Source: an uncultured Acidobacteriota bacterium (GTDB lineage: Bacteria; Acidobacteriota; Thermoanaerobaculia; Multivoradales; SZUA-115). Taken from it: a stretch of DNA of 64,000 nt. The stretch spans positions 480,001-544,000 of the forward strand of contig CAWDVR010000005.1 of NCBI GenBank assembly GCA_963805975.1, read 5' to 3'. The notes under the pieces are model-generated. The model did no database searches and was not told where the DNA came from. It worked only from the letters and a program-made list of their open reading frames with translations. The translations under genes were made by a program, and so were the position numbers. Of this stretch, positions 1 to 64,000 are shown one piece after another. How positions within the stretch are numbered: the first letter of the stretch is position 1; each line of letters begins with the position of its first letter.

Positions 1-480
1 GCCTGGCTCCTCAACCTGGGCGTGCGGCCCGATCGCCTCTTCGGCCTCGAGGCCGGCGGCGCCTTCTACGTCGATCGGCTCTCCCCCGCGGCGGGCCCGG
101 AGGTGGACGAGAGGATCTCGTCGGCCTACCTGGTCTGGCAGCGCTACGAAGGCGAGCTGATCGCCGAGCTCGCCCAGGTGCGGCACCGGCCGGCCCTGGC
201 AACAGAGACCTTCACCAGCCGGGCCTACTACCTGCAGGCCGCCTACCGGCTGCCGTGGGCCGGAGAGCGGGTCAAGCCCTACTTCCGCTACGAGTCGATC
301 GAGGTCGCCGCGGGCGATCCGATCTTCGCCGGGGTCGTCCCCGAGCTCGAAGGCTCCACCTTCGGCCTGCGTCTGGACTTCACCCAGTTCGCCGCCCTGA
401 AGGCCGAGTACCGGCTCTTCGAGCGACCCGACCGGCAGGAAGAGCGCGGTGGGTTTGCCCAGGTGGCCTTCACTTTCTAG
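1..480 (+). CDS. Outer-membrane beta-barrel/porin-like protein, C-terminal part (5' truncated by window edge)
   Basis: Frame is open from base 1 to TAG at 478-480. It has alternating beta-strand patterns (YYLQAAYR, TFGLRLDF, ALKAEY) and a C-terminal Phe (QVAFTF) typical of BAM substrates. Confidence 0.7.
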   Translation, partial: AWLLNLGVRPDRLFGLEAGGAFYVDRLSPAAGPEVDERISSAYLVWQRYEGELIAELAQVRHRPALATETFTSRAYYLQAAYRLPWAGERVKPYFRYESIEVAAGDPIFAGVVPELEGSTFGLRLDFTQFAALKAEYRLFERPDRQEERGGFAQVAFTF

Positions 481-482
481 CC

Positions 483-974
483 ATGATCCCTCGCTGCTGC
501 TCGGCCCCATCGACGAAGCCCTGGTGGCTCTGTCTGGCTCTGGCGCTGGCCGGGCTCGCGGCGCCGGCGGCGGCCCAGGACGTGGCGGTGGTGGTGTCCG
601 CGGGCATCCGCGACGAGGGGCTGACCCTGGGCGACCTGCGGGAGATCTACCTCGGCAACCGGCAGTACTGGCAGCCTGGCCTGCGGGTGGTGCCCCTGGT
701 CTGGGGACCCCAGGAGCGCGAGCAGCAGGTGCTTCTCGAGCGCGTCTACAGGATGAGCGAGGACCGCTACCGACAGCACTGGATCGCCAAGATCTTCCGC
801 GACGAGGCCACCTCGAAGCCGATCGAGATCCTCTCGGCCCCCATGCTCGCCCAGGCCCTGGCGAGGCTTCCCGGGGCGATCGCCCTGGTGAGGGCCGAGC
901 GCATCCCGCCGGGCCTGCGGGTGCTGGCGGTGGACGGCCGTCGCCCCGGGGACCCGGACTACCCGCTGAGGTAG
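483..974 (+). CDS. Small exported periplasmic-binding-fold protein (family usually annotated 'phosphate ABC transporter substrate-binding-like')
   Basis: ATG at 483 and signal peptide LALALAGLAAPAAA-Q. Motifs VAVVV, LREIYLG..QYW, GAIALV and VLAVDG match this short PstS-like family. Confidence 0.65.
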   Translation: MIPRCCSAPSTKPWWLCLALALAGLAAPAAAQDVAVVVSAGIRDEGLTLGDLREIYLGNRQYWQPGLRVVPLVWGPQEREQQVLLERVYRMSEDRYRQHWIAKIFRDEATSKPIEILSAPMLAQALARLPGAIALVRAERIPPGLRVLAVDGRRPGDPDYPLR

Positions 975-983
975 CAGAGAGCG

Positions 984-2573
984 ATGACCATCCGCGCCCG
1001 GCTCGCGCTCGCCTTCCTGGCGATCCTCCTGCTCTTCGCCGGGAACCTGGGGATCTACCGCTGGAGCATCGGCCGGAGCACCGCCGCCGTCGGCGACCTC
1101 GAGCGCCAGGTCTCGCGCCAACTGCTGCTGATCGAGATCCGCCGCCGGCTCACCGATCTGCGCCAGGAGGTGAGCCTGCTGGCGGGCCTGGGGATGAAGG
1201 TGGAGAGCGACGAGGCAGGGGGCGAGCCGCTGCAGGCCTTCGAGGCCGAGGTGCGGAAGGTCACCGACCGCATCGAGGATCTCGAGCGCCGCTCGGGGCG
1301 CGAGGCCGCCGAGGTGGAGCCCTTCGTCGCCACCTTCCAGGCTCTCTCGGCCTCCTGGAGGAGCTTTTACGGCTTTCTCGCCTCCGACCCGGCGAGCGCC
1401 GCGCTCGAGGTGGCGGCCAACGCCGAGCCGCTCGGCGACCGGGCCCTGGCCCAGGTGCGGCAGCTCGAGGCCGCGGCCCAGGCGCGGGCCGAGGCGGCGA
1501 CCCGGCGCTTCGCCGCGGTGGCCGGCCGCAGCCAGCGCGTGGCAGAGATCCTCTTCGTGGTCTCGACCTTGGTCGCCGTCGCCGTCGCCATCGCCATGGC
1601 GCGCTATCTCGTCCGTGGCCTGGCGGAGCTGCGCCTGGGCGCCTCCCGGGTGGGCGCCGGGGACCTGGAGCACCGCATCCCCGTCCGCAGCCAGGACGAG
1701 CTGGGGCACCTGGGGAGCGCCTTCAACGATATGACCGGGCACCTCCTCGCCTCGCGCCGGCAGCTCACGCGTATCAACCACGACCTGGAGCAACGCACCG
1801 AAGACCTGGCGCGGGCCATGGAGACGGCGCGGGAGGCGGAGGAGCGGGCGCGAGCCGCGAACGAGGCGAAGAGCACCTTTCTCGCCAACATGAGCCACGA
1901 GCTGCGCACGCCGATGAACGCCATCATCGGCTACACCGAGATCCTGCTCGAGGACGCCGAGGACCAGGGGCTGCCAGAGCAGGTCCCCGACCTGCAGCGG
2001 ATCCGGAGCGCCGGCAAGCATCTGCTGGCCCTGATCAGCGACGTTCTCGACGTGTCGAAGATCGAGGCCGGCAAGATGACCCTCTACCTCGAGCGCTTCG
2101 AGGTCGAGCCCTTGCTCGCCGAGATCCTCGACACCATCCGGCCGCTGGCCGAGACCAATGCCAACACCGTGCAGCACGAGCTCGGGCCGGGTCTCGGGGT
2201 CATGAAGGCGGACGTCACCAAGCTGCGCCAGACGCTCTTCAACCTGCTGTCGAACGCCTGCAAGTTCACCGATCGGGGCGTCATCCGCCTGAGCGCCGAG
2301 CGGCGCGGTGAGCCGGACGGCGAATGGCTGATCTTCCGGGTCGCCGACTCGGGGATCGGCATGAGCCCGGAGCAGAGCGCCCGCATCTTCGAGGCCTTCA
2401 CCCAGGCCGACTCTTCCACCACCCGCCGCTACGGCGGCACTGGGCTGGGGCTCAAGATCAGCAAGGAGTTCGCTCTCATGATGGGCGGCGACGTTGAGGT
2501 CGAGAGCGCCCTCGGTCAGGGCACGACCTTCACCCTCCGGCTGCCGAGCGAGGTACAGCTGCCCGGTTCTTGA
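984..2573 (+). CDS. Membrane sensor histidine kinase (2 TM, HAMP, HisKA, HATPase_c; no receiver domain)
   Basis: H-box FLANMSHELRTPMNAIIG, N-box NLLSNACKFT, G1 DSGIG, G2 GGTGLGL, and HAMP segment DELGHLGSAFNDM. Confidence 0.95.
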   Translation: MTIRARLALAFLAILLLFAGNLGIYRWSIGRSTAAVGDLERQVSRQLLLIEIRRRLTDLRQEVSLLAGLGMKVESDEAGGEPLQAFEAEVRKVTDRIEDLERRSGREAAEVEPFVATFQALSASWRSFYGFLASDPASAALEVAANAEPLGDRALAQVRQLEAAAQARAEAATRRFAAVAGRSQRVAEILFVVSTLVAVAVAIAMARYLVRGLAELRLGASRVGAGDLEHRIPVRSQDELGHLGSAFNDMTGHLLASRRQLTRINHDLEQRTEDLARAMETAREAEERARAANEAKSTFLANMSHELRTPMNAIIGYTEILLEDAEDQGLPEQVPDLQRIRSAGKHLLALISDVLDVSKIEAGKMTLYLERFEVEPLLAEILDTIRPLAETNANTVQHELGPGLGVMKADVTKLRQTLFNLLSNACKFTDRGVIRLSAERRGEPDGEWLIFRVADSGIGMSPEQSARIFEAFTQADSSTTRRYGGTGLGLKISKEFALMMGGDVEVESALGQGTTFTLRLPSEVQLPGS

Positions 2574-2584
2574 CTCTTGACTGG

Positions 2585-2602
2585 ATGTAGGACGTCCTAC
2601 AT
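2585..2602. promoter_or_regulatory. Perfect 18-bp palindrome (ATGTAGGACGTCCTACAT), likely TA autoregulatory operator
   Basis: Lies between TTGACT (2577-2582) and TATACT (2603-2608), just upstream of the phd/vapC pair. Confidence 0.7.
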
Positions 2603-2634
2603 TATACTGGCTGGTGACCGAGGAGAGCGAACCC

Positions 2635-2883
2635 ATGCAGCATCGAGCCAGCCTCAGAGAGATCAACCAGCAGCTCGCCCGCTACGTGAAGGATGTCGAA
2701 GGAGGCGACGAGGTGGTGATCACCCGCCGCGGCAAGCCCATCGCCCGGCTGGTGCCCATCACTTCCGAACGCCTCCTGTCACCGGACCAGCACGCGGCGC
2801 TCGCGAGAAGCCTCGCGCGCATGCGCCGTGGCTACCCGCTGGGCGGCCGGATGCCGCCGCGGGACGAGCTCCATGAGCGCTGA
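2635..2883 (+). CDS. Phd/YefM-family antitoxin
   Basis: ASLREINQQLARYVKDVEGGDEVVITRRGKPIARLVP is the Phd/YefM signature. AGGAG precedes ATG 2635. Confidence 0.9.
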   Translation: MQHRASLREINQQLARYVKDVEGGDEVVITRRGKPIARLVPITSERLLSPDQHAALARSLARMRRGYPLGGRMPPRDELHER

Positions 2884-3310
2884 GCGGATCAGCCTCGACG
2901 CCAACGTCCTCTTCTACTCGGTCGACCGCGACGCGGGCGAGAAGCGCGAGCGCGCCATCGAGATCATCCACCGCGCGGCGCTCGAGCTCGATTGCGTGCT
3001 CACCGCGCAGGCCCTGGCCGAGTTCTTCGTGGCCACCACCCGCAAGGGGAAGATGGCGGCGAAAGAAGCAGAGGCCCAGGTCGAAGACTGGCAAACCCTA
3101 TTCGGTGCGGCGCCGACCACCGGCAAGAGCCTCCGGCAGGCGATCCAGGTCGTGCAACAACACTCGATCGCCTTCTGGGACGCCATGCTCTGGGCCGCCG
3201 CCCGCGAAGCGGGCGTCACCCTGCTGCTCAGCGAAGACCTCCAGGACGGAAGAGAGCTGGGAGGAGTGCGGTTCAGGAACCCGTTCGGGGAGGGGTGGAG
3301 CTCGCAGTAG
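2873..3310 (+). CDS. vapC: PIN-domain (VapC-like) toxin
   Basis: LDANVLFY, LAEF, FWDAMLWAAA and LLSEDLQDG carry the PIN acidic residues. The gene overlaps the antitoxin stop. Confidence 0.9.
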   Translation: MSAERISLDANVLFYSVDRDAGEKRERAIEIIHRAALELDCVLTAQALAEFFVATTRKGKMAAKEAEAQVEDWQTLFGAAPTTGKSLRQAIQVVQQHSIAFWDAMLWAAAREAGVTLLLSEDLQDGRELGGVRFRNPFGEGWSSQ

Positions 3311-4685
3311 GGCGCAGCGCCATCCCCAGCACCCCGTTGAGCAGCACTCCCAGCGTCACCGCGATCACCACGCCGTTGCCGAGCATCAGCCGGGTGAGGG
3401 GCGGGAGGGCCTGGAACCATTCGGAGCCGGTCGGGACGGCGAGGGGCAGGGTGAGGGCGGCGGATAGGGTGATGGCGGTGGTGAGGAGGTAGGTCTCGTC
3501 CTTGGGTCCGCTTCCCAGGAGGCGGAGGCCGGCGGTGGCGATCATGCCGCAGACCACGAGGAAGACCGCGCCCACCACCGGCCGCGGGATGAGGACGAGC
3601 AGCGCGCCGAGCTTCGGGGAGAGGCCGTAGAGCAGCAGGAGCACCGCCGCCACCTGCACCACGCGCCGGCTGGCCACGCGGGTGGTGGCGATGACGCCGG
3701 TGTTCTGGGCGTAGGTGGTGAGCGGCAGCGCGCCGAAGAGCGGCCCCACCGCCGAGGCGATGCCCTCCACCGTGATGCCACGGTTGATGTGCTGCACGCG
3801 GTAGGTGATACCGGAGACCGCGCAGGTGCCGGCGTAGTCCCCGATCGCCTCGGCCATCGAGCCCAGGTAGCCGATCGAGACCCCGAAGACCGCGGCGCCC
3901 ACCAGCTCCCAGCCGAGGCCCGGCCCGCCGAAAGCGAAGAGGCGCGGCAGACCGAACCACGGCGCCGCGGAGAGAGCGCCGAAGTTGGCCAGTCCCAGGA
4001 GGCTCGCCCCGAGGACCCCGAAGAGAAACAGGGAGAGGAGGATCGACCCGCGTGCCAGCACTCCGATGCCGAGCCGGTTGCCGAGGACCGTGAAGAAGAG
4101 GATCGAGAGCACCGTGCCGCCGGCCAGCCCGAGCATCTGTGGCCGCAGGTCGGAGAACAGCCACCCGCCGGCGACGCGGGCGAGCGTGATGCCGATCGTC
4201 AGCACGATGATGCCGCAGACGTAGGGCGGCAGGAAGCGCCGCAGGCGCGCCAGGACGCCGGAGAGCCCGATCACCGTCTCGGCGAGGCCGGCCACGAACC
4301 CTGCCATCCACATGGCATTGGGACCGAAGATCGCCCCGGCCGAGGCCATGGCGCCGGTGTCCGTGGCGGAGGGGCCGAGCACGGAAGGCAGCCGGTTGCC
4401 CCAGGTGGCGTTGACGAAGGTGGCGATGCCCATCAGCGTGAGACAGGCCGAGATCATGTACGCCGCCTGCTCGGCGGAGTAGCCCACGGCCCCGGCCACC
4501 ACCAGCGGCAGCACGTACGGGGACACGTCCACCAGCGTGTGCTGCCAGGCGTAGAGCAGGGTCTCGAGCGGCGGCGGCACCTCGTCCACCCGCACCGCAG
4601 GGTCGGCGACCTCGAGCTCCTCCTGCCAGACGCGAGCGTCTTCCGGCGCGTCCCCTCGGGCCTCGGCGGGCTCCACTCGTCTCAT
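3273..4685 (-). CDS. NCS2/NAT nucleobase (xanthine/uracil) permease
   Basis: TM1 QH motif (AWQH) and NAT signature TTYAQNTGVIATTRV; about 12-14 hydrophobic segments. The ATG overlaps the BCCP stop. Confidence 0.9.
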   Translation of the reverse strand: MRRVEPAEARGDAPEDARVWQEELEVADPAVRVDEVPPPLETLLYAWQHTLVDVSPYVLPLVVAGAVGYSAEQAAYMISACLTLMGIATFVNATWGNRLPSVLGPSATDTGAMASAGAIFGPNAMWMAGFVAGLAETVIGLSGVLARLRRFLPPYVCGIIVLTIGITLARVAGGWLFSDLRPQMLGLAGGTVLSILFFTVLGNRLGIGVLARGSILLSLFLFGVLGASLLGLANFGALSAAPWFGLPRLFAFGGPGLGWELVGAAVFGVSIGYLGSMAEAIGDYAGTCAVSGITYRVQHINRGITVEGIASAVGPLFGALPLTTYAQNTGVIATTRVASRRVVQVAAVLLLLYGLSPKLGALLVLIPRPVVGAVFLVVCGMIATAGLRLLGSGPKDETYLLTTAITLSAALTLPLAVPTGSEWFQALPPLTRLMLGNGVVIAVTLGVLLNGVLGMALRPTASSTPPRTGS

Positions 4686-5185
4686 TCCATCTCGAACAGT
4701 GGGTCCCCGCCTTCGACCGCCTGGCCGGGCGCCACGTGGATCGCGAGCAGCGTGCCGGCGTGGTCGGCGCGGATCTCGTTCTCCATCTTCATCGCCTCGA
4801 GGACGACGATGCCCTGGCCGGCGGTGACGGCCTCGCCCACGGCGGCGAGCACCGCCACCACACGGCCCGGCATGTAGGCCTTCACGGTGCGCCGGCCCTG
4901 GGCGCGGGAACCGCCGTGGCTGGCCCGGGCGAGGTGGGTCAGAGGGTCGGCGAGCTCGACGACCTGGGAGCCGCTGCGGCTCCCCACACGGTAGGTGCCG
5001 TCGCTCTCGCGGTGGATGGAGACCTCGTGCTGGGCGCCTTCGACGACGAGGCTCAGCCGCCCGGGGCCGACGGTCACGGCATCGACGGCGTAGACGCACT
5101 CGCCGACCTGGACCTCGAAGAGGTCGCCGCGGCGGCGGATCGAGACCCGCTGCTCCACATCGCCCGTCTTCGCGATCAGTTCCAT
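4682..5185 (-). CDS. Biotin carboxyl carrier protein (acyl-CoA carboxylase)
   Basis: MPGRVV...LEAMKMENEI biotinylation motif. Confidence 0.93.
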   Translation of the reverse strand: MELIAKTGDVEQRVSIRRRGDLFEVQVGECVYAVDAVTVGPGRLSLVVEGAQHEVSIHRESDGTYRVGSRSGSQVVELADPLTHLARASHGGSRAQGRRTVKAYMPGRVVAVLAAVGEAVTAGQGIVVLEAMKMENEIRADHAGTLLAIHVAPGQAVEGGDPLFEME

Positions 5186-5189
5186 GCGC

Positions 5190-6761
5190 TCAGCTCCAAC
5201 CGCCGCCCCGCAGGGACTCGCGCCGGGCCGTCTGCCGCCAGCCGGCGCGGCGGGCGCCCGCCTCCGGCTTGCCGCTCGCCTCGGCCCCTGCCGCCCCGAC
5301 CCCGGCCCGGACCGCCTCCCGTTGGTGGACGAGAGCGGCGGCGATCACCGCGAGGTCCGCGAACGGCATCTCGGCCGGCGGCCGGAGCTCACCGGCCGCG
5401 AGCTTCCTGTCCAGCATGCCGATGTCGAGGTTGCCGGCGAGGAAGTCCGGGTCTTCGAGCAGAGCGAGGTAGAGCGGCGCCGTGGTGCGGATGCCCTCGA
5501 CCCGCAGCTCGAGGAGCGCGCGCTTGAGCCGCGCCAGCGCCTCTCGCCGGTCCGCGCCCCAGACGATGAGCTTGGCGAGCATCGGGTCGTAGTGGATCGA
5601 GACCTCGGCGCCCTCGTAGACGCCGCAGTCGTTCCTCACGCCGGGCCCCTCGGGCAGGCGGAGCACGGTGAGCCGTCCCGGCGACGGCGCAAAGCGCTGG
5701 TACGGGTCCTCGGCGTAGAGCCGCACCTCGACGGCGTGGCCGCGCGGCTCGACGGTGTCGAGCCACGCCGGCAGCGGCTCGCCCTCGGCGATCCGGATCT
5801 GTGCCGTCACCAGGTCGAGGCCGGTCACCAGCTCGGTCACCGGGTGCTCCACCTGGAGGCGGGTGTTCATCTCGAGGAAGTAGAACTCGCCGCTCTCGGC
5901 GAGGAGGAACTCGCAGGTGCCGGCGTTGGCGTAGCCCACCGCGGCGGCGGCGCGCACCGCGGCCTCGCCCATGGCGCGGCGCAGCTCGGGCGACACGACG
6001 GGCGACGGCGCTTCCTCCACCACCTTCTGGTGGCGGCGCTGGAGCGAGCACTCGCGCTCGCCCAAGGACACCACCTTGCCGTACTCGTCGCCGAGCACCT
6101 GGATCTCGACGTGCCGGGGTCGGTCGATGAGCTTCTCCAGGTACACGGCGTCGTCGCCGAAGCTCGCCAGGGCCTCGGAGCGCGCGGCGCGGAAGGCGCT
6201 CGCCAGGTCGTCCTCGCCCGCCACGGCCCGCATCCCCTTGCCGCCACCGCCCGCCGCCGCCTTGAGCATCACGGGATAGCCGATCGTCTCCGCCGCCGCC
6301 CGCGCCGATTCGAGCTCGGGCAGCGGGTCGCGCCCGCCGGGTACCACCGGCACGCCGGCGTCGATCATCCGCCGCCGGCTCTCGACCTTGGAGCCCATGG
6401 CGTCCATGGCCTCGGGCGAGGGGCCGATGAAGGTGACCCCGGCGTCGCGGCACAGGCGGGCGAAGTGCGGGCGCTCCGAGAGGAAGCCGTAGCCGGGATG
6501 GATGGCGTCCGCGCCGATCGCGACCGCCAGCTCGACGATGGCCTCGGCCTTCAGATAGCTCTCGCGCGACGCGGCAGGGCCGATGCGGTGCGCCTCGTCC
6601 GCCAGGAGCACCGGCAGGCCGGCGCGGTCGGGGTCCGAGTAGACGACGGCGGCGCGCTTGCCGAGATCGTGCAGCGCGCGGATGATGCGCACCGCGATCT
6701 CACCGCGGTTGGCGATCAGAACCTTGTGAATCGGCCGGTGGAACGGCTCTTTCGCGGGCAT
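5190..6761 (-). CDS. accC: Biotin carboxylase subunit (acetyl/propionyl-CoA carboxylase)
   Basis: KVLIANRGEIA, HPGYGFLSE, GGGGKGMR, ERECSLQRRHQK, FLEMNTRLQVEHPVTE, YDPMLAKLI. Confidence 0.93.
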   Translation of the reverse strand: MPAKEPFHRPIHKVLIANRGEIAVRIIRALHDLGKRAAVVYSDPDRAGLPVLLADEAHRIGPAASRESYLKAEAIVELAVAIGADAIHPGYGFLSERPHFARLCRDAGVTFIGPSPEAMDAMGSKVESRRRMIDAGVPVVPGGRDPLPELESARAAAETIGYPVMLKAAAGGGGKGMRAVAGEDDLASAFRAARSEALASFGDDAVYLEKLIDRPRHVEIQVLGDEYGKVVSLGERECSLQRRHQKVVEEAPSPVVSPELRRAMGEAAVRAAAAVGYANAGTCEFLLAESGEFYFLEMNTRLQVEHPVTELVTGLDLVTAQIRIAEGEPLPAWLDTVEPRGHAVEVRLYAEDPYQRFAPSPGRLTVLRLPEGPGVRNDCGVYEGAEVSIHYDPMLAKLIVWGADRREALARLKRALLELRVEGIRTTAPLYLALLEDPDFLAGNLDIGMLDRKLAAGELRPPAEMPFADLAVIAAALVHQREAVRAGVGAAGAEASGKPEAGARRAGWRQTARRESLRGGGWS

Positions 6762-9027
6762 GCGAGGGCGGGAGTCTAACCCACCGCTCGCGAGGGCGAC
6801 TCTCCCGCTGCGGTGCTCGAGCTCCCTGGCGGGCGGCCTGCGCTCCTCGCGGGAGAGTCGCCCTCGCGCCCCGCGTCGATCGACGAGCCGAGGATCTGGC
6901 AGCCGGCCGCCAGAGCGCCACCAACCCGAGCCCCAGCCACGCCAGCGTCGAGAGCGGCAGCGTCCAGAGGAGCGGCCGGCGATCGACCTCGACCTCCACA
7001 CGGTGCCGGCCGGCCGGTACTTCGACGCCCAGCAGATAGAAGTTGGCGACCACGGTGCGGGCGGGCTCGCCGTCGATCGTCGCTCTCCAGAGGGGCAGAA
7101 AGGCGCGCCGCAGCACGAGGAGCCCGCCGCGCTCGGAGTTGGCCTCGGCCGTCAGCCGTTCCGCTTCGTTGACCAGTACCTTCACCTCGCCCGGCGGGCC
7201 GTCGAGCCCCGCTCCTGAGCCGAGCGCCACGGCCTCCGTGCGCGGGTCGAAGGTGGGATCGGTGAGCCGCCGGAAGAAACCATCCGGGTCCGCGGCACGC
7301 GAGACCTTGCCCAGGAGCTGCGCCTCGCCGAGCGCGCCGGCGATCTCGTAGAGGTGGAGCGACTGGCCGAAGCTCGGCCAGGTGGCGTCCAGCCGCGCGG
7401 CCCCGGCCAGCTCCGCGGGCAAGGTCCGGTTGAGCAGCAGGCGGTCCACGCCGGTCGCTTTGAGCAGCGCCAGGCGCTCGCGGTCCGGAGAGCCGGCCAC
7501 CGCGGCCTGGGCGACCCGGCTCCAGAACGAGTCCAGCCCCTCGGGCGAGGCGTTGAACGCGAAGCGGCGTTGGAAGAGAGGACCGGTCGCCGGGTAGAGC
7601 TCGTAGAGAGCGCGGCGCGCGAGCCACAGGGACTGGAGCTCCGGGAAGCGGCCGGACGCGAGCGGTGACGGCCCGAACAGGCCGCCGGCGCCGCCGTGGA
7701 CGACCACCGAGGTCTTGGGAACGCGGTCGAGCACCAGCGGCGGCAGCTCGTAGGGCAGCGCGGCGTCCGTGGCGTAGAGCGGCGCCAGCACCCAGAGCTG
7801 GGCAGCGGCGTGAACAGCCAGCAACACCGCTCCCCACACCGCCGCCCGGCTCGCTCCGAGGCGCCTCACGACCACCGCTTCCGGCTGCACGAAGAGCCGC
7901 TCGAAGCCCAGCCCGGCGAGCACCGAGGCGCCGATCCCTACGGCGAGGAAGAGCTTCACCGGGTAGCGCAGGCCCGGCAGCGCGAAGGCCCACTCGGCCA
8001 GAGGATTGTGGCGGCCGAGCGCGAAGAACAGGCCCACGGCGATGGCGCCGAGCGCCCAGCGGGCGGCGCTCCACCGCCAGCGGGCGCCCAAGGCCGTGAG
8101 CGCCAGCGCGAAGAGGCCCGGCGCGAGCGAGAAGTAGAAGGGTGGCGAGCCGCCGTAGAAGCGGTGTGCGGAGAGGCCGCCCTCACCCAGGAGGTCCGGC
8201 CGGCCGAAGCAGAGCGGCACCAGGATCTCGAGCGCCTGGCGCGGATCGAAGCTCGCGGCCGTGGCGGCGGCCAGCGAGTAGCCGTAGGCGGCGCGGAACG
8301 AGCCGGGGACGATGCGGGCCAGCTCCACGAGCTGCGGCAACGCGGCGAGCGTGCCGAGGGCGAGCGCGGCGGCGAGCGCCCCGGACACTCTCCGCCAGCG
8401 CGGGCCCTCCTCCCGCAACCGGACGGCCACCGCCGAGGCGGCGAGGAGCAGCGCGAGACCTGCCAGCATCGGATCGCCGGCCAGGAGCAGCAGCGCCCAG
8501 AGCGCACCGGCGGCGGCGAGATGGAGCCTCCGCCGGTCACCTACCAATCCCAGGCAGGCGGCCACGAACGCCGGCGCCAGGGTCACGCCGGAGACCGCGT
8601 TGTAGAGGTTGAGCTGCGAGAGGTAATAGCCGGAAAAGGCCCACGCCACGCCGGCCGCCCAGGAAGCCCGCCGCGACAGGCCCCAGGCCCTCCCCAGCCA
8701 AAACATCGCCGGCGCGGCCAGCAGCCAGTGCAGCCAGAAGTGGGCGTTGAGGGCCCAGAGCGAGCCACGGGCCAGGAGAAAGTTGTCCGGGTAGAGCGGA
8801 GCGGCGTTGAGGTTCCCGGCGAGCGGCTGGCCGAGCCCGCGGTAGGGGTCGATCAGCGGCAGCCGGCCCTCGGCCATCGCCTGGCCCTGGGCCGCCTTCA
8901 TCGGCAGGTGGGTGACGAAGACGTCGCGCAGGAAGAGCGTGTCGCTGCCACGGGCGAGCGGAAAGATCACCCACGCCAGCATGGCGAGCGGCGGGACGAC
9001 GTAGAGCAGGAGCCGGCGGAGGTTCAT
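6700..9027 (-). CDS. YfhO-like polytopic membrane protein (putative GT-C glycosyltransferase)
   Basis: N-terminal LRD...PLIDPY..GQPL.GN...LYP motif, many TM helices, and C-terminal W.ATIDG...AN..LLGVEVPAGRHRVE followed by a TM helix. Confidence 0.75.
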   Translation of the reverse strand: MNLRRLLLYVVPPLAMLAWVIFPLARGSDTLFLRDVFVTHLPMKAAQGQAMAEGRLPLIDPYRGLGQPLAGNLNAAPLYPDNFLLARGSLWALNAHFWLHWLLAAPAMFWLGRAWGLSRRASWAAGVAWAFSGYYLSQLNLYNAVSGVTLAPAFVAACLGLVGDRRRLHLAAAGALWALLLLAGDPMLAGLALLLAASAVAVRLREEGPRWRRVSGALAAALALGTLAALPQLVELARIVPGSFRAAYGYSLAAATAASFDPRQALEILVPLCFGRPDLLGEGGLSAHRFYGGSPPFYFSLAPGLFALALTALGARWRWSAARWALGAIAVGLFFALGRHNPLAEWAFALPGLRYPVKLFLAVGIGASVLAGLGFERLFVQPEAVVVRRLGASRAAVWGAVLLAVHAAAQLWVLAPLYATDAALPYELPPLVLDRVPKTSVVVHGGAGGLFGPSPLASGRFPELQSLWLARRALYELYPATGPLFQRRFAFNASPEGLDSFWSRVAQAAVAGSPDRERLALLKATGVDRLLLNRTLPAELAGAARLDATWPSFGQSLHLYEIAGALGEAQLLGKVSRAADPDGFFRRLTDPTFDPRTEAVALGSGAGLDGPPGEVKVLVNEAERLTAEANSERGGLLVLRRAFLPLWRATIDGEPARTVVANFYLLGVEVPAGRHRVEVEVDRRPLLWTLPLSTLAWLGLGLVALWRPAARSSARRSTRGARATLPRGAQAARQGARAPQRESRPRERWVRLPPSHARERAVPPADSQGSDRQPR
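6789..6868. repeat. Hairpin element copy 1: perfect 20-bp inverted arms around a 40-nt conserved core
   Basis: Arms 6789-6808 (CGCGAGGGCGACTCTCCCGC) and 6849-6868. Core 6809-6848 is 39/40 identical to 36908-36947. Confidence 0.9.
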
Positions 9028-9046
9028 CGGGCCGGGGAATCATAGA

Positions 9047-9925
9047 ATGCCCGCTGTGCCTCCCCTCCTGCGATCGCTCCGCCCCGCGCAATGGGCGAAG
9101 AATGCTTTCGTGCTGGCGCCGCTCGTCTTCGCGCGCCGCCTGACCGATCCGGAGGCCTTCGCCGCCGCGCTCCTCGCCTTTGCGGCCTTCTGCTGCGCGG
9201 CGAGCGCGGTCTATCTCGTCAACGACATCCGCGATCGCGAAGCCGACCGCCGCCACCCGCTCAAGAAGCACCGGCCGATCGCCGCCGGCACTCTCGGTGT
9301 GCCGCTCGCCGCCGCCACCGCCGCGATGCTGGCCGTCCTGGCGCTCGCCGCCGCCCTGCGGCTGGGCCCGGCCTTCGGTGGGCTGCTCGGCGCTTACCTG
9401 GTGCTCAACGCGCTCTACTCCTGGCGCCTGAAGCACCTGGTGATCCTCGACGTGATGGCCATCGCCCTGGGGTTCCTGCTGCGCGTGCTGGCCGGCGCCG
9501 CCGCCATCGAGGTCCAGGTGTCGAGCTGGCTGCTGCTCTGCACCATGTTCCTCTCGCTCTTCCTCGCCTTCTCCAAGCGCCGCCACGAGCTGATCCTCAT
9601 GGCCGGCGAAGCCGCCGACCAGCGGCGGGTGCTGTCGCACTACAGCCCGGCCTTCCTCGACCAGATGATCAACGTGGTGACGGCGTCGTCGGTGATCGCC
9701 TACGCGCTCTACGCCGTGGCGCCGGAGACGGTGGAGAAGTTCCACACCGACAGGCTGGTCTACACCCTGCCCATGGTGCTCTTCGGCGTCTTCCGCTACC
9801 TCTACCTGATCTACCAGCGCCCCGGCGAGAAAAACCCCACCGAGGCCATCCTCACCGACCCGCCCTTCCTGCTGAACGTGGTGGTATGGGGGCTGGCGGT
9901 GGTGTGGGTGGTGTACGGGGGGTGA
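9047..9925 (+). CDS. UbiA-family prenyltransferase, decaprenyl-phosphate phosphoribosyltransferase type
   Basis: LRPAQWAKN, YLVNDIRDREADRRHPLKKHRPIAAG, KRRHEL, FRYLYL. The start may be GTG at 9056. Confidence 0.9.
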   Translation: MPAVPPLLRSLRPAQWAKNAFVLAPLVFARRLTDPEAFAAALLAFAAFCCAASAVYLVNDIRDREADRRHPLKKHRPIAAGTLGVPLAAATAAMLAVLALAAALRLGPAFGGLLGAYLVLNALYSWRLKHLVILDVMAIALGFLLRVLAGAAAIEVQVSSWLLLCTMFLSLFLAFSKRRHELILMAGEAADQRRVLSHYSPAFLDQMINVVTASSVIAYALYAVAPETVEKFHTDRLVYTLPMVLFGVFRYLYLIYQRPGEKNPTEAILTDPPFLLNVVVWGLAVVWVVYGG

Positions 9926-9926
9926 G

Positions 9927-12344
9927 CTACTCGCTCTTCAACGTCTCCACCGGGTCCACCCTCGCCGCTCTCCTCGCGGGCAGGTAGCAGGCGGCGAGGC
10001 CGACGGCGGCGAGGAGCGCGGAGACGGTGGCGAGGGTGGCCGGGTCGCCGGGCTCGACACCGTAGAGGAGGCTCGCGAGCCCGCGGCCGAGGCCCAGGCT
10101 GGCGACGAGACCGAGCGCCAGGCCGATGGCGACCAGCGTCAACCCGCGGCGGAGCACCAGGTTGAGCACGTCCGCGCCGCGGGCACCGAGGGCCATGCGG
10201 ATGCCGATCTCCCGCGCGCGCTGCGCGGTGGCGTAGGCCATCACGCCGTAGACGCCCACCGCCGCCAACACCAGCGCCAGGCCGGCGAAGGCCAGGAGCA
10301 GGAAGACTACGAAGCGGGTGGGGGCGAGGGAACGCGATACCAGCTCTTCCATGGTCGCGAGGTTGGCGACCGGCTGCCGCGGGTCGGCGGCCGAGACCGT
10401 GTCCCTGAGCGCCGCGAGGAGCGGCGCCGGATCGGTCTTGGCGCGCACCACCAGCGTCATCCCGCGGCTCGGCCGCTGGGCGAGCGGCTGGTACACCTCA
10501 GGGTCCGGTGCGCGGTCGAGCCGGTTGTCGCGCACGCTGCCCACCACGCCGACGATGGTCCACCACGGCGCCTCGGGGTTCTGCACGTTGCCGATCCGCA
10601 TCCGGCGGCCGACCGGGTCCTCGCCCGCGAAGTAGCGGTCGGCGAAAGCGCGGCTGACGAGCGCCACCTTCTGCGCCGCGGCGTGGTCGCCGGAGTCGAA
10701 GAGGCGGCCGGAAAGGAGCGGGATGCCGGCCGCGTCGAAGTACGAGGGCGAGGCAGCGCGAAAGTCGGTGGGCAGCTCCTCGCCCGGCGCCGGCATCCGC
10801 CCCTCGATGCCGAAAGAGACGTCGATCTGCGAGCCGGAGAGCGGGAGCACCGAGACCGCTCCCACGGCCTCGACATCGGGCCGCGCCAGGAGGCGTGCGG
10901 TCACCTCGTCCAGGAGAGCGCCGGCCTCGGCGGCCTGTGCGAAGCGGGCCTGAGGGAAGTAGAGAGTGCCGGTCGCGAGGCGCTCGGGGTCGAACCCCGG
11001 GTCCACGCGCGACAGCGAGCCCAGGGTGCGCAGCAGCAGGCCGGCGCTCGCGAGGAGCGCCAGCCCGAGGGCGAGCTCGGCCACCACCAGCGACCCGCGA
11101 AGCCGGTTGCCGCCGCTGCTCGAACCACGGGAGCCTTCGCCCATGGCGGCGGCGAGGCGCGGACGGCTGGCACTCAAGGCCGGCGCAAGGCCGAAGAGCA
11201 GGCCCGTCGCCACCGACACCGCGAACGTGAAGCCGAGTACCGTGCGGTCGATGGCCAGCTCCTCGATGCGCGGCGAACCGGCAGGGGCCAGTACGCGCAG
11301 CACGTCGAGGCCCCAGGAGCCGAGCAGCATCCCGAGGGCGCCGCCGGCGAGCGCCAGGAGCAGGCTCTCGGTCAGGAGCTGGCCCACCAGCCGGCCGCGG
11401 TTGGCGCCGAGCGCCGAGCGCACCGCGAGCTCGCGGCGGCGCGCCGTGGCGCGCGTCAGAAAGAGGTTCGCCACGTTGGCGCAGGCGATGAGCAGCACCA
11501 TGGCCACGGCTCCCAGGAGCACCAGGAGCGGCGTCTTCACCGGGCCCACCACCCTGTCGAGGAGCGGGGTGAGCAGGAGACCGACGTCCTTGAGGTCGAT
11601 CGGGTACGCAGCCGCCAGCGCCGCGCCGAGGCGGTCGAAGTCGGCCTGGGCCGCCTGGCGCGAGACGCCGGGCTTCAGGCGCCCGATCACCTGCAGGAAG
11701 TAGTTGCCGCGGTCGTCGGGCACCGGGTCGAAGACGAAGGGCGCGAAGACCTCGGCATCGCCGATGATCGGGGCCCGGAACTCGGCGGGCAGCACGCCGA
11801 TCACCGTGTGCGGCAGGCCGTTCAGGCTGATCGTGCGGCCCACCAGGGTGGGGTCGGAGCCGAAGCGGCGGGACCACAGGCCGTGCGCCAGCACCGCCAC
11901 GCGCTCCTTGCCGGCGCTCTCCTCCTCGGCCCGGAAGCCGCGGCCCACGACCGGCTGCACGCCGAGCACCCCGAAGTAGTCCGCCGCCACTCGCGCGCCG
12001 ATCAGGCTCTCCGGCTGGTCGAAGCCCGCGAGCTCCGGCGCCCAGCCGGTGAACGCGGCCATCCCGGAGAACGACCGGTTCTCCCGCCGCCAGTCCACGA
12101 ACCCGGCGGCGCCCGTCCACTCCTCGCGCGGCCCCCCTTTGGCTTCGTGGTTCTCCCACACCATGAAGAGCTCGTGCGAGCGCGGGAAGGGCAGGGGCTC
12201 GAGCAGCACCGAGTTGACCACGCTGAAGATGGCGCTGTTGGCGCCGATCCCCAGAGCCAGGGTGACCAGCGCCGCCAGCGTGAAGCCGGGGCTCTTCAGG
12301 AACGAGCGGAGCGCGAAGCGGATGTCGGAGAGCAAGTTGCCCAT
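9927..12344 (-). CDS. ADOP-type duplicated MacB/FtsX ABC permease
   Basis: [66 protein letters not shown]; no adjacent ATPase. Confidence 0.93.
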
Positions 12345-12388
12345 GAGCGGAGGCCTCCTCGAGGCATACAAGGGTCGAGGCAACCAGG

Positions 12389-12403
12389 GCAACCCGTGTG
12401 CCA
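12389..12403 (-). promoter_or_regulatory. Sigma-54 -24/-12 promoter for the ADOP permease
   Basis: Minus strand reads TGGCAC-ACGGG-TTGC, an exact consensus match about 45 nt upstream of the ATG, with a GAGGAG SD in between. Confidence 0.75.
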
Positions 12404-12530
12404 GGGGTGGCCCGTGGCCCCGTAGCGCCGGTTTCTCAGGCTCTCGATCGTGGGAGCGTTCGGAAGTGGGAAGGGGCCGTTCCGGGAGCGGACGGGAAGG
12501 CGCAAAGCGGGCGTAGCATAGGATTCGACC

Positions 12531-17120
<4,590 letters not shown>

Positions 17121-17214
17121 GATCGTGGCTGCTCGCCGCCACCACAGGCCTCTGCAAACACGGTATGATCATTCTGGGTATCACGTGTATTACTCTTGGT
17201 ATGAGGAGTAGATA

Positions 17215-17469
17215 GTGACTGTGGCCAGAGCCGCCATCTCTCTCGAAGAACCACTGCTCAAGAGGCTGGACCGTGCCGCACGGGAGCTGGAGCTTCCTCG
17301 CAGCCGCCTTTTGGCGCGCGCGGCGGAAGAATTTCTGGAGCGCTACGAGGCGACGCACCTTCTCGCTCAGCTCAATGCGGCTTACGGCAGCGAACCCTCT
17401 TCCGAAGAGAAGGCCGTCAATCTTCAGCGCAGGCGCTCCCACCGCCGGCAGGTTCAGGGCACGTGGTGA
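17215..17469 (+). CDS. Ribbon-helix-helix (CopG/MazE-type) antitoxin
   Basis: AAISLEEPLLKRLDRAARELELPRSRL...LNAAY; its stop overlaps the toxin start (GTGA). Confidence 0.85.
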   Translation: MTVARAAISLEEPLLKRLDRAARELELPRSRLLARAAEEFLERYEATHLLAQLNAAYGSEPSSEEKAVNLQRRRSHRRQVQGTW

Positions 17470-17822
17470 TCTCGCAGGGCGATGTCTACTGGGTCGAGCT
17501 GGGAGAGCCCGGCGGTCCCGGCCCGGGCTTTCGGCACCCGCACGTGGTCGTACAGAACGATTTGTTCAATTCCAGTGCCATTCAGACGGTCGTGGTCTGC
17601 GCCCTGACCTCGAACTTGAAGCGAGCCAAGGCGCCAGGTAACGTGCTGCTCGCTGAGGGAGAGGCCAACCTGCCTCGTGGCTCGGTGGTCAACGTGTCGC
17701 AGCTCGCCACCGTGGACAAAGACGAGCTGGTCGAGAAAATCGGTTCGCTTGCCCCCGAGCGCTTCCTGGATATCCTGGACGGCATTCACCTGCTGCTGGA
17801 GCCGAGATCCGCTCCCCAGTAG
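17466..17822 (+). CDS. mazF: PemK/MazF-family endoribonuclease toxin
   Basis: QGDVYWV, PGFRHPHVVVQND.FN.S.I.TVVVCALTSN, SVVNVSQL.TVDK. Confidence 0.92.
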   Translation: MISQGDVYWVELGEPGGPGPGFRHPHVVVQNDLFNSSAIQTVVVCALTSNLKRAKAPGNVLLAEGEANLPRGSVVNVSQLATVDKDELVEKIGSLAPERFLDILDGIHLLLEPRSAPQ

Positions 17823-17844
17823 GCGATATCAGGTAGCCACGCCT

Positions 17845-18033
17845 TCAGTAGAACTCCGCGCACGACAGGAAGAACCCGCACCGCGGGTCGGGGCAGTAGA
17901 GCTTGCAGCGGCGCTCGGCCAAGGCGCTGCCGCAGTTGGGGCAGGTGCGGACCAGCTCTTCGGCGGCGGGCATCGGGCGCGCGCTCCGCGACCGGTCCGC
18001 GGCCGGCTGCCCATCTCTCGCCGGCGGGCTCAT
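17845..18033 (-). CDS. Small zinc-ribbon microprotein
   Basis: CPNCG..L.ERRCKLYC...CGFFLSCAEFY. Alternative start ATG at 17973. Confidence 0.7.
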   Translation of the reverse strand: MSPPARDGQPAADRSRSARPMPAAEELVRTCPNCGSALAERRCKLYCPDPRCGFFLSCAEFY

Positions 18034-18161
18034 GCGGTTCATCCTAGACCACTTGCGGCGGCGCCCGGGCCGCGGCGGCACGTTCCGCGCGAGCTTGCGC
18101 TGCGCTCGCTTCGATAGGAGAATGGACCGTTTCCAACCGACCCATCCTGGAGGGCCTGGCC

Positions 18162-19985
18162 TTGACCGAGCGCAAGTTCCGATCCGTCGTCGAGGTCTTT
18201 CACCACCGCGTGCGGGAGAGCGGCGCCAAGGAGGGGATGTGGGGCCGCGGCCCCGACGGCGCCTGGTACGCACTGACCTGGAAGCAGGCCGGGGACCGGG
18301 CGCGCCGCATCGCCTGCGGCCTCCAGGCCCTGGGAATCGAGAAGGGGAACCGCTGCTCGATCCTCTCCACCACGCGGCCCGAGTGGGTGCTGATCGACAT
18401 GGGCATCCTGGCGGCGGGCGGGTCGACCACCACCATCTACACCTCGAACCTGCCGGATGACTGCGCCTACATACTCTCGGACTCGGGCTCGGTCTACTGC
18501 TTTGCCGAGAACGCCTCGCAGGCCGCCAAGCTGGCGGGCGAGAGGGCCCACATCCCGGGCGTCAAGCGGGTGATCTGGATCGACGGCCAGCCGGACGGCA
18601 GCGACCCCTGGATGATGAGCCTGGCGGACCTCGAGCGCCTGGGCGCCGAGTGGGACCAGGCGAACCCCGGGCGCTACGACGAGGTGGCGGCGTCCGTGGG
18701 CCTCGAGGACCTGGCCACTCTCATCTACACCTCGGGCACCACGGGCAAGCCCAAGGGCGTGATGCTGACGCACGACAACTGGGTCTTCGAGGGCGAGGCG
18801 ATCGCCGCCATGAAGCTCCTCGAGGACACCGACAAGCAGTACCTCTTCCTGCCGCTCGCCCACTCCTTCGCCAAGGTGCTCGAGATCGGCTTCATCTACG
18901 TCGGCTGCCCGACGGCGATCGACGGCGACCTCGACAAGCTGGTCGACAATCTCTCCGTGGTCCGGCCGACGGTGATGGGCGCCGTGCCGCGGGTGTACGA
19001 AAAGGTCTACAACCGGGTGGTGGGTGGAGCCAAGGAAGCGGGCGGCCTCAAGTACAAGATCTTCCTGTGGGCGGTCGAGGTGGGGCGCAAGGTGTCGCTC
19101 CTGCGCCAGAACCGCAAGGAGCCGACCGGGCTGCTCAAGCTCAAGCACCGCATCGCGGACAAGCTCGTCTACTCCAAGCTCAAGGCGCGCTTCGGCGGCC
19201 GCATCCGCTACTTCGTCTCCGGCGGCGCCCCCCTCGCCCGCGAGATCGCCGAGTTCTTCCACGCCGCGGACCTCTTGGTGCTCGAGGGCTACGGGTTGAC
19301 CGAGTCCTCGGCCGCGAGCTTCGTCAACCGGCCGGAGAGCTTCAAGTTCGGTACCGTCGGGCCGCCGGTGCCGGGCCTGGAGGTCAAGATCGCCGCCGAC
19401 GGCGAGATCCTGCTCCGCGGGCGCGGCATCATGCAGGGCTACTACAACCGGCCCGAGGACACCGCCGAGGCGCTCGGCGCGGACGGCTGGCTCCACACCG
19501 GCGACATCGGCGAGCTCGACGAGGCCAACCGCCTGAAGATCACCGATCGCAAGAAGGACATCATCGTCACCGCCGGCGGCAAGAACGTGGCGCCGCAGTA
19601 CGTCGAGGGCCAGATCAAGACCGCGACCAACCTGATCTCCCAGGTCGTGATGCTCGGCGACCGGCGGCCGTTCTGCATCGCGCTCATCACCATCAACCCG
19701 GACACGGTGGGCGCCTGGGCCAAGCAGCAGGGCCTCGCCTTCACCGACGCCCAGGACCTGGCGTCCAGGCCCGAGGTCGAGAAGCTCATCTGGGGCGAAG
19801 TGCAGAAGGTCAACGGCCACCTCGCGACCTACGAGCAGATCAAGAAGATCGCCATCCTGCCGCAGGACTTCACCATCGAGAGCGGCGAGCTGACGCCCAA
19901 GATGTCGATCAAGCGCAAGGTCGTCGAGCAGCGCAACGCCGAGCTGATCGAGGGCCTCTACCAGGGCACGCTGGCGGCGATGTAG
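18162..19985 (+). CDS. fadD: Long-chain fatty acid-CoA ligase (AMP-dependent synthetase)
   Basis: IYTSGTTGKPKGVMLTH, SGGAPL, EGYGLTE, GWLHTGDIG, ITDRKKD, ELTPKM. Confidence 0.93.
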   Translation: MTERKFRSVVEVFHHRVRESGAKEGMWGRGPDGAWYALTWKQAGDRARRIACGLQALGIEKGNRCSILSTTRPEWVLIDMGILAAGGSTTTIYTSNLPDDCAYILSDSGSVYCFAENASQAAKLAGERAHIPGVKRVIWIDGQPDGSDPWMMSLADLERLGAEWDQANPGRYDEVAASVGLEDLATLIYTSGTTGKPKGVMLTHDNWVFEGEAIAAMKLLEDTDKQYLFLPLAHSFAKVLEIGFIYVGCPTAIDGDLDKLVDNLSVVRPTVMGAVPRVYEKVYNRVVGGAKEAGGLKYKIFLWAVEVGRKVSLLRQNRKEPTGLLKLKHRIADKLVYSKLKARFGGRIRYFVSGGAPLAREIAEFFHAADLLVLEGYGLTESSAASFVNRPESFKFGTVGPPVPGLEVKIAADGEILLRGRGIMQGYYNRPEDTAEALGADGWLHTGDIGELDEANRLKITDRKKDIIVTAGGKNVAPQYVEGQIKTATNLISQVVMLGDRRPFCIALITINPDTVGAWAKQQGLAFTDAQDLASRPEVEKLIWGEVQKVNGHLATYEQIKKIAILPQDFTIESGELTPKMSIKRKVVEQRNAELIEGLYQGTLAAM

Positions 19986-19997
19986 CCGCGCGCCGCC

Positions 19998-20975
19998 ATG
20001 CAGTGGAAGCTCGCCCGCCGCAGCCGCTTCACCGAGCGCTACCACGAATGGGCCCTGGGCTGGGGCTTTCCGGTGCTGCTGCGGATCGCCCCGGTACTGC
20101 CCATGTGGTCGCTCCGCTTCGGGGCGCGCCTGGTCATCGCGCTGGTGATGGTCGCCTACCCCGCCTCCAAGCGCGACGTCGACAAGAACCTCCGGCAGAT
20201 CCTGGGGCCCGAGGTCTCGCGGCGCGAGATCCGGCGCGCGCGGCGGCGGATGATGCACAACTTCGCCTGCTACTGGGTGGACCTCTTTCGCTTCTCCCAG
20301 CTTCCCTACGAGCGCACGCGTCAGTTCCTCTCCGCGCTGCGCGGGAAGGACAACCTCGAGCGCGCGTTGGCCCAGGGAAAAGGGGTGATCCTGGTCACCG
20401 CCCACCTCGGCAACTGGGAGCTGGGCGGGGCGTTCCTCAAGGAGAAGGACCTCGCCGTCTCCGTGGTCTACGTGGCGGACCAATCGCCCATCACCGAGAG
20501 TTTCCGCGCCCGGCTGCGCCAGGCGATCGGCGTCGAGGGCATCGCCATCAACCCGGCGGCGGACCTCTCGAGCCTGCCCGTGCTGCGGGCCCTGAGGCAG
20601 GGCCGGGTGGTGGCGATGCAGGGCGACCGCGACTTCAACGACCGCGGCGAGTGGGTGGAGTTCTTCGGCGCGGCGGCCCGCTTCCCACTTGGCCCCATGC
20701 TCCTCGCCCGCATGACCGGGGCGGTGCTGCTGCCGATCTTCATCGTCTACGACGAGCGCCACCGCCTGGAGATCGAGCTCGGCGCCCCGATCGCCGTCTC
20801 GACCGTGGGTGACCGCCGGCAGGCGGCGCGCACGGCGCTCGAGCAGTGGGTCCGGGTCCTCGAAGGTGCGGTGCGGCGCTGGCCTACGCAGTGGTTCACC
20901 TTCCACGACTTCTGGGCCGAGTCGCCGCCGGCCGCCGGCGCCGAGGAGCCGGCCGCCCGGCGGGAAGCCGTCTGA
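19998..20975 (+). CDS. Lysophospholipid/lipid A acyltransferase (LpxL/PatA-like)
   Basis: ILVTAHLGNWEL, MQGDRD, VEFFG...FP.GP, P.QWF.F..FW. Confidence 0.9.
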   Translation: MQWKLARRSRFTERYHEWALGWGFPVLLRIAPVLPMWSLRFGARLVIALVMVAYPASKRDVDKNLRQILGPEVSRREIRRARRRMMHNFACYWVDLFRFSQLPYERTRQFLSALRGKDNLERALAQGKGVILVTAHLGNWELGGAFLKEKDLAVSVVYVADQSPITESFRARLRQAIGVEGIAINPAADLSSLPVLRALRQGRVVAMQGDRDFNDRGEWVEFFGAAARFPLGPMLLARMTGAVLLPIFIVYDERHRLEIELGAPIAVSTVGDRRQAARTALEQWVRVLEGAVRRWPTQWFTFHDFWAESPPAAGAEEPAARREAV

Positions 20976-21637
20976 GCCAGCCCACCCTGTTCTCGATCGC
21001 CGGCCGCCCGGCGACGCTGGCCGGGCTCGGGGCGCCGCCGGAGCTGGACGAGCTGGTGCCGGGCACCGGCCCCTGGGAGCTGGAGCTGGGCTTCGGCAAG
21101 GGGCGTTACCTGCTGCGCCGCGCTCTCGAGAGCCCGGAGCGCCGCTTCCTCGGCATCGAGATCGCCGCCAAGTACCATCGCGTCCTGGCCTTGCGCGCCG
21201 GCCGCCGCGGGGCCGCCAACCTCGTCGCGGTGCATGGCGATGCGCTCTATCTCCTCTCGGCCGTGCTGCCGCGCCGCTTCGCGGCGGCGGTCCACGTCTA
21301 CCACCCCGACCCCTGGCCCAAGACCCGCCACCACAAGCGCCGGCTCTTCGATCCCGAGACCGTGGACCTGGTGCTCGGCGCGCTGGTGCCCGGCGGGCGG
21401 CTCTTCTTCGGCACCGACTTCCTCGAGTACGGCGAGAGCGTCGTAGAGATCCTGACCGGCTACCCCGGCCTCGCCATCGAGCGCCTACCCGGCGGCTGGC
21501 CCGAGGGCCCGCGCACCAACTACGAGGCCAAGTATGTGGAAGAGGGGAGGCCCATCTTGCGGATCGTGGCGACCCTGCACGAGACAGCGGACCCGCCAGT
21601 GCTGCACCCCGCGGGGGAGGGTGGGGTGACAGGGTAA
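20972..21637 (+). CDS. trmB: tRNA (guanine-N7)-methyltransferase; start uncertain (CTG 20972 or GTG 21056)
   Basis: ELGFGKG, GIEI, HPDPWPKTRHHKRRL, GTD, TNYEAK. Confidence 0.88.
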   Translation: MSQPTLFSIAGRPATLAGLGAPPELDELVPGTGPWELELGFGKGRYLLRRALESPERRFLGIEIAAKYHRVLALRAGRRGAANLVAVHGDALYLLSAVLPRRFAAAVHVYHPDPWPKTRHHKRRLFDPETVDLVLGALVPGGRLFFGTDFLEYGESVVEILTGYPGLAIERLPGGWPEGPRTNYEAKYVEEGRPILRIVATLHETADPPVLHPAGEGGVTG

Positions 21638-21704
21638 TGCGTGGGTACCGCGACAGATCACCCAATGTGTTCCTCGACCAGCAGCGGTCTGCTTGCTTGG
21701 AGAT

Positions 21705-22175
21705 CTACCAGGTTCTGGATGTTGGCTCGGCCAGCACCCTCCGGTAGATCTCTGACCTCATGATCTCCATGTGGCGCTCCGGTGACGCAAGCTCGCTGAA
21801 GCCAGCCTGGCGGTAGAGCCCGTGGGCGTCGCGGGTCACGAGCATCCAGCGCCGAAGGCCCTGCAGGGGTGGGTTTTCCATCACGCAGCGGATCAGCCAC
21901 TTGCCAAGACCTTGCTCGCGGAACTCCTCGAGCACGTAGACGTCGCAGAGGTAGGCGAAGGTCGCCGTGTCGGTGATCACCCGCGCCAGGCCGATCTGCC
22001 TCGCTCCTTCATAGAGCCCGAAGCAGAGCGAGCCCTGGAGCGCGCGCTGCACAGTCTCGAGCGGGATGCCCTCGGACCAGTAGGCGCGAGTCAGATAGGC
22101 GTGAATTGCGTGGGAGTCGAGCAGGGCTGGATCGGTGGAGATCAGGAAGCTGTCGCGGCGGTGCTCTTCGGACAC
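21705..22175 (-). CDS. GNAT-family N-acetyltransferase
   Basis: ISTDP..LD...IH.YL..AYW, SLCFGLY, ARVITD.ATFAYLCDVYV, R.QGLGKWL, DAHGLY. GTG start after GAGG. Confidence 0.92.
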   Translation of the reverse strand: MSEEHRRDSFLISTDPALLDSHAIHAYLTRAYWSEGIPLETVQRALQGSLCFGLYEGARQIGLARVITDTATFAYLCDVYVLEEFREQGLGKWLIRCVMENPPLQGLRRWMLVTRDAHGLYRQAGFSELASPERHMEIMRSEIYRRVLAEPTSRTW

Positions 22176-22328
22176 GACAGATCCTCTCAGCTCTGCCGCA
22201 CCGAGCGTGCGATCCCGCACTGCGCCGCGAAGTACGTGACCAGGATCGCGGCGGTATCGGCGAGGAACTCCCCGCGATGAGTGCGGGAAGCAACTTCGAC
22301 GCTCGCGCCGGGTTGTCCATCGATCGCC

Positions 22329-22970
22329 TCAACTCACCTCGACACCGACCTCGGCCGCCAGGCGCCGCAGTGTCTGCCTCGTCATCTCGGCCGAAACCAG
22401 CCCCTCGGGCAAATAGGCGACGAGGAGGGCCCGCCGCGTCTCCGGCAGCACCTTCACCCGGTGGCCGTCGGTGATCGGCGTGCCGAACGGGCCCTGCGCG
22501 TCGGCCAGGAGCGGCTTGCCTTCGAGGTCGAGCGGCCCGCGCATCGAGTCCAGCACCTCCCCGGCGCGGCCGGCGCGGAAGGTGACGGGCGGCTCGATCG
22601 AGCCCTCGCGGACGATGCAGCTCGGCACCTTCAGGCTGACCGAGAGGCAGTTGTTGAGGTCCACCAGCGGGTGGATCGCCGGCAGCTCCTCGCCCTTGAG
22701 CACGCGGCGGAGCAGCGCCTCGGAGGAAGGGCGGTAGCGCGTCGGGTCGCAGCCCGCGATGCGAAACAGCTTGCGCAGCGCAGCGGCTACCGGGTCCTCG
22801 CCGAGCTTCTCGAGGTTCACCGCCGCCCGCGCCTCGGTGGCGATCCGAGCGCGGCAGGCGGCGACGGCCTCGGTCTTTGCACCCGCGGTGTCGAGCCCGA
22901 ACCAGACGAGCTCCCAGCCGGGAAGCTCGGAAGTGACGGGGAAGGGTGGTGGCAACGAGTCAGCGGGCAT
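22329..22970 (-). CDS. B3/4 domain protein (PheRS-beta-like trans-editing domain)
   Basis: DPTRYRPSSEALLRRV, LP.IHPLVDLNN, LADAQGPFG.P. Confidence 0.88.
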   Translation of the reverse strand: MPADSLPPPFPVTSELPGWELVWFGLDTAGAKTEAVAACRARIATEARAAVNLEKLGEDPVAAALRKLFRIAGCDPTRYRPSSEALLRRVLKGEELPAIHPLVDLNNCLSVSLKVPSCIVREGSIEPPVTFRAGRAGEVLDSMRGPLDLEGKPLLADAQGPFGTPITDGHRVKVLPETRRALLVAYLPEGLVSAEMTRQTLRRLAAEVGVEVS

Positions 22971-24225
22971 TGGTTCCCTCGGCGGGCGGAATTGTACGTG
23001 GGGCCCGGCCGGTCACGCCCTCCTCTTCGAGCGCCCGTATCTCCTCCTCACTCATTCCCAGCATTCCCACGAGCACCTCGCGGTTGTGCGCGCCGACCTC
23101 CGGCCCGGGCCAGTCGGTGCGGCCGGGCGTGCTGCCGAGCTTGGGGGCGAGGGCCGGCAGCTTGAGGGGCCGGCCGCCGACCTCGACCTCCTCGAACAGC
23201 TCGCGGGCCTGGTAGTGCGGGTCGGAGGCCATGTCGGCGACGCTCATCACCGGCCCGGCCGGCACTTGCGCCTCGGCGAGCCGCGCCAGTGCCTCCTCGG
23301 CCGTCAGGCTCGCGCACCAGCCGGCCAGCACCTCGTCGATCTCGCGCTCGTGCTCCACACGGCCGGCGTTGGTGGCAAGGCGCAGCTCACCGGCGAGCTC
23401 CGGCCGGCCGACGGCCTGCATCAGGCGCCGGAAGATGGAGTCGCCGCTGCCGCCGATGACGATCGAGCGGCCGTCACGGGCGCGGTAGAGGTTGGTGGCG
23501 GAGATGCCGGAGATGGTGGTGCCCGAGGGCCCGCGCACCACACCGCAGCGGTCGTGCTCCGGCACCGCGCCCTCCATCATGTTGTAGACCGCCTCGAAGA
23601 TGCCGAGGTCGATGGTCTGGCCGCGGCCGGCCAGCGTGCGGTCACGGGCGAGGAGCGCGAGCAGAATGCCGAGCGCCGCGTGCACGCCGGCCAGCGAGTC
23701 GCCGAGCGAGAGGTTCGAGCGCACCGGCGGCTCGCCCGGCATGCCGGTCACGTGGCGCAGGCCGCCGAACGCCTCGCACACCGACGCGAAGCCAGGCTCG
23801 GCGGACCTGGGCCCGGTCTGGCCGTAGCCCGAGACGCGCGCGACGATCAGCCTTGGGTTCTCTTGCTGAAGCGACTCCGACGCGAGCCCCCACGCCTCGA
23901 GCGTGCCGGGACGGAAGTTCTCGATCAGCACGTCCACCTCGCGCGCCAGGCGCCGCGCGATCTCGCGCCCGCGCTCCTGCCGCAGGTCGAGGGTGATGCA
24001 CTTCTTGTTGCGGCCCAGGCTCCGCCACCAGAGCGAGGTGCCGTCCTCGTCGAGGATCCGCCAGCCCCGCACCGGATCGCCCTGGCCCGGCGGCTCGACC
24101 TTGATCACCTCGGCGCCGAAGTAGGCGAGCAACGTCCCCGCGAACGGCCCGGCCATCAACTGGCCGAGCTCGAGGACGCGGATGCCGTCGAGCGGGCGGG
24201 GGGAGGGAGCAGAAGGCTCCGGCAC
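22960..24225 (-). CDS. CaiB/BaiF class III CoA-transferase
   Basis: PLDGIRVLELGQ..AGPF, FGAEVIKVEPP, RNKK.ITLDLR, DVLIENFRPG, SGYGQTGP. Confidence 0.93.
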   Translation of the reverse strand: MPEPSAPSPRPLDGIRVLELGQLMAGPFAGTLLAYFGAEVIKVEPPGQGDPVRGWRILDEDGTSLWWRSLGRNKKCITLDLRQERGREIARRLAREVDVLIENFRPGTLEAWGLASESLQQENPRLIVARVSGYGQTGPRSAEPGFASVCEAFGGLRHVTGMPGEPPVRSNLSLGDSLAGVHAALGILLALLARDRTLAGRGQTIDLGIFEAVYNMMEGAVPEHDRCGVVRGPSGTTISGISATNLYRARDGRSIVIGGSGDSIFRRLMQAVGRPELAGELRLATNAGRVEHEREIDEVLAGWCASLTAEEALARLAEAQVPAGPVMSVADMASDPHYQARELFEEVEVGGRPLKLPALAPKLGSTPGRTDWPGPEVGAHNREVLVGMLGMSEEEIRALEEEGVTGRAPRTIPPAEGTNAR

Positions 24226-24307
24226 GGGGCGGACAGTATCAGTGGGAGAGGGCACTGTCGGCCTCGCGCTCTCCGTTCCCGGTGTGCTGGAACGGCTGCC
24301 TCGAGCA

Positions 24308-24334
24308 TGTCATCCTGAGCGCAGCGAAGGATCT
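24308..24334 (+). repeat. REP-like 27-bp repeat TGTCATCCTGAGCGCAGCGAAGGATCT (left copy)
   Basis: 26/27 identical to the reverse complement of 24865-24891. Confidence 0.85.
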
Positions 24335-24361
24335 GCAGGAGACATTGAGGGAGGATCGACG

Positions 24362-24856
24362 ATGCGCTCGAAGCTCTGCCGCCGGCTCTTCACCGGCTCG
24401 TTGGTTTGGCTGTTGGCCGCGCCAACCTTGTCCGACGAGCCTGCCGCCATCGACCGCCTCCGCTGGCTCGCCGGCTGCTGGGAGCAGAAAGAGGGCGATC
24501 GATCCGCCGTCGAGCACTGGTTCGCCCCCGCGGGCGGCGCGATGATCGGCGGCAGCCACACGGTCGCGGGTGGCCGGATGGTCACCTACGAGTTTCTGCG
24601 CATCGTGGAGAGGGAAGGAAAGCTCGCCTACATCTCCATTCCCGCCGGCCAGGTCGAGACCGTGTTCGCGCTGGTGGAGCAGACCGACACCTCCGCCCTC
24701 TTCGCCAACCCGGAGCACGACTTTCCGCAGCGCGTTCGCTACCGGCTGGTGAACGAGAGCTCTCTGGAGGCGCAGATCGAAGGCGGCGAAGGAGCGGCGG
24801 AGAAGATCATCCGCTTTCCCATGCGCCGGGTGAGCTGCGAGCCGCTGATGCGCTGA
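24362..24856 (+). CDS. Exported DUF6265-like beta protein
   Basis: Signal peptide followed by L.WLAGCW, EHW..P.GG.M.G, YEFLRI, F.NPEHDFPQRV.Y. GAGG precedes the ATG. Confidence 0.8.
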   Translation: MRSKLCRRLFTGSLVWLLAAPTLSDEPAAIDRLRWLAGCWEQKEGDRSAVEHWFAPAGGAMIGGSHTVAGGRMVTYEFLRIVEREGKLAYISIPAGQVETVFALVEQTDTSALFANPEHDFPQRVRYRLVNESSLEAQIEGGEGAAEKIIRFPMRRVSCEPLMR

Positions 24857-24864
24857 GGCCCGAG

Positions 24865-24891
24865 AGATCCTTCGCTTCGCTCAGGATGACA
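24865..24891 (-). repeat. REP-like 27-bp repeat (right, inverted copy)
   Basis: AGATCCTTCGCTTCGCTCAGGATGACA, the inverted partner of 24308-24334. Confidence 0.85.
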
Positions 24892-24916
24892 GTGACGCGC
24901 AGCACGGCGGGTGGCG

Positions 24917-26047
24917 TCAGCTCGCCACCGCCAGCCTTGTCGCCGGGGACTGTTCCATTGCCGCCAGATACTCGCGGTCGAAGGCGGCGAGCTGGCTCTC
25001 GAGGTCCGAGTACGGACCCGGCACGTAAGCCGGCGAGGAGACGCCGAGCTGGGTGTTGGCGCAGAGCTCCCAGTCCTGCCGGTTGGTGAGGTCCCAGAAC
25101 TCGATGGCCGGGGCCGGGTCGAAGCCCGGCGCCGCGGCGGCCTCGGGGTGGAAGTACCAGTCGCAGACGATGCGGGTGCGGGTCGTGGCCAGGGCCAGGG
25201 CGCGGTGCACCAGCACGTAGTCCGGGTGGTAAGAGAGGAAGGCGCTGGGAAATACCGTGTAGTAGTAGATCCGTCCCAAGTCTTCGCCGGACAGCCCGGC
25301 GAGAGGCGGCGCGCAGCGGGCTCCGCCCATGCTCATGCTGCCTCCGCCCTCGGCGAGCGTCATCGGCCCTCCCAGGAGCGGCCCCTGGTCGAGGTCGTTG
25401 GTCGAGTTGCGGTAGGGCGTGAGCTTGTTGAGGTGCGGGTGGACCGAAGGGCAGTGGTAGCACTCGCTGTAGTTGTGGAAAAAAAGCTTCCAGTTGGCCT
25501 CGACCTCGTAGACGTTCCGGTGCACTGAGACGAGGTCGGCGAGCCCCCAGCGGCTGAACTTGCCGGGCAGGTCGGGTAGCGAGGACGCGAACGGCTCGGG
25601 GCTCGCCGCGAGGTTCACGAACAGCAGGCCATCGCACTCGGCGAAGTGCGCCGGCAACAGCCCATGGTCGGCCTTGTCGAAGCCCGCGACCTCGGCCATG
25701 TGGGGCGCTCCCAGGAGGCTGCCGTCGAGACCGTAGCTCCAGGCGTGGTACGGGCACTGGATGCCACGCCCCAGCTCGCCCGCCGTCTCGGCGCACAGCC
25801 GGCTGCCACGGTGGCGGCAGACGTTGTGGAAGGCGCGGATCTCGCCCGCCGCGTCGCGCAGCAGGATGACGCTCGCGTGATCCAGCTCGAAGAGGAAGTA
25901 GCTGCCGGGTGTGGCGAGCTGCGAGACGTGGCCGGCGGCGAGCCAGCGCCGGCGGAAGATACGCTCCCGCTCCTTGCGAAAGATCTCCTCGCTGGTGAAG
26001 TACTCGCCTGCCAGGGTGTGTTGGCCGAACGCGGTCCTGGTCTTCAT
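24917..26047 (-). CDS. Rieske non-heme iron oxygenase alpha subunit (choline/glycine-betaine monooxygenase-like)
   Basis: Rieske ligands CRHRG...CPYHAW; mononuclear Fe motif NWK..NYSECYHCPSVH; TNRQDWELC. Confidence 0.9.
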   Translation of the reverse strand: MKTRTAFGQHTLAGEYFTSEEIFRKERERIFRRRWLAAGHVSQLATPGSYFLFELDHASVILLRDAAGEIRAFHNVCRHRGSRLCAETAGELGRGIQCPYHAWSYGLDGSLLGAPHMAEVAGFDKADHGLLPAHFAECDGLLFVNLAASPEPFASSLPDLPGKFSRWGLADLVSVHRNVYEVEANWKLFFHNYSECYHCPSVHPHLNKLTPYRNSTNDLDQGPLLGGPMTLAEGGGSMSMGGARCAPPLAGLSGEDLGRIYYYTVFPSAFLSYHPDYVLVHRALALATTRTRIVCDWYFHPEAAAAPGFDPAPAIEFWDLTNRQDWELCANTQLGVSSPAYVPGPYSDLESQLAAFDREYLAAMEQSPATRLAVAS

Positions 26048-26115
26048 GGTGGGGCAGAATTCTACCAGCAGCGATGCTAAGCTCCCGCCGCTCAATTCAG
26101 GCCCACCCCAAGACC

Positions 26116-27306
26116 ATGCCGATCCCGTCGCCGTTCCATCCGCGCACAGCACCCCTCTGCACCAGCTTCCGCTGGAAGGACTGGGCCGGCTACTGCGCCG
26201 TCTCGAGCTACGACACCACGCACGAGCGCGAGTACTTCGCCTTCCGCGAGTCCGCCGGCCTGCTCGACGTGACGCCGCTCTTCAAGTACGAGGTCTACGG
26301 GCCGGACGCCGCGGCGCTCCTCTCGCGCATGATGGTGCGTGACGTGACGAAGCTCAAGGTGGGCCGGGTGACCTACACCTGCTGGTGCGACGACTTCGGC
26401 AAGGTGATCGACGACGGCACAGTTTCCCGTCTCGACGAAGACTATTTCCGCGTCACCGCGGCCGATCCCTCGCTGCACTGGCTCCAGGCCGTGGGCCACG
26501 GCTTTCGCGCCACGGTGGAGGACTCGAGCGCCCGCCTGGCGGCGGTGGCGCTGCAGGGCCCCACGTCGCGCGCGGTGCTCAAGGCGGCGAGCGACGCCGA
26601 CCTCGACGGGCTCAAGTTCTTCGGCGTGACGCGGGCGCGGATCGACGACCTCGAGGTGTGGATCTCCCGCACCGGCTACACCGGCGACCTGGGCTACGAG
26701 GTGTGGGTGGAGAACGGCGGTGCGCTGGCCCTGTGGGACGCGCTGATGGCCGCCGGCAAACCGTACGGCATCGAGCCCGCGGGCCTCGACGCGCTCGACG
26801 TCTCACGGGTCGAGGCCGGCTTCATCCTGCTCGGCGTGGACTACTTCAGCGCCCCGAAAGTAGTGCTCGAGTCCCGCAAGTCGACGCCCTTCGAGCTGGG
26901 GCTCGACTGGACCGTCGCGCTGGACCACGAGCCGTTCATCGGCCGCGACGCGCTCCTCGCCGAGAAGCAGCGCGGCCCGGAGTGGAAGCTCGCCGGGCTC
27001 GAGGTCTCCTGGGAGGCGCTCGAAGCACTCTACGAGAGCTTCGGCCTGCCGCCGTCGCTACCACTCCAGGCGCGGCGCGACGGCCTGCCGGTCTACCTCG
27101 GCGGCAAGCAGGTGGGCAAGGCCACGAGCCATACCTGGTCGCCGATCCTCAAGAAGTACGTGGTGCTCGCCTCGGTGCTCGCGCCGCACGCCGGCCTCGG
27201 CACGCGGCTCGAGCTCGAGCACACGGTGGAATTCGAGCGCCGGCGGGTGCCGGCCACCGTGGTCGAGACGCCGTTTTTCAATCCCGAGCGGAAGCGGAAG
27301 CCCTGA
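26116..27306 (+). CDS. GcvT-family tetrahydrofolate-dependent aminomethyltransferase/demethylase
   Basis: LLDVTPLFKY, G.VIDDGT, ALQGP.SR, SRTGYTGDLGYE, RVEAG, FIGR.AL. Confidence 0.9.
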   Translation: MPIPSPFHPRTAPLCTSFRWKDWAGYCAVSSYDTTHEREYFAFRESAGLLDVTPLFKYEVYGPDAAALLSRMMVRDVTKLKVGRVTYTCWCDDFGKVIDDGTVSRLDEDYFRVTAADPSLHWLQAVGHGFRATVEDSSARLAAVALQGPTSRAVLKAASDADLDGLKFFGVTRARIDDLEVWISRTGYTGDLGYEVWVENGGALALWDALMAAGKPYGIEPAGLDALDVSRVEAGFILLGVDYFSAPKVVLESRKSTPFELGLDWTVALDHEPFIGRDALLAEKQRGPEWKLAGLEVSWEALEALYESFGLPPSLPLQARRDGLPVYLGGKQVGKATSHTWSPILKKYVVLASVLAPHAGLGTRLELEHTVEFERRRVPATVVETPFFNPERKRKP

Positions 27307-28895
27307 TGACGAAGACTTACGATGCGATCGTGGTCGGCGCCGGGCACAACGGCCTGGTGTGCGCCGCCTACCTCGCGAAGGCTGGGCGCAAGGTGCTGGT
27401 GCTCGAACGGCGGGCCACGGTCGGCGGGGCCACCACCACCGAGGAGATCCACCCCGGCTTCAAGTACTCCTGCTGCTCGTACGTGGTCTCGCTGCTGCGG
27501 CCGTGGATCATCCGCGACCTCGAGCTGCCGAAGCACGGCTACGAGATCCTGCCGCTCGACTCCACGTTCACGCCTTTCCCGGACGGCCGCTATCTCCTGC
27601 GCGACAGCGACCCCGAGCGCACGCGCCGCGCCATCGCCCAGTTCTCGCCGCGCGACGCCGAGGTCTACAAGCAGTTCGGGCAGGCGATGGCCGAGCTGGG
27701 CCGCCTGGTGAAGCCGCTGATCGACGAGCCGGCGCCCGACCCCACCTCGCTCAACCCCCGCGAGCTGGCGCGCATCGCGAAGCTCGCCCGAGGGGTCAGC
27801 GGGCAAGGCGAGAAGTGGCTGGTCGCCAACGTCAAGATGCTCACCATGAGCGCGGTGGACTTCCTCTCCGAGTGGTTCGAGTGCGAAGAGCTCATCGCGC
27901 CGATGGCGGTCTCCGGCATCATCGGTACTTTCCTCGGCATCCGCTCGCCCGGCACCGCCTACGTGCTGCTCCACCACTACATGGGCGAGATCGACGGCTC
28001 CTACCGCGCCTGGGGCCTGCCCAAGGGCGGCACGGGCTCGATCGCCTACGCGATCGCCAGCGCCGCCCGCGGCCTGGGGGTCGAGATCCGCACCGGCTCT
28101 CCCGTGGCACAGATCCTGGTGGAAGGCGGCAAGGCTTCCGGCGTGGTGCTCGAGAACGGCGACGAGATCCGCGCCCGGGCCGTGGTCTCCGGCGCCGACC
28201 CGCACCGCACCTTCCTCGGCCTGGTGGGCGACCGGCACCTCGAGCCCGAGTTCGCGCGCCAGGTGCGGCGCTTCAAGATGCGCGGCTCCTCCGGCAAGGT
28301 GAACCTCGCGCTCGACGGCCTGCCCGACTTCTCCTGCCTGCCCGGCGAAGGCCCGCATTTGAAGGGCGACATCACCATCGCGCCCTCGATCGACTATCTC
28401 GAGCGCGCCTACGACGACGCCAAGTACGGCCGCTTCTCCACGCGGCCCTTCATGGACATCGTGATCCCGTCGCTCACCGACCCGACGGTCGCCCCGCCGG
28501 GCAAGCACGTGATGTCGATCTTCGTGCAGTACGCGCCCTACCACCTGAAGGAAGGGGCCGCGAGCTGGCCAGAGCACCGCGAGGCGTTCGGCGACGCGGT
28601 GATCGACACGCTCTCCGAGTACGTCCCGAACCTGAAGAGCCTGATCCTCCACCGCCAGGTGCTGACCCCCTGGGACCTGGAGCAGATCTACGGCCTCACC
28701 GAGGGCAACATCTTCCACGGTGAGCTGTCGCTCGAGCAGCTAGCCTTCCTGCGTCCGGTGGCCGGCTGGAGCCGCTACAAGACGCCGATCCACGACCTCT
28801 GGATGTGCGCCTCCGGCACCCACCCCGGCGGCGGCATCATGGGTGCTCCGGGAGCGCTCTGCGCGCGCACCATGCTCCACTCGCGGGCCGTATGA
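27306..28895 (+). CDS. Phytoene-dehydrogenase-like (COG1233) FAD-dependent oxidoreductase 1
   Basis: YDAIVVGAGHNGL..AAYLA, PGTAYVLLHH, P..APPGKH, GNIFHGEL, GTHPGGGIMG. Confidence 0.9.
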   Translation: MTKTYDAIVVGAGHNGLVCAAYLAKAGRKVLVLERRATVGGATTTEEIHPGFKYSCCSYVVSLLRPWIIRDLELPKHGYEILPLDSTFTPFPDGRYLLRDSDPERTRRAIAQFSPRDAEVYKQFGQAMAELGRLVKPLIDEPAPDPTSLNPRELARIAKLARGVSGQGEKWLVANVKMLTMSAVDFLSEWFECEELIAPMAVSGIIGTFLGIRSPGTAYVLLHHYMGEIDGSYRAWGLPKGGTGSIAYAIASAARGLGVEIRTGSPVAQILVEGGKASGVVLENGDEIRARAVVSGADPHRTFLGLVGDRHLEPEFARQVRRFKMRGSSGKVNLALDGLPDFSCLPGEGPHLKGDITIAPSIDYLERAYDDAKYGRFSTRPFMDIVIPSLTDPTVAPPGKHVMSIFVQYAPYHLKEGAASWPEHREAFGDAVIDTLSEYVPNLKSLILHRQVLTPWDLEQIYGLTEGNIFHGELSLEQLAFLRPVAGWSRYKTPIHDLWMCASGTHPGGGIMGAPGALCARTMLHSRAV

Positions 28896-28905
28896 GGACG
28901 ATGCC

Positions 28906-30441
28906 ATGAGCTTCGACGTCATCGTCCTCGGCGGCGGGCAGAACGGCCTGGCCGCTGCGGCGCGCCTCGCCGGTGCCGGCCGGCGCGTGCTGATCGTCGA
29001 GCAACGCGCGGCCGTCGGCGGCTTGTGCGCGGCGGAGGAGCTCCACCCCGGCTACACGGTGCCCGGCGTGCTGCACGACGAAGGGCTGCTCTCGCCGGAG
29101 ATCGCCAGGCGGCTCGGTCTCGAGCGCCACGGCCTGGCCTTCGAGGAAGCGCCGCCCGTCTATCTCGCGGAGACCGGCGGACCGGGCATCCTGCTGCACC
29201 GGGACCCGCGGGCCGCGCACGACGAGCTGGCCGTGCGCTCACCGCGCGACGCCGCGGCCTATGTGCGTTATCGCGCTTTCCTCGGCCGGGTGACGCCGCT
29301 CCTCGCCGGCGTGCTCGCCGCTCCGCCGCCGCCGCTCACGCCCACCGCGGGCGACTTCCTGCGCCTGGCGCGCCATGGGCTCGCGGCGTGGAAGCTCGGG
29401 CGCAAGGAGACGACCGAGCTGGCGCGAGTGGCGCCCATGTGCGTGGCCGACTTCCTCAACGAGCAGTTCGAGACGCCGCTCCTGGTCGAGGGTCTGGCCG
29501 CCCCGGCCGTGGCCTCCACCTTCGCGGGCCCATGGTCCTCCGGCACCACCACCAACCTCCTGCTCCACGAGTGCGGCCCCGGCACCGCGATCCGCGGCGG
29601 CCCGCCGGCCCTCGTCGCAGCGTTGCTGGCCGCGGCGAAGGCGGCCGGCGCCGAGGTGCGCACCGGGGCACGGGTCGCGCGGATCCGCATCGTGGGGGGG
29701 CGCGTCACCGGCGTGGAGCTGGCGACCGGCGAGGTCATCGAGGCCGCGGCGGTGGTCGCCACCTGCGACCCCAAGCAGGCCTTCCTGAAGCTCACCGCGC
29801 CCGGCGTGCTGCCGCTCACCATCGAAGAGGAGCTGCGTCGCGTGCGCAGCCGTGGGACCGCGGCAAAGGTCCATCTGGCGCTCTCCGGGCCGCTGGATCT
29901 GGGGCGCCCCGGCGAGCATTTCGCGGCGATCCGCATCGGCGGCGGCCACGTGGACGAGCTGGAGCGCGCCTTCGACGCGGTGAAGTACCGCCGGTTCTCC
30001 GCCCGCCCGCACCTCGAGATCCGGGTGCCCACCGTCACACAGCCAGAGCTGGCACCGGCCGGTCATCACGTGGTGTCGATCCTGGTGAGCTTCGCGCCCT
30101 ACGAGCTCGAGGGCGGTTGGAACGAGGCGCAGCGCCAGGCCCTGGCAGAAGCCGTGCTCGGAGTCCTGGAGCAGCACGCGCCGGGGGTGCGGCAGAAGAT
30201 CGTGGCGCGGCAAGTGCTGACGCCTGCCGACCTCGAAGAGCGCTACGCCCTGACCGGCGGCCACCTCCACCACGCCGAGCGGGCGCTGGACCAGCTAATC
30301 GTCCTGCGCCCCACGGCCTCCACGGCACGCTACAAGACCGCGGTGCCCGGCCTCTTCCTCGGCGGCAGCGGCAGCCACCCCGGCGGCGGTGTCAACCCCA
30401 CCCCGGGCCTGCTGGCGGCGGAGGCGGTGCTGGCGGGGTAG
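28906..30441 (+). CDS. Phytoene-dehydrogenase-like FAD-dependent oxidoreductase 2 (divergent paralog)
   Basis: DVIVLGGGQNGL, LAPAGHHV, LTPADLE.RY.LTGGH, GSHPGGG. Confidence 0.88.
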   Translation: MSFDVIVLGGGQNGLAAAARLAGAGRRVLIVEQRAAVGGLCAAEELHPGYTVPGVLHDEGLLSPEIARRLGLERHGLAFEEAPPVYLAETGGPGILLHRDPRAAHDELAVRSPRDAAAYVRYRAFLGRVTPLLAGVLAAPPPPLTPTAGDFLRLARHGLAAWKLGRKETTELARVAPMCVADFLNEQFETPLLVEGLAAPAVASTFAGPWSSGTTTNLLLHECGPGTAIRGGPPALVAALLAAAKAAGAEVRTGARVARIRIVGGRVTGVELATGEVIEAAAVVATCDPKQAFLKLTAPGVLPLTIEEELRRVRSRGTAAKVHLALSGPLDLGRPGEHFAAIRIGGGHVDELERAFDAVKYRRFSARPHLEIRVPTVTQPELAPAGHHVVSILVSFAPYELEGGWNEAQRQALAEAVLGVLEQHAPGVRQKIVARQVLTPADLEERYALTGGHLHHAERALDQLIVLRPTASTARYKTAVPGLFLGGSGSHPGGGVNPTPGLLAAEAVLAG

Positions 30442-30456
30442 AAGGCGAGATGCGGC

Positions 30457-30771
30457 TCAGCGCACGTCGAGCGCCGCCTTCAGGGCTAGGTTCAGCTCCT
30501 CGATCTTCTGAGCGTCACAAGCACCCATCAGGCGTTTCAGGCGCTGCCGCGGGATCGTCAGGATGTTGTCGAGGTTGGCAACGCATCGAGCAGGTAAGCC
30601 TTGCTGTCGACCGAGCACAACCTCGGTAGAAAGCTCGCGCACAGTTCGAGTTACTAGGCAGACAACGATCGAGGCAATTGACGGAAGAACCGCATCTCGA
30701 GTGAGAATCACAACCGGTCGGCTACCGGCCGGCGCCGGGAGGTCCGCCCACCAGACCTCTCCGCGTCTCAC
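30457..30771 (-). CDS. mazF: PemK/MazF-family toxin
   Basis: RRGEVWWADL..AGSRPVVILTRD, R.L.TEV.L, ANLDNI.TI. GTG start overlaps the antitoxin TGA. Confidence 0.9.
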   Translation of the reverse strand: MRRGEVWWADLPAPAGSRPVVILTRDAVLPSIASIVVCLVTRTVRELSTEVVLGRQQGLPARCVANLDNILTIPRQRLKRLMGACDAQKIEELNLALKAALDVR

Positions 30772-31059
30772 TCGCGGCCATCCCTCCATTCGGGGAGACC
30801 GGAAAGCTCACCGAGCAGCGCAACCTGGGTCTCTGCAACCGCCGCGGTGTCCAGGTCGGAGACAGCTTCGGCTTCGAGGTAATGCCGCACGGCCTCTTCC
30901 AAAAGGGCGCTGATCTCTCGCCTCTGCCTCAGGGCGAGGTTGCGGAGCTCGTCGCCAACCGCGGCTGCGAGGCTAGCAAAAGGCGAGGACCAGCCATCCA
31001 AGGGACTCTCGCTCGCCTAGGCGAGTTGAGCTCGTGGAACGCGACAGTTCAACAGTCAT
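30768..31059 (-). pseudogene. RHH antitoxin apparently interrupted near its N-terminus (may be expressed truncated from TTG 31001)
   Basis: ATG at 31059 gives MTVELS. The RHH helices (AAVGDELRNLALRQRREISALLEEAVRHYLE) lie in another frame about 73 nt further on. Confidence 0.55.
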
Positions 31060-31127
31060 AGGTGCAGCCTACCGGACCCCGGCAGGCGCTGCAATGTGTC
31101 GAGTGCGGACAGGCAGACACATCGGTC

Positions 31128-33107
31128 CTACTCCTCCACGACCTCGATCAGCTTGTTGGTGGCGAGGCCGCTGGTTACGGTCTGCTTGCGGCCCGAGGGC
31201 CAGAGGACCTCGATCGAGTCCACGCGCTCGGCGTCGCCCAGGCCGAAGTAGAGCGGCAGGGCGCTCTGCGAGAGATAGCCTGATTTTCCGTCCTGGAACT
31301 GGGTCAGGGTCGTGCCGCCGGACTTGACCCGGACGGTGGCGCCCAGGCCGTCGCGGTTCGAGGTCGTTCCCCGGAGGCGCACCTTCACGAAACGCACGGC
31401 GCGGCGCTCGGCGAGGTCGCTCACCAGCACCTGCGGTACGTCGCCGAACTCGCTGGTGACGATGTCCACGTCGCCGTCGTCGTCGAGGTCGAAGAGCACC
31501 GAGGAGCGCGTGCCCGCGGCGCCGAACACCGTGTGGCGGCCGGTCTGGCCGGCGCAGACCCGGTGCGCGCGGTCCGCCCCGGAGCAGTCCACGTCGAACC
31601 ACGGCTTGCGCATGCCGTTCTTGCGCGGCTCGACCTCGAGGATGAACTCGCTGTCGAGAAAGGTCTTGCCGCGGTTGTTGAGCAGCAGTGAGTTCACACC
31701 GTAGCGGAAGGGGTAGTTCATGCTGGAGGCGACGAAGAGGTCCTCCCAGCCGTCGGCGTTGAGGTCGCCGGCCGAGAGACCCCAGGGCCAGAAGTTCTCG
31801 ACCCCGATGCGGTCCGAGATCTCCTCGAACTTGCCGTCGCCCAGGTTCCGGTAGAAGGAGTTGCCGAACACGTTGTTGCCGCCGCCCTGCAGGAAATCGT
31901 CCGTGAAACGCATCAGGCTCTTGGCCTTCTCGTAGCCCGGCGGCACCTCGTGGCTCATGTCCGAGTGCATGTCGGTGATGTAGAGATCGGCCAGGCCGTC
32001 GTGGTCGTAGTCGAAGAACTTGATTCCCATCGCGCCCCAGGAGGTCTTGGGAAAGCGCTCGGCCGTGCGGTCCACGAAGCGCTGGCCGCCCTGGTTCTCG
32101 AAGTAGTGGTTGTCGCCCTGCATGTTGAGCACGAAGAGGTCCGGGAAGCCGTCGCCGTTCACGTCGTGGAAGCTCGCGTCGCCGCTCCAGCTCCCGTCCT
32201 CGAGGCCCACCTTCTTGCTCACGTCCTCGAAGCGGTTGCCGCCCAGGTTGCGGTAGAGGATGTTGTAGTCGGTGCGGTCCGGGCGGAGGTGGCCGCTGAA
32301 GGCGTCGGGGTAGCCGATGTAGTAACCGCCCCGGCCTTTCGCTTCGGTGGTGTACTTGCCGACGTTGGTGAGCAGCAGGTCGAGCTTGCCGTCGCGGTCG
32401 TAGTCGAAGAACACGGCGCCCGAGGAGTGGCCGGAGAAGTCGAGGCCGGCGGCCTTGCTCACGTCTTTGAAGCGGCCCTTGCCGTCGTTCTCGAACAGCA
32501 CGTTGCCGGTGCGCACGCTGGTGACGAAGAGGTCCGGGTCGCCGTCGTTGTCCACATCGGCGAAAGAGGCGGTGACGCCGATGCGGTCGGCGAGGGCTAC
32601 CCCGGCCTCGGCGGTCACGTTCCGGAACTTGCCGGCGCCCAGGTTCTTCCACAGCTCGTTGCCGCCGAGCTGGGAGCTGAAGTAGAGGTCGATCCGACCG
32701 TCGCCGTCCACGTCCGCCGCGGCGAGCCCGTTGCCGTGGTCGTAGTGCACGGCCTTGTAGTCGCGGCCGGCGTCGTCGACGATCTGGTGCTTGAAGGTGA
32801 TGCCGCTCTCGGCCTGGCGGTCGGTGAAGCGGAAGCCGTGGAAGACCTCGAACTGCCAGAGCGTCTGGAGCTGGTTGAAGCCGCGGATGTCGAGCGTCTC
32901 GAGGTTGCTGTCCACCGGCGGCACGTAGAGGTTCTCGCCGCTGGCGGCCGAGCCCCCGCCCGGCTGAGAGAGCTGTGCGCTGGCCAGGTGGTCGTGGGCC
33001 CACGCCGCTCCCGCGACGCCCGTGGCGAGCGCGAGTGTAGAGAGCACGGCCAACGACGGCCTCGTCGCGCGAAGGCGGTACGGGCGTTGCGCTGAGTGGA
33101 GCTTCAT
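31128..33107 (-). CDS. Secreted CRTAC1-family protein (FG-GAP repeats + ASPIC/UnbV domain)
   Basis: Signal peptide, repeated D.D.DG..DL motifs, and C-terminal SNRDGLGA.V...GYLSQS..L.FGLG....V.WPSG. Confidence 0.9.
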   Translation of the reverse strand: MKLHSAQRPYRLRATRPSLAVLSTLALATGVAGAAWAHDHLASAQLSQPGGGSAASGENLYVPPVDSNLETLDIRGFNQLQTLWQFEVFHGFRFTDRQAESGITFKHQIVDDAGRDYKAVHYDHGNGLAAADVDGDGRIDLYFSSQLGGNELWKNLGAGKFRNVTAEAGVALADRIGVTASFADVDNDGDPDLFVTSVRTGNVLFENDGKGRFKDVSKAAGLDFSGHSSGAVFFDYDRDGKLDLLLTNVGKYTTEAKGRGGYYIGYPDAFSGHLRPDRTDYNILYRNLGGNRFEDVSKKVGLEDGSWSGDASFHDVNGDGFPDLFVLNMQGDNHYFENQGGQRFVDRTAERFPKTSWGAMGIKFFDYDHDGLADLYITDMHSDMSHEVPPGYEKAKSLMRFTDDFLQGGGNNVFGNSFYRNLGDGKFEEISDRIGVENFWPWGLSAGDLNADGWEDLFVASSMNYPFRYGVNSLLLNNRGKTFLDSEFILEVEPRKNGMRKPWFDVDCSGADRAHRVCAGQTGRHTVFGAAGTRSSVLFDLDDDGDVDIVTSEFGDVPQVLVSDLAERRAVRFVKVRLRGTTSNRDGLGATVRVKSGGTTLTQFQDGKSGYLSQSALPLYFGLGDAERVDSIEVLWPSGRKQTVTSGLATNKLIEVVEE

Positions 33108-33166
33108 GAATGGGTTCTCCGGTGGGATGGACGGAGCCGTGAAGCTACTACAGGCTCGACGCCGTC

Positions 33167-36100
33167 TCAAGCGTCTGGCTCGGTCACCAAGCTCTCCACG
33201 CGATAGCTCGCCTCGGCCGCTGCGACCGAGAGGGCCTGGGCGGCTGCCCGGATCTCGTCGATCCGCTCCGAGCTCGGGCCCTCGACGGCTGCCCAAGTGA
33301 GCAGGCGCTCGAAGGACTCTCGGTGGAAGTAGGTCCAGCCCTCGAAGCGGTTGAGGCGCAGGGCGAGGCGCATGTCCGGCTCGCCGAACCATGCCGACCA
33401 GGCCGCCGGTGCGCTCACTCGAAGGGGCGGCAGAAGACCGGCGACCAGCACCTTGAGCTCGAGCAGGGCATCGCGGGCCGGCTCCTCGCCGGCTCCCAAG
33501 CCCTGGAACGAGGCGAGGAGCTGCTTGCCGAGCAGCAGGTCGTCGAGCAGGTCGCGGGACGATACGACGGTGCCGGCGATCGCGGGAACCTCACCCAGGC
33601 GGCGGAGGAGGAACCACGCGTAGAGCACCGCCAGCGCGGGTACGGCTCCGTCGGCCGGTTCGGCGGTGAGAAAAGCGCGAGGGTCGAAGTCAGCCTGCAT
33701 CTCGGCTGCCTCTGGGGCACCTTCGGCGAGGATCGGCGCCTCCTCTTCCTCCAGGTCCGAGGCCGGTGAGGCGAGCCACGCGACCACGGCCTCCAGGTCC
33801 AGGCGAGCGGCGCGGGCGAGACCGGCGAGCCCTTCAGAATCGGCCGGCGGCTCGGCGTTCGCCGGCTCCGCCGAGTTGAGCGCCTCGGTTGCCCCCTCGC
33901 TCGCCCCCTCGCTCTCACGGTGCCGCTCGAGCGCCTGGAGGAAGGCGAGGAGATGCTCCTCCACCTCGGCGAGCACCGCTACCAAGGGCTCGGCCGGGGC
34001 ACGCGAGAGGGCGGCGTCGAGGAAGCGATGGACGAGCTCCGGCTCGATCAGGGTGCGGAACGGCCCGAGCACCGCTTCGAGCGTGGGCTCGAGCAGGGCC
34101 TCGGCGAGGCTCGGCACCCCGCGCCCGGCGAGCGCCGCGGCGAGCGCGGCCCAGCGGCCGTCCAAGTCCTCGAAGATCGCCTCGAAGTCGAGAAAGACGT
34201 GGCATCCGTAGCCGCCGAGCGCCAGGAGCAGCCCGGCGCTCACGATCTCGCGCGGATCGAAGAGGTGCTCGAAGCCGGTCACGGCGTCGCGGCAGGAGAG
34301 GAGCAGCGGGCGCCTGTCCTCCGGGTCCGGTTCCTCGAGGCCCAACGTGTGCGCGAGCGTCTCCCAGCGCAGGTGCGGCCGCTCGGCGCCTTCCACTTTG
34401 AAGGCGATCGGCACCGAGCGGCGCAGGCGCCCGCTGGTCGTGCCCGGCCGGTTGTGGAAGACGACCAGGGCCCGCTCCTCGCCCAGCCGGTTGGCGTAGG
34501 CGAAGACGTCCTCGTCCACCACGCCGAGGGACTTCTCGAAATCGAAGAGCACGAAGCTAAGGGCGCCGGCGAAGAGCCGCCGCCGCTCGAGGAGCGGCAC
34601 GATCTGGCGCTCGTGGCGGGCCACGATCCAGGGGTCCGGCCGCTCGTCGCGGTAGGCGCGCGCGTACTCCATGCCGTAGCGCTCGACGAAGCCCTCGATC
34701 TGGCCGTGACCGAACATCGGCAGGCCCGGCAGGGTGGCGAGGAGGGTGGCGGCGCCGAAGTACTTGTCGCCACTCCCGAACTGGTCGATCGCCGTGCGCT
34801 CGTCCGGGTTGCTCATGAAGTTGACGTACCGTTGGAGGATTCCCGGCTCGAAGGCGAGGACGTTCTTGATCGCCTTGCGGTAGTCGGCATTGCGCTCGTC
34901 GCGAAGCAGGATCATGAACGCGCTGTTGTACACGCGGTGCATGCCGAGCGAGCGCACGAAGTAGGTTTCCATGAGCCAGAACGCCTCGGCCAGGAGCAGC
35001 GTGTCCGGCGCCTCCAGGGCCACGCGGTCCACCACCTCGCGGAAGAACTCGACCGGCATCCGGCGGTCGAACTCCTCCTCGGACAGGCCGTGCTCGGAGC
35101 GCGAGGGGATGTCGCCGCCGCTCCCCGGCGGCGGGTACCACAGCCGCCGCACGTGGCGGCGGGCGAGGGTCATGGCGGCGTCGAAGCGGATGACGGGGAA
35201 GCGCCGCGCGACGTCGAGGATGGTCTCGAGCACCGCCTCGCGCACCTCCGGCTGCAAGTAGTCGAGCTGCGCCGTGTCGTTCCACGGCGTCGAGGTGCCG
35301 TCGTTGCCGTGGTAGAGGTAGGCGATCTCTTCTTGGACGCGGTCCACCCGCTGGAAGACCACGGCGGCGTCCGTGCGGTCGTAGTAGTGGTCCTCGAGGT
35401 AGATGCCCACGTCCGGGTCGGGTGAGAGGTCCGGGCCGCCGAAGGTGTAGGCCCGAAACGGCGGCTCTGGGACCTGGAGGAAGCGCTCCGGATGCTCGAG
35501 CACCCACTCGGAGTCGATGCCGAAGTGGTTCGGCACCATGTCGCAGGCGAGGCGGAGGCCGTGCTTCAGCGCCTGCCGGCGCAGCTCGTCGAGGGCCTCC
35601 TCGCCGCCCAGCTCGGCGGCGATGGTGTAGGAGTCCACGGCGTAGGCCGAGGCCGCCGCCTCCGGGTTGCCCGTCGCCTGCTTGATCTGCCGCGAGGCGG
35701 CGCTCCTCTGCCAGAGGCCGATCAGCCACAGGCCGGTGAAGCCGCGTCGGGCCAGGAGCTCGAGCTCGCTCTCCGGGATCTCGTCGAGGCGGGTGATCGG
35801 CCGGCCGTGCGCGACCGAGAGCTGCGCCAGCCAGACCAGCGTGTTCTTGGCCATCAGCACCAGCCGCGGCATCCAGTCGAGGTCAGGGCTGAACTGTTCG
35901 GGGCCTTCGGGCTCGGGCTCCGCCTCCGGCACCTCGACCGGCCCCGGCCCCGGCGGGAAGACCGGCCGCTCCTCCTCGCGCAGCAGGTCGGCGGCGCGGA
36001 GCTGCCGTGCGGCCTGCGGCCCGGGCGGAGGCGGGGGTGCGTACTCCCGGGTGAGCAGGCGGAGCTGGCCGGAGAGCGATCGCGGTTCCTCGATGGCCGG

Positions 36101-36832
36101 CGCCTGGAGCGCCTCGAACAGGCTGCGGCGCTCCTCCGGCGGCGAGGTGGCGGTCGGCGCTTCGGGGTAGGCCGGCCGGTCGGCCAGGAACTCCTCGAGC
36201 GCGGTGATCACCTCCGGGTAGGCCGTCTCGCGCCGCAGCACGCCGTCGTCGAACAGCTCGCGGAAGGGCGCAAAGGCCGGGCTCGAGTTGGCGAGCCAGA
36301 GGATCACCAGCTCCTCGATCAGGATCTCGCGGTGGCTGCGGCCGCCGGTCTCGGCGGCGAGGTAGTCCTCGAGGGTAGCCTCGCCCGTCCACACCGCGAG
36401 CGGCGGGAACTCGCGCGCGAAAGCGAGGAGCGTCGCCTCCACGCGCTCGGGCCCCAGGCGATCGCCGATCCAGGCGAGGGCCTCCGCGAGCACGCCGCCG
36501 TCCACCTCCCGCCGGTAGTGCTCGACCATGGAGTGCAGCAGCTCGTGGACCAGGCCCAGGGCGTAGATGCGGGCCGGGGTGACGGCGAGGGCGAGGTCGC
36601 GGTCGACCTCCGAGAGCTCCGTGGCCAGCCGGTCCGCCAGGCGCCGCGCCGCCGCCACGTCCGCGAACACGGCGCCGCCGGCGAGCGAGAAGAGAGAGGA
36701 GTCGAGCCCGAAGCGCTCGCGGGCGCGGCGGGAGACGTGGAGGTCGAGACGGGGCGATCCGTGAGGAGGCGGGCCGCTGCTCGAGGTCAGCCTGATGCGA
36801 GGCAGCCAGCGGGCGGTGAGCGGCACGGTCAT
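33167..36832 (-). CDS. Large GH13 alpha-amylase-family protein
   Basis: LWLIGLW, SAYAV..Y, LACDMVPNH, WNDTAQL, IRFDAAM (nucleophile), LLAEAFW (acid/base), MSNPDE. Confidence 0.88.
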   Translation of the reverse strand: MTVPLTARWLPRIRLTSSSGPPPHGSPRLDLHVSRRARERFGLDSSLFSLAGGAVFADVAAARRLADRLATELSEVDRDLALAVTPARIYALGLVHELLHSMVEHYRREVDGGVLAEALAWIGDRLGPERVEATLLAFAREFPPLAVWTGEATLEDYLAAETGGRSHREILIEELVILWLANSSPAFAPFRELFDDGVLRRETAYPEVITALEEFLADRPAYPEAPTATSPPEERRSLFEALQAPAIEEPRSLSGQLRLLTREYAPPPPPGPQAARQLRAADLLREEERPVFPPGPGPVEVPEAEPEPEGPEQFSPDLDWMPRLVLMAKNTLVWLAQLSVAHGRPITRLDEIPESELELLARRGFTGLWLIGLWQRSAASRQIKQATGNPEAAASAYAVDSYTIAAELGGEEALDELRRQALKHGLRLACDMVPNHFGIDSEWVLEHPERFLQVPEPPFRAYTFGGPDLSPDPDVGIYLEDHYYDRTDAAVVFQRVDRVQEEIAYLYHGNDGTSTPWNDTAQLDYLQPEVREAVLETILDVARRFPVIRFDAAMTLARRHVRRLWYPPPGSGGDIPSRSEHGLSEEEFDRRMPVEFFREVVDRVALEAPDTLLLAEAFWLMETYFVRSLGMHRVYNSAFMILLRDERNADYRKAIKNVLAFEPGILQRYVNFMSNPDERTAIDQFGSGDKYFGAATLLATLPGLPMFGHGQIEGFVERYGMEYARAYRDERPDPWIVARHERQIVPLLERRRLFAGALSFVLFDFEKSLGVVDEDVFAYANRLGEERALVVFHNRPGTTSGRLRRSVPIAFKVEGAERPHLRWETLAHTLGLEEPDPEDRRPLLLSCRDAVTGFEHLFDPREIVSAGLLLALGGYGCHVFLDFEAIFEDLDGRWAALAAALAGRGVPSLAEALLEPTLEAVLGPFRTLIEPELVHRFLDAALSRAPAEPLVAVLAEVEEHLLAFLQALERHRESEGASEGATEALNSAEPANAEPPADSEGLAGLARAARLDLEAVVAWLASPASDLEEEEAPILAEGAPEAAEMQADFDPRAFLTAEPADGAVPALAVLYAWFLLRRLGEVPAIAGTVVSSRDLLDDLLLGKQLLASFQGLGAGEEPARDALLELKVLVAGLLPPLRVSAPAAWSAWFGEPDMRLALRLNRFEGWTYFHRESFERLLTWAAVEGPSSERIDEIRAAAQALSVAAAEASYRVESLVTEPDA

Positions 36833-36879
36833 GGGTGGACCGGAACGGTCGCGATTCGGATCGAGCTCTCCGTGCTCCC

Positions 36880-36975
36880 CGAGGTGCGAGTGCCCCGAGT
36901 GTCCTGGTCCGGTGCTCGAGCTCCCTGGCGGGCGGCCTGCGCTCCTCCCAGGACACTCGGGGCACTCGCACCTCG
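36880..36975. repeat. Hairpin element copy 2: perfect 28-bp inverted arms around the same 40-nt core
   Basis: Arms 36880-36907 (CGAGGTGCGAGTGCCCCGAGTGTCCTGG) and 36948-36975; core 36908-36947. Confidence 0.9.
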
Positions 36976-37065
36976 ATCCGAACAGCTACCGGCCGGGTGC
37001 CGACTACAGTATCAGGCGCTTGCTACGGTAAGATCGGTGCGGCGGGTCGCGAGGGCACTTCTGGC

Positions 37066-38118
37066 ATGGCTTCCACTCATATCGGCATCGGCATCCAAGG
37101 GTTCGGCCGCATCGGCCGGAGCCTGCTGCGCCTGCTCTACGAGCGCCATGCCGTAGAGGGGCGGGACGACCTGAGACTGCTCGCCATCGCCGATCCCGCC
37201 GATCCCAAGGCCCTCGCCTACCTCGTCCGCTTCGACACCCTGCTCGGGCGCTTCCCGGCCCCCGTCTCTCTCGATGGCAATGCTCTTCTGGTCGGCGGCC
37301 AGCCCATTCACGTCGCGAAGACGGACCAGCCCGGCCAGGTGCCGTGGGGCGAGCTGGGCGTCGACGTGGTGATCGAGGCCTCCTCCAGACCGCGGCGCCG
37401 CGCCGACCTCGAGCAGCACCTGGCGGCCGGCGCGAAACGGGTGATCCTCTGCTCGCCGCCCGCCGAGCCGCCGGACCTGACCGTGGTCGAGCCCTTGAAC
37501 GGCCACCTGCTCTCCCGCGAGCAGCGGATCGTCTCCAACGCCTCTTCCACCGCCCACTGCGCGGGGCCGGTGGCGAAGGTCCTCGCCGACGCCTTCGGCA
37601 TCGAGCGGCTGTTTCTCGCCACCGTCCACGCCTACACCGACCAGCAGCGGCTGGCCGACGTGCCGGAGAGCGACTGGCGCCGCGGGCGGGCGGCGGCCGA
37701 GAACGTGATCCCCCAGGAGACCAACGCCGGGGCGATGCTCGAAGAGCTGATCCCCGAGCTGGCCGGCCGGGTGACGGCGATGTCGATGAACGTGCCGGTG
37801 GCGAACGGCTCGCTGGTCGATCTCGTCTGCTGGCACCAGCGCGAGGTCACGGCCGGGGCGATCAACGAGGTTCTGCGCGCCGCCGCGGCGAGCGAACGCT
37901 GGCGCCGCGTGCTCGCCTTCGAGACCGAGCCCATCGTCTCCTCCGACGTGCTCGGAAGCTCCGCCTCCGCCGTCTTCGACTCGGAGGCCACCATGGTCCT
38001 CGGCGACCACGTGTCGAAGACCCTGGCCTGGTTCGACAATGCCAGCGGCTACGCGCGGCGCGTGCTGGAGCTGATCGAGCGTTTCGCCGCCCTGGACCGG
38101 GAGGGCGACACGCCGTGA
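37066..38118 (+). CDS. GAPDH-like protein lacking the catalytic cysteine
   Basis: GFGRIGR and HAYT are retained, but NASSTAHC replaces NASCTTNC. Confidence 0.85.
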   Translation: MASTHIGIGIQGFGRIGRSLLRLLYERHAVEGRDDLRLLAIADPADPKALAYLVRFDTLLGRFPAPVSLDGNALLVGGQPIHVAKTDQPGQVPWGELGVDVVIEASSRPRRRADLEQHLAAGAKRVILCSPPAEPPDLTVVEPLNGHLLSREQRIVSNASSTAHCAGPVAKVLADAFGIERLFLATVHAYTDQQRLADVPESDWRRGRAAAENVIPQETNAGAMLEELIPELAGRVTAMSMNVPVANGSLVDLVCWHQREVTAGAINEVLRAAAASERWRRVLAFETEPIVSSDVLGSSASAVFDSEATMVLGDHVSKTLAWFDNASGYARRVLELIERFAALDREGDTP

Positions 38119-39152
38119 GCGCGATCCGGATCGGCATCAACGGCTTCGGGCGCATCGGCCGGAGCGTCTTCCGTGTGCTGCACGAGGCGCGAGTCGGCCA
38201 CGGCCGCGACCGGGAAGAGGGCGCCCGGCTCGAGGTGGTGGCGATCAACGACCTGTACGAGAACGAGCAGCTCGCCTACCTCTTGGAGCACGACACGGTG
38301 ATGGGCCGCTTCGAGGGCGAGGTCGCGGCGGACGCCGAGTCGATGACCGTCGACGGCCGGCGCATCGAGATGACGGCCGAGAAAGACCCGGCGGCGATCC
38401 CGTGGAGCGCGCTGGGCGTCGACTTCGTGGTCGAGTGCACCGGCGTCTTTCGCACCCGCGAGGGCCTGGCGCGGCATCTCGCCGGCGGCGCGCGGAAGGT
38501 CGTCCTGACGGTGCCGGCCGAGGACGAGATCGACGCCATGATCGTGATCGGCGTCAACGAGCACACGCTGAGACCGGAGCACGCGCTGGTCTCGAACGCC
38601 TCCTGCACCACCAACTGCCTGTCGCCGATCGCCAAGATCCTCGACCAGGCGTTCGGCATCGAGGAAGGGCTCATCACCACCGTCCACGCCTACACCAACG
38701 ACCAGCGGCTGGCGGACGTGCCGCACAAGGACCTGCGCCGGAGCCGCGCGGCGGCGGAGAACGTGATCCCCACCACGACCGGCGCGGCGCGCGCCGTGGG
38801 CAAGGTGCTGCCCCACCTCGACGGCCGCCTGGACGGCATTGCCGTGCGCGTGCCGGTGCCGGACGGCTCGATCGTCGATCTCGTCTGCCGCGTGCGCGCC
38901 AGGCCCACCGCGGCGCAGGTCAACGCCGCCGTCCGCGCCGCCGCCGAAGGGCCGCTCGCGCGCATCGTCGAGTACAGCGAGACGCCGCTGGTGTCCTCCG
39001 ACGTGATCGGCAACCCGCACTCGTCGGTGTTCGACGCGCTCTCGACCCGCGCCACGGGCGACGGCTACCTGCGTGCCGTGGCCTGGTACGACAACGAGTG
39101 GGGCTACTCGAACCGGGTCGTGGACCTGCTCGCGCTGATGGCTAGAATGTAG
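38115..39152 (+). CDS. gap: Type I glyceraldehyde-3-phosphate dehydrogenase
   Basis: INGFGRIGR, SNASCTTNCL, HAYT, IPTTTGAA, RVP, WYDNEWGYSNR. GTGA overlap with the upstream gene. Confidence 0.95.
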   Translation: MSAIRIGINGFGRIGRSVFRVLHEARVGHGRDREEGARLEVVAINDLYENEQLAYLLEHDTVMGRFEGEVAADAESMTVDGRRIEMTAEKDPAAIPWSALGVDFVVECTGVFRTREGLARHLAGGARKVVLTVPAEDEIDAMIVIGVNEHTLRPEHALVSNASCTTNCLSPIAKILDQAFGIEEGLITTVHAYTNDQRLADVPHKDLRRSRAAAENVIPTTTGAARAVGKVLPHLDGRLDGIAVRVPVPDGSIVDLVCRVRARPTAAQVNAAVRAAAEGPLARIVEYSETPLVSSDVIGNPHSSVFDALSTRATGDGYLRAVAWYDNEWGYSNRVVDLLALMARM

Positions 39153-39200
39153 CCGACTCCCGCCTCGACCGCCGTTCGCGGAGCCCCCAGGAGATTGTCG

Positions 39201-41327
39201 ATGCCGTCATCGAAGACGCAGATCCGCGTGCCCTGCCTGCCGGTGGCCGACATCGAGCTGCCGGGCGAGGTGGCACGGCTCTACGAGCTCGCCTACAACC
39301 TGTGGTGGACCTGGAGCTCGCAGGCGCGGATGATGTTCCGCGCGATCGACCCCCACGCCTGGGAGCTCTACCGCAACCCGGTGCAGCTCCTGATCAACGT
39401 CGAGCCCTCGCACTGGCGGCCCTTGCTCGACAACCGCGAGTTCCTCTCCACCTACCGTGAGGTGCTGGCGCAGTTCGAGGACTACGTGCACCGCTCGGAG
39501 CCCACCTGGTTCGAGCGAAAATACAAGAGCTACAAGGGCGGGCCGATCGCCTACTTCTCGATGGAGTACGGCCTGCACGCCTCGCTCGCCATCTACTCGG
39601 GCGGCCTGGGTGTGCTCTCCGGGGACCACGCGAAGAGCGCCAGCGACCTGGGCTTGCCCTTCGTGGCGGTCGGCCTCGCCTACCGGCGCGGCTACTTCCA
39701 CCAGACCGTGGACGGCGAGGGCCGCCAGCAGCACACCTACCCGGAATACGACTTCGCCCGCCTGCCGCTGCGCCCGGCGGCGGACGCCACCGGCCAGGAG
39801 CTGCGGGTGAAAGTGCCGCTGCCGGGCCGCGAGGTCCAGGCCCGCGTCTGGGTGGTGGAGATCGGTCGCGTGCCGCTCCTGCTGCTCGACACCCACGTGC
39901 CCGAGAACCATCCCGCGGACCGGCCGATCACCGGCACGCTCTACGTCTCCGGCCGCGAGATGCGCCTGGTGCAGGAGCTGGTGCTGGGCGTCGGCGGCGC
40001 ACGGGCGCTCGCCGCGCTGGGGCTAAGGCCGGCCGTGTGGCACATCAACGAGGGCCACTGCGCGCTGCTGCAGCTCGAACGGCTGAGGACGGTGCCGCCC
40101 GCGGAGCTCGGCAGGGAGATGGTCTTCACCACCCACACGCCGGTGCCGGCCGGCAACGAGGCCTTCGACCGCGACCTCGCCGCCACCTATCTCGCGCCGT
40201 GGAGCGAGGAGACCGGCCTGCCGCTCGCGGATCTGCTGGCGCTCGGCGAGGCGGGGCAGAGCCCGGGGGACACCGCCTTCAACCTGACCGCGCTCGCGGT
40301 GCGCACCAGCCGCGCGGTCAATGCCGTCTCCAAGCTCAACGCCCAGGTGACGAGCCGCATGTGGGGCCACCTGCTGCCGGCCCCGAAGGAGGGGCAGGAC
40401 GCCATCTTCCCGATCACCAACGGCGTCCATCCCTCGAGCTGGGTGGGCCGCGACGTGCGCGCCCTGTTCGCGAGCTACGTCGGCAGCGACTGGCAGGAGA
40501 AGCTGCTCACCGAGGCGGCGTGGCGGCGCTTTCGCGAGGTGCCGGACGCCGAGCTGTGGGCGGCCCACCAGGAACAGAAGAGGCGGCTCGGGACCCTGAT
40601 CCGCGACCGCTGCCGCGACCAGTTCGCCCGCCACGGCCGCTCGCCCGGCGAGCTGCGCACGGTGGACGAGCTGTTCGACCCCGCGGCCCTGACCATCGCC
40701 TTCGCCCGCCGCTTCGCCACCTACAAGCGCGCCAAGCTCATCTTCTCGGACCTGGCGCGCCTCTCCACCCTGCTCTGTGACGACGACACGCCGGTGCAGC
40801 TCCTCTTCGCCGGCAAGGCCCACCCGGCCGACCAGGCCGGTCAGGCGCTGATCCAGCAGATCTTCGCCCTCTCGCAGACGCCGTCGCTCAAGGGCCGGGT
40901 GATCTTCCTCGAGGACTACGACCTGCGGGTGGGCCGCAGCCTGGTGCAGGGTGCGGACGTGTGGCTCAACACCCCGCGGCGGCCCATGGAGGCCTCCGGC
41001 ACCAGCGGCCAGAAGGCGGCGATGAACGGCGCCCTCAACCTGAGCATCCTCGACGGCTGGTGGCCGGAAGGCTTCGACGGCGAGAACGGCTGGGCGATCG
41101 AGGACGAGGTCAAGCCCAGCGAAGCGGAGCAGGATGCGGCCGACGCCGAGACCCTCTACCGCCTGCTGGAGCAGGAAGTGGTGCCCGCCTTCTACGACCG
41201 TGGCGCGGACGGCCTGCCGCACGCCTGGATCGCGCGCATGAAAGACGCCATCGCCACCATCACGCCGCGCTTTTCCTCCAACCGCATGGTGCGGGACTAT
41301 GTGGAGCGGAGCTATTTTCCGAAGTAA
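39201..41327 (+). CDS. glgP: Alpha-glucan (glycogen/maltodextrin) phosphorylase
   Basis: AYFSMEYGL, YSGGLGVL.GD, NEGH, FTTHTP, ARRFATYKR, EASGTSGQK (PLP lysine). Confidence 0.95.
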   Translation: MPSSKTQIRVPCLPVADIELPGEVARLYELAYNLWWTWSSQARMMFRAIDPHAWELYRNPVQLLINVEPSHWRPLLDNREFLSTYREVLAQFEDYVHRSEPTWFERKYKSYKGGPIAYFSMEYGLHASLAIYSGGLGVLSGDHAKSASDLGLPFVAVGLAYRRGYFHQTVDGEGRQQHTYPEYDFARLPLRPAADATGQELRVKVPLPGREVQARVWVVEIGRVPLLLLDTHVPENHPADRPITGTLYVSGREMRLVQELVLGVGGARALAALGLRPAVWHINEGHCALLQLERLRTVPPAELGREMVFTTHTPVPAGNEAFDRDLAATYLAPWSEETGLPLADLLALGEAGQSPGDTAFNLTALAVRTSRAVNAVSKLNAQVTSRMWGHLLPAPKEGQDAIFPITNGVHPSSWVGRDVRALFASYVGSDWQEKLLTEAAWRRFREVPDAELWAAHQEQKRRLGTLIRDRCRDQFARHGRSPGELRTVDELFDPAALTIAFARRFATYKRAKLIFSDLARLSTLLCDDDTPVQLLFAGKAHPADQAGQALIQQIFALSQTPSLKGRVIFLEDYDLRVGRSLVQGADVWLNTPRRPMEASGTSGQKAAMNGALNLSILDGWWPEGFDGENGWAIEDEVKPSEAEQDAADAETLYRLLEQEVVPAFYDRGADGLPHAWIARMKDAIATITPRFSSNRMVRDYVERSYFPK

Positions 41328-41407
41328 GTTTGAAAGGGTAGCGAGCGGGCTTCTGTGCAGCCCTGACTGGCTTCCCCTTCCCCACTGGCGCGGTCAGACC
41401 CCGACGG

Positions 41408-41851
41408 TTAGAGGCACGAAATCGGCGGCCAGCAGTCCACGCAGTACGCGCGGCCGCACTGGACCGCCCCGCCTCCCGACGCCCGGCACTCGCAGTAGCC
41501 ACATGGATCGAGGCAGCTCGGGGACGGTGTGCAGCCGGGGAACGGGCAGTTGGTGGTGACGCCGTCGCAGGTGACGGAGGTGGAAGTGACGGTACATGAG
41601 CTGTGGCCGGTGCAGCTGATAAAGCAGCCGCTAGAGCAGGTCTGCTGGGCGTTGCAGTGGTTGAGCTCGAGCGGGGCGGGAGCAGCCCCGGGCAGCTCGA
41701 GCAGGTCGGACAGGCCGGCGGTCGCCACCTGGCAGGCGGGCGGGGCGGGGGAGAGGGACGCCGGCAGCGCGGCATCGACGCCGGCAGCGGCCGGCAGGGC
41801 CAGGACGGTGCCGAAACAGAGAGCAAGCACGGCGAAACGGCTTCTGGACAT
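41408..41851 (-). CDS. Secreted cysteine-rich small protein
   Basis: AGGAGG SD, signal peptide, Pro/Ala spacer, then 16 Cys in the last ~83 aa. Confidence 0.75.
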   Translation of the reverse strand: MSRSRFAVLALCFGTVLALPAAAGVDAALPASLSPAPPACQVATAGLSDLLELPGAAPAPLELNHCNAQQTCSSGCFISCTGHSSCTVTSTSVTCDGVTTNCPFPGCTPSPSCLDPCGYCECRASGGGAVQCGRAYCVDCWPPISCL

Positions 41852-42084
41852 GGCTCTTTTCCTCCTGGCGTGCGCCTCTTGAGACTGAGTGTAGAGCTAT
41901 CGCTCGATGATTCGGATCATCTCATGTCGACAGTACTTATGCAACGGCTTTCTGATTTGCTGTCCTGCCTCTTGCCTTGGCCCATCGGGATTGTTGATCG
42001 ACTTGATCAACTTTTCTAGAATGGCCGCCCCATGAGCCTTCTCCCAATCCGCAGGGCTCTTCCCAACAGACAGGAGCCGATCCC

Positions 42085-42954
<870 letters not shown>

Positions 42955-42960
42955 CCGCCG

Positions 42961-43422
42961 ATGGAGCCCGAGCTTCCGCCCAAGCTGGCACGGCTGGTGG
43001 ACGCCTTCGCCCTGATGCCGGAGCGGAGCGAGCGCATCGAGGCGCTGATCGGCATCGCCGAGCGCTTCCGCCCGGTGCCGGAGTCGGTCGCCGCGCGGCC
43101 CTACCCGGAGGAGAACAAGGTGCCGGCCTGCGAGTCCGAGGCGTATCTCTTCGCGCGCCCGCAGGAGGACGGTACCTTGAAGCTCCACTTCGCGGTCGAG
43201 AACCCGCAGGGCATCTCGGCCCAGGCCATGGCCGTGATCCTCGACGAGACGCTCTCCGGCGCACCCCTCGACCAGGTGGCGAAGGTACCGCGCGACCTGC
43301 CCTACAAGCTCTTCGGCAACGAGCTCTCGATGGGCAAGTCCATGGGTCTGATGGGCATGGTCGCCATGGCGCAGAACGCGGCGCGGCGGGCGTCGGCTAG
43401 TCGAGATACCCCAGCGCCCTGA
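42961..43422 (+). CDS. sufE: SufE-family sulfur-acceptor protein
   Basis: KVPACESEAY conserved Cys; directly downstream of sseA, as in the known actinobacterial SseA-SufE pair. Confidence 0.82.
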   Translation: MEPELPPKLARLVDAFALMPERSERIEALIGIAERFRPVPESVAARPYPEENKVPACESEAYLFARPQEDGTLKLHFAVENPQGISAQAMAVILDETLSGAPLDQVAKVPRDLPYKLFGNELSMGKSMGLMGMVAMAQNAARRASASRDTPAP

Positions 43423-44773
43423 GCTGCTCGATCGATTCCGGGTCGAGCTCTGCCACGGGCAGGTTGCCCAGGGATTTCAGGCCCTGCTGCACGCGGGCGA
43501 GCCAATCGGCCAGGGCGGGCGAGGCCTTGCTCTCGGCAGCCGTCAGGTTCTTGCTCTCGCGGGGGTCGGCGCGAAGATCGAAGAGCCGGTGCACGCCGGC
43601 GAGGCGCAGGATCTCCTTGCGGCCGTTCTCTACGATCGCCACCTCGAGCAGGCCGCCGGCGCGGGCGTCCTTGCCTTCGCCGTGCCCGAGGACGGCGCCC
43701 TTGTGTGCCTGGAAGGCCGTCACCCGTTCCTGGGGAGCCGGAGCACGCCGGGTGAGGACCGCCGACCAGTCGTAGCCCGTGAGCGACGGAGGCACCGGCA
43801 GGCCGAGCAGACCGAGCACCGTGGGAGTCAGGTCCGTGATCAGGGCCGGGACCGAGATCGTCTGTCCGGAGGGGATCTTGCCGGGCCAGGCGAGCCCCAT
43901 TGGGATGCGCAGGTTGGGGTCGTAGACGTTCCTGCCGTGGCCCCAGTAGCCGTGCTCGCCCAGGCTCTCGCCGTGGTCGCTCGCGAAGAGCAGCAGATTG
44001 TCGCCGCCGGGCTCGATGCGTCCGAGGGCGGCGAGCAGCAGCTCGACCTGGTGGTCCACGAAGGCGATCTCGGTGTCGTAGCGGTCGGAGCGCGAGGCCC
44101 CCTCGGAGACCGGCACCCCGAGGCGCGACGCAAACTTTTCTTGCAGCCGATAGGGCGCGTGCGGCTCGACGTAGTGCACCCAGAGCAGAAACGGCCGCCG
44201 GCCGTCGCTCGCCTGCTGCTTCTCCATCCAGTCGATGGCGGCCTGGGTCAGGTCCTCGCCCGTCGCCTCGCCCTTGAACATGCCCATCCAGCGCTTGCGG
44301 CTGAGCACCTCTTCGTAGAGATCGAAGTGCTCGCCGAGGCCGGAGAGCCTGTCGCGCACCGTCCAGTTGCCCACGAAGGCGGCCGTGCGGTAGCCGCCGT
44401 GGGACAGGAGCTTGGGCAGCGAGGACAGGCCGGGCCGGAGCCGCAGGCCGTTTCTCGTGGCCCCGTGCTGATGAGGCTCGAGCGAGGTCCAGAGCGAGGA
44501 CAGCGACGGGCCGGTCAGCGGCTCGATGGTGCGCGCCTCGGAGAACCGGGCGCCGCCCGCCAGCAGGCGGTCGATGGCCGGGCTGGTGGGCCGCGGGTAG
44601 CCGGCCGAGGACAACCGGTCGGCGCGCAGCGTGTCCACCGTGACGAAGACGATGTTGGGCAGCCGCCGGCCGGCAGCCTGGGCCGGCTCGTCCCCGGTCC
44701 ATGCCCAGACCGTGACCGCCGCGAGCAGGAGCGCGGAAAACCGAGGAGATCTTGGGCGAGGGGCAGGTCGCAA
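43397..44773 (-). CDS. Exported sulfatase-like/alkaline-phosphatase-superfamily hydrolase
   Basis: PNIVFVTVDTLRAD, PLTGPS, WVHYVEPHAPY, YD.EI..VD, ASDHGESLGEHG..GHG, LRALGYLD. Confidence 0.88.
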   Translation of the reverse strand: MRPAPRPRSPRFSALLLAAVTVWAWTGDEPAQAAGRRLPNIVFVTVDTLRADRLSSAGYPRPTSPAIDRLLAGGARFSEARTIEPLTGPSLSSLWTSLEPHQHGATRNGLRLRPGLSSLPKLLSHGGYRTAAFVGNWTVRDRLSGLGEHFDLYEEVLSRKRWMGMFKGEATGEDLTQAAIDWMEKQQASDGRRPFLLWVHYVEPHAPYRLQEKFASRLGVPVSEGASRSDRYDTEIAFVDHQVELLLAALGRIEPGGDNLLLFASDHGESLGEHGYWGHGRNVYDPNLRIPMGLAWPGKIPSGQTISVPALITDLTPTVLGLLGLPVPPSLTGYDWSAVLTRRAPAPQERVTAFQAHKGAVLGHGEGKDARAGGLLEVAIVENGRKEILRLAGVHRLFDLRADPRESKNLTAAESKASPALADWLARVQQGLKSLGNLPVAELDPESIEQLRALGYLD

Positions 44774-44857
44774 AGCGGCCGAAAGTGTACTCCAGTCCGC
44801 CGCCGGGAGACGCCGGCGCTTGCCGCGACCACTTCTGGCGCGCTACCGTAGCCGCCC

Positions 44858-45424
44858 ATGCCGAGGATCACCAAGGTCTACACGCGGACCGGCGACGAAG
44901 GAACCACCGGCCTGGGCGGCGGCCAGCGCGTGGCCAAGGACTCGCTGCGGATCGCGGCCTACGGCACCGTGGACGAGCTCAACTCGGTGCTGGGCGTGGC
45001 GCTCGCCTGCGGGCTCGATGCGCGCCTGGCAGCGGAGCTGCGGCGCATCCAGAACGAGCTCTTCCACCTCGGGTCGGACCTCTGCGTGCTCGAGGAGGAC
45101 AAGGCGCGGATGCCGGTGCCGCGGATCGAGGACCGCCACGTCGACGCCCTGGAGAAGCTGATGGACGCGCTCTCCGAGGAGCTAACGCCGCTCGCCAACT
45201 TCGTGCTGCCCGGCGGCAGTGCCGGCGCGGCGCACCTCCACGTGGCGCGGACGGTCTGCCGCCGCGCCGAACGGGTGCTGGTGGCCTTAGGACGCGAGGA
45301 GGCGATCGGCGCCTTTACGATCCCCTACGTGAACCGCCTGTCGGACGCGCTCTTCGTGATGGCCCGCTACGAGAACCTCAAGCAGGGCAGTGGGGCGGAC
45401 GTGCTGTGGGACAGCCGGGCCTGA
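44858..45424 (+). CDS. pduO: PduO-type ATP:cob(I)alamin adenosyltransferase
   Basis: [46 protein letters not shown]. Confidence 0.93.
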
Positions 45425-45428
45425 AAGC

Positions 45429-47144
45429 CTAGACCACCGTCTCGCGCACCACTTCCTCCACCGAGGTCACGCCGTCGCGGATCTTCTGCAGGCCGCTGGC
45501 GCGGAGCGAGATCATGCCGCGCTCCATCGCCTTCTGGCGCAGCTCGAAGGCGGTGGCGCCGGAGAGGATCAGCTCGCGCAGATCGTCGTCGATCTCCATC
45601 ACCTCGTAGAGGCCGACGCGGCCCTTGTAGCCGGTGCCGCTGCAACGGTCGCAGCCGCGGCCGCGGAAGAGAGAGAGGTTGCGAGCCTCCTGCTCGCCGA
45701 AGCCGACGTTGACCAGGCCGGCCAAGGGGACGTCGAAGGGCTCCTTGCAGAAGGAGCAGATCCTCCGCACCAGGCGCTGGGCGACGATCAGGTGCACGGA
45801 GGTCGCCACCAGGAAGGGCTCGATGCCCATGTTCATCAGGCGGTTGATCGACGACGGCGCGTCGTTGGTGTGGAGCGTCGAGAGCACCAGGTGGCCGGTC
45901 ATGGCGGCCTTGATCGCCACCTCCGCGGTCTCGAAGTCGCGGATCTCTCCCACCAGGATGATGTTCGGGTCCTGGCGCAGGAAGGAGCGCAGGGCGGCGG
46001 CGAAGTTGAGGCCGATCTGCTCCTTCATCTGCACCTGGTTGATGCCCGGCAGGTTGAACTCCACCGGGTCCTCGGCGGTGATGATGTTGACCTCCGGCTG
46101 GTTGATGCGCTGGAGGGCCGAGTAGAGGGTGTTGGTCTTGCCCGAGCCGGTGGGGCCGGTGACCAGCACCATGCCGTAGGGCTTGAGGATCGCCTGCTCG
46201 AAGCGGCGCAGCGACTCGACCTCGAAGCCGAGCCGCGCCATGTCGAGCATCAGGTTGTCCTTGTCGAGCAGCCGCATCACGATCTTCTCGCCGAAGATCG
46301 TCGGCAGCACCGAGACGCGCAGGTCGAGATCCTTGAACTTGCCCGAGACCTTGGTCTTGATCTTGATCCGGCCGTCCTGCGGCAGCCGCTTCTCGGCGAT
46401 GTCGAGCTTGGCCATGATCTTGATGCGGCTGGTGATCGCCTCCTTGAGCTTGATCGGAGGGTGCATCACCTCGTAGAGCAGGCCGTCGATGCGGTAGCGG
46501 ACCCGGTAGTCCTTCTCGTAGGGCTCGACGTGGATGTCCGAGGCGCCGCGCTTGATGGCGTCGGTCAGGAAGATGTTGACCAGCTTGACGACCGGTGCCT
46601 GCTCGGACTCCTCTTCGAGCGCCCCGAGATCGAGGTCCTGCTCTTCCTCGAGAACCTCGAGGTCGGTCTCCGTCTCCTCGGAGAGATCCTCCATCACCTT
46701 CTTGAGCTCGATCGAGTGCGTGCTGCCGTAGTAGCGGTCGATGGCGTTGCGCAGGCTGGTCTCGGAAGCCACCACCGGCTCGACCCGGTAGCCGGTCATG
46801 AACTTCACATCGTCCATGGCGAAGACGTTGGTGGGGTCGATCATCGCCAGGGTGAGCGTGGCGCCGGCCTTGGAGACCGGCAGGATCGTGTACTTGCGCG
46901 CGATGTCCGCCGGGACGATCCTGATCACCACCTCGTCGACGTCGATGCCGTCGAGGCCGATGGCAGGCACCCCGAAGTGCTGCGCGAGCGCTTCGACGAG
47001 GTCGTTTTCCGAAAGGTAGGCGAGCTTGACCAGCAAGCTTCCCACGCGCCCGCCCTGCTCCTTCTGGAGAGCGAGCGCCTCCTGGAGCTGCAACGGATTG
47101 ACCTTGCCGGTCTTGACCAGGATGTCGCCGAATCGATTCGCCAT
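45429..47144 (-). CDS. pilB: Type IV-A pilus assembly ATPase
   Basis: ASDIHVEP, EKRLPQDGR, GPTGSGKT, TAEDPVE, LRQDPNIILVGEIRD, TGHLVLSTLHTND, CxxC...CxxC. Confidence 0.93.
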   Translation of the reverse strand: MANRFGDILVKTGKVNPLQLQEALALQKEQGGRVGSLLVKLAYLSENDLVEALAQHFGVPAIGLDGIDVDEVVIRIVPADIARKYTILPVSKAGATLTLAMIDPTNVFAMDDVKFMTGYRVEPVVASETSLRNAIDRYYGSTHSIELKKVMEDLSEETETDLEVLEEEQDLDLGALEEESEQAPVVKLVNIFLTDAIKRGASDIHVEPYEKDYRVRYRIDGLLYEVMHPPIKLKEAITSRIKIMAKLDIAEKRLPQDGRIKIKTKVSGKFKDLDLRVSVLPTIFGEKIVMRLLDKDNLMLDMARLGFEVESLRRFEQAILKPYGMVLVTGPTGSGKTNTLYSALQRINQPEVNIITAEDPVEFNLPGINQVQMKEQIGLNFAAALRSFLRQDPNIILVGEIRDFETAEVAIKAAMTGHLVLSTLHTNDAPSSINRLMNMGIEPFLVATSVHLIVAQRLVRRICSFCKEPFDVPLAGLVNVGFGEQEARNLSLFRGRGCDRCSGTGYKGRVGLYEVMEIDDDLRELILSGATAFELRQKAMERGMISLRASGLQKIRDGVTSVEEVVRETVV

Positions 47145-47272
47145 GCGAGCCCCCAGAACCAACGCGGAAAACGAAGCGAAAACTGCTGCCCGAGCGCGAG
47201 CGGGTGCCGCGACGGCAGGTGTGATCGGAAACGAGCAGGCGGGAGTTTACAGTGAGGCAGAGGGACCGGCAA

Positions 47273-48319
47273 CTATGTGCGTCTCGCAATGGAAGCGAAT
47301 GCCGCGTCGATGTTCGGCCGCTCTCGAGCGCGCAGCAGGTCGATCGCCCGCTCGGCGACCGCAGCGGGCTCGATGGCCAGCAGGCAGGCGCGAGTATCGT
47401 CGAGGCGCTGGTGGCAGAAGCTGCACGGGAGAACCACGGAGAGCGCCTGCCGGGGCTCGCCGTACGGGCCGTGCGTACGTGGGTCGGTGGGCCCCATCAG
47501 CGCGAGCGCGGGAGTGCCCAGGGCATGCGCCAGGTGCAGCGGTCCGGTGTCGCCCGCCAGCACCAGGCCGGCGCTCCTCAGCACGCGACCCAGGGTCCGG
47601 AGGTCCCCCGCCTCGATGCGCTCGGCTACGCCGCCGCTCGCCGTCTCCACCGCCGCCGCGAGCTGTCGCTCGCCGGGCGCCACGGCCACGCGCACGGCGA
47701 GGCCCCGTGCGGCGAGCTGCCGCGCCACTTCTCCCCAGCGCACCGGCGGATAGACCTTGTTGCCCCAGCCGGCACCGGGATGGATGAGCACGAAACCGCG
47801 CTCCGGCCACGGCTCGGCACCGGCGAAGAGCTTGTCACCGCCGAAGTCCGCGGGCTCCGGTTCGAGGTCGAGAGCGGCGAGCAGCGCCAGCGCGCGCTCG
47901 ACCGCGTGGGCGCCCGCGGGTGCCACGCCGCGGCTCATCCAGACGGCGCTCTCCGGCTCGCGGCGGAACGGGCGCGCCAGGCCGATGCGCCGGTCGGCGA
48001 GCGACAGCGCGGCGAGCAGGCCCCCCTTGTGGTTGCCCATCAGGTCGAGCGCGATGTCGGCCTCGAAGCGCCGCAGGGCGGCGAGGAAGCGGGCCACCTC
48101 GGCGAGGGTCGAAGGCGCGAACGGGCGCCGGCGCCAGGGCCGCAGACGGACGGGGATCAGCTCGTCGAGGTCAGGATGGCCGGCCAGCAACGGTGCCATC
48201 GCCTCCTCGACCACCCATCCGAGGCGCGCCGCCGGCAGCTGGCGGCGCAGGGCGGTGAGCACCGGCAGGCAGTGCACGACGTCGCCCAGGGCGCTGGTGC
48301 GGACGAGGAGGATGCGCAC
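47273..48319 (-). CDS. GT9 LPS heptosyltransferase (WaaC/WaaF-like)
   Basis: ILLVRTSALGDVVH, HPGAGW..K, GDTGPLHLA.ALGTP, GPT.P. Confidence 0.9.
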   Translation of the reverse strand: MRILLVRTSALGDVVHCLPVLTALRRQLPAARLGWVVEEAMAPLLAGHPDLDELIPVRLRPWRRRPFAPSTLAEVARFLAALRRFEADIALDLMGNHKGGLLAALSLADRRIGLARPFRREPESAVWMSRGVAPAGAHAVERALALLAALDLEPEPADFGGDKLFAGAEPWPERGFVLIHPGAGWGNKVYPPVRWGEVARQLAARGLAVRVAVAPGERQLAAAVETASGGVAERIEAGDLRTLGRVLRSAGLVLAGDTGPLHLAHALGTPALALMGPTDPRTHGPYGEPRQALSVVLPCSFCHQRLDDTRACLLAIEPAAVAERAIDLLRARERPNIDAAFASIARRT

Positions 48320-48320
48320 G

Positions 48321-48797
48321 TCACGGCAGCGACTTGATCTTCTGGATCAGGTCGCTCGTCGCGTGGTCCTTGGGGTCGCCGACCAGGCGGGTGCTGCCGC
48401 CGTAGGCACGGACCGTCTCGTGCTCCGGGACGCGCTCCGGCGTGCCGTAGTCGGTGCCCTTGCAGTGGACGTCGGGCCGGAGGCGGGCGAGGAGCGGGGC
48501 CGGCGAGTCGCCCTCGAAGACCACGACGTAGTCGACCGGCGACAGAGCCGCCAGCAGCTCGGCGCGCTCGGTGGCCGGCACGACGGGCCGCCCCGGTCCC
48601 TTGAGGCGGGCCACGGAGCCGTCGTCGTTGATCGCCACCACCAGCACGTCCGCCTCGCGCCGCGCCGCCTCGAGATAGCGCAGGTGCCCCACGTGCAGCA
48701 GGTCGAAATGGCCGTTGGCGAGCGCGATCGTGCGACCGCTGCGGCGCACCGCCTCGAGCTCCCGCGCGAGATCGGCCGCGCTCAGCACGCGACCCAT
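48321..48797 (-). CDS. hldC: Heptose-1-phosphate adenylyltransferase (RfaE domain II)
   Basis: [27 protein letters not shown]. Confidence 0.88.
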
Positions 48798-49831
48798 TGG
48801 AGCCCTTCGAGCGGGGTGGGATCGGTCTTGATCGCGTCGCGAAGCTCGGCAGCCGTGACGGTGGCCGTCCCCATCTTCATCACCACCACCCCGCCGGCGT
48901 AGTTGGCAAGCAGCGCGGCCTCGAGCGGCGAGCCACCCGCGGCGAGCGCCAGGGCGAAGGCGCCGATCACCGTGTCCCCGGCGCCGGTGACGTCGGCCAC
49001 CTGGGCGGTGCCGTGGACGGGCAGGTGGACCGCGGAGCCCTCCTCGAGGAGGGACATGCCGCGGCTGCCCCGAGTGACGAGCAGAAACCGGGCAGCGAGC
49101 AGCTCGCGCAGCGCGCGGCCGCCGCGAGTCACGGTGGCGAGGTCGTCGCCCAGGGGCGCCCGGAGCAGGGCCTCGGCCTCCTCCTCGTTCGGCGTTCCGC
49201 CGTCCAGGCCGACGAACTCCGCCAGGCGGTAGCGACTGTCGACCAGCACCGGCGCCCCGGGCGCGAGGCGCTCGCGCAGGGCCGGCAGCAGCTCCGGCAC
49301 CGCCGCGCCGTAGCCGTAGTCGCTCACCACCGCCACGCCGGGCCGCAGATCCCAGCCCGCGAGGGCGCCGGCGAAGTGGCGCCTGTCCTGGTCGGTCAGA
49401 GTGAGGGGCTCCTCGATGTCGAAACGCACGATCTGTTGTTTGATGGAGTTCCGGCCGCCGCCCAGAATCCGCGTCTTCGTAGGGGTGCGATATCCGGCAC
49501 GGACGGCAATGCCCTCGATCGGGACGCCCATCCCGGAAAACGCCGCGAGGAGATCGTGGCCACTGGCGTCGTCGCCGACGATGCCCAAAGGCAGGGGACG
49601 GCCGCCCAGGGCGGCGATGTTGGCGACCGCGTTGGCACCGCCCCCGGGCACGGTGCGCTCGCTCTCGAAGCGCAGGATGAGGACCGGCGCCTCGCGGCTG
49701 ATCCGTTTCGGAATGCCGGAGATGAAGCGGTCGGCGACCAGGTCCGCAAGCACCGGGACCGGGCAACCCGCCAGGCGGTCGATCAGCTCGAGAAGCCGGT
49801 CGGGTGACGGAAGTGGTTTCACCTCAGTCAT
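48782..49831 (-). CDS. hldA: Heptose-7-phosphate kinase (RfaE domain I, PfkB family)
   Basis: [36 protein letters not shown]. Confidence 0.88.
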
Positions 49832-49937
49832 TTGCGGCGCGGATCTTAGCATGCCCGAAGGCCCGCTCGGCGCGTTCGGAGTCGGCGTCCGTCCAAGGTG
49901 CAGGGGACCGGCATGGGACGGTAGGGCGCCAAACCGT

Positions 49938-49952
49938 TGGCACGACGCATGC
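49938..49952 (+). promoter_or_regulatory. Possible sigma-54 promoter upstream of the ECF operon
   Basis: TGGCAC-GACGC-ATGC with GG-N10-GC spacing; one mismatch to consensus. Confidence 0.4.
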
Positions 49953-49990
49953 GTACACTTTTCTGCCGGTTTCGTGTCTTCGAGGAGGGA

Positions 49991-50677
49991 ATGGGCATGG
50001 CAATCGACAAGGCCGAAGAGGTGGTTCACGGGCGTGGCTGGGACTTCGAGGCCGTGGCGATGCCATTCGTCGATGCCCTCTATAACACCGCCTATCGGAT
50101 GACCCGCAACGCCGAGGACGCCGAGGATCTGGTGCAGGAGACCTACCTCAAGGCCTACCGCTACTACGACAAGTTCGAGGACGGCACCAATTTCAAGGCG
50201 TGGCTCTTCAAGATCATGAAGAACACGTTCATCAACAACTACCGGCGCAAGCAGCAGACGCCGCCGCTCAGCGACTTCGCCGAGATCGAAGAGGCGTTCG
50301 AGAGCCAGGTGAGCAAGGACGCCTCCGGGCAGATCAAGAGCCCGGAGCAGGAGTACCTGGAGAACGTGCTCGACGAGGACGTGCAGCGGGCGCTCGACCA
50401 TCTTCCGCCGGACTACCGGATGGTGGTCCTCCTGGCCGACCTCGAAGGCTTTTCCTACAAGGAGATCGCCGAGATCCTGGAAGTGCCGGTCGGCACCGTC
50501 ATGAGCCGCCTCTACCGCGGGCGGCGGCTGCTCGAGTCGGCGATGCTCGAGTACGCCCGCGAGTATGGCTATCTGCGTTCCGGCGAGCCCTCCAAGATGC
50601 GCAGCCGGCCGGCGGGCCCGACGGCCGAGCCTGCGAGCCCGGAAGCGGAGGAATTTCCGACCCAGGCGGGCGGTTAG
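49991..50677 (+). CDS. ECF sigma factor (SigH/SigR-like)
   Basis: [48 protein letters not shown]. Confidence 0.92.
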
Positions 50678-50752
50678 ACTGTCCGAATAGTTCGGACCAC
50701 GCCGAGTGTCGCGTCGTCCCCTGATATCTCGCAGCTCCCGCGGAGGAAACGG

Positions 50753-50989
50753 ATGGACTGCCGGAAGGTCTCCGAGATCGCGTTCCTCTACGTCGACAAC
50801 GAGATGGGGTCGGATCTACAGCAGCCTTTTCACGACCACCTCTCTCGGTGTCCCTGCTGTGCCAGCCGGGTGGATCAGAGTCGCAGGCTGGTGATCCTGG
50901 TCCGCCAACGCTGCGTACGGCAGCCGGCTCCGCAGCACCTGCGGGTCCGCATCCTGACCAGCCTGCCGCATCGGCAGGGATGGAGCTGA
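50753..50989 (+). CDS. Zinc-binding anti-sigma factor (ZAS, RsrA/RshA-like)
   Basis: MDC...YVD.E...HLSRCPCC (HxxxCxxC) and AP..LR.RI; soluble. Confidence 0.88.
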   Translation: MDCRKVSEIAFLYVDNEMGSDLQQPFHDHLSRCPCCASRVDQSRRLVILVRQRCVRQPAPQHLRVRILTSLPHRQGWS

Positions 50990-50997
50990 CAACGGCT

Positions 50998-51459
50998 ATG
51001 CGAAACGCTTCGCGGTTTTTGATCACGGCCCTGGTCTCGGCCGTTCTCGGGTGTGCCCAGCCGGGGGCTGCCCAGGTGCCGGATCTGCCGGGGCTGTCCG
51101 GTTCCGGTGTGAGGTCTGCCGACCTGGCCAAAGGCAACGCTCTGCTCGTGGTCTGGACCTCGTGGTCGCCGCGATGCCGCGACGTGGTCGAGCGGGTCAA
51201 CGCGCTCGACCAGCAGTGGCAGGGCAAGGCCCGCGTCTACGCCGTCAATTTCAACGAGGACCGGACGGAGGCGGAGCGCTTTCTCCAAGGCAAGACCTTC
51301 AATGTTCCGGTGCTGCTCGATGCAGACGGCTCCTTCTCGAAGAAAAACGCCATCACGGTACTGCCGGGCCTGGTGGTGATCCAGGATGGGAAGATCACCT
51401 ACGCCGGCAAGCTGCCGGACGCCGCCGACGGCCTCCTTTCGGGGCTGCTCGACCGCTAG
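50998..51459 (+). CDS. TlpA/ResA-like thioredoxin-fold protein with SxxC; probable lipoprotein
   Basis: VLGC lipobox-like signal, VWTSWSPRC, AVNFNED, PVLLD.DG, cis-Pro VLP. Confidence 0.8.
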   Translation: MRNASRFLITALVSAVLGCAQPGAAQVPDLPGLSGSGVRSADLAKGNALLVVWTSWSPRCRDVVERVNALDQQWQGKARVYAVNFNEDRTEAERFLQGKTFNVPVLLDADGSFSKKNAITVLPGLVVIQDGKITYAGKLPDAADGLLSGLLDR

Positions 51460-51597
51460 CCCCTGTCGCTTCCCGGTCCACCGCCTCGGGAATTCCACCC
51501 CACGCTTGCATTGACGCCACAGTTGTGTGCTAAGCTCCGCAAGCTTTTTCGCCTAAGGAAAGTAACAGGGCCCACGAGAGCGATCCTACGCCGATAG

Positions 51598-52962
51598 ATG
51601 CGAGCGCCGAGCCCAGCCCCCCTGCGGAAGCTCGCACTTCGGTGGAAGCACTGGCTTCCGATCGTTCTGATTCCTGCCCTCGGCGTAACCCTCTTCCAAC
51701 TTCAGAGCGCGGACTGGTTCCGTGGTGCTTCGCAGATGGCGGTCTCGACCGCTGCCGTACTGCCGGCGCTGCCCGTGGCTCCACCAACGCCCCCGGCTTC
51801 GCCCCCGATCCAGCGCACGGTGCGCTCCGGCGAGACCCTGAGCCAGGTCTTCGAAGATCTGGGCCTGAGCTCGCAGGAGGCTCGTTCGGCGGTGGACGCG
51901 ATACGCCCCCACGTCGACCCACGCCGCGTCCGCACCGGCGACGCCTACGTTGCCGCGTACGATCCGAGCCGGAAGCTGGTGTCGTTCGAGATGGGTGTTA
52001 CCGGCCGCGGGCGGGTCAAGCTCGCGCGCTCGGCCGCGGACGCCTGGCGATCGATCTTCACGCCCGTGGTCCGCGAGGTCCGTCCCCGCGTCGTCACCGC
52101 TGAGCTCAGCGAGTCGCTCGAGGCTGCGATCCGCGGTGCGCAGGCGGATCCGGTGCTCGCCTACAAGATGGCCGACGTGCTGCAGTGGGACCTCGATTTC
52201 ACCCGCGATCTGCGCGTCGGCGACAAGTTCCAGATCCTCTACGAAGAGGTTCTCCTCGACGGTAAGTTCGCCTCGGTGGGCGAGGTCGTGGCCTTGCGCT
52301 ACGAGAACCGTGGCCGGGTGCTGGCGGCCTTCCGCCATGGCGAGGGCTACTACGACGCCGACGGCCGGCCGCTCAAGAAGATGTTCCTGCGGGCTCCGCT
52401 GCGCTTCACCCGCGTCACCTCCGGCTTCTCTCATCGCCGCTTTCATCCGGTTCTCCATACGTTCCGGCCGCACTACGGCGTCGACTACGGAGCGCCCAAG
52501 GGCACCCCGGTGATGGTCACCGCCAACGGCACCGTGAGCTTTGCCGGTTGGGACCGTGGCGGCGGCAAGACCGTCAAGGTGCGGCATCCGGGGGGCTACA
52601 CCACCTGCTATCTCCATCTCTCCGGCTTCGCCGAGGGCATCCGGCCCGGTCGGACCGTGCGCCAGAGCGACGTGGTCGGCTTCGTCGGGTCCACGGGCCT
52701 GGCGACGGCCCCGCACCTCGACTACCGGGTCAACCTGAACGGAAAGTGGCTCAACCCGCTCTCTCTGGATGCGGTGCCGGCACGACCCATCAGTGGCACC
52801 GAGCTGGCGAGCTTCCGGGCCCGCCGGGACGCGCTGCTGGCGAGCCTCGCGGCTGGAAAGCCGCTCGCGATGCCGCTCGACCCGGAGACCAAGCTGGCCC
52901 GCTCCTCGCCCGGCCTGCCGGCCTCCGCCGTCGCCCCGGACATGGCCTCGGCGCGCCGATAA
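51598..52962 (+). CDS. M23 peptidoglycan DD-endopeptidase (MepM-like)
   Basis: HYGVDY (HxxxD), YLHLS, GSTGLATAPHLDY, with an N-terminal TM. Confidence 0.92.
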   Translation: MRAPSPAPLRKLALRWKHWLPIVLIPALGVTLFQLQSADWFRGASQMAVSTAAVLPALPVAPPTPPASPPIQRTVRSGETLSQVFEDLGLSSQEARSAVDAIRPHVDPRRVRTGDAYVAAYDPSRKLVSFEMGVTGRGRVKLARSAADAWRSIFTPVVREVRPRVVTAELSESLEAAIRGAQADPVLAYKMADVLQWDLDFTRDLRVGDKFQILYEEVLLDGKFASVGEVVALRYENRGRVLAAFRHGEGYYDADGRPLKKMFLRAPLRFTRVTSGFSHRRFHPVLHTFRPHYGVDYGAPKGTPVMVTANGTVSFAGWDRGGGKTVKVRHPGGYTTCYLHLSGFAEGIRPGRTVRQSDVVGFVGSTGLATAPHLDYRVNLNGKWLNPLSLDAVPARPISGTELASFRARRDALLASLAAGKPLAMPLDPETKLARSSPGLPASAVAPDMASARR

Positions 52963-53013
52963 GTCGGAAAAAAGGCGGGGAACGCCTATCAAGACCGCAA
53001 AGCAGGTTTCGTC

Positions 53014-53391
53014 TTAGAAGCGGTTGTCGTCACGGCCGGCGACCAGCGGCCGGAGCTTGCCCGTCTTGACGGTGATGAGCGATTCCACCTCGCGGCGGGT
53101 GGGCTCGTCCAAGGCCTGGAAGTCTCGAATCAAGCCCATGTCGCGCTCGCTCATCGACTCCTTCGCCATGTCGTCGAAGAACTCCCCGATCGTGATCTGG
53201 AACTCCGAGAGGATGCGGAAGAGGGTGTCCAGGCTGACTCGATACTCTCCTTTTTCCATCCGGGAGAGGTCGGACTGCTGGATGCCGATGCGTGAAGAGA
53301 GCTCGGTCTGAGTCAGGTTGTGCTCCTTGCGGAGCTGGCGGATCTTCCGCCCGACGAGCTTCACCGGCCGGATCTTGTAGACGGTAGCCAT
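53014..53391 (-). CDS. XRE-family HTH transcriptional regulator
   Basis: GRKIRQLRKEHNLTQTELS.RIGIQQSDLSRMEKGE. Confidence 0.9.
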   Translation of the reverse strand: MATVYKIRPVKLVGRKIRQLRKEHNLTQTELSSRIGIQQSDLSRMEKGEYRVSLDTLFRILSEFQITIGEFFDDMAKESMSERDMGLIRDFQALDEPTRREVESLITVKTGKLRPLVAGRDDNRF

Positions 53392-53558
53392 CTTGACACG
53401 TTCTCCAGAGCCCCTAGACGCTATCGAAATGTCGATTTGGCATGGCAGAGCTGAGATAGCTGACACTAGCGAGGTGCTCCGGCGAAGTCAAGATGGGGTG
53501 ACGACATAGGTTGTGGGGGTCATCCGGAAGGCTTGCTGATAATCTGGCGCCGCCTCCC

Positions 53559-54329
53559 ATGCGGCAAAACCTCTTCCTGCTGAAAGAGCTCGTCCAGCGC
53601 GACTTCAAGGGCCGCTACGCCGGCTCCCTGTTCGGCCTTTTCTGGTCCTTCGCCCAGCCGCTCTGGCTTCTGGTGCTCTTCAGCTTCGTGTTCGCCACGG
53701 TGATGAAGATCTCGCTGGCGGGGGAGAGAACGGGGAGCTTCGCGGTGTTCGTGTTCTGCGGCCTCCTGCCATGGACGGCCCTCAACGAGGGCCTCAACCG
53801 GTCGGCGACGGCGGTGACCGACAGCTCCAACCTGGTGAAAAAGCTGCGGTTTCGGTCCCAGATCCTAGTCTTGACCGTGGTTCTGACGGCGCTGCTCCAC
53901 CAAGCGATCGCTATGTCCCTGTTCATGGTCTTCCTGGTCGCGACCGGTGAGCTTGAGTGGCGCGGGCTGCCGTTGCTCGCCCTGGCGATCCCCCTCCAGG
54001 CGGCGCTCACCGTGGGGCTGGGCCTGTTGCTCGCCGCCGTTCACGTGTTCTTCCGCGACACCGCGCAGATTCTGGCGCTCGCGCTCTCCGGCTGGTTCTA
54101 TTTCACGCCGATCGTCTATCCACTGAGCCTGGTTCCCGAGACCATCCGTCCCTGGGTCGAGCTCAACCCGCTGACGGCCCTGGTCGGCCTCTACCGGCAG
54201 GGGCTCCTCGGCGGCACCTTGACGCTGCCCTCGGGCACCGGAGCACTCGCCGTCCTTGCCGTCGTGGCGCTCCTCGGGGGAAGCTGGCTTTTTGGCCGGC
54301 TGGAGCCGCTTTTCGTCGACGAGGTTTGA
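53559..54329 (+). CDS. wzm: Polysaccharide ABC exporter permease
   Basis: RDFKGRYAGS.FG..WS..QP, GLLPW, VFFRD, FYFTPIVYP, LNPL. Confidence 0.92.
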   Translation: MRQNLFLLKELVQRDFKGRYAGSLFGLFWSFAQPLWLLVLFSFVFATVMKISLAGERTGSFAVFVFCGLLPWTALNEGLNRSATAVTDSSNLVKKLRFRSQILVLTVVLTALLHQAIAMSLFMVFLVATGELEWRGLPLLALAIPLQAALTVGLGLLLAAVHVFFRDTAQILALALSGWFYFTPIVYPLSLVPETIRPWVELNPLTALVGLYRQGLLGGTLTLPSGTGALAVLAVVALLGGSWLFGRLEPLFVDEV

Positions 54330-54344
54330 ATTCGTTCGCTGCCG

Positions 54345-54360
54345 TGGCGCAGAGCTTGCT
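54345..54360 (+). promoter_or_regulatory. Sigma-54 -24/-12 promoter upstream of the FG-GAP lipoprotein
   Basis: TGGCGC-AGAGC-TTGCT in the intergenic gap, with GG-N10-GC spacing. Confidence 0.6.
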
Positions 54361-54449
54361 TCCTGTTAGATTCTCGTCTGTAAAGGGCGTGCCTTGGTAC
54401 CGAGCACGCTTCTACCATCCGGTCTCATTCTTGAAGGGCTCGATTCTCT

Positions 54450-56294
54450 ATGCTGATTCAGCGGTTCAGGACTCCTTCGGCCATCTGTTGCCTCGCCGCT
54501 TTCCTCACGGGAACGGCCCTTTTGACCGGCTGCACCGCCAACTCTGCCGCCAACTCGGCCTCTGTGGCGCCGGCCAGCGAAGCAGCTCCGCCGGCAGCGG
54601 CTCCGGGAGCGCCGCCGGTGGCCGAGAAGCCGGCTCCTCCGCCCCCGGCGACCTCGAGCCCGCCCGCGCTGGCAACCTCGACTCCGGTGCGCACTCCGGA
54701 GCAGGCGCTCTCGGCGGTCTCGGGTGCCCAGGTCGATGTGCCTCCTCCCCCGCGGGCGGGCATCGAGCCGCCGGACGGCGTCTGGCTGAGCGACGAGACC
54801 GGCACCGAGTTCTATATCGAGAAGATGAAGCGCTACGAGGGCAAGTACAAGTGGATCACCGATCACCAGATCAACTATCTCGGCGTCAAGGTGGACATCG
54901 TCGACGCCGATGACGACTGGTTCTACGTCAAGGTCTATCGCGTTCGGGACTACGAGCGCAGCATCAAGCGCGTGGACCCGACGCCCGAGCAGCTCGCCGA
55001 GGTCGCGGCCACTTTCTCGGGCGATACCGGTCAATCCGATCGCTTGGAGTTCCGCGCTTTCGACCGTGGGTTGCCGGCCAACGGCCTGTGGCGCAACGGC
55101 TTCGTGATCGCCGACATGAATGGCGATGGCCACCCCGACATCGTGCACAGCCCGCCCCGCAAAGGCGGTGGCCTGCCGATCGTCTTCCTGGGCGACGGCA
55201 AGGGGGGCTGGCAGGTGTGGCGGGAGCTGCGCTATCCGCGGGAGTACGACTACGGCGACGTGGCCGTGGGCGACTTCAATGGCGACCGCCACCAGGACTT
55301 GGCGCTCGCCATCCACCTGCGCGGCATGCGGGTGCTGGTGGGCGACGGCAAGGGCCGTTTCACCGAGTGGTCGGACGGGCTCGACTACCAGGTGCCCGGC
55401 GAAGGTGGCGATTCCTCGGGCTTCTCCTCGCGCGCCGTTCGCGTCGTCGATTGGAATGGCGACGGTCGCCCCGACGTGCTGGCCCTCGCCGAGGGACCCC
55501 GCATCGGCAACCCCTCGGCCGAGCAGAGGCGGCGCGAGGGTCTGGGAGCGGTCGCCTTCGTGGCCGAGGGGCCGATGGTGTTCCTGAACCAGGGCAATGG
55601 GAAGTGGGTGAAGCAGGCCGAACCGGCGAACCTGCAGGGGATCTTCGGCGACGACCTCGAGGTTGGAGACTTCAACGCCGACGGCCGGGTCGACTTCGCG
55701 ACCTCCTCGAGCCGCATGTCGCGGAAGGATCTGGTCAACCTCGGCGGACCTGGCGTCGAATGGAAGGCGGAGATGATCGGGTCTGTGCGGTCCAACGCCT
55801 ACGTGCGCGGCATTTCGGTGGCAGACGTAGACCACGACGGCAAGGACGACCTCTTCGTCTCCTTCGTCTGCTACGAGCTGGGAATCTGGAGAAGCGGGAT
55901 CGACCTGCTCTACTCGCGGCCAGACGGCGCCTGGGAGCGGAAGTCGCTCTTCGCGCGCGAGGACCGCACGGCCTTCTACGGCATGGCCGCCGGTGACCTC
56001 GACGCCGATGGCGCCGTCGATGTCGTGGCGGTCGACAACGACGGCGGCATGCTCGTGCTGCTGGGCGATGGCAAGGGCGGCTTTGCCGTCGAGGAGTCGC
56101 CCGAGCTCAACAAGCTGCGCGGCATGTGCCGCGGCTACCGGGTTGAGCTGGCCGACCTCGACGGCGACGGCCGCGACGAGGTGATCGCCAACTACGCGGA
56201 CGAGCCCTCGGCGCTCTTCGACCCGCAGCGCTGCCTGAATGGCGGCGGTGTGGTGGCCGTCACCTCGGTTGCCAGGGCCGGTGCCGGCCGCTGA
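54450..56294 (+). CDS. FG-GAP/VCBS-repeat beta-propeller lipoprotein
   Basis: Lipobox LLTGC, Pro/Ala linker, and about seven D.N/D.DG..D Ca-binding repeats. Confidence 0.85.
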   Translation: MLIQRFRTPSAICCLAAFLTGTALLTGCTANSAANSASVAPASEAAPPAAAPGAPPVAEKPAPPPPATSSPPALATSTPVRTPEQALSAVSGAQVDVPPPPRAGIEPPDGVWLSDETGTEFYIEKMKRYEGKYKWITDHQINYLGVKVDIVDADDDWFYVKVYRVRDYERSIKRVDPTPEQLAEVAATFSGDTGQSDRLEFRAFDRGLPANGLWRNGFVIADMNGDGHPDIVHSPPRKGGGLPIVFLGDGKGGWQVWRELRYPREYDYGDVAVGDFNGDRHQDLALAIHLRGMRVLVGDGKGRFTEWSDGLDYQVPGEGGDSSGFSSRAVRVVDWNGDGRPDVLALAEGPRIGNPSAEQRRREGLGAVAFVAEGPMVFLNQGNGKWVKQAEPANLQGIFGDDLEVGDFNADGRVDFATSSSRMSRKDLVNLGGPGVEWKAEMIGSVRSNAYVRGISVADVDHDGKDDLFVSFVCYELGIWRSGIDLLYSRPDGAWERKSLFAREDRTAFYGMAAGDLDADGAVDVVAVDNDGGMLVLLGDGKGGFAVEESPELNKLRGMCRGYRVELADLDGDGRDEVIANYADEPSALFDPQRCLNGGGVVAVTSVARAGAGR

Positions 56295-56322
56295 GCCGGC
56301 CAAAAAACCTCCACCAAGCGGC

Positions 56323-56350
56323 TTGACACCTCGAACAGCCGTCCTATAGT
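56323..56350 (+). promoter_or_regulatory. Near-consensus sigma-70 promoter
   Basis: TTGACA (56323-28), 16-bp spacer, TATAGT (56345-50), with an upstream A-tract. Confidence 0.85.
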
Positions 56351-56355
56351 GTAAG

Positions 56356-56638
56356 AGCATAAGACGGCCTGACCGCCCGTGAATGCTCGGGAGACAGCTC
56401 CCGGGAGCTCGAGGGTGTAGCGGCCATCGGGTCGCACTCGAGATCGGCTGCGGCCCGATCGACACGCAGCAGCTTCGAACAACGTAAGACCGCTTTGAAT
56501 CTTTTGCTTGGAGGTGATGTTTCTCAGCCGGAAGGAACCACGGAAGGTACTGACAGCTAGTTGGATGTGTTGGGTGGGAAATCCGCTTTGGTTTCCCCGT
56601 GGGAAACAACGTAGTCACCTTTGAGGAGATTGTCTGTC
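56356..56638 (+). promoter_or_regulatory. Long structured 5' leader
   Basis: About 280 nt between promoter and ATG, with several hairpins and a long-range pairing just before the GAGGAG SD. Confidence 0.6.
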
Positions 56639-57961
56639 ATGAAGAAAACTGCGGTTTGCATCGCGCTCGTGGGCCTGCTGGCCCTGGGCGGTCAGGCGAT
56701 CGCGGAGATTGGGACGATCGACGATGTGCCGGCGGCGACTTTGCTGCTGCCGTACTTCGCGGTCGATCTCAACGATCCGCTGGCCTTGACGACCCTGTTC
56801 TCGATCAACAATGCCTCGGCGGCCCCGGCGATCGCCCACGTCACTCTGTGGACGGACCTGTCGGTACCGACGCTCGACTTCAACGTCTACCTGACCGGGT
56901 ATGACGTGGTCACGTTCAACCTGCGCGACCTGTTCACCACGGGTACGGTGCCGGCGACGGAGCACATCAACGACGGCGATGCGATCTCGCCGGTGGGTGT
57001 GTTCTCGTTGGTGACCAACCCGATCACGGGCGTGGGCCCGGGCTCGACGTCGTGCAACGGCCAGTTGCCGTTGCCGCCGCTGCCGGGCGTGCTGCTCGAC
57101 CACATTCGTGCGGCGCACACCGGTTTGGCTTCGCCGGTGGTGTTCGGTGGTCTGTGCTCGGGTGTGGAGTATGGCGACAACATTGCTCGCGGTTACATCA
57201 CGATCGACAGCGTGAACTTCTGCACGCTGGACTTCCCCGGCGACACCGGTTACTTCATTGCCGGTGGCAACGGTGCGGCGAACAACCTGAACCAGCTCTG
57301 GGGCGACTACTTCTACGTCAATTCGGGTGAGAACTTCGCGCAGGGCGAGACGCTGGTGCATCTCGAGGCGTCGGCGGCACTGGGTGCGGCGAACTACACG
57401 TACTACCGTCGGTACAGCGGCGGCGCTGACCAGCGCGAGGGCATGGGCTCGACGTTCGCGGTGCGTTACAACGATGGTGGTGCGTTCTCGGGTGGTACGA
57501 GCCTGGTGGTGTGGCGCGATGCGAAGCGGACGATCTTCCCGTTCTCGTGCGCTCTGACGGCTCCGGCTCCGTATCCGTTGGGTCAGACGCAGATCGTGAT
57601 CTTCGACGAAGACGAGAACCCGGACGTTCCGGAGTCCTCGCCGTTCTCGCCGGTGATCCCGGGTACGTCTCTGCTGCCGTTCCCGTGGGAGACGCAGTCG
57701 ACGCAGGTCAACGGTCCGGACTTCCCGGTGCCGTTCAACTTCGGTTGGCTGTACCTGAACCTGAACGCCGCAGTGGCGGGCAGCCAGGTGCCGTTCGAGC
57801 CGATCATGCAGAACTGGGTGACGGCGCTGATGGATGCCGACGGTCGGTTCAGCGTGGGCTTCGATGCGATCCAGCTCGACAACGTGACCGACCCGGCCAC
57901 GGCGACGAACATCCTGCTCCCGGTCTGCGACGGCGCACCGGATCCGGCTGGCTGCTTCTAG
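56639..57961 (+). CDS. Abundant secreted surface protein, putative S-layer subunit
   Basis: Signal peptide (AIA-E), acidic and almost Lys-free mature part, many GGT/CGT/GAT codons, strong promoter, long leader and its own terminator. Confidence 0.6.
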   Translation: MKKTAVCIALVGLLALGGQAIAEIGTIDDVPAATLLLPYFAVDLNDPLALTTLFSINNASAAPAIAHVTLWTDLSVPTLDFNVYLTGYDVVTFNLRDLFTTGTVPATEHINDGDAISPVGVFSLVTNPITGVGPGSTSCNGQLPLPPLPGVLLDHIRAAHTGLASPVVFGGLCSGVEYGDNIARGYITIDSVNFCTLDFPGDTGYFIAGGNGAANNLNQLWGDYFYVNSGENFAQGETLVHLEASAALGAANYTYYRRYSGGADQREGMGSTFAVRYNDGGAFSGGTSLVVWRDAKRTIFPFSCALTAPAPYPLGQTQIVIFDEDENPDVPESSPFSPVIPGTSLLPFPWETQSTQVNGPDFPVPFNFGWLYLNLNAAVAGSQVPFEPIMQNWVTALMDADGRFSVGFDAIQLDNVTDPATATNILLPVCDGAPDPAGCF

Positions 57962-57988
57962 TGGTTCGCGAGTAGCGTTTGCTCGACT

Positions 57989-58024
57989 CCAGGTGGGCCT
58001 GGCCTCCAGGCCCACCTGGTTTCT
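57989..58024 (+). terminator. Rho-independent terminator
   Basis: Perfect 14-bp stem CCAGGTGGGCCTGG/CCAGGCCCACCTGG with 3-nt loop, then TTTCT. Confidence 0.8.
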
Positions 58025-58170
58025 CCGGCAGCCTCTGCAACGTGCTCCTCGTCACCGCGGGGCAGATTGGAGCGGCCAGCCACCGGCCAGCGAGCACACT
58101 CGCTCCGGCGGGAACTCTTCAACCCGGCGATCCGATCAGAGCCGGCTTTTCCAAGGACGGTAAACAATTG

Positions 58171-61100
58171 ATGGAGCTACGCTCGATGACCCGGAAGACC
58201 GCCCTGCAAGTTCCATGCTGCGTGAGCCTATGCCTACTCCTCGCGGTCGCCGTGTCTGCGCCGGTCGAGGCTCAGGGAAGCTGCCAGTTCTCCCTCGCCG
58301 CAGCCCCCGCATCGGGTGTGCCGGCGGCGCTCTGGGGCGACCTGAAGCCCGTGGACGCCGGCCAGCTGCCGTCGGACCGCGACAACACCGGGATGAGCGA
58401 CCTGATCTCGCCAAGCGAGACGCGGCCGCGCTGGATGTCGATCGACATCGAGAACAGCTACGGTTTCGTGGCCATCACCCACGGCTTGCAGATCTGGGAT
58501 CTCTCGAGCCCGGCTGCGCCCGCCTTCCGCGGCGTCGCCGGACCTGGCTCCTTTCTCTCCTGGCGCACGGACCCGCACGAGGGCAACCCGGCGCGTGACG
58601 TCGACTCTCCGCCAGGCAACGACGACGTGACCGCGGTCGCCGTGGTCGGCGGTGGTGGGCTCAACGTGTTCGACACCAGCGTCAAGAACAGCCCGGTGGC
58701 GCGCTACGCCGACGGCGGCAAGACGGCGAACCAGGTCTACGCCGGGCGCGTCGGCGGCAAGGACTATGCCTTCGTCGCCAGCACCGACGCAGGGCTCCTG
58801 GCCTACGACCTCGAAGTCGCCGGCAACCTGACGACGGCCTGTATCGACAACTCTCCCAGCTCGGTCACCTGCGGCGTTTACCGTGGTCGGATCGGCTCCC
58901 GCGGAGGGTTGCTGTACGTGGACGGCGTGTCCAACGCGGCGCAGACGCAGCTCTGGGTCGCCTCCGCCGGCGGCCGCACCAGCACGGGGATGGAGCTGTG
59001 GAACGTCTCCAATCCCACCAACCCTCAGCTCGTTTTCGCGCCGACCTTCCCGGAGTCGCCGTCCTACCCGGACTTCGTCCACGGTGTCGCCCTCTGGCGT
59101 AACGGGTCGAGCTACTACCTGGCGCTGCGGGTCGAGGTGGGCAACAACACCACCTCGGCGCGCATCTACGACGTGAGCTGCATCGCCACCAGCTCCTGCA
59201 CCGGCCTGCCGGCCCCGATCTGGTCGCGCAACCTGCCCAACGAGTCGGCGGAGTTCTACATTACCGCTTCCGAGGGCGCCGGCCGACGCTTCCTGTACTT
59301 CGGCAACAACAACCGCTGCGCGAGCGGGCTGCAGAACGAGTGGCTCTACGACGTCAGCAGCCCCTCCTCGCCGACCGACGTCACACCCGGCCCGGGTCTG
59401 GTGGGCGGCGAGCAGACGGGCTACTGGGGCTGGTACTACCGCGCCAACCCCACCGGTTTCAACGAGATCGACCCGCGGATCGGGAAGTTCAACGGCCAGC
59501 ACTTCTATCGCACTGCCTACAGCATCTTCGACATCCACGTGTTGAACAGCGGAGGCCCGCCCACGGCGGCCTTCAGCCACACGCCGGCCCTGGTCTACGA
59601 AGGCCAGCAGATCGACTTTGCGGACAGCTCGCTCGGCAACCCGGCCTCTTGGAGCTGGACCTTCCAGGACGCGACGCCTCCGACCTCGACCAGCCAGAAC
59701 CCGCAGAACGTCGTGTTCAACTCACCGGGCGCCAAGTCGGTCTCGCTCCAGGTGACGAATGGCTTCGGCACCGACACCGAGGTGCAGAGCATCAACGTGC
59801 TCGACCCGGCACCGGTGGTGGCGAGCGTTACCGTCTCGCCCAACCCCGCGTTCGTCTGCCAGCCCATCACCTTCACGGCCACCGGCGTCACCGGTTTCCC
59901 CCTGCCGACCCTCTCCTGGGACGTCCAGGGCACCAGCGGCTCGGTCGCGACGGGCGGCAACGTCAACCCGTTCGTCTGGTCCACCACGGGTGCCACTCTT
60001 CCCGGTACCTACACGGGTACCGTGACCGCCGCCAGCGGCGCCGGCTCCGACGCGGCCATCAGCCCGACGCTGGTGCTCAGCGCGCTCCCGACCCTACCCT
60101 TGGCCGGTGCCTTCACGCCTATCACCGACCTCTTTACCGGCGGGACGGTGCAGTTCCATGTCAACGCCCTGGGCGCCACGGCGTGGTGCTGGAACTTCGG
60201 CGACGGCACCTCGTTCCCCACCGGCTGCCTGCCCTCGAACCCCGGTAGCTTCAGCACCGATCCGGTGGCGGGTCCGAACCCGTCGCACACCTACCAGTCG
60301 GTCAACACCTACGTGGTGAGCGTCAGCATCCGCAACTGCGTCGAGGGGGTGCGGACCAGCGCGCCGCTCTCCGTCAGCGTGACCCAGGTCACGCCGCTGA
60401 TCGCGGACTTCGCGGCCCAGGGCGTCTTCTGCACCGGCTCCGGCTGCTTCGCCAACACCAACACGCCGATCACCTTCACCAATCTGACGACCGGCCTGCC
60501 GGACTTCTACGATTACGATTGGGCGGGTGACGGGACCTACGAGGACGCCAACCACACGACGCCCGTGACCATCCACACCTATAGCGCGACGGGCACCGTG
60601 AAGCCCACGCTGCGGGTACGGCGTGGTACCGAGCAGGACGTCTTCGAACACCGTCAGATCGTGCTCTCGACCGGAAGTGGCGGCGGCCTGCCGAGCGCCG
60701 CGATCAGCGGTCCCTTGTCCGGACAGGTGGGAGCTGCGCTCTCGTACAGCGTCTCGGCCAGCAACTGCTCGCCCGCGCCCTCCACCTGGACCTGGGACGT
60801 CGGCGGCGGCACCATCAGCGGCTCGACCACCGGCAACCAGATCTCGGTGAGCTTCTCGACGTCGGGCACGAAGGTCATTCGCGCCACGGCCGGCGCCGGC
60901 GGCTGCACCGGTACGTCCGACACCCACTCGGTCTCCATCACCACCCCGACCGGCGGCGGGACATTGGCTGCCAACTTCAGCTTCACCCCGATCAACCCGA
61001 CCCCTGGCCAGCAGGTTTCCTTCGATGGCACCACCTCGACCGGAAGCCCGACCGGCTTCACCTGGCACTTTGGCGACAACACCTCCGGTACCGGCGTGAA

Positions 61101-62916
61101 CGTCACCCACACCTACGCGCAGAGCGGCACCTACCAGGTGCAACTGGAAGTGAGCAAGCCGGGCAACACCTGCCCGTTCGGTACCTGCTCCGCCTCGGTC
61201 ACCAAGACGGTGACGGTGGGCGGCCCGACCGTTGCCGCGAGCTTCACCAGCAACGCCACCTGCGGCGCCTTCGAATGCACGGCCGAAACCGGCCAAGCGG
61301 TGAGCTTCACCTCCACCTCGCAGAACGCGACGGTGCTGGATTGGACCTTCGGTGACCAGACCTCGGCCACCGGCGCCACCGCCAGCCACACCTGGAACGT
61401 CGCCGGCAACTACCAAGTCGTGCTGACGGCGCGCGACGGCCAGGGCGGCAGCGCTCAGGCCACCAAGCTCTTCCGCGTCGAGGAGCCGCCGACGCAGGAC
61501 GAGGTCGTGATCCTGCCCTGGATCGCCGACACCACCGGTGCGCTCGAGCAACTGAGCGACCTGTACGTGACGAACCCCGGCACGGAGCCGATGAACATCG
61601 AGATCAGCTTCCGTGTCCGCGGCACACCCGAGGCGACGCCCCCCAGCGCAACCCGCACCGTGGGGCCGAAGGCCACGTTCTACGCCCCGGACGTGCTCAA
61701 CGATCTGTTCGATCGCAACGACACCGGCGGCTTCCTGGTGGTGAAGGCGCTGGACGTCGCCGTGGAGCCGGTGGTGGTCTCTCTCAATCGGACCTTCCAG
61801 CCCGGGGGCAAGACCTACGGACAGCTCGTGCCCGGCATCGGCGACCGCGAGCTGGCGGACATCGGCCGGGACAGCGGTGGCACGCAGTACCTGCTCGGGC
61901 TGTTCGATACCAATGAGCGCCTGACGCAGATCGGCCTCACCAACCCGCACCCCGAGACGGCCACGTATCGCCTGCGCTTCGTCGACCATCTCGGCAACAT
62001 CATCGCCAGCACGCCCCAGGCGCTGGCGGTCGCACCCTGGGGGCAGAAGCAGTTCCAGGTGCAGGAGCTTCGCGACCGCTTCGGTCTCGTGGGTCGCGAC
62101 GACTACCGGGTGGAGGTCGTCCAGGTCTCGGGTCAGACCCTCTTCGCCTACGCGGGCGTGATCCGCACCGGCACCGAGGATCCCTCCTTCGTGCAGGTCA
62201 GCCTGCCGAACCGGGCGCACACCTACCTGGTGGGCGCCACCTCCACGCCGGGCTTCAACAACGCGCTCTTCGTCACCGACGTGGTGCTCTCGAACCCGAC
62301 GACCCAGGTGATGCAGGTCGAGATGAAGTTCCGGGGACTCGGCGTCGACAGCCCCGAGCTGGGACCGGTCGACATCACCCTGTTGCCGAACGAGACGCAG
62401 CGCATCGAGGACGTGATCTTCGACCGCTTCAACCTGCACGACACGGTCGGCTTCCTCACCTTCGACAGTGAAGGCGCCGGCGGGCTCTTCCCGCTGATCC
62501 ACGGCGAGGTCTACCAGGACAGCGGCCCGCAGGCGCGCTACGGCCTGTTCATGCCCTCGCGCCGTGACGCCGAGATTGCCGGGGTCGGCCAGCAGCTCGT
62601 GCTCTCGGGCCTGCGTCAGCTCGCGGAAGACTCGAACACCAGCCTGCTCCTCTTCAACCCGGCCGAGGAGTCCGCGCTCTGCGACCTCGTCTACTACGGC
62701 CTGGGCGGCCAGGAGCTGGGACGGATCACCAACTACACGGTCTCGCCGGGAGGCATGCGGCAGATCAACCCGTCACGCCATCCGCTGCCTGCCGGCGGCG
62801 TGACCGGCGGCTTCTCGGTGGTGGTGGAGGTCAAGGCCGGTAGTTTGATGGGTGGAGCGCAGGTGGTCATCAACCGGACGAACGACCCGGCCTACATCTC
62901 GGCCGCCGTTCGTTGA
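58171..62916 (+). CDS. Giant secreted PKD-domain surface protein (N-terminal propeller-like region, PKD/Ig repeats, repeated C-terminal beta units)
   Basis: Signal peptide (VEA-Q); LQIWDLSSP/LWNVSNP/LYDVSSP propeller-like blades; WTFQD, WNFGDG, WHFGD, WTFGD PKD motifs. Alternative start 58186. Confidence 0.85.
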   Translation: MELRSMTRKTALQVPCCVSLCLLLAVAVSAPVEAQGSCQFSLAAAPASGVPAALWGDLKPVDAGQLPSDRDNTGMSDLISPSETRPRWMSIDIENSYGFVAITHGLQIWDLSSPAAPAFRGVAGPGSFLSWRTDPHEGNPARDVDSPPGNDDVTAVAVVGGGGLNVFDTSVKNSPVARYADGGKTANQVYAGRVGGKDYAFVASTDAGLLAYDLEVAGNLTTACIDNSPSSVTCGVYRGRIGSRGGLLYVDGVSNAAQTQLWVASAGGRTSTGMELWNVSNPTNPQLVFAPTFPESPSYPDFVHGVALWRNGSSYYLALRVEVGNNTTSARIYDVSCIATSSCTGLPAPIWSRNLPNESAEFYITASEGAGRRFLYFGNNNRCASGLQNEWLYDVSSPSSPTDVTPGPGLVGGEQTGYWGWYYRANPTGFNEIDPRIGKFNGQHFYRTAYSIFDIHVLNSGGPPTAAFSHTPALVYEGQQIDFADSSLGNPASWSWTFQDATPPTSTSQNPQNVVFNSPGAKSVSLQVTNGFGTDTEVQSINVLDPAPVVASVTVSPNPAFVCQPITFTATGVTGFPLPTLSWDVQGTSGSVATGGNVNPFVWSTTGATLPGTYTGTVTAASGAGSDAAISPTLVLSALPTLPLAGAFTPITDLFTGGTVQFHVNALGATAWCWNFGDGTSFPTGCLPSNPGSFSTDPVAGPNPSHTYQSVNTYVVSVSIRNCVEGVRTSAPLSVSVTQVTPLIADFAAQGVFCTGSGCFANTNTPITFTNLTTGLPDFYDYDWAGDGTYEDANHTTPVTIHTYSATGTVKPTLRVRRGTEQDVFEHRQIVLSTGSGGGLPSAAISGPLSGQVGAALSYSVSASNCSPAPSTWTWDVGGGTISGSTTGNQISVSFSTSGTKVIRATAGAGGCTGTSDTHSVSITTPTGGGTLAANFSFTPINPTPGQQVSFDGTTSTGSPTGFTWHFGDNTSGTGVNVTHTYAQSGTYQVQLEVSKPGNTCPFGTCSASVTKTVTVGGPTVAASFTSNATCGAFECTAETGQAVSFTSTSQNATVLDWTFGDQTSATGATASHTWNVAGNYQVVLTARDGQGGSAQATKLFRVEEPPTQDEVVILPWIADTTGALEQLSDLYVTNPGTEPMNIEISFRVRGTPEATPPSATRTVGPKATFYAPDVLNDLFDRNDTGGFLVVKALDVAVEPVVVSLNRTFQPGGKTYGQLVPGIGDRELADIGRDSGGTQYLLGLFDTNERLTQIGLTNPHPETATYRLRFVDHLGNIIASTPQALAVAPWGQKQFQVQELRDRFGLVGRDDYRVEVVQVSGQTLFAYAGVIRTGTEDPSFVQVSLPNRAHTYLVGATSTPGFNNALFVTDVVLSNPTTQVMQVEMKFRGLGVDSPELGPVDITLLPNETQRIEDVIFDRFNLHDTVGFLTFDSEGAGGLFPLIHGEVYQDSGPQARYGLFMPSRRDAEIAGVGQQLVLSGLRQLAEDSNTSLLLFNPAEESALCDLVYYGLGGQELGRITNYTVSPGGMRQINPSRHPLPAGGVTGGFSVVVEVKAGSLMGGAQVVINRTNDPAYISAAVR

Positions 62917-62926
62917 CACGCCCCCG

Positions 62927-64000
62927 ATGAGGGAGCCGGTCGTCGAAGCCAGAGGTTTGTCGAAGGTCTATCGCGTCTACACGAGCCCCTTCGACCGCCT
63001 GCGCGAGTGGCTTTCCGGCCGGCCCCGCCACCGGGCGCTGCACGCCCTGTCCGCGGTGAGCTTCGAGGTGCCGGCGGGCGAGGGCCTCGGCATCGTCGGC
63101 GAGAACGGCGCCGGCAAGTCCACCCTGCTCAAGATTCTCGCCGGCATCGTGCGCCCCACCGCCGGCGAGCTGCGGGTGCGCGGGAAAGTCGCTTCGATCC
63201 TGGAGCTCGGCTCCGGCTTCCATCCCGAGCTCACCGGCCGTCAGAACGTCTCGCTCAACGCGGCGATGCTCGGTTTGACGGCGGCGGAGACGCGAGAGCG
63301 CCTGCCGGAGATCGTCGCCTGGAGCGAGCTGGGCGATTTCATCGACCAGCCGGTCAAGACCTACTCCACGGGCATGGCCATGCGGCTGGGCTTCTCGATC
63401 GCGACCCAGGTCGACCCGGAGGTCTTGATCATCGACGAGGCGCTGTCGGTGGGCGACGGCTACTTCCAGAAGAAGTGCATGGACCGCCTGCAGGTGCTGA
63501 TCAGCCAGGACAAGACCATCCTCTTCTGCTCGCACGCCATGTACTACGTGACCGCCTTCTGCCGCCGCGCCTTGTGGCTGCGGGGCGGCGAGCCCGCGGC
63601 CCTGGGACCGGCGGACGAGGTGGTGAGGAAGTACGAGAACTTCCTCCAGGCCAAGACGGCGCGCGCGGAGGAGGTCGGTTCGGCTGCCGGGGAGGAGCCC
63701 GCGGACCACCTGCCGAGGCGTGGCGCCGAAAGCGGCAGGCGTCTGCCGGCCCGCATCGTGTCCGTGGATCTGCCGGCCGGAAAGCACTATCGCCACGACG
63801 GCTTCTGGCGGCTCGAGGTCGAATGGCAGAGCGAGGACCCGGATCTCGGTTTTCATCTGGGGGTGGGCGTCAACCGCATCGACGAGGTCGAGGTGCTGGC
63901 CTTCGGTACCCATCTCGACGGCCTGCCGCCCCATCGCGGTCAGCGCCGGTACCGCGCCGGGCTCGAGGTGCCGCGCATGCCCCTCCTCAAGGGCTCCTTC
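62927..64000 (+). CDS. wzt: Polysaccharide ABC exporter ATPase (3' truncated by window; absent from ORF track)
   Basis: Read from ATG 62927: MREPVVEARGLSKVY...GENGAGKSTLLK...LELGSGFHPELTGR.N...KTYSTGM..RL.FS...IIDEAL.VGD..FQ.KC, then a Wzt-C-like extension. Confidence 0.93.
   Translation, partial: MREPVVEARGLSKVYRVYTSPFDRLREWLSGRPRHRALHALSAVSFEVPAGEGLGIVGENGAGKSTLLKILAGIVRPTAGELRVRGKVASILELGSGFHPELTGRQNVSLNAAMLGLTAAETRERLPEIVAWSELGDFIDQPVKTYSTGMAMRLGFSIATQVDPEVLIIDEALSVGDGYFQKKCMDRLQVLISQDKTILFCSHAMYYVTAFCRRALWLRGGEPAALGPADEVVRKYENFLQAKTARAEEVGSAAGEEPADHLPRRGAESGRRLPARIVSVDLPAGKHYRHDGFWRLEVEWQSEDPDLGFHLGVGVNRIDEVEVLAFGTHLDGLPPHRGQRRYRAGLEVPRMPLLKGSF

Follow-up and report, generated by a model that had tools for sequence, protein, structure and literature searches.

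The two hairpins in the window belong to a family of 47 copies in the host genome, and the reading that we favour, with a probability of roughly 55 %, is that these are non-coding palindromes of the RPE/REP kind, with a G·A core that is likely read in single-stranded DNA and arms that are likely re-paired by template switching. On its purine strand the core would form a helix of G·A mismatches with two-fold symmetry, the likely feature recognised by a protein in single-stranded DNA, and the Watson-Crick arms would drift and then be re-paired by template switching during replication, which would also extend them into host DNA. Spread would proceed via a single-stranded intermediate and an enzyme acting in trans, located away from the copies examined and perhaps lost from the genome. 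A copy whose core had been overwritten to give a perfect palindrome would no longer spread, and this would account for the persistence of the core mismatches. We infer the function in DNA rather than RNA, the template switching and the spread by an enzyme in trans.

The window, i.e. the whole stretch of 64,000 nucleotides that was analysed, is part of contig C5 of the host genome (G000; 5.36 Mb, 70 % GC). The two copies and their neighbouring genes are as follows:

5190-6761, minus strand: biotin carboxylase gene, its start 28 nt from copy 1
6700-9027, minus strand: ORF of 775 amino acids with hydrophobic stretches and no Pfam match, reading through copy 1
6789-6808: copy 1, arm of 20 bp, arm lineage A, perfect complement of 6849-6868
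6809-6818, minus strand: copy 1, 3' half of the putative G·A module, GAGCACCGCA (module pattern and covariation)
6819-6838, minus strand: copy 1, inner hairpin of type A, variable within the family (folding and core comparison)
6839-6848, minus strand: copy 1, 5' half of the putative G·A module, GAGGAGCGCA (module pattern and covariation)
6849-6868: copy 1, second arm of 20 bp, perfect complement of 6789-6808
33167-36832, minus strand: alpha-amylase-domain gene, divergent from the glyceraldehyde-3-phosphate dehydrogenase (GAPDH) gene across copy 2
36880-36907: copy 2, arm of 28 bp, arm lineage B, perfect complement of 36948-36975
36908-36947, minus strand: copy 2, core, with halves 36938-36947 and 36908-36917 around a type-A inner hairpin
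36948-36975: copy 2, second arm of 28 bp, perfect complement of 36880-36907
37066-38118, plus strand: GAPDH gene

The initial annotation had reported two 40-nt cores identical at 39 of 40 positions, each closed by a perfect inverted repeat, and both statements were verified. The cores (6809-6848 and 36908-36947, 40 nt each) have a single mismatch, G/C at position 2, which is the predicted bulged N of the GNA motif described below, and the closing repeats are perfect over 20 bp in copy 1 and 28 bp in copy 2. Copy 1 had a folding z-score of -3.5 and copy 2 scores of -7.4/-7.9, and none of 200 shuffles was equally stable. The description of the core as an invariant 40-nt loop holds for its near-invariant 10-nt ends but not for its middle, 15-21 nt forming an inner hairpin that varies across the family, and the predicted fold indicates that the 'loop' is probably not a loop but a G·A helix. 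The stems, which had been called unrelated, do differ in lineage between the window copies, lineage A in copy 1 and lineage B in copy 2, so that they looked unrelated in this pair, but family-wide the arms fall into just these two lineages.

At the copy-1 site, the compared genome G001 has a different palindrome pair, which may be called GTAG-like after the part of PMC3733652 available. The G001 orthologue of the 6700-9027 ORF ends right after the last hydrophobic stretch; the window ORF does not have the stop codon found in G001 and continues for approximately 65 extra codons via copy 1, 62 nt into the biotin carboxylase gene. Contigs aligned at copy 1 ended within the element. The copy-2 site is empty in G001. 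In contigs of runs X2, X4 (same sample) and X5, 89-149 other letters replace 244-285 at this site, and a contig from X1 has a 22-nt remnant resembling a core end. The GAPDH-like genes next to copy 2 are in tandem (37066-38118 and approximately 38120-39150), with DNA approximately 74 % identical over 216 nt.

A genome-wide search for the core, as the initial annotation had proposed, identified five exact copies of the 40-mer and four near-exact ones (1-3 mismatches), and a profile built from 29 cores found the 47 family copies at E < 0.25 among 74 matches listed. Together with gain or loss at orthologous sites, this agrees with the suggestion of a non-autonomous repeat family. Both 10-nt ends are intact in 28 of the 47 copies and eroded in 19. 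A pattern specifying structure only had 30 matches in the genome, 27 of them with arms, none in the reversed genome and 1, 0 and 1 in three shuffles. The elements are 65-105 nt long, with arms of 12-33 bp and an inner hairpin (15-21 nt) of two main types. Read outward, the arms of a lineage have approximately 8-18 proximal letters in common and then become copy-specific. Type-A cores occur with both arm lineages, indicating that parts of the element recombine.

On the purine strand the core ends, GAGGAGCGCA and GAGCACCGCA, both have the form GA-NN-A-NN-GNA. The two halves are predicted to form a head-to-tail pairing around the inner hairpin, in shifted register, giving two Watson-Crick steps of 2 bp around an A·A, each side closed by GA opposite GNA, in which sheared G·A pairs would flank the bulged N. 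The pairing was assessed with a pattern in which the inner hairpin and the GA/GNA letters were fixed and the five middle letters of each half were left free. Letter 4 of the left half and letter 6 of the right half were Watson-Crick in all 29 matches from five betaproteobacterial genomes (18 A-T, 8 G-C, 2 C-G and 1 T-A) and in all 49 matches from four of five other genomes (45 G-C, 2 A-T and 2 C-G), i.e. 78 of 78 were complementary in nine genomes, with all four pair types, and the reversed-pattern controls gave none. The genomes were chosen for having one G-C match and related copies were counted, so that the independent covariation events are far fewer than 78, perhaps eight or more. At left 6/right 4 the free-letter pattern gave one change to A-T and one broken pair. 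Of 30 copies in the host genome, 25 have G-C and 5 have C-G as the left 4/right 6 pair. Sheared G·A pairs are established in purine-strand folds of DNA, in mini-hairpins (PMC13037366) and in HSat3 (PMC11014236), as described in the parts of these papers available; the exact fold of the GA/GNA motif is a prediction. The conserved core is probably a structured recognition site, as had been proposed.

Conservation in the arms is of pairing rather than of letters. Among 30 copies, 639 of 670 aligned arm columns were Watson-Crick, the remainder being 13 G·T, 5 A·C, 6 other mismatches and 7 gaps, so that approximately 95 % of columns are paired within a copy; between copies, identity was 47 % for the 15 proximal arm letters and 94 % for the module letters. 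This pattern appears to bear out the earlier idea that the arms are homogenised by a copying-like process. In an alignment of 12 copies, both sides had changed in 19 of 30 pairs, including 18 of 20 arm pairs, with a covariation score reached by none of 500 shuffles, the copies being related. At an orthologous site in two betaproteobacteria there were 18 differences in the stems and inner loop and none in the 20 module letters, with the pairing kept; the gene upstream of this site is also approximately 12 % diverged.

In 12 of the 19 eroded copies the stem extends into the outer module, with the inner GCA/GA motif kept (read by eye); four of these 12 overwritten copies carry one common change and may represent a single event. 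At C2:88030 of the host genome, a 75-nt insert is in frame in the FtsX-domain gene and is absent from G001, G002, G003 and G006; this and the copy-2 site provide the empty sites that the initial annotation had suggested looking for. The 10 host bases on each side of the insert, which are codons, pair at 10 of 10 positions in the host genome and at 3 of 10 at the empty G001 site. With G001 at approximately 80 % identity, a target that was palindromic before the insertion is an alternative to arm growth. Taken together, the overwritten eroded copies, the betaproteobacterial orthologous site and C2:88030 favour templated copying over slow compensation.

Judged by their reading frames, three copies lie in frame inside genes, two in NRPS adenylation domains and one in the FtsX-domain gene, each with empty paralogues or orthologues, and in-frame copies are present in both orientations. 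Both NRPS copies are inserted at one and the same loop; a third paralogue has another repeat doublet there, likewise in frame. The NRPS loops (C5:214900-215330, 221540-222000 and 258660-259150; loci L445 and L446) thus hold in-frame inserts of two repeat families, with net inserts of approximately +93, +162 and +165 nt, and form an insertion hot spot within a biosynthetic cluster. What may be a short duplication at the NRPS slot belongs with the other repeat. Copies are also read through at the 3' ends of two ORFs, queG and the window ORF at copy 1. Two units of approximately 400 nt in G001 (L003 on C13 and L008 on C49) consist of two inverted element copies enclosing a CGTC-like REP doublet, and both are missing at the orthologous sites of the host genome.

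The strict pattern was present in 5 of 40 relatives and in none of 300 genomes sampled from the phylum. It was found at a minimum of 120 loci in GTDB, the matches listed including Thermoleophilia, Betaproteobacteria, Bacillota, Chloroflexota, Deltaproteobacteria, Spirochaetota, Saccharibacteria, haloarchaea and a woesearchaeon, and at 122 or more loci in metagenomes, where the four closing inner pairs were present in 95 of 133 among the matches listed. The exact subtype-A pattern had no matches in JGI metagenomes, and BLAST searches of plasmids and phages gave nothing useful. Outside the genus, the module is mostly part of tandem arrays or of longer hairpins that contain additional G·A-rich segments, and 10 or more of 12 flanking pairs were formed in just 12 of 139 among the matches listed. 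Near-perfect straight arms are thus rare outside the genus, so that perfect arms are this lineage's variant; the possibility raised earlier, that other copies lack inverted arms, holds there in part, most copies lacking perfect arms; in the host genome 27 of the 30 pattern matches are armed. Tandem or nested arrays of whole and half module units were observed at L061-L063, L102, L117, L133 and L279, mostly in Thermoleophilia.

Some of these distant occurrences would suit worn-down MITEs of a DDE transposon, IS21-like or IS1182-like, in which the module was a passenger, the termini were lost and the hairpin was left. At five metagenome loci (L267, L269, L318, L337 and L358) the module separates the istB stop codon of an IS21-like element from its terminal repeat, and in Paenibacillaceae, as in RPE-5, it is inside longer elements with constant A/T-rich ends. 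No IstA or IstB match was found in the host genome, however, and 29 copies had neither a constant terminus or conserved tag at the arm ends nor a target duplication above control (mean shared word 3.6 vs 3.0); there was none at C2:88030 either, where the in-frame insert is exactly the 75-nt hairpin. We regard such an origin as quite unlikely. The hairpin between istB and the terminal repeat of these IS21-like elements is long and G·A-rich.

Five strict matches were obtained in viral contigs, three of which were structured and intergenic and two of which did not qualify. In two contigs of 2.1 kb (L202 and L205) the module is located on the 5' side of a TAGTATTAC stem-loop, 113-118 nt away on the same strand, and its arms differ between the two. 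The sequence TAGTATTAC is taken by us to mark the virion strand in the Rep-encoding viral contigs; Rep was identified in L202 by Pfam and in L205 by two same-strand ORFs and similar sequence. An inovirus-like contig has the module downstream of a Zot-family gene, and a fourth ssDNA-virus contig has an A-T variant of the module between Rep and capsid. Around the origin of L202 (1-360) and L205 (1890-2148), hairpin loops including a GCGRAGC mini-hairpin are kept and their stems are changed. Other structured viral matches were in a large dsDNA virus and in host-type repeats. Most viral pattern matches were set aside as chance or coding, the inner hairpin being present in just 4 of 154, and AGTATTAC on the module strand of L460 was too short to count.

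In each of the four ssDNA viruses the module is on the coding strand, as it would be if the fold acted in RNA, i.e. if transcribed hairpins with a G·A internal loop influenced the stability, processing or termination of mRNA, the stems being kept by selection at the RNA level. Because the viral genomes are one-directional, the module strand doubles as the mRNA strand, and the viruses do not separate DNA from RNA. The long stable stems and the scoring of RPE-5 as a structured repeat by RNAz (in the portion of PMC2267715 available) are in line with action in RNA, as is the excess of G·T over A·C among arm mismatches on the purine strand, although 13 to 5 is not significant (P = 0.096). The placement of the copies points the other way. 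In co-directional or coding contexts (hand-corrected), 13 copies were sense and 14 antisense to transcription, the in-frame copies face both ways, and 16 of the 40 intergenic copies are flanked by divergent genes. Outward TTGAC boxes follow 11 of 94 copy sides and inward ones 1 of 94; of 2368 upstream control windows, 107 have the box (P = 0.0035). This suggests that copies often abut a promoter from upstream. Searches with Rfam covariance models gave no matches in the window, in 16 loci, or at E ≤ 1 on copy 1, and no terminator-like site was found at copy 2. A role in RNA is accordingly considered unlikely.

Of the 47 copies overall, 7 are within called ORFs, 21 lie in gaps between tandem genes, 16 in divergent gaps and 3 in convergent ones. 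Intergenic space is shared as 35/53/12 % (divergent/tandem/convergent), close to the 16/21/3 copies, so an enrichment between divergent genes was dropped and the distribution gives no sign of a host function. No replication-strand bias of the copies was evident by eye.

The initial annotation had named an HUH or GIY-YIG nuclease as a possible partner and a copy next to a RAYT, TnpA or GIY-YIG gene as a sign of it, and neither was found. No Y1 transposase (PF01797) was detected in the host genome or in G001, and 29 Y1 loci of six relatives had no family copy. The one GIY-YIG match of the host genome, in a frame of 638 amino acids, is probably UvrC. In 99 frames flanking 45 copies there was no transposase or recurrent nuclease, with single RadC and NYN matches; 48 of the 99 had no NCBIfam match, so that a novel mobiliser is possible among them. 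Family matches in flanking frames include ADOP and an acidobacterial VWA family, which make an acidobacterial host likely. At the relatives' copies examined, 34 frames named no mobiliser, and all-against-all clustering of the neighbours gave just common genes and one IS21 group. Other repeats of the host genome were observed in passing: a CCCTCTCCC-type repeat with approximately 250 matches, which favours convergent gaps (23 vs 6), and two or more CGTC-like REP families, whose motifs match 83 and 75 times, with no stand-alone GIY-YIG or RAYT gene found. The one DUF559 gene of the genome, a stand-alone gene at C3:920185-920505 (L152), adjoins a CCCTCTCCC-type hairpin, i.e. a repeat other than the present one, and is a candidate mobiliser of that family.

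A negative enzyme search is also what would be expected if there were no dedicated enzyme, the copies arising by gene conversion or repair-templated capture at fragile hairpins and the core being kept as conversion homology or as a site for a host protein. The recombined core types and arm lineages fit such an origin, as do slots that hold different repeat families in the host genome and G001 and in the paralogous NRPS domains. Conversion alone, however, leaves the cross-phylum covariation in shifted register unexplained, as well as the patchy spread, with 5 of 40 relatives and none of the phylum sample carrying the pattern, yet many distant phyla, and we therefore think it very unlikely. A broader and doubtful idea is that the GA-NN-A-NN-GNA duplex is an unrecognised, near-universal signal in single-stranded DNA for a conserved host protein (e.g. 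in priming, SSB exclusion or strand transfer), used by ssDNA viruses beside their origins and by repeats from RPE-5 to the present family as enzyme-free minimal elements, with arms rebuilt from local DNA. If true, it would unite many unrelated-looking 'species-specific' repeat families and provide a testable substrate for RPE mobility.

What is new is the recognition that the constant part is a G·A module which covaries and recurs in many phyla and in ssDNA viruses, accompanied by footprints of arm repair. How RPE-like palindromic repeats that encode no enzyme spread is an open question in the part of PMC2229807 available, and the 20-letter module is a candidate for the invariant part of many such families and of the four ssDNA viruses. 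Turnover of the stems, together with a core below the length that BLAST can find, explains why such repeats look lineage-specific in sequence searches. The specific fold predicted is testable with short oligonucleotides, and the natural footprints record arm repair and putative arm growth, codons included. If the module were merely a stable fold with no reader, the result would be a tidy, modest extension of RPE/REP biology.

No description of a cross-phylum module was found in the openly available literature searched, an earlier mention of the module or fold in Ogata 2002 or the Chou 2003 review being possible, and no match was seen in 12 of 19 supplements on Geobacter multicopy features. Sequence look-ups returned no comparable element. 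The closest likeness is to RPE-5 of Rickettsia, which in the part of the PMC2267715 supplement available has, by eye, a central TGCGGTGCTC...CTCCGCTCCTC module around an inner hairpin. Two of its entries from R. conorii, rco:7 and rco:25, match both 10-nt halves exactly and in the same order; among 42 of the 45 entries, by eye, approximately seven have an A-T compensatory version and three or more a G·T version. A match to a described REP or Rfam family, which the initial annotation had held against a new element, was thus obtained with the centre of RPE-5 but not with Rfam. Both families have approximately 45-55 palindromic copies and no mobiliser identified. RPE-5, however, is approximately 115 nt long with conserved outer arms and ends, whereas the present elements are 65-105 nt with hypervariable arms of 12-33 bp and no constant ends. 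RPE-1 to -3 insert in frame into genes (PMC10969869, PMC2229807 and PMC3767692, as far as these were available), and like such coding palindromes the present family has in-frame inserts in genes for conserved proteins. RPEs are described from Rickettsia and Wolbachia in the available part of PMC3767692, whereas the present host is GC-rich and likely acidobacterial.

Like REPs and REPINs, as presented in the available part of PMC3733652, the elements are short dispersed palindromes, mostly intergenic, with some inverted pairs and some intragenic copies, and they occupy insertion slots also used by REP-like doublets. They differ in that there is no terminal GTAG or CGTC tag, which in REPs adjoins a stem of 8-20 bp, and no RAYT in the genome, most copies are single, and the middle is conserved and the stems vary. 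Unlike MITEs, they have no terminal inverted repeats shared with a transposon, their arms are 47 % identical, and the genome has no IS21. Like the GCGNAGC mini-hairpins at phage G4, N4 and ssiA (PMC13037366) and the HSat3 guanine zipper (PMC11014236), in the parts of both papers available, the core is a purine strand predicted to fold with sheared G·A pairs flanking unpaired bases, and as with the G·A structures described there it occurs in non-coding regions of ssDNA replicons; the predicted structure here is instead an asymmetric GA/GNA internal motif, two-fold symmetric and inside a long stem.

Template switching is known as a corrector of imperfect inverted repeats (PMC5941160 and PMC8794818, in the parts available), and the multi-base compensatory changes, the perfection of stems and the putative growth of arms into flanks resemble the quasi-palindrome correction described there; in contrast, the mismatch-rich core of the present elements resists correction, in 28 of the 47 copies and across phyla. 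By its membership features, as judged from sequence, the family would be an RPE/REP-type non-autonomous palindrome with the core of RPE-5, outside RPE-5 itself, the tagged REPs and the MITEs.

Follow-up and report, generated by a model that had tools for sequence, protein, structure and literature searches.

A conserved, catalytically degraded GAPDH paralog encoded directly upstream of an active gap gene in Acidobacteriota and other bacteria: a candidate subunit of a mixed tetramer

Two adjacent genes of the glyceraldehyde-3-phosphate dehydrogenase (GAPDH) superfamily were analyzed in a 64,000-nucleotide stretch of genomic DNA of an uncultured Acidobacteriota bacterium (hereafter, the window). 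The downstream gene (B) encodes an intact enzyme and the upstream one (A) a pseudo-GAPDH with a degraded substrate site. On the basis of sequence comparisons, we consider it fairly probable that A is a non-catalytic subunit co-assembling with the active B enzyme in a mixed tetramer, the ratio of the two chains being probably 2:2. Pairs of this kind are found in several phyla, and in our dataset neither partner of the pair was found without the other.

The gene pair of the window

Gene A occupies positions 37066 (ATG) to 38118 (TGA) of the plus strand and encodes a 350-amino acid protein with a full GAPDH fold, while gene B, on the same strand, extends from 38115 (GTG) to 39152 (TAG) and encodes 345 amino acids. 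As stated in the preliminary description of this DNA, these are two full-length paralogs joined by a GTGA overlap (38115-38118), with no frameshift or stop in A; all the motifs quoted there, including the exchange of the catalytic cysteine for serine, were found in the two proteins, which are 42% identical. The GC3 values (0.93 for gene A and 0.96 for gene B) correspond to the codon pattern of real genes. The junction of the two genes (38100-38118, plus strand) comprises the stop/start overlap and a GGAGG sequence (38100-38104) located within the end of gene A, 10 bases ahead of the gene B start, and translational coupling is likely here. The alpha-glucan phosphorylase gene situated 3' of gene B (39195-41327, plus strand) is likely co-transcribed with the pair in the window; it is a lineage-specific neighbor, present in 6 of 118 loci, and lies outside the conserved pair. 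A third, divergent gap gene of the same genome adjoins pgk. Scanning of the locus for promoters and terminators gave nothing informative, and a long hairpin upstream of gene A turned out to be a dispersed repeat rather than a specific element.

Gene B is an intact type I GAPDH and a full member of this family: its product scores 422.3 bits against TIGR01534 (cut-off 367.2) and contains all the catalytic and phosphate-site residues. The presence of Asp32 and Pro188, which we take to be the mark of the NAD-using type, suggests that this is the cofactor of B.

The A protein, with 305.6 bits, remains below the same TIGR01534 cut-off for type I phosphorylating GAPDHs and passes no other listed family cut-off. 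For the analysis of its residues, the standard GAPDH numbering was transferred to A by alignment to B and 1NQ5, and the sites were defined according to passages of PMC12041015, PMC5385343, and PMC2662861. It was revealed that A has Ser161 (codon TCC, 37546-37548) in place of the catalytic Cys149, Ala163 at Thr151, His164 at Asn152, Gln193 at Asp181, Asn220 (37723-37725) at Gly209 of the Pi phosphate loop, Asn242 (37789-37791) at Arg231, i.e., the substrate-phosphate arginine, and Ala326 (38041-38043) at Glu314 (all codons on the plus strand). The Asn at position 231 is a family signature, and at position 314 most of the family has Gly. The retained residues are Asp32, Ser148, Thr150, the catalytic His176 (His188 of A), Thr179, Arg195, Thr208, and Asn313, together with the glycine-rich loop and the S-loop core. 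The Ps site (Thr179, Asp/Thr181, and Arg231; PMC12041015, PMC5385343) is thus defective, its Thr being kept, with Gln at 181 and Asn at 231, and so is the Pi site (Ser148, Thr150, Thr208, Gly209, and Arg231; PMC2662861, PMC5385343), where Gly209 is replaced by Asn and Arg231 is gone. The previously noticed change of the phosphate site from IPTTTGA to IPQETNA is real, but the phosphate-binding Thr208 stays and it is Gly209 that is lost. As both the nucleophile and the arginine common to the two phosphate sites are absent, GAPDH chemistry by the established mechanism does not seem plausible for A.

The structure of A predicted with AlphaFold (pLDDT 91, pTM 0.89) is a GAPDH fold, and together with the alignment it points to a glycine-rich NAD loop and Asp32; low confidence is confined to the S-loop, as is to be expected when one chain is modeled by itself. 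By both sequence and fold, the best matches are the GAPDH of G. stearothermophilus and its engineered C149S and C149A mutants (fold matches to this GAPDH: TM 0.87-0.91, 41% identity), and the best PDB match in the sequence search is the C149S mutant. In comparison with type I phosphorylating GAPDH (EC 1.2.1.12; 1GD1 and the mutants 1NQ5 and 1NPT), A is therefore alike in fold, glycine-rich NAD loop, Asp32, His176, and S-loop, whereas it lacks Cys149, Arg231, Asp181, Gly209, and Glu314 and falls under the family cut-off.

Two known GAPDH-like families were considered for A and rejected. Erythrose-4-phosphate dehydrogenase (Epd) is also a GAPDH paralog with altered phosphate sites (PMC12041015), but it is an active homotetramer that depends on its cysteine, whereas A has Ser at position 149, reaches 259.3 bits against TIGR01532 (cut-off 530.55), and nests among its gap partners. 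Similarly, the ArsJ-associated GAPDH model NF033735 (cut-off 450 bits) gave 246.3 bits for A and 355.8 bits for B.

Linkage, distribution, and selection

Database searches yielded 188 loci with 138 distinct full-length A-type genes. After removal of duplicates and shortened copies, 120 pairs remained, and 118 were used for counting, since in two tandem gap pairs (L097 and L100) both copies keep the catalytic residues and belong to a separate clade. A gap gene lies directly downstream of 132 of the 138 A genes, the other six being located at contig ends, and none was found alone. The A stop and the B start overlap in 91 of the 118 pairs and the spacing is 20 bases or less in 108 (in six pairs no start was called).

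The same picture emerged when 111 genomes of the class with a completeness of 90% or more, which are kin and hence not independent, were searched with profiles (thresholds of 1e-88 for B and 1e-108 for A): 46 carried both genes, always adjacent, 65 carried neither, and not a single genome had only one of them. One of the 46 genomes, G062 (its locus is L059 in the set of 118 pairs), has not been published, and no conclusion depends on it by itself. The preliminary description had proposed a pseudo-GAPDH coupled to an active GAPDH; A is indeed a conserved, selected, non-catalytic paralog tied to an active one, and the tie proved even stricter than could be seen from the sequence of the window. 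The distribution of the pair is patchy even within a genus (e.g., four of the six genomes of g35), which indicates that A and B are gained or lost together. Of 41 near relatives, 29 have the pair, as do 17 of the 151 genomes searched in the phylum. A further class has it in 12 of 21 genomes, and in two other phyla, where a stricter threshold was applied, it was detected in 2 of 151 and 1 of 151 genomes.

The family records are labeled as Acidobacteriota, Desulfobacterales, Deferrisoma and other Deltaproteobacteria, Myxococcales, Anaerolineae, Krumholzibacteriia, Planctomycetota, Gemmatimonas, and Actinomycetota, although nearly all of them come from metagenome-assembled genomes and single labels may reflect binning errors. 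One protein of the family, having Ser149, comes from the cultured species Deferrisoma palaeochoriense (WP_459941204.1), and a gap gene was found downstream in all 12 loci of relatives from that class. Furthermore, when 1.84 billion cluster representatives were searched, 13 of the 113 full-length top matches fell within the A clade. In two loci B is broken and A intact, by a frameshift in L035 and an internal stop in L215, which may be assembly errors.

Other genes around the pair vary. Within the flanks available, which measured 1.5 to 5 kb and were often truncated, and with 13 of the 30 commonest neighbor clusters scanned, the 118 loci contained genes of 6-phosphofructokinase (pfk, 24 loci), phosphoglycerate mutase (gpmI, 8), phosphoglycerate kinase (pgk, 7), aldolase (fba, 6), glucan phosphorylase (6), and glycerate kinase (6), and no constant neighbor besides gap was detected. 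In three genomes (G014, G024, which is a single contig with 99% completeness, and G033), the pair represents the sole GAPDH-like genes, so there B is the glycolytic enzyme.

It should be stressed that A is under purifying selection like B. The median dN/dS is 0.126 for A (maximum 0.57) and 0.116 for B, calculated by simple counting, which underestimates dS at high GC3, for those 86 of 97 close pairs whose synonymous distances could be used; it is far from 1, the value regarded beforehand as telling against a selected subunit. The A tree is 1.35 times as long as that of B. All A sequences form one clade, supported at 100/100 in an IQ-TREE analysis of 52 sequences and at 97 and 99 in larger FastTree runs, and A with its partners forms a clade supported at 100/97 (IQ-TREE), within which A nests among the gap partners. 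The A clade is old and spans several phyla. The A and B trees agree (Mantel r 0.73, the highest of 999 permutations being 0.32; 66 of 115 splits in common), although this is weak evidence, as neighboring genes have a common history anyway.

These data also bear on a further alternative, namely that A is a recent decaying duplicate or the product of a sequencing error, which we regard as having a negligible chance of being correct. The Cys149 to Ser change is indeed a single-base one (TGC to TCC), but the A ortholog of a genome of the same genus (G001; 87% identical) also has Ser at this position, so it is neither a private mutation nor a sequencing error, and the dN/dS between the two is 0.18. 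The linkage of the A genes to gap, the dN/dS values, and the 100/100 clade extending over several phyla rule out a pseudogene.

Residue pattern across the family

Among the 118 upstream copies, Glu314 is never kept, Thr151 is kept in one, Arg231 in three, and Gly209 in four, whereas Cys149, Thr179, Arg195, and Arg231, together with His176, are all retained in 120 of 120 downstream copies. Position 149 of A is variable (C in 62 copies, S in 30, N in 12, V in 6, A in 4, P in 2, G and I in one each; T and F were also seen in the family overall), and Cys/non-Cys switches occurred there 15 times on the A tree, compared with one change of Arg231. Likewise, the best 120 database matches to A include 88 with Cys149 and none with Arg231, and in the second sub-clade the best 120 matches to a divergent member have neither residue. 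The A family is therefore defined by the loss of Arg231 and Glu314 rather than by that of the cysteine, and early-branching members (L058 and L060) depart from GAPDH mainly at positions 209, 231, and 314. This pattern suggests that Arg231, Glu314, Thr151, and Gly209 were lost first and that Cys149 decayed later and repeatedly.

The losses of these four residues are family-wide, and that of Cys149 is not. Retention of the cysteine in orthologs had been named as an observation that would speak against a dead subunit; taken literally it was made, in 62 of 118 copies, but at a position that switches repeatedly and beside four residues lost throughout the family. The emphasis of the preliminary description on the cysteine was thus too narrow.

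Other parts of the A site are conserved. His176 is present in 115 of the 118 copies and Asp/Glu32 in 117, and the glycine-rich loop is kept in most lineages, while positions 97, 119, and 314 are altered. His152 and Asn231 are conserved, not random, in both sub-clades. In the genus g12, Arg10 is changed to Leu and His176 to Arg (seven of seven loci examined) and the NAD motif is eroded, yet the RLADVP core of the S-loop is kept. The Deferrisoma-type sub-clade has a remodeled A S-loop and an altered 42-51 segment of A.

The relaxation of A relative to B is local. The ratio of A to B changes per site is 40-fold in the Cys149 motif, 4.8 in the loop after PLVSSD, 4.3 in the C-terminal NEWGY helix, 3.3 in the ETG loop, 3.2 in the Pi loop and helix, and 1.8 in the S-loop, whereas the PLVSSD segment (1.0), segment 42-51 (1.1), and the last strand (0.7), presumably in part interface segments, are unrelaxed. 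Asp186, Arg194, Arg197, Arg10, Arg13, Asp47, Asp282, and Asp293, which we take to be interface residues, are nearly fixed in A. In known GAPDHs, the S-loop extends along the R axis, and Pro188 of this loop forms part of the wall of the adenine pocket in the subunit across that axis (PMC5385343).

Covariation analyses gave no clear signal of contacts. Inter-protein mutual information in the 118 pairs (effective number about 57) ranked variable surface positions at the top, with no interface signal, and co-change of interface segments per branch (138 pairs, 262 branches) gave no clear A-B or A-A signal: for A 42-51 versus the B S-loop, r was 0.07, with 175 of 500 null sets as high, and the best of 24 comparisons reached r 0.15, with 19 of 500 null sets as high. 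In g12, the A 42-51 segment and the B S-loop are both altered and the B 42-51 segment and the middle of the A S-loop are not; this is a single event.

A candidate mixed tetramer and its alternatives

Known bacterial type I GAPDHs are homotetramers encoded by one gene (PMC5385343, PMC10318897). For the A/B pair, the simplest account would be that, after a duplication, one of the copies continued to be built into such a homotetramer while its active site was lost, until the enzyme could no longer do without it. A arose once, by duplication in the lineage of the partner, and has been under purifying selection since then. The stop/start overlap would provide about equal amounts of the two chains, A would lend its S-loop to neighboring subunits, and B would by now require A, which would account for the absence of solitary copies of either gene. 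The adenosine half of the NAD site is retained in most lineages (Asp/Glu32 in nearly all copies), while positions 97, 119, and 314 change; A is therefore likely to have kept the ability to bind an adenine nucleotide, NAD(H) or another, and may in this way tune B. The loss of the NAD motif in g12, with the S-loop core kept, makes the invariant role of A look structural and counts against nucleotide sensing as its core role; that A is specifically a nucleotide-sensing regulator is accordingly a tentative proposal.

Pairs of active and inactive paralogous subunits are known. BbsCD of Thauera aromatica and the benzaldehyde synthase of petunia are alpha2beta2 Rossmann-fold enzymes with two active and two inactive subunits, the inactive one being needed for assembly (PMC13418739), while PDX1.2 and PRPS-associated proteins are dead duplicated paralogs which keep their interfaces and join the active oligomer (PMC6829848, bioRxiv 10.64898/2026.06.01.728777). 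The A/B pair shares with them homologous subunits, one of which lacks catalytic residues and is under selection, and by analogy it likely works like BbsCD and the petunia enzyme or like the PDX1.2 and PRPS pseudoenzymes. There are also differences, as BbsCD and benzaldehyde synthase are short-chain dehydrogenases of special pathways, whereas the putative A/B assembly would concern a core glycolytic enzyme, and PDX1.2 and PRPS-associated proteins are eukaryotic, with other folds. In addition, PDX1.2 is induced by stress, while the synthesis of A is likely coordinated with that of B.

Chloroplast GAPDH of plants has the same architecture as that proposed for A/B, but its GapB chain is catalytic, whereas A is non-catalytic. 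In this enzyme, GapA and GapB, paralogous chains arisen by duplication, form a 2:2 tetramer, and GapB exerts regulation by means of a C-terminal extension that derives from CP12 and contains two cysteines (PMC4436894). A has only a short tail, and two cysteines were found in none of 116 A C-termini, which rules out regulation of the CP12 type; the previously suggested likeness to plant A2B2 GAPDH is therefore loose.

Several observations count against a mixed tetramer. Cys149 persists in over half of the orthologs, His176 is almost universal, and the conserved His152 and Asn231 could mark another function or a new site. Moreover, the A S-loop changes 1.8 times as fast as that of B and is remodeled in the Deferrisoma-type sub-clade, and in two loci B is the broken partner. 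One alternative is that A remains outside the tetramer of B, builds an oligomer of its own with another function (as a regulator that binds nucleotides or metabolites, an assembly chaperone, or a scaffold for glycolytic enzymes), and is only co-expressed. GAPDHs are known to moonlight, the residues of all interfaces of A are kept, which makes A4 as possible as a mixed form, and the joint change of the S-loop and segment 42-51 of A in the Deferrisoma-type sub-clade is what self-contacts would produce. A protein with such a separate function should in the course of evolution become detached from gap or disappear by itself, yet none of the 138 A genes is alone and none of the 111 genomes has one gene, with all other neighbors varying, and we consider this reading rather unlikely. 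Less likely still is that A is an enzyme with altered substrate or chemistry (acting, e.g., on a non-phosphorylated aldehyde) through Ser148, His152, His176, and Asn231. The frequent Cys149, the almost invariant His176, the conservation of His152 and Asn231 in both sub-clades, and early branches altered mainly at 209, 231, and 314 would fit such a function. Position 149, however, may be occupied by S, N, V, A, P, G, I, T, or F, so there is no conserved nucleophile, and the A of the window has Ser, the substitution by which GAPDH has been inactivated for crystallography (PMC2662861); one lineage is also devoid of His176, and no pathway gene other than gap is conserved alongside.

A further possibility concerns the reason why A is kept and is a variant of the mixed-tetramer explanation: neutral entrenchment, in which changes following the duplication destabilized the homotetramers and A has no regulatory role. 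The strict two-way co-occurrence and the tolerated loss of the NAD motif in g12 agree with it, and in simulations heteromers replace homomers without benefit (PMC11066126). Asp/Glu32 in 117 of 118 copies and a glycine-rich loop in most lineages are more than pure scaffolding seems to need, and an abundant glycolytic enzyme with half of its mass dead would be costly; we hold entrenchment to be possible, though doubtful. Co-assembly of A with B in a mixed tetramer remains our preferred explanation.

GAPDH is among the most studied enzymes. No description of a pair of dead GAPDH and gap was found in the literature searched, which covered few subscription journals, and the A/B family is apparently undescribed. 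In databases, the A-family proteins are labeled as ordinary GAPDH, and metabolic models thus include as an enzyme a protein that is likely inactive; gene B may also misbehave when expressed without its partner. If the mixed tetramer is true, a dead subunit beside gap across several phyla would represent a new GAPDH quaternary design and possibly a new control point of glycolysis, and it would bear on the use of subunit asymmetry and cooperativity as well as on the roles of selection and entrenchment in the origin of heteromers. With members ranging from those still having Cys149 to those with almost the whole site lost, the family would also provide a natural series, from nearly intact to fully dead, for the evolution of pseudoenzyme subunits. 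Subunits of GAPDH are known to show asymmetry. More speculatively, and we would not call it the expected outcome, a large group of mostly uncultured bacteria might run glycolysis through an obligate A2B2 GAPDH, the dead subunit of which would be a hard-wired allosteric sensor, binding NAD(H) or adenine nucleotides at the retained adenosine site and switching the active pair via the S-loop interface. Were the sensor reading true, the asymmetry of GAPDH subunits would have been turned into a dedicated regulatory chain.

Genomic surroundings of the pseudo-GAPDH/GAPDH pair

Upstream of the pseudo-GAPDH gene (gene A) and the intact gap gene that follows it (gene B), a 1221-aa alpha-amylase-family protein, for which only weak NCBIfam matches were obtained, is encoded on the reverse strand (window positions 33167-36832) and transcribed away from the pair. 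Together with the alpha-glucan phosphorylase gene located after gene B, it forms a glucan-use cluster within the window. Relatives were found close to the pseudo-GAPDH and gap pair in five of the 118 compared loci. The interval that separates gene A from the amylase-family gene carries a perfect inverted repeat of 28 bases with a 40-base loop (positions 36880-36975), which is a dispersed REP-like repeat, since this stretch has 34 matches across the genome, itself counted.

Further gap genes

Outside the window, the same genome encodes a divergent gap adjoining pgk (G000:C5:129576-130586, locus L239), in which Gly209 is replaced by Asp and Asp181 by Ser, and whose product scores 367.1 bits versus the 367.2-bit cut-off of TIGR01534 (type I GAPDH). 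Cys149, His176, Arg231, and Glu314 are intact in all 15 such copies examined in relatives (L194-L208), Gly209 is retained in just two of them, and pgk lies within the same 4-5 kb locus in 14. The pgk-side product may be Epd-like or have a shifted specificity, gene B then encoding the main GAPDH.

An independent, second tandem gap pair was identified in two loci (L097:1495-3560 and L100:277-2342). Both of its copies possess the catalytic residues, and in the upstream one Asn152 is already His, as in the pseudo-GAPDH family. This pair possibly represents a convergent, early stage of the same process.

Unusual GAPDH-like proteins and the g12 pair

In the database protein P0269 (609 aa), an A-type chain is joined to a B-type chain running out of frame; this is probably an artefact of gene calling or sequencing where the two genes overlap rather than a genuine fusion. 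Outside the pseudo-GAPDH clade, three cluster representatives (P0385, P0386, and P0427) have no Cys149 and retain Arg231; further dead GAPDH lineages may exist. The S-loop of the downstream gap at L186:912-1905 differs from that of every other partner, for which recombination or mis-assembly is a possible explanation.

In the genus g12 (loci L189, L190, L192, and L244-L247), Arg10, Asp47, and His176 have disappeared from the pseudo-GAPDH, which carries Phe at position 149, and on the same lineage five S-loop positions are changed in the partner gap product. The g12 proteins are a favourable case for the question of which surfaces of the pseudo-GAPDH and its partner touch.

Follow-up and report, generated by a model that had tools for sequence, protein, structure and literature searches.

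A split wzm/wzt locus encoding a candidate S-layer protein in Thermoanaerobaculia (Acidobacteriota)

The window analysed here is a 64,000-nucleotide stretch of the genome of an uncultured Acidobacteriota bacterium of the class Thermoanaerobaculia, most members of which are uncultured. Its last part carries the genes of an ABC-2 exporter, wzm and wzt, set apart by three surface-protein genes, the middle one of which encodes a secreted 440-aa protein. We judge, with modest confidence, that this protein is a candidate S-layer held at the surface by the exported O-antigen-like glycan.

Results

Gene organisation and the exporter

Every gene of the preliminary description (XRE, wzm, FG-GAP, 440-aa, PKD and wzt) was found at its place, and the gene order in the window confirmed that wzm and wzt are split around the three surface-protein genes (Table 1). 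The TTG was taken as start of the PKD gene, an ATG 3 or 18 nt downstream being a possible alternative, and the wzt ATG lies 10 nt past the PKD stop codon. An Rfam scan of positions 52900-64000 gave no match. Between the XRE gene and wzm, the palindrome recurs in relaxed form in 24 of the 34 intergenic regions, and the genome has five strict copies. An operator for XRE at the major promoter found no support (strict half-site in 5/34).

Table 1. Features of the split wzm/wzt locus (positions in the window).
Feature	Position	Strand	Remarks
XRE-family HTH regulator	53014..53391	-	Pfam HTH_3 E 3e-14; divergent from wzm
Palindrome ATGYC-N5-GRCAT, 15 bp, likely XRE operator	53429..53443	.	
wzm, ABC-2 permease	53559..54329	+	Pfam ABC2_membrane E 2e-15
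Sigma-54-type -24/-12 site	54345..54359	+	before FG-GAP gene
FG-GAP repeat protein, lipobox Cys28	54450..56294	+	Pfam FG-GAP_3 E 9e-33
Sigma-70-type promoter TTGACA-16-TATAGT	56323..56350	+	before 440-aa gene
STAB-SD-like leader element, perfect 9-nt complement of 16S rRNA 3' end	56510..56518	+	
440-aa secreted acidic protein, pI 4.05, candidate S-layer protein	56639..57961	+	
14-bp hairpin, weak T tail	57989..58019	+	-31.2 kcal/mol
PKD protein, whole gene	58168-62916	+	1,582 aa from TTG
PKD protein N-terminal part: signal peptide, LVIVD-like propeller, PKD repeats	58168..61497	+	
PKD protein tail: four ASRAH/DUF5719-like domains, ABAB order	61498..62916	+	
wzt, ABC ATPase, 419 aa	62927..64000 in window, true end 64186	+	Pfam ABC_tran E 3e-22

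The best NCBIfam matches were Wzm/RfbD and KpsM for Wzm, and TagH and Wzt/RfbE for Wzt, all under their cut-offs; the Wzt_C carbohydrate-binding domain was matched weakly (E 0.007, 16.8 bits vs. a cut-off of 30.4). By sequence, the pair consists of an ABC2 permease and a TagH/Wzt-type ABC ATPase. The preliminary description had proposed reading downstream for glycosyltransferases and for an O-oligosaccharyltransferase or ligase. Glycosyltransferases are present after wzt, including a polyprenyl-phosphate glycosyltransferase-like GT2; no ligase or oligosaccharyltransferase was found in the locus, and no STT3 was found with PF02516. Of the two roles proposed for the glycan, tethering the surface proteins thus fits better than decorating them. 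Wzy_C, a Pfam family that does not separate ligases from O-oligosaccharyltransferases, has seven matches at six loci in the genome, none of them on the contig with the locus. The genome also holds two further wzm/wzt pairs, lipid A genes (LpxC, KdtA-like) and GspD/E/F-like type II secretion genes, the last unlinked to the locus and below NCBIfam cut-offs, with both secretin genes outside the insert (about 70 and 200 kb away).

Conservation of the split locus

Of 22 relatives in which one contig carries both exporter orthologues, 18 keep the order wzm, FG-GAP, 440-aa, PKD, wzt; here and in the other conservation counts the relatives are kin and not independent. The opposite arrangement, wzm and wzt adjacent with the surface genes elsewhere, had been named as evidence against a dedicated system and was mostly not what we found. 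One of the four exceptions has wzm and wzt adjacent with the surface genes directly upstream, one is split by the FG-GAP gene alone with 440-aa family genes about 40 kb off, and two, from a genus without the 440-aa family, have wzm and wzt far apart. The genome with the family 40 kb away and the genus that lacks it indicate that the pump does not need this neighbour. XRE-wzm-FG-GAP-440aa was kept in six of eight loci fetched from other orders, with wzt behind in four of those, and the XRE gene lies beside wzm or at most 3.1 kb away in 15/20 loci.

The 440-aa family was present in 120 of 151 Thermoanaerobaculia genomes (21 of the 31 misses are from one genus) and in 18 of 201 genomes in a phylum-wide survey of Acidobacteriota; plasmids searched for the family gave no match. 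Gene content and order indicate that the locus is old, inherited in Thermoanaerobaculia and present across orders, and the class-wide synteny rules out a recent insertion.

Expression signals of the 440-aa gene

The 440-aa gene and its gene-converted twin ranked 1 and 2 in codon bias among 2,610 genes, above EF-Tu, the underlying gene set being the output of a crude caller, which gave 3,313 genes; in 13/13 relatives the 440-aa gene was top of the five locus genes. Its sigma-70 site was the sole promoter-like match in 52000-64000 (11/12 positions; 0.6 expected in shuffles), and the exact TTGACA and TATAGT hexamers recur in 29/38 loci. The strong promoter claimed for this gene was borne out, and so was the sigma-54 site before the FG-GAP gene, present in 9/9 aligned loci, in 24/35 in a wider count and in 0/6 loci from other orders. 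The description of the 440-aa protein as the major one also agrees with these DNA signals, which point to very high expression, and it is likely to be the most abundant exported protein.

The leader contains an SD element 129 nt before the 440-aa start, checked against the 16S rRNA end. The element is exact in 35 of 40 loci (38 allowing one variant), at 96-177 nt upstream of the start, and is, as in STAB-SD, a strong SD that has no start codon within working distance. No conserved uORF was found behind it; a leader peptide was rejected, as stop positions and peptides were not conserved in 38 loci. A TIGR00649 search of the genome, which is 96% complete, gave no RNase J at E 0.001, so any effect of the element must work otherwise than STAB-SD.

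The terminator reported after the 440-aa gene stood in part: the stem and its stability were confirmed, but the T tail is weak and no terminator was called here by the scanner. Hairpins at or below -20 kcal/mol occur 3' of the 440-aa gene in 14/17 loci, a count of little weight made with no shuffle control and by a search that missed the window's own hairpin. The hairpin is likely a leaky terminator or a 3' stabiliser.

Predicted fold and dimer of the 440-aa protein

The 440-aa protein has a visible Sec-type signal peptide and matched no Pfam or NCBIfam family, and profile searches of PDB sequences gave nothing significant for its family. Its model (pLDDT 92.8) consists of two ASRAH-like beta-sandwiches (residues about 30-245 and 268-420) with large insertions beyond the core fold and no passenger domain. 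In a structure search, 1NC7 (Z 9.3) and 2II7 (Z 5.6) were the closest chains; these two headed the ranking of 48,161 chains for the 440-aa model and the PKD-tail model alike. The matches came only from the exhaustive structure aligner, Foldseek against the PDB giving no clear match for either model. Domain 2 resembles the ASRT/TM1070 fold well (Z 9.3, rmsd 2.7, 104 aligned) and domain 1 middlingly (Z 5.6, rmsd 3.5, 101 aligned). The models thus place the TM1070/ASRT beta-sandwich topology in both the 440-aa protein and the PKD tail. Known S-layer structures were absent from the fold matches of either model, which does not exclude one.

The near-invariant ASRAH asparagine at the end of strand 2 corresponds to N58, invariant in 111 sequences of the 440-aa family; it was not identified in domain 2. 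The strand-1 tryptophan position is Tyr/Phe in this family. Like ASRAH domains, which occur in dyads and tetrads, the domains come in twos in the 440-aa protein and in fours in the PKD tail. Tandem doubles of the 440-aa module (about 800-900 aa) are many, this genome has seven paralogues, and the module is fused elsewhere to DUF11, Calx-beta, nuclease, Ig, cadherin-like, P-domain and PKD passengers.

Prediction of a 440-aa homodimer scored 0.49, against 0.00 for the best of three controls, in a test whose mark was reached by 20/30 solved pairs and 1/23 single chains. The runs agreed in at least 85% of contacts, with pLDDT of at least 86. In this two-copy prediction the copies lie head to tail, with domain 1 of one in contact with domain 2 of its partner, and the dimer is closed. 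Invariant residues were enriched at the predicted interface (13/58 vs. 28/361 elsewhere, p 0.0015, the sequences being kin and not independent). Because TM1070, which has this fold, was solved as a tetramer, likeness to it may partly account for the dimer pass.

The PKD and FG-GAP proteins

The PKD protein matched Pfam PKD_4 in five stretches (E 3e-48); its LVIVD-like propeller is a lead only, the best Atlas match being 0.89 and below the 0.9 mark. The tail matched DUF5719 with 28.9 bits (cut-off 26.2), as did 17 of 28 members. Its repeats pair as 1 with 3 and 2 with 4 (hhalign 98%), and its model (pLDDT 93.3) resembles 1NC7 (Z 13.7, rmsd 3.5, 113 aligned) and 2II7 (Z 10.3). The strand-2 asparagines N26, N149, N254 and N387 are invariant in 14 tails, and the strand-1 tryptophan is present in 12 of the 14 first repeats. 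The four-domain tail was undetected in 4/19 orthologues. In three orthologues (L017, L021 and P0139), the propeller and PKD repeats are followed by two 440-aa modules in place of the tail; the tail therefore likely mimics the 440-aa dimer in a single chain. The 440-aa family and the tail showed no significant similarity when their profiles were compared, either as a whole or domain by domain (probability <2%), so the link between them rests on the fold and on this natural tail swap.

The FG-GAP protein contains six DxDxDG motifs. By eye, a lipobox is present in about 13 of 27 orthologues and an ordinary signal peptide in about 12, with two unclear. The preliminary description had made this protein a Ca-binding lipoprotein serving as anchor or assembly factor; the lipobox stands for the protein of the window, but the lipid anchor is not conserved and the anchor role is weakened accordingly. 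We infer, rather than observe, its calcium binding, as we do the S-layer-like character of the 440-aa protein.

Discussion

In the reading we favour, the split pump would export an O-antigen-like glycan, and the 440-aa protein would be exported by Sec and then pass, folded, through the unlinked type II-like secretion system. Two copies are predicted to join head to tail, giving an ASRAH ring of four domains; the rings may bind the exported glycan, and the dimers would pack into a lattice, the S-layer. The PKD protein likely joins the candidate layer via its four-domain tail, with the propeller held out on the PKD stalk. Most transcripts probably end at the hairpin behind the 440-aa gene, with a minority reading into the PKD gene and wzt. 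The FG-GAP protein has a sigma-54-type promoter to itself and is likely a helper in assembly or export.

The same genes could build an abundant coat without crystalline order, in which closed dimers bind the glycan singly and the module tethers its passengers to the glycan. The predicted dimer is indeed closed, and the sugar-binding proposal for ASRAH dyads and tetrads (the available text of PMC2739507), the fusion to many passengers (DUF11, Calx-beta, nuclease, Ig and others) and the seven paralogues agree with such a coat. Top codon bias, a strong promoter of its own and gene conversion between the two copies would, however, be superfluous in a tether, and the 440-aa protein lacks a passenger, and its insertions could make lattice contacts; we consider this coat rather unlikely. 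It is improbable that the pump exports a lipid-linked glycan attached covalently to surface proteins and not to lipid A. Wzy_C is absent from the locus contig, no STT3 was found with PF02516, lipid A genes are present, and the sole diderm precedent with a split layout exports O-antigen (PMC4483657, in the part available), even if the six Wzy_C-family loci elsewhere, undivided by Pfam into ligases and O-oligosaccharyltransferases, the GT2 downstream and the two other wzm/wzt pairs, which could serve LPS, would suit it.

A periplasmic location of the 440-aa protein is more improbable still. The passenger domains fused to the module are typically extracellular adhesin or enzyme domains, and a propeller on the PKD stalk of a protein of about 1,580 residues would fit the surface better. 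An abundant scaffold binding peptidoglycan or a periplasmic glycan, its link with wzm/wzt being shared envelope regulation, would nevertheless account for the Sec-type signal peptide as the only one visible, for a locus without secretion genes and for an M23 peptidase gene as frequent upstream neighbour; peptidoglycan amidases are the fusion partners of one secreted ASRAH family (PMC2739507, in the text available).

As an S-layer, the 440-aa protein may be part of something broader, which we put forward tentatively and lean against in full: a class-wide S-layer of the ASRT/TM1070 fold, the ring being both lattice tile and glycan clamp, into which hundreds of adhesins and enzymes would plug through single-chain copies of the tile. 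This would be modular surface display in a diderm phylum without an established S-layer, in which a ribosome would be parked on the leader independently of RNase J and gene conversion would keep the tile uniform. From the locus, a candidate protein, its putative anchor glycan and a predicted unit of assembly can be named, which provides a testable S-layer candidate for Acidobacteriota. If the S-layer reading is true, it would be the first structural role for the ASRAH fold and would explain the four terminal ASRAH domains on large secreted proteins of Thermoanaerobaculia.

Comparison with known systems

The slg loci of Geobacillus and Paenibacillus serve S-layer O-glycosylation and include an O-oligosaccharyltransferase gene, whereas Wzy_C is absent from the contig with the split locus. 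A 2024 survey, in its accessible parts, treats Acidobacteriota S-layers as ambiguous, and its Table S2 may list a case (bioRxiv 10.1101/2024.05.28.596244). The accessible parts of the open-licence literature on Thermoanaerobaculia/Acidobacteria S-layers and on ASRAH/DUF5719 yielded no description of the split locus.

The S-layers of Caulobacter (RsaA) and Campylobacter fetus are held non-covalently by O-antigen, according to the available portions of PMC12175726 and PMC8559796. The 440-aa protein, also from a diderm, may be anchored likewise, as its linkage with the exporter genes and the sugar binding suggested for ASRAH domains would imply. The RsaA and C. fetus proteins have other folds and use type I secretion, whereas the 440-aa protein has a Sec-type signal peptide.

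ASRAH domains have been proposed to bind sugars in a cleft partly formed by the dimer interface; the proteins covered by the available text are small intracellular sensors, amidase fusions and actinobacterial lipoproteins, none of them bulk structural (PMC2739507). The 440-aa protein shares with this superfamily (ASRT 2II7, TM1070 1NC7) the predicted fold, the strand-2 asparagine, the dyads or tetrads and glycosyltransferase neighbours, and differs in its long insertions and in having no significant sequence link. The leader resembles that of the Bacillus thuringiensis cry3A mRNA, where, in the text available, a STAB-SD blocks RNase J1 (PMC4113751): both have an SD about 129 nt upstream, without initiation, in the leader of a protein made massively or predicted to be. 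RNase J1 is what is blocked there, whereas TIGR00649 gave no RNase J in this genome.

The closest layout is that of Aeromonas, so the locus, first called undescribed, is so for its proteins but not for its arrangement. In A. salmonicida, as far as the available text goes, the S-layer genes (T2SS, vapA) lie between wzm and wzt and deletion of wzt removes the O-antigen (PMC4483657); the A-layer is described as LPS-tethered, and A. hydrophila AH-1 is a further such case (PMC4413209, likewise in part). In both loci, ours being known from genes and models, the wzm and wzt of an ABC-2 exporter flank surface-protein genes, and the gene of the major protein has a similar size (49 kDa in Aeromonas). 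The Aeromonas insert comprises a dedicated T2SS and vapA and is limited to some Aeromonas, whereas the Thermoanaerobaculia insert comprises FG-GAP, ASRAH-fold and PKD genes, is class-wide and has no secretion genes; the 440-aa protein is presumably distinct from VapA. That the Aeromonas layout recurs with different proteins suggests that S-layers have been coupled in this manner with the exporters of their anchoring glycans more than once.

Results

Organisation and conservation of the locus

The window corresponds to positions 480001-544000 of contig C5 in the source genome (G000:C5:480001-544000; 5.36 Mb, 96%-complete). The gene order given in the preliminary description was borne out, with all genes from the XRE regulator through wzt in place.

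Features of the locus and of related loci. Positions without a prefix refer to the window; C1, C2 and C4 are other contigs of G000, and L001 and L100 are fetched loci.
Feature	Position	Strand	Remark
TlpA-like redoxin gene	50983-51459		upstream of the locus
M23 peptidase gene	51598-52962		Csd3-type domain; upstream of the locus
XRE regulator gene	53014-53391	minus	
Palindrome ATGYC-N5-GRCAT	53429-53443		just downstream of the XRE promoter-like site
Promoter-like site of the XRE gene	53465-53492	minus	conserved
wzm	53559-54329	plus	
FG-GAP lipoprotein gene	54450-56294	plus	
440-aa protein gene	56639-57961	plus	
PKD protein gene	58168-62916	plus	
wzt	from 62927	plus	start 10 nt past the PKD gene stop
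Twin of the 440-aa gene	G000:C1:950947-952269		outside the window
Second wzm-wzt pair and tandem 440-aa-family paralogues	G000:C4:110555-119820		
1,134-aa secreted protein gene	G000:C2:478406-481810		
PIG-L deacetylase-GT2 fusion	L001:12100-14028		
Two secreted proteins of ~440 aa (relative G014)	L100:11194-15026		

This is a real, class-wide envelope locus. Orthologous wzm was present in 35 of 40 relatives; wzm and wzt orthologues shared one contig in 22, of which 20 were examined as single loci. The FG-GAP, 440-aa and PKD genes sat between wzm and wzt in 18 of these 20. The exceptions were G015 (wzm-wzt adjacent, surface genes immediately upstream) and G034 (wzm-FG-GAP-wzt, with 440-aa family genes approximately 40 kb off). 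In the remaining two relatives (G014 and G024) wzm and wzt were megabases apart and the 440-aa family was not found. The XRE-wzm-FG-GAP-440aa order was kept in 6/8 loci from other orders, with wzt behind in four of those six; two of the eight were paralogue arrays. Since the genomes are kin, these counts represent inheritance and not repeated origin. The family was present in 120/151 class genomes (21 of the misses belong to genus g12) and in 18/201 phylum genomes (4 of the 18 outside the class), the unpublished genome G062 being one count in each tally. Named homologues of the 440-aa protein carry the label Thermoanaerobaculia.

The genus of G014 lacks the family; upstream of wzm this genome has two paralogous secreted, cysteine-containing proteins with a common C-terminal motif, possibly a replacement surface protein. 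In three loci of family f2 (L013, L015 and L018), the interval from wzm to the FG-GAP gene holds extra, oppositely oriented propeller-PKD genes. Many relatives likewise have an M23 gene upstream of the locus. The C1 twin, like the window copy, is preceded by a redoxin-like gene, and these genes may be relevant to disulfide formation.

Past the window edge follow, in order, a radical SAM/SPASM protein, a GT2, two unrelated genes, a GT4, a 2OG-Fe(II) oxygenase, a polyprenyl-phosphate-type GT2, a sulfatase, a PIG-L/GT2 fusion and a further GT2. The C-terminal end of the fusion at L001 may resemble the chain-terminating proteins of ABC-pathway glycans. The locus contig has no Wzy_C gene (six Wzy_C loci lie elsewhere in the genome), and STT3 was not found in a genome search. 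The genome also has LpxC, a KdtA-like gene and a GspD/E/F-like cluster, none of them linked to the locus. The second wzm-wzt pair, of adjacent genes, lies ~4.4 kb from its 440-aa-family tandem, which may be chance.

Expression signals

Codon bias was ranked over 2,610 genes at least 600 nt long, a crude gene set, against 35 mostly ribosomal reference genes. The 440-aa gene and its twin ranked 1 and 2, above EF-Tu, while the other five paralogues ranked 68 to 1,137 and the locus neighbours 408 to 2,128. The 440-aa gene had the highest bias of the five locus genes in 13/13 relatives (scored with G000 tables). Its promoter (TTGACA..TATAGT) was exact in 29/38 loci. The leader contains GGAGGTGAT, a perfect complement of the G000 16S end, which was found in 35/40 loci, 96-177 nt upstream of the start and preceded by a U-rich run; two loci carry a substitution preserving a G-U pair. 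The two strands of the genome together contain this 9-mer 109 times, giving a chance of ~0.4% per leader, and no reading frame behind it is conserved across loci. The hairpin 3' of the gene has a strong stem and a weak T tail; the 10-nt gap before wzt suggests read-through into the PKD gene and wzt. The XRE gene is likely autoregulated through the palindrome, of which four further strict copies lie on C1 and C2.

The C1 twin shows 98% DNA identity to the window copy over the mature region. It differs from that copy in its signal peptide, carries a weaker promoter-like site of its own, has the leader element in a G-U variant and has a hairpin with a T tail. At nt 76-300, copies within one genome match at 223/225 and 224/225 positions, and orthologues (G000 vs G001) at just 204/225 and 202/225. 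Over the first 75 nt the pattern is inverted, with 73 and 67 matches between orthologues and 47 and 48 within genomes. Gene conversion homogenises these near-identical copies; the comparison used G001 as the second genome, whose contigs break beyond nt 300.

Predicted structure of the 440-aa protein

The protein has a signal peptide, a pI of 4.05 and seven cysteines, and matched nothing in Pfam and NCBIfam searches. At 50% identity the family falls into 2,270 clusters, and G000 has seven copies of it. Arrays of five or more modules in tandem, some of them single-chain doubles, occur at loci L104 (G078:C71), L093 and L028, the last with broken copies.

The predicted model (pLDDT 92.8) has two beta-sandwich domains. 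Among 48,161 chains, TM1070 matched best, with domain 2 (Z 9.3, rmsd 2.7, 104 aligned), followed by ASRT with domain 1 (Z 5.6, rmsd 3.5, 101 aligned); the third-ranked match reached only Z 4.4. Both are defining members of the ASRAH superfamily, whose proteins are reported as tetramers, dyads or tetrads with a probable cleft for sugar binding, to which the dimer interface contributes (PMC2739507). Two-copy prediction gave a binding score of 0.49 (best of three controls, 0.00); the mark for this score was reached by 20/30 solved pairs and 1/23 single chains. Contact agreement between runs was at least 85% and pLDDT at least 86. In the predicted dimer, which is closed, domain 1 of each copy packs against domain 2 of the other, forming an ABAB ring. 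Invariant residues make up 13/58 positions at the predicted interface vs 28/361 elsewhere (p 0.0015). Likeness to TM1070, a solved tetramer of the same fold, may contribute to the dimer score.

The PKD and FG-GAP proteins

The last 472 residues of the PKD protein form four domains in ABAB order, above the DUF5719 cut-off, and the first structure matches of the modelled tail were again TM1070 (Z 13.7) and ASRT (Z 10.3). Sequence-profile comparison gave no link between this tail and the 440-aa protein, yet a natural swap connects them. Among 19 PKD orthologues in the fetched loci, 13 end in the tetrad, two (L017 and L021) end in a tandem pair of 440-aa modules in one reading frame, and four show neither. 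The protein P0139 (43% identity to the L021 protein) is a third case; P0154, with domain offsets as in L017, was counted together with L017. Elsewhere the module is found doubled in tandem and in fusions with DUF11, Calx-beta, nuclease, Ig, cadherin-like and P-domain passengers (12 of the long matches scanned). A tail that matches a single dimer would be needed by a plug for a lattice and equally by a clamp for a glycan, and both readings agree with the data. The 1,134-aa protein on C2 (weak M12 peptidase, FN3, PKD) has tail repeats related to the tetrad; its gene and one of the Wzy_C family run towards each other.

A sigma-54-type site is conserved at the FG-GAP gene, whose product has six DxDxDG motifs. 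A lipobox, read by eye, was present in just about 13/27 orthologues; consequently, a lipid anchor is not the conserved role of this protein.

Discussion

Proxies give good support to the view that the 440-aa protein is an abundant structural component of the envelope. We favour, with somewhat more confidence than doubt, a predicted crystalline S-layer on an O-antigen-like glycan as the best reading. The closed predicted dimer speaks for a non-crystalline coat, which we regard as rather unlikely. Covalent glycosylation appears improbable, and a periplasmic scaffold more improbable still.

Diderm S-layers that attach to O-antigen without a covalent bond, as in Caulobacter (RsaA) and Campylobacter fetus, are covered in two reviews (PMC12175726, PMC8559796); a 2024 survey describes S-layers in Acidobacteriota as ambiguous (bioRxiv 10.1101/2024.05.28.596244). 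The leader element is like the cry3A STAB-SD (PMC4113751), but RNase J was not found in G000. In A. salmonicida, wzm and wzt enclose T2SS genes and vapA; deletion of wzt abolishes the O-antigen and deletion of vapA the A-layer, as reported in PMC4483657. A. hydrophila AH-1 is described as similar, the upstream wzm being truncated and the wzm-wzt downstream intact (PMC4413209). The locus had been proposed as undescribed: given the Aeromonas precedent this does not hold for the split layout, but it does for the proteins, which are a different set.
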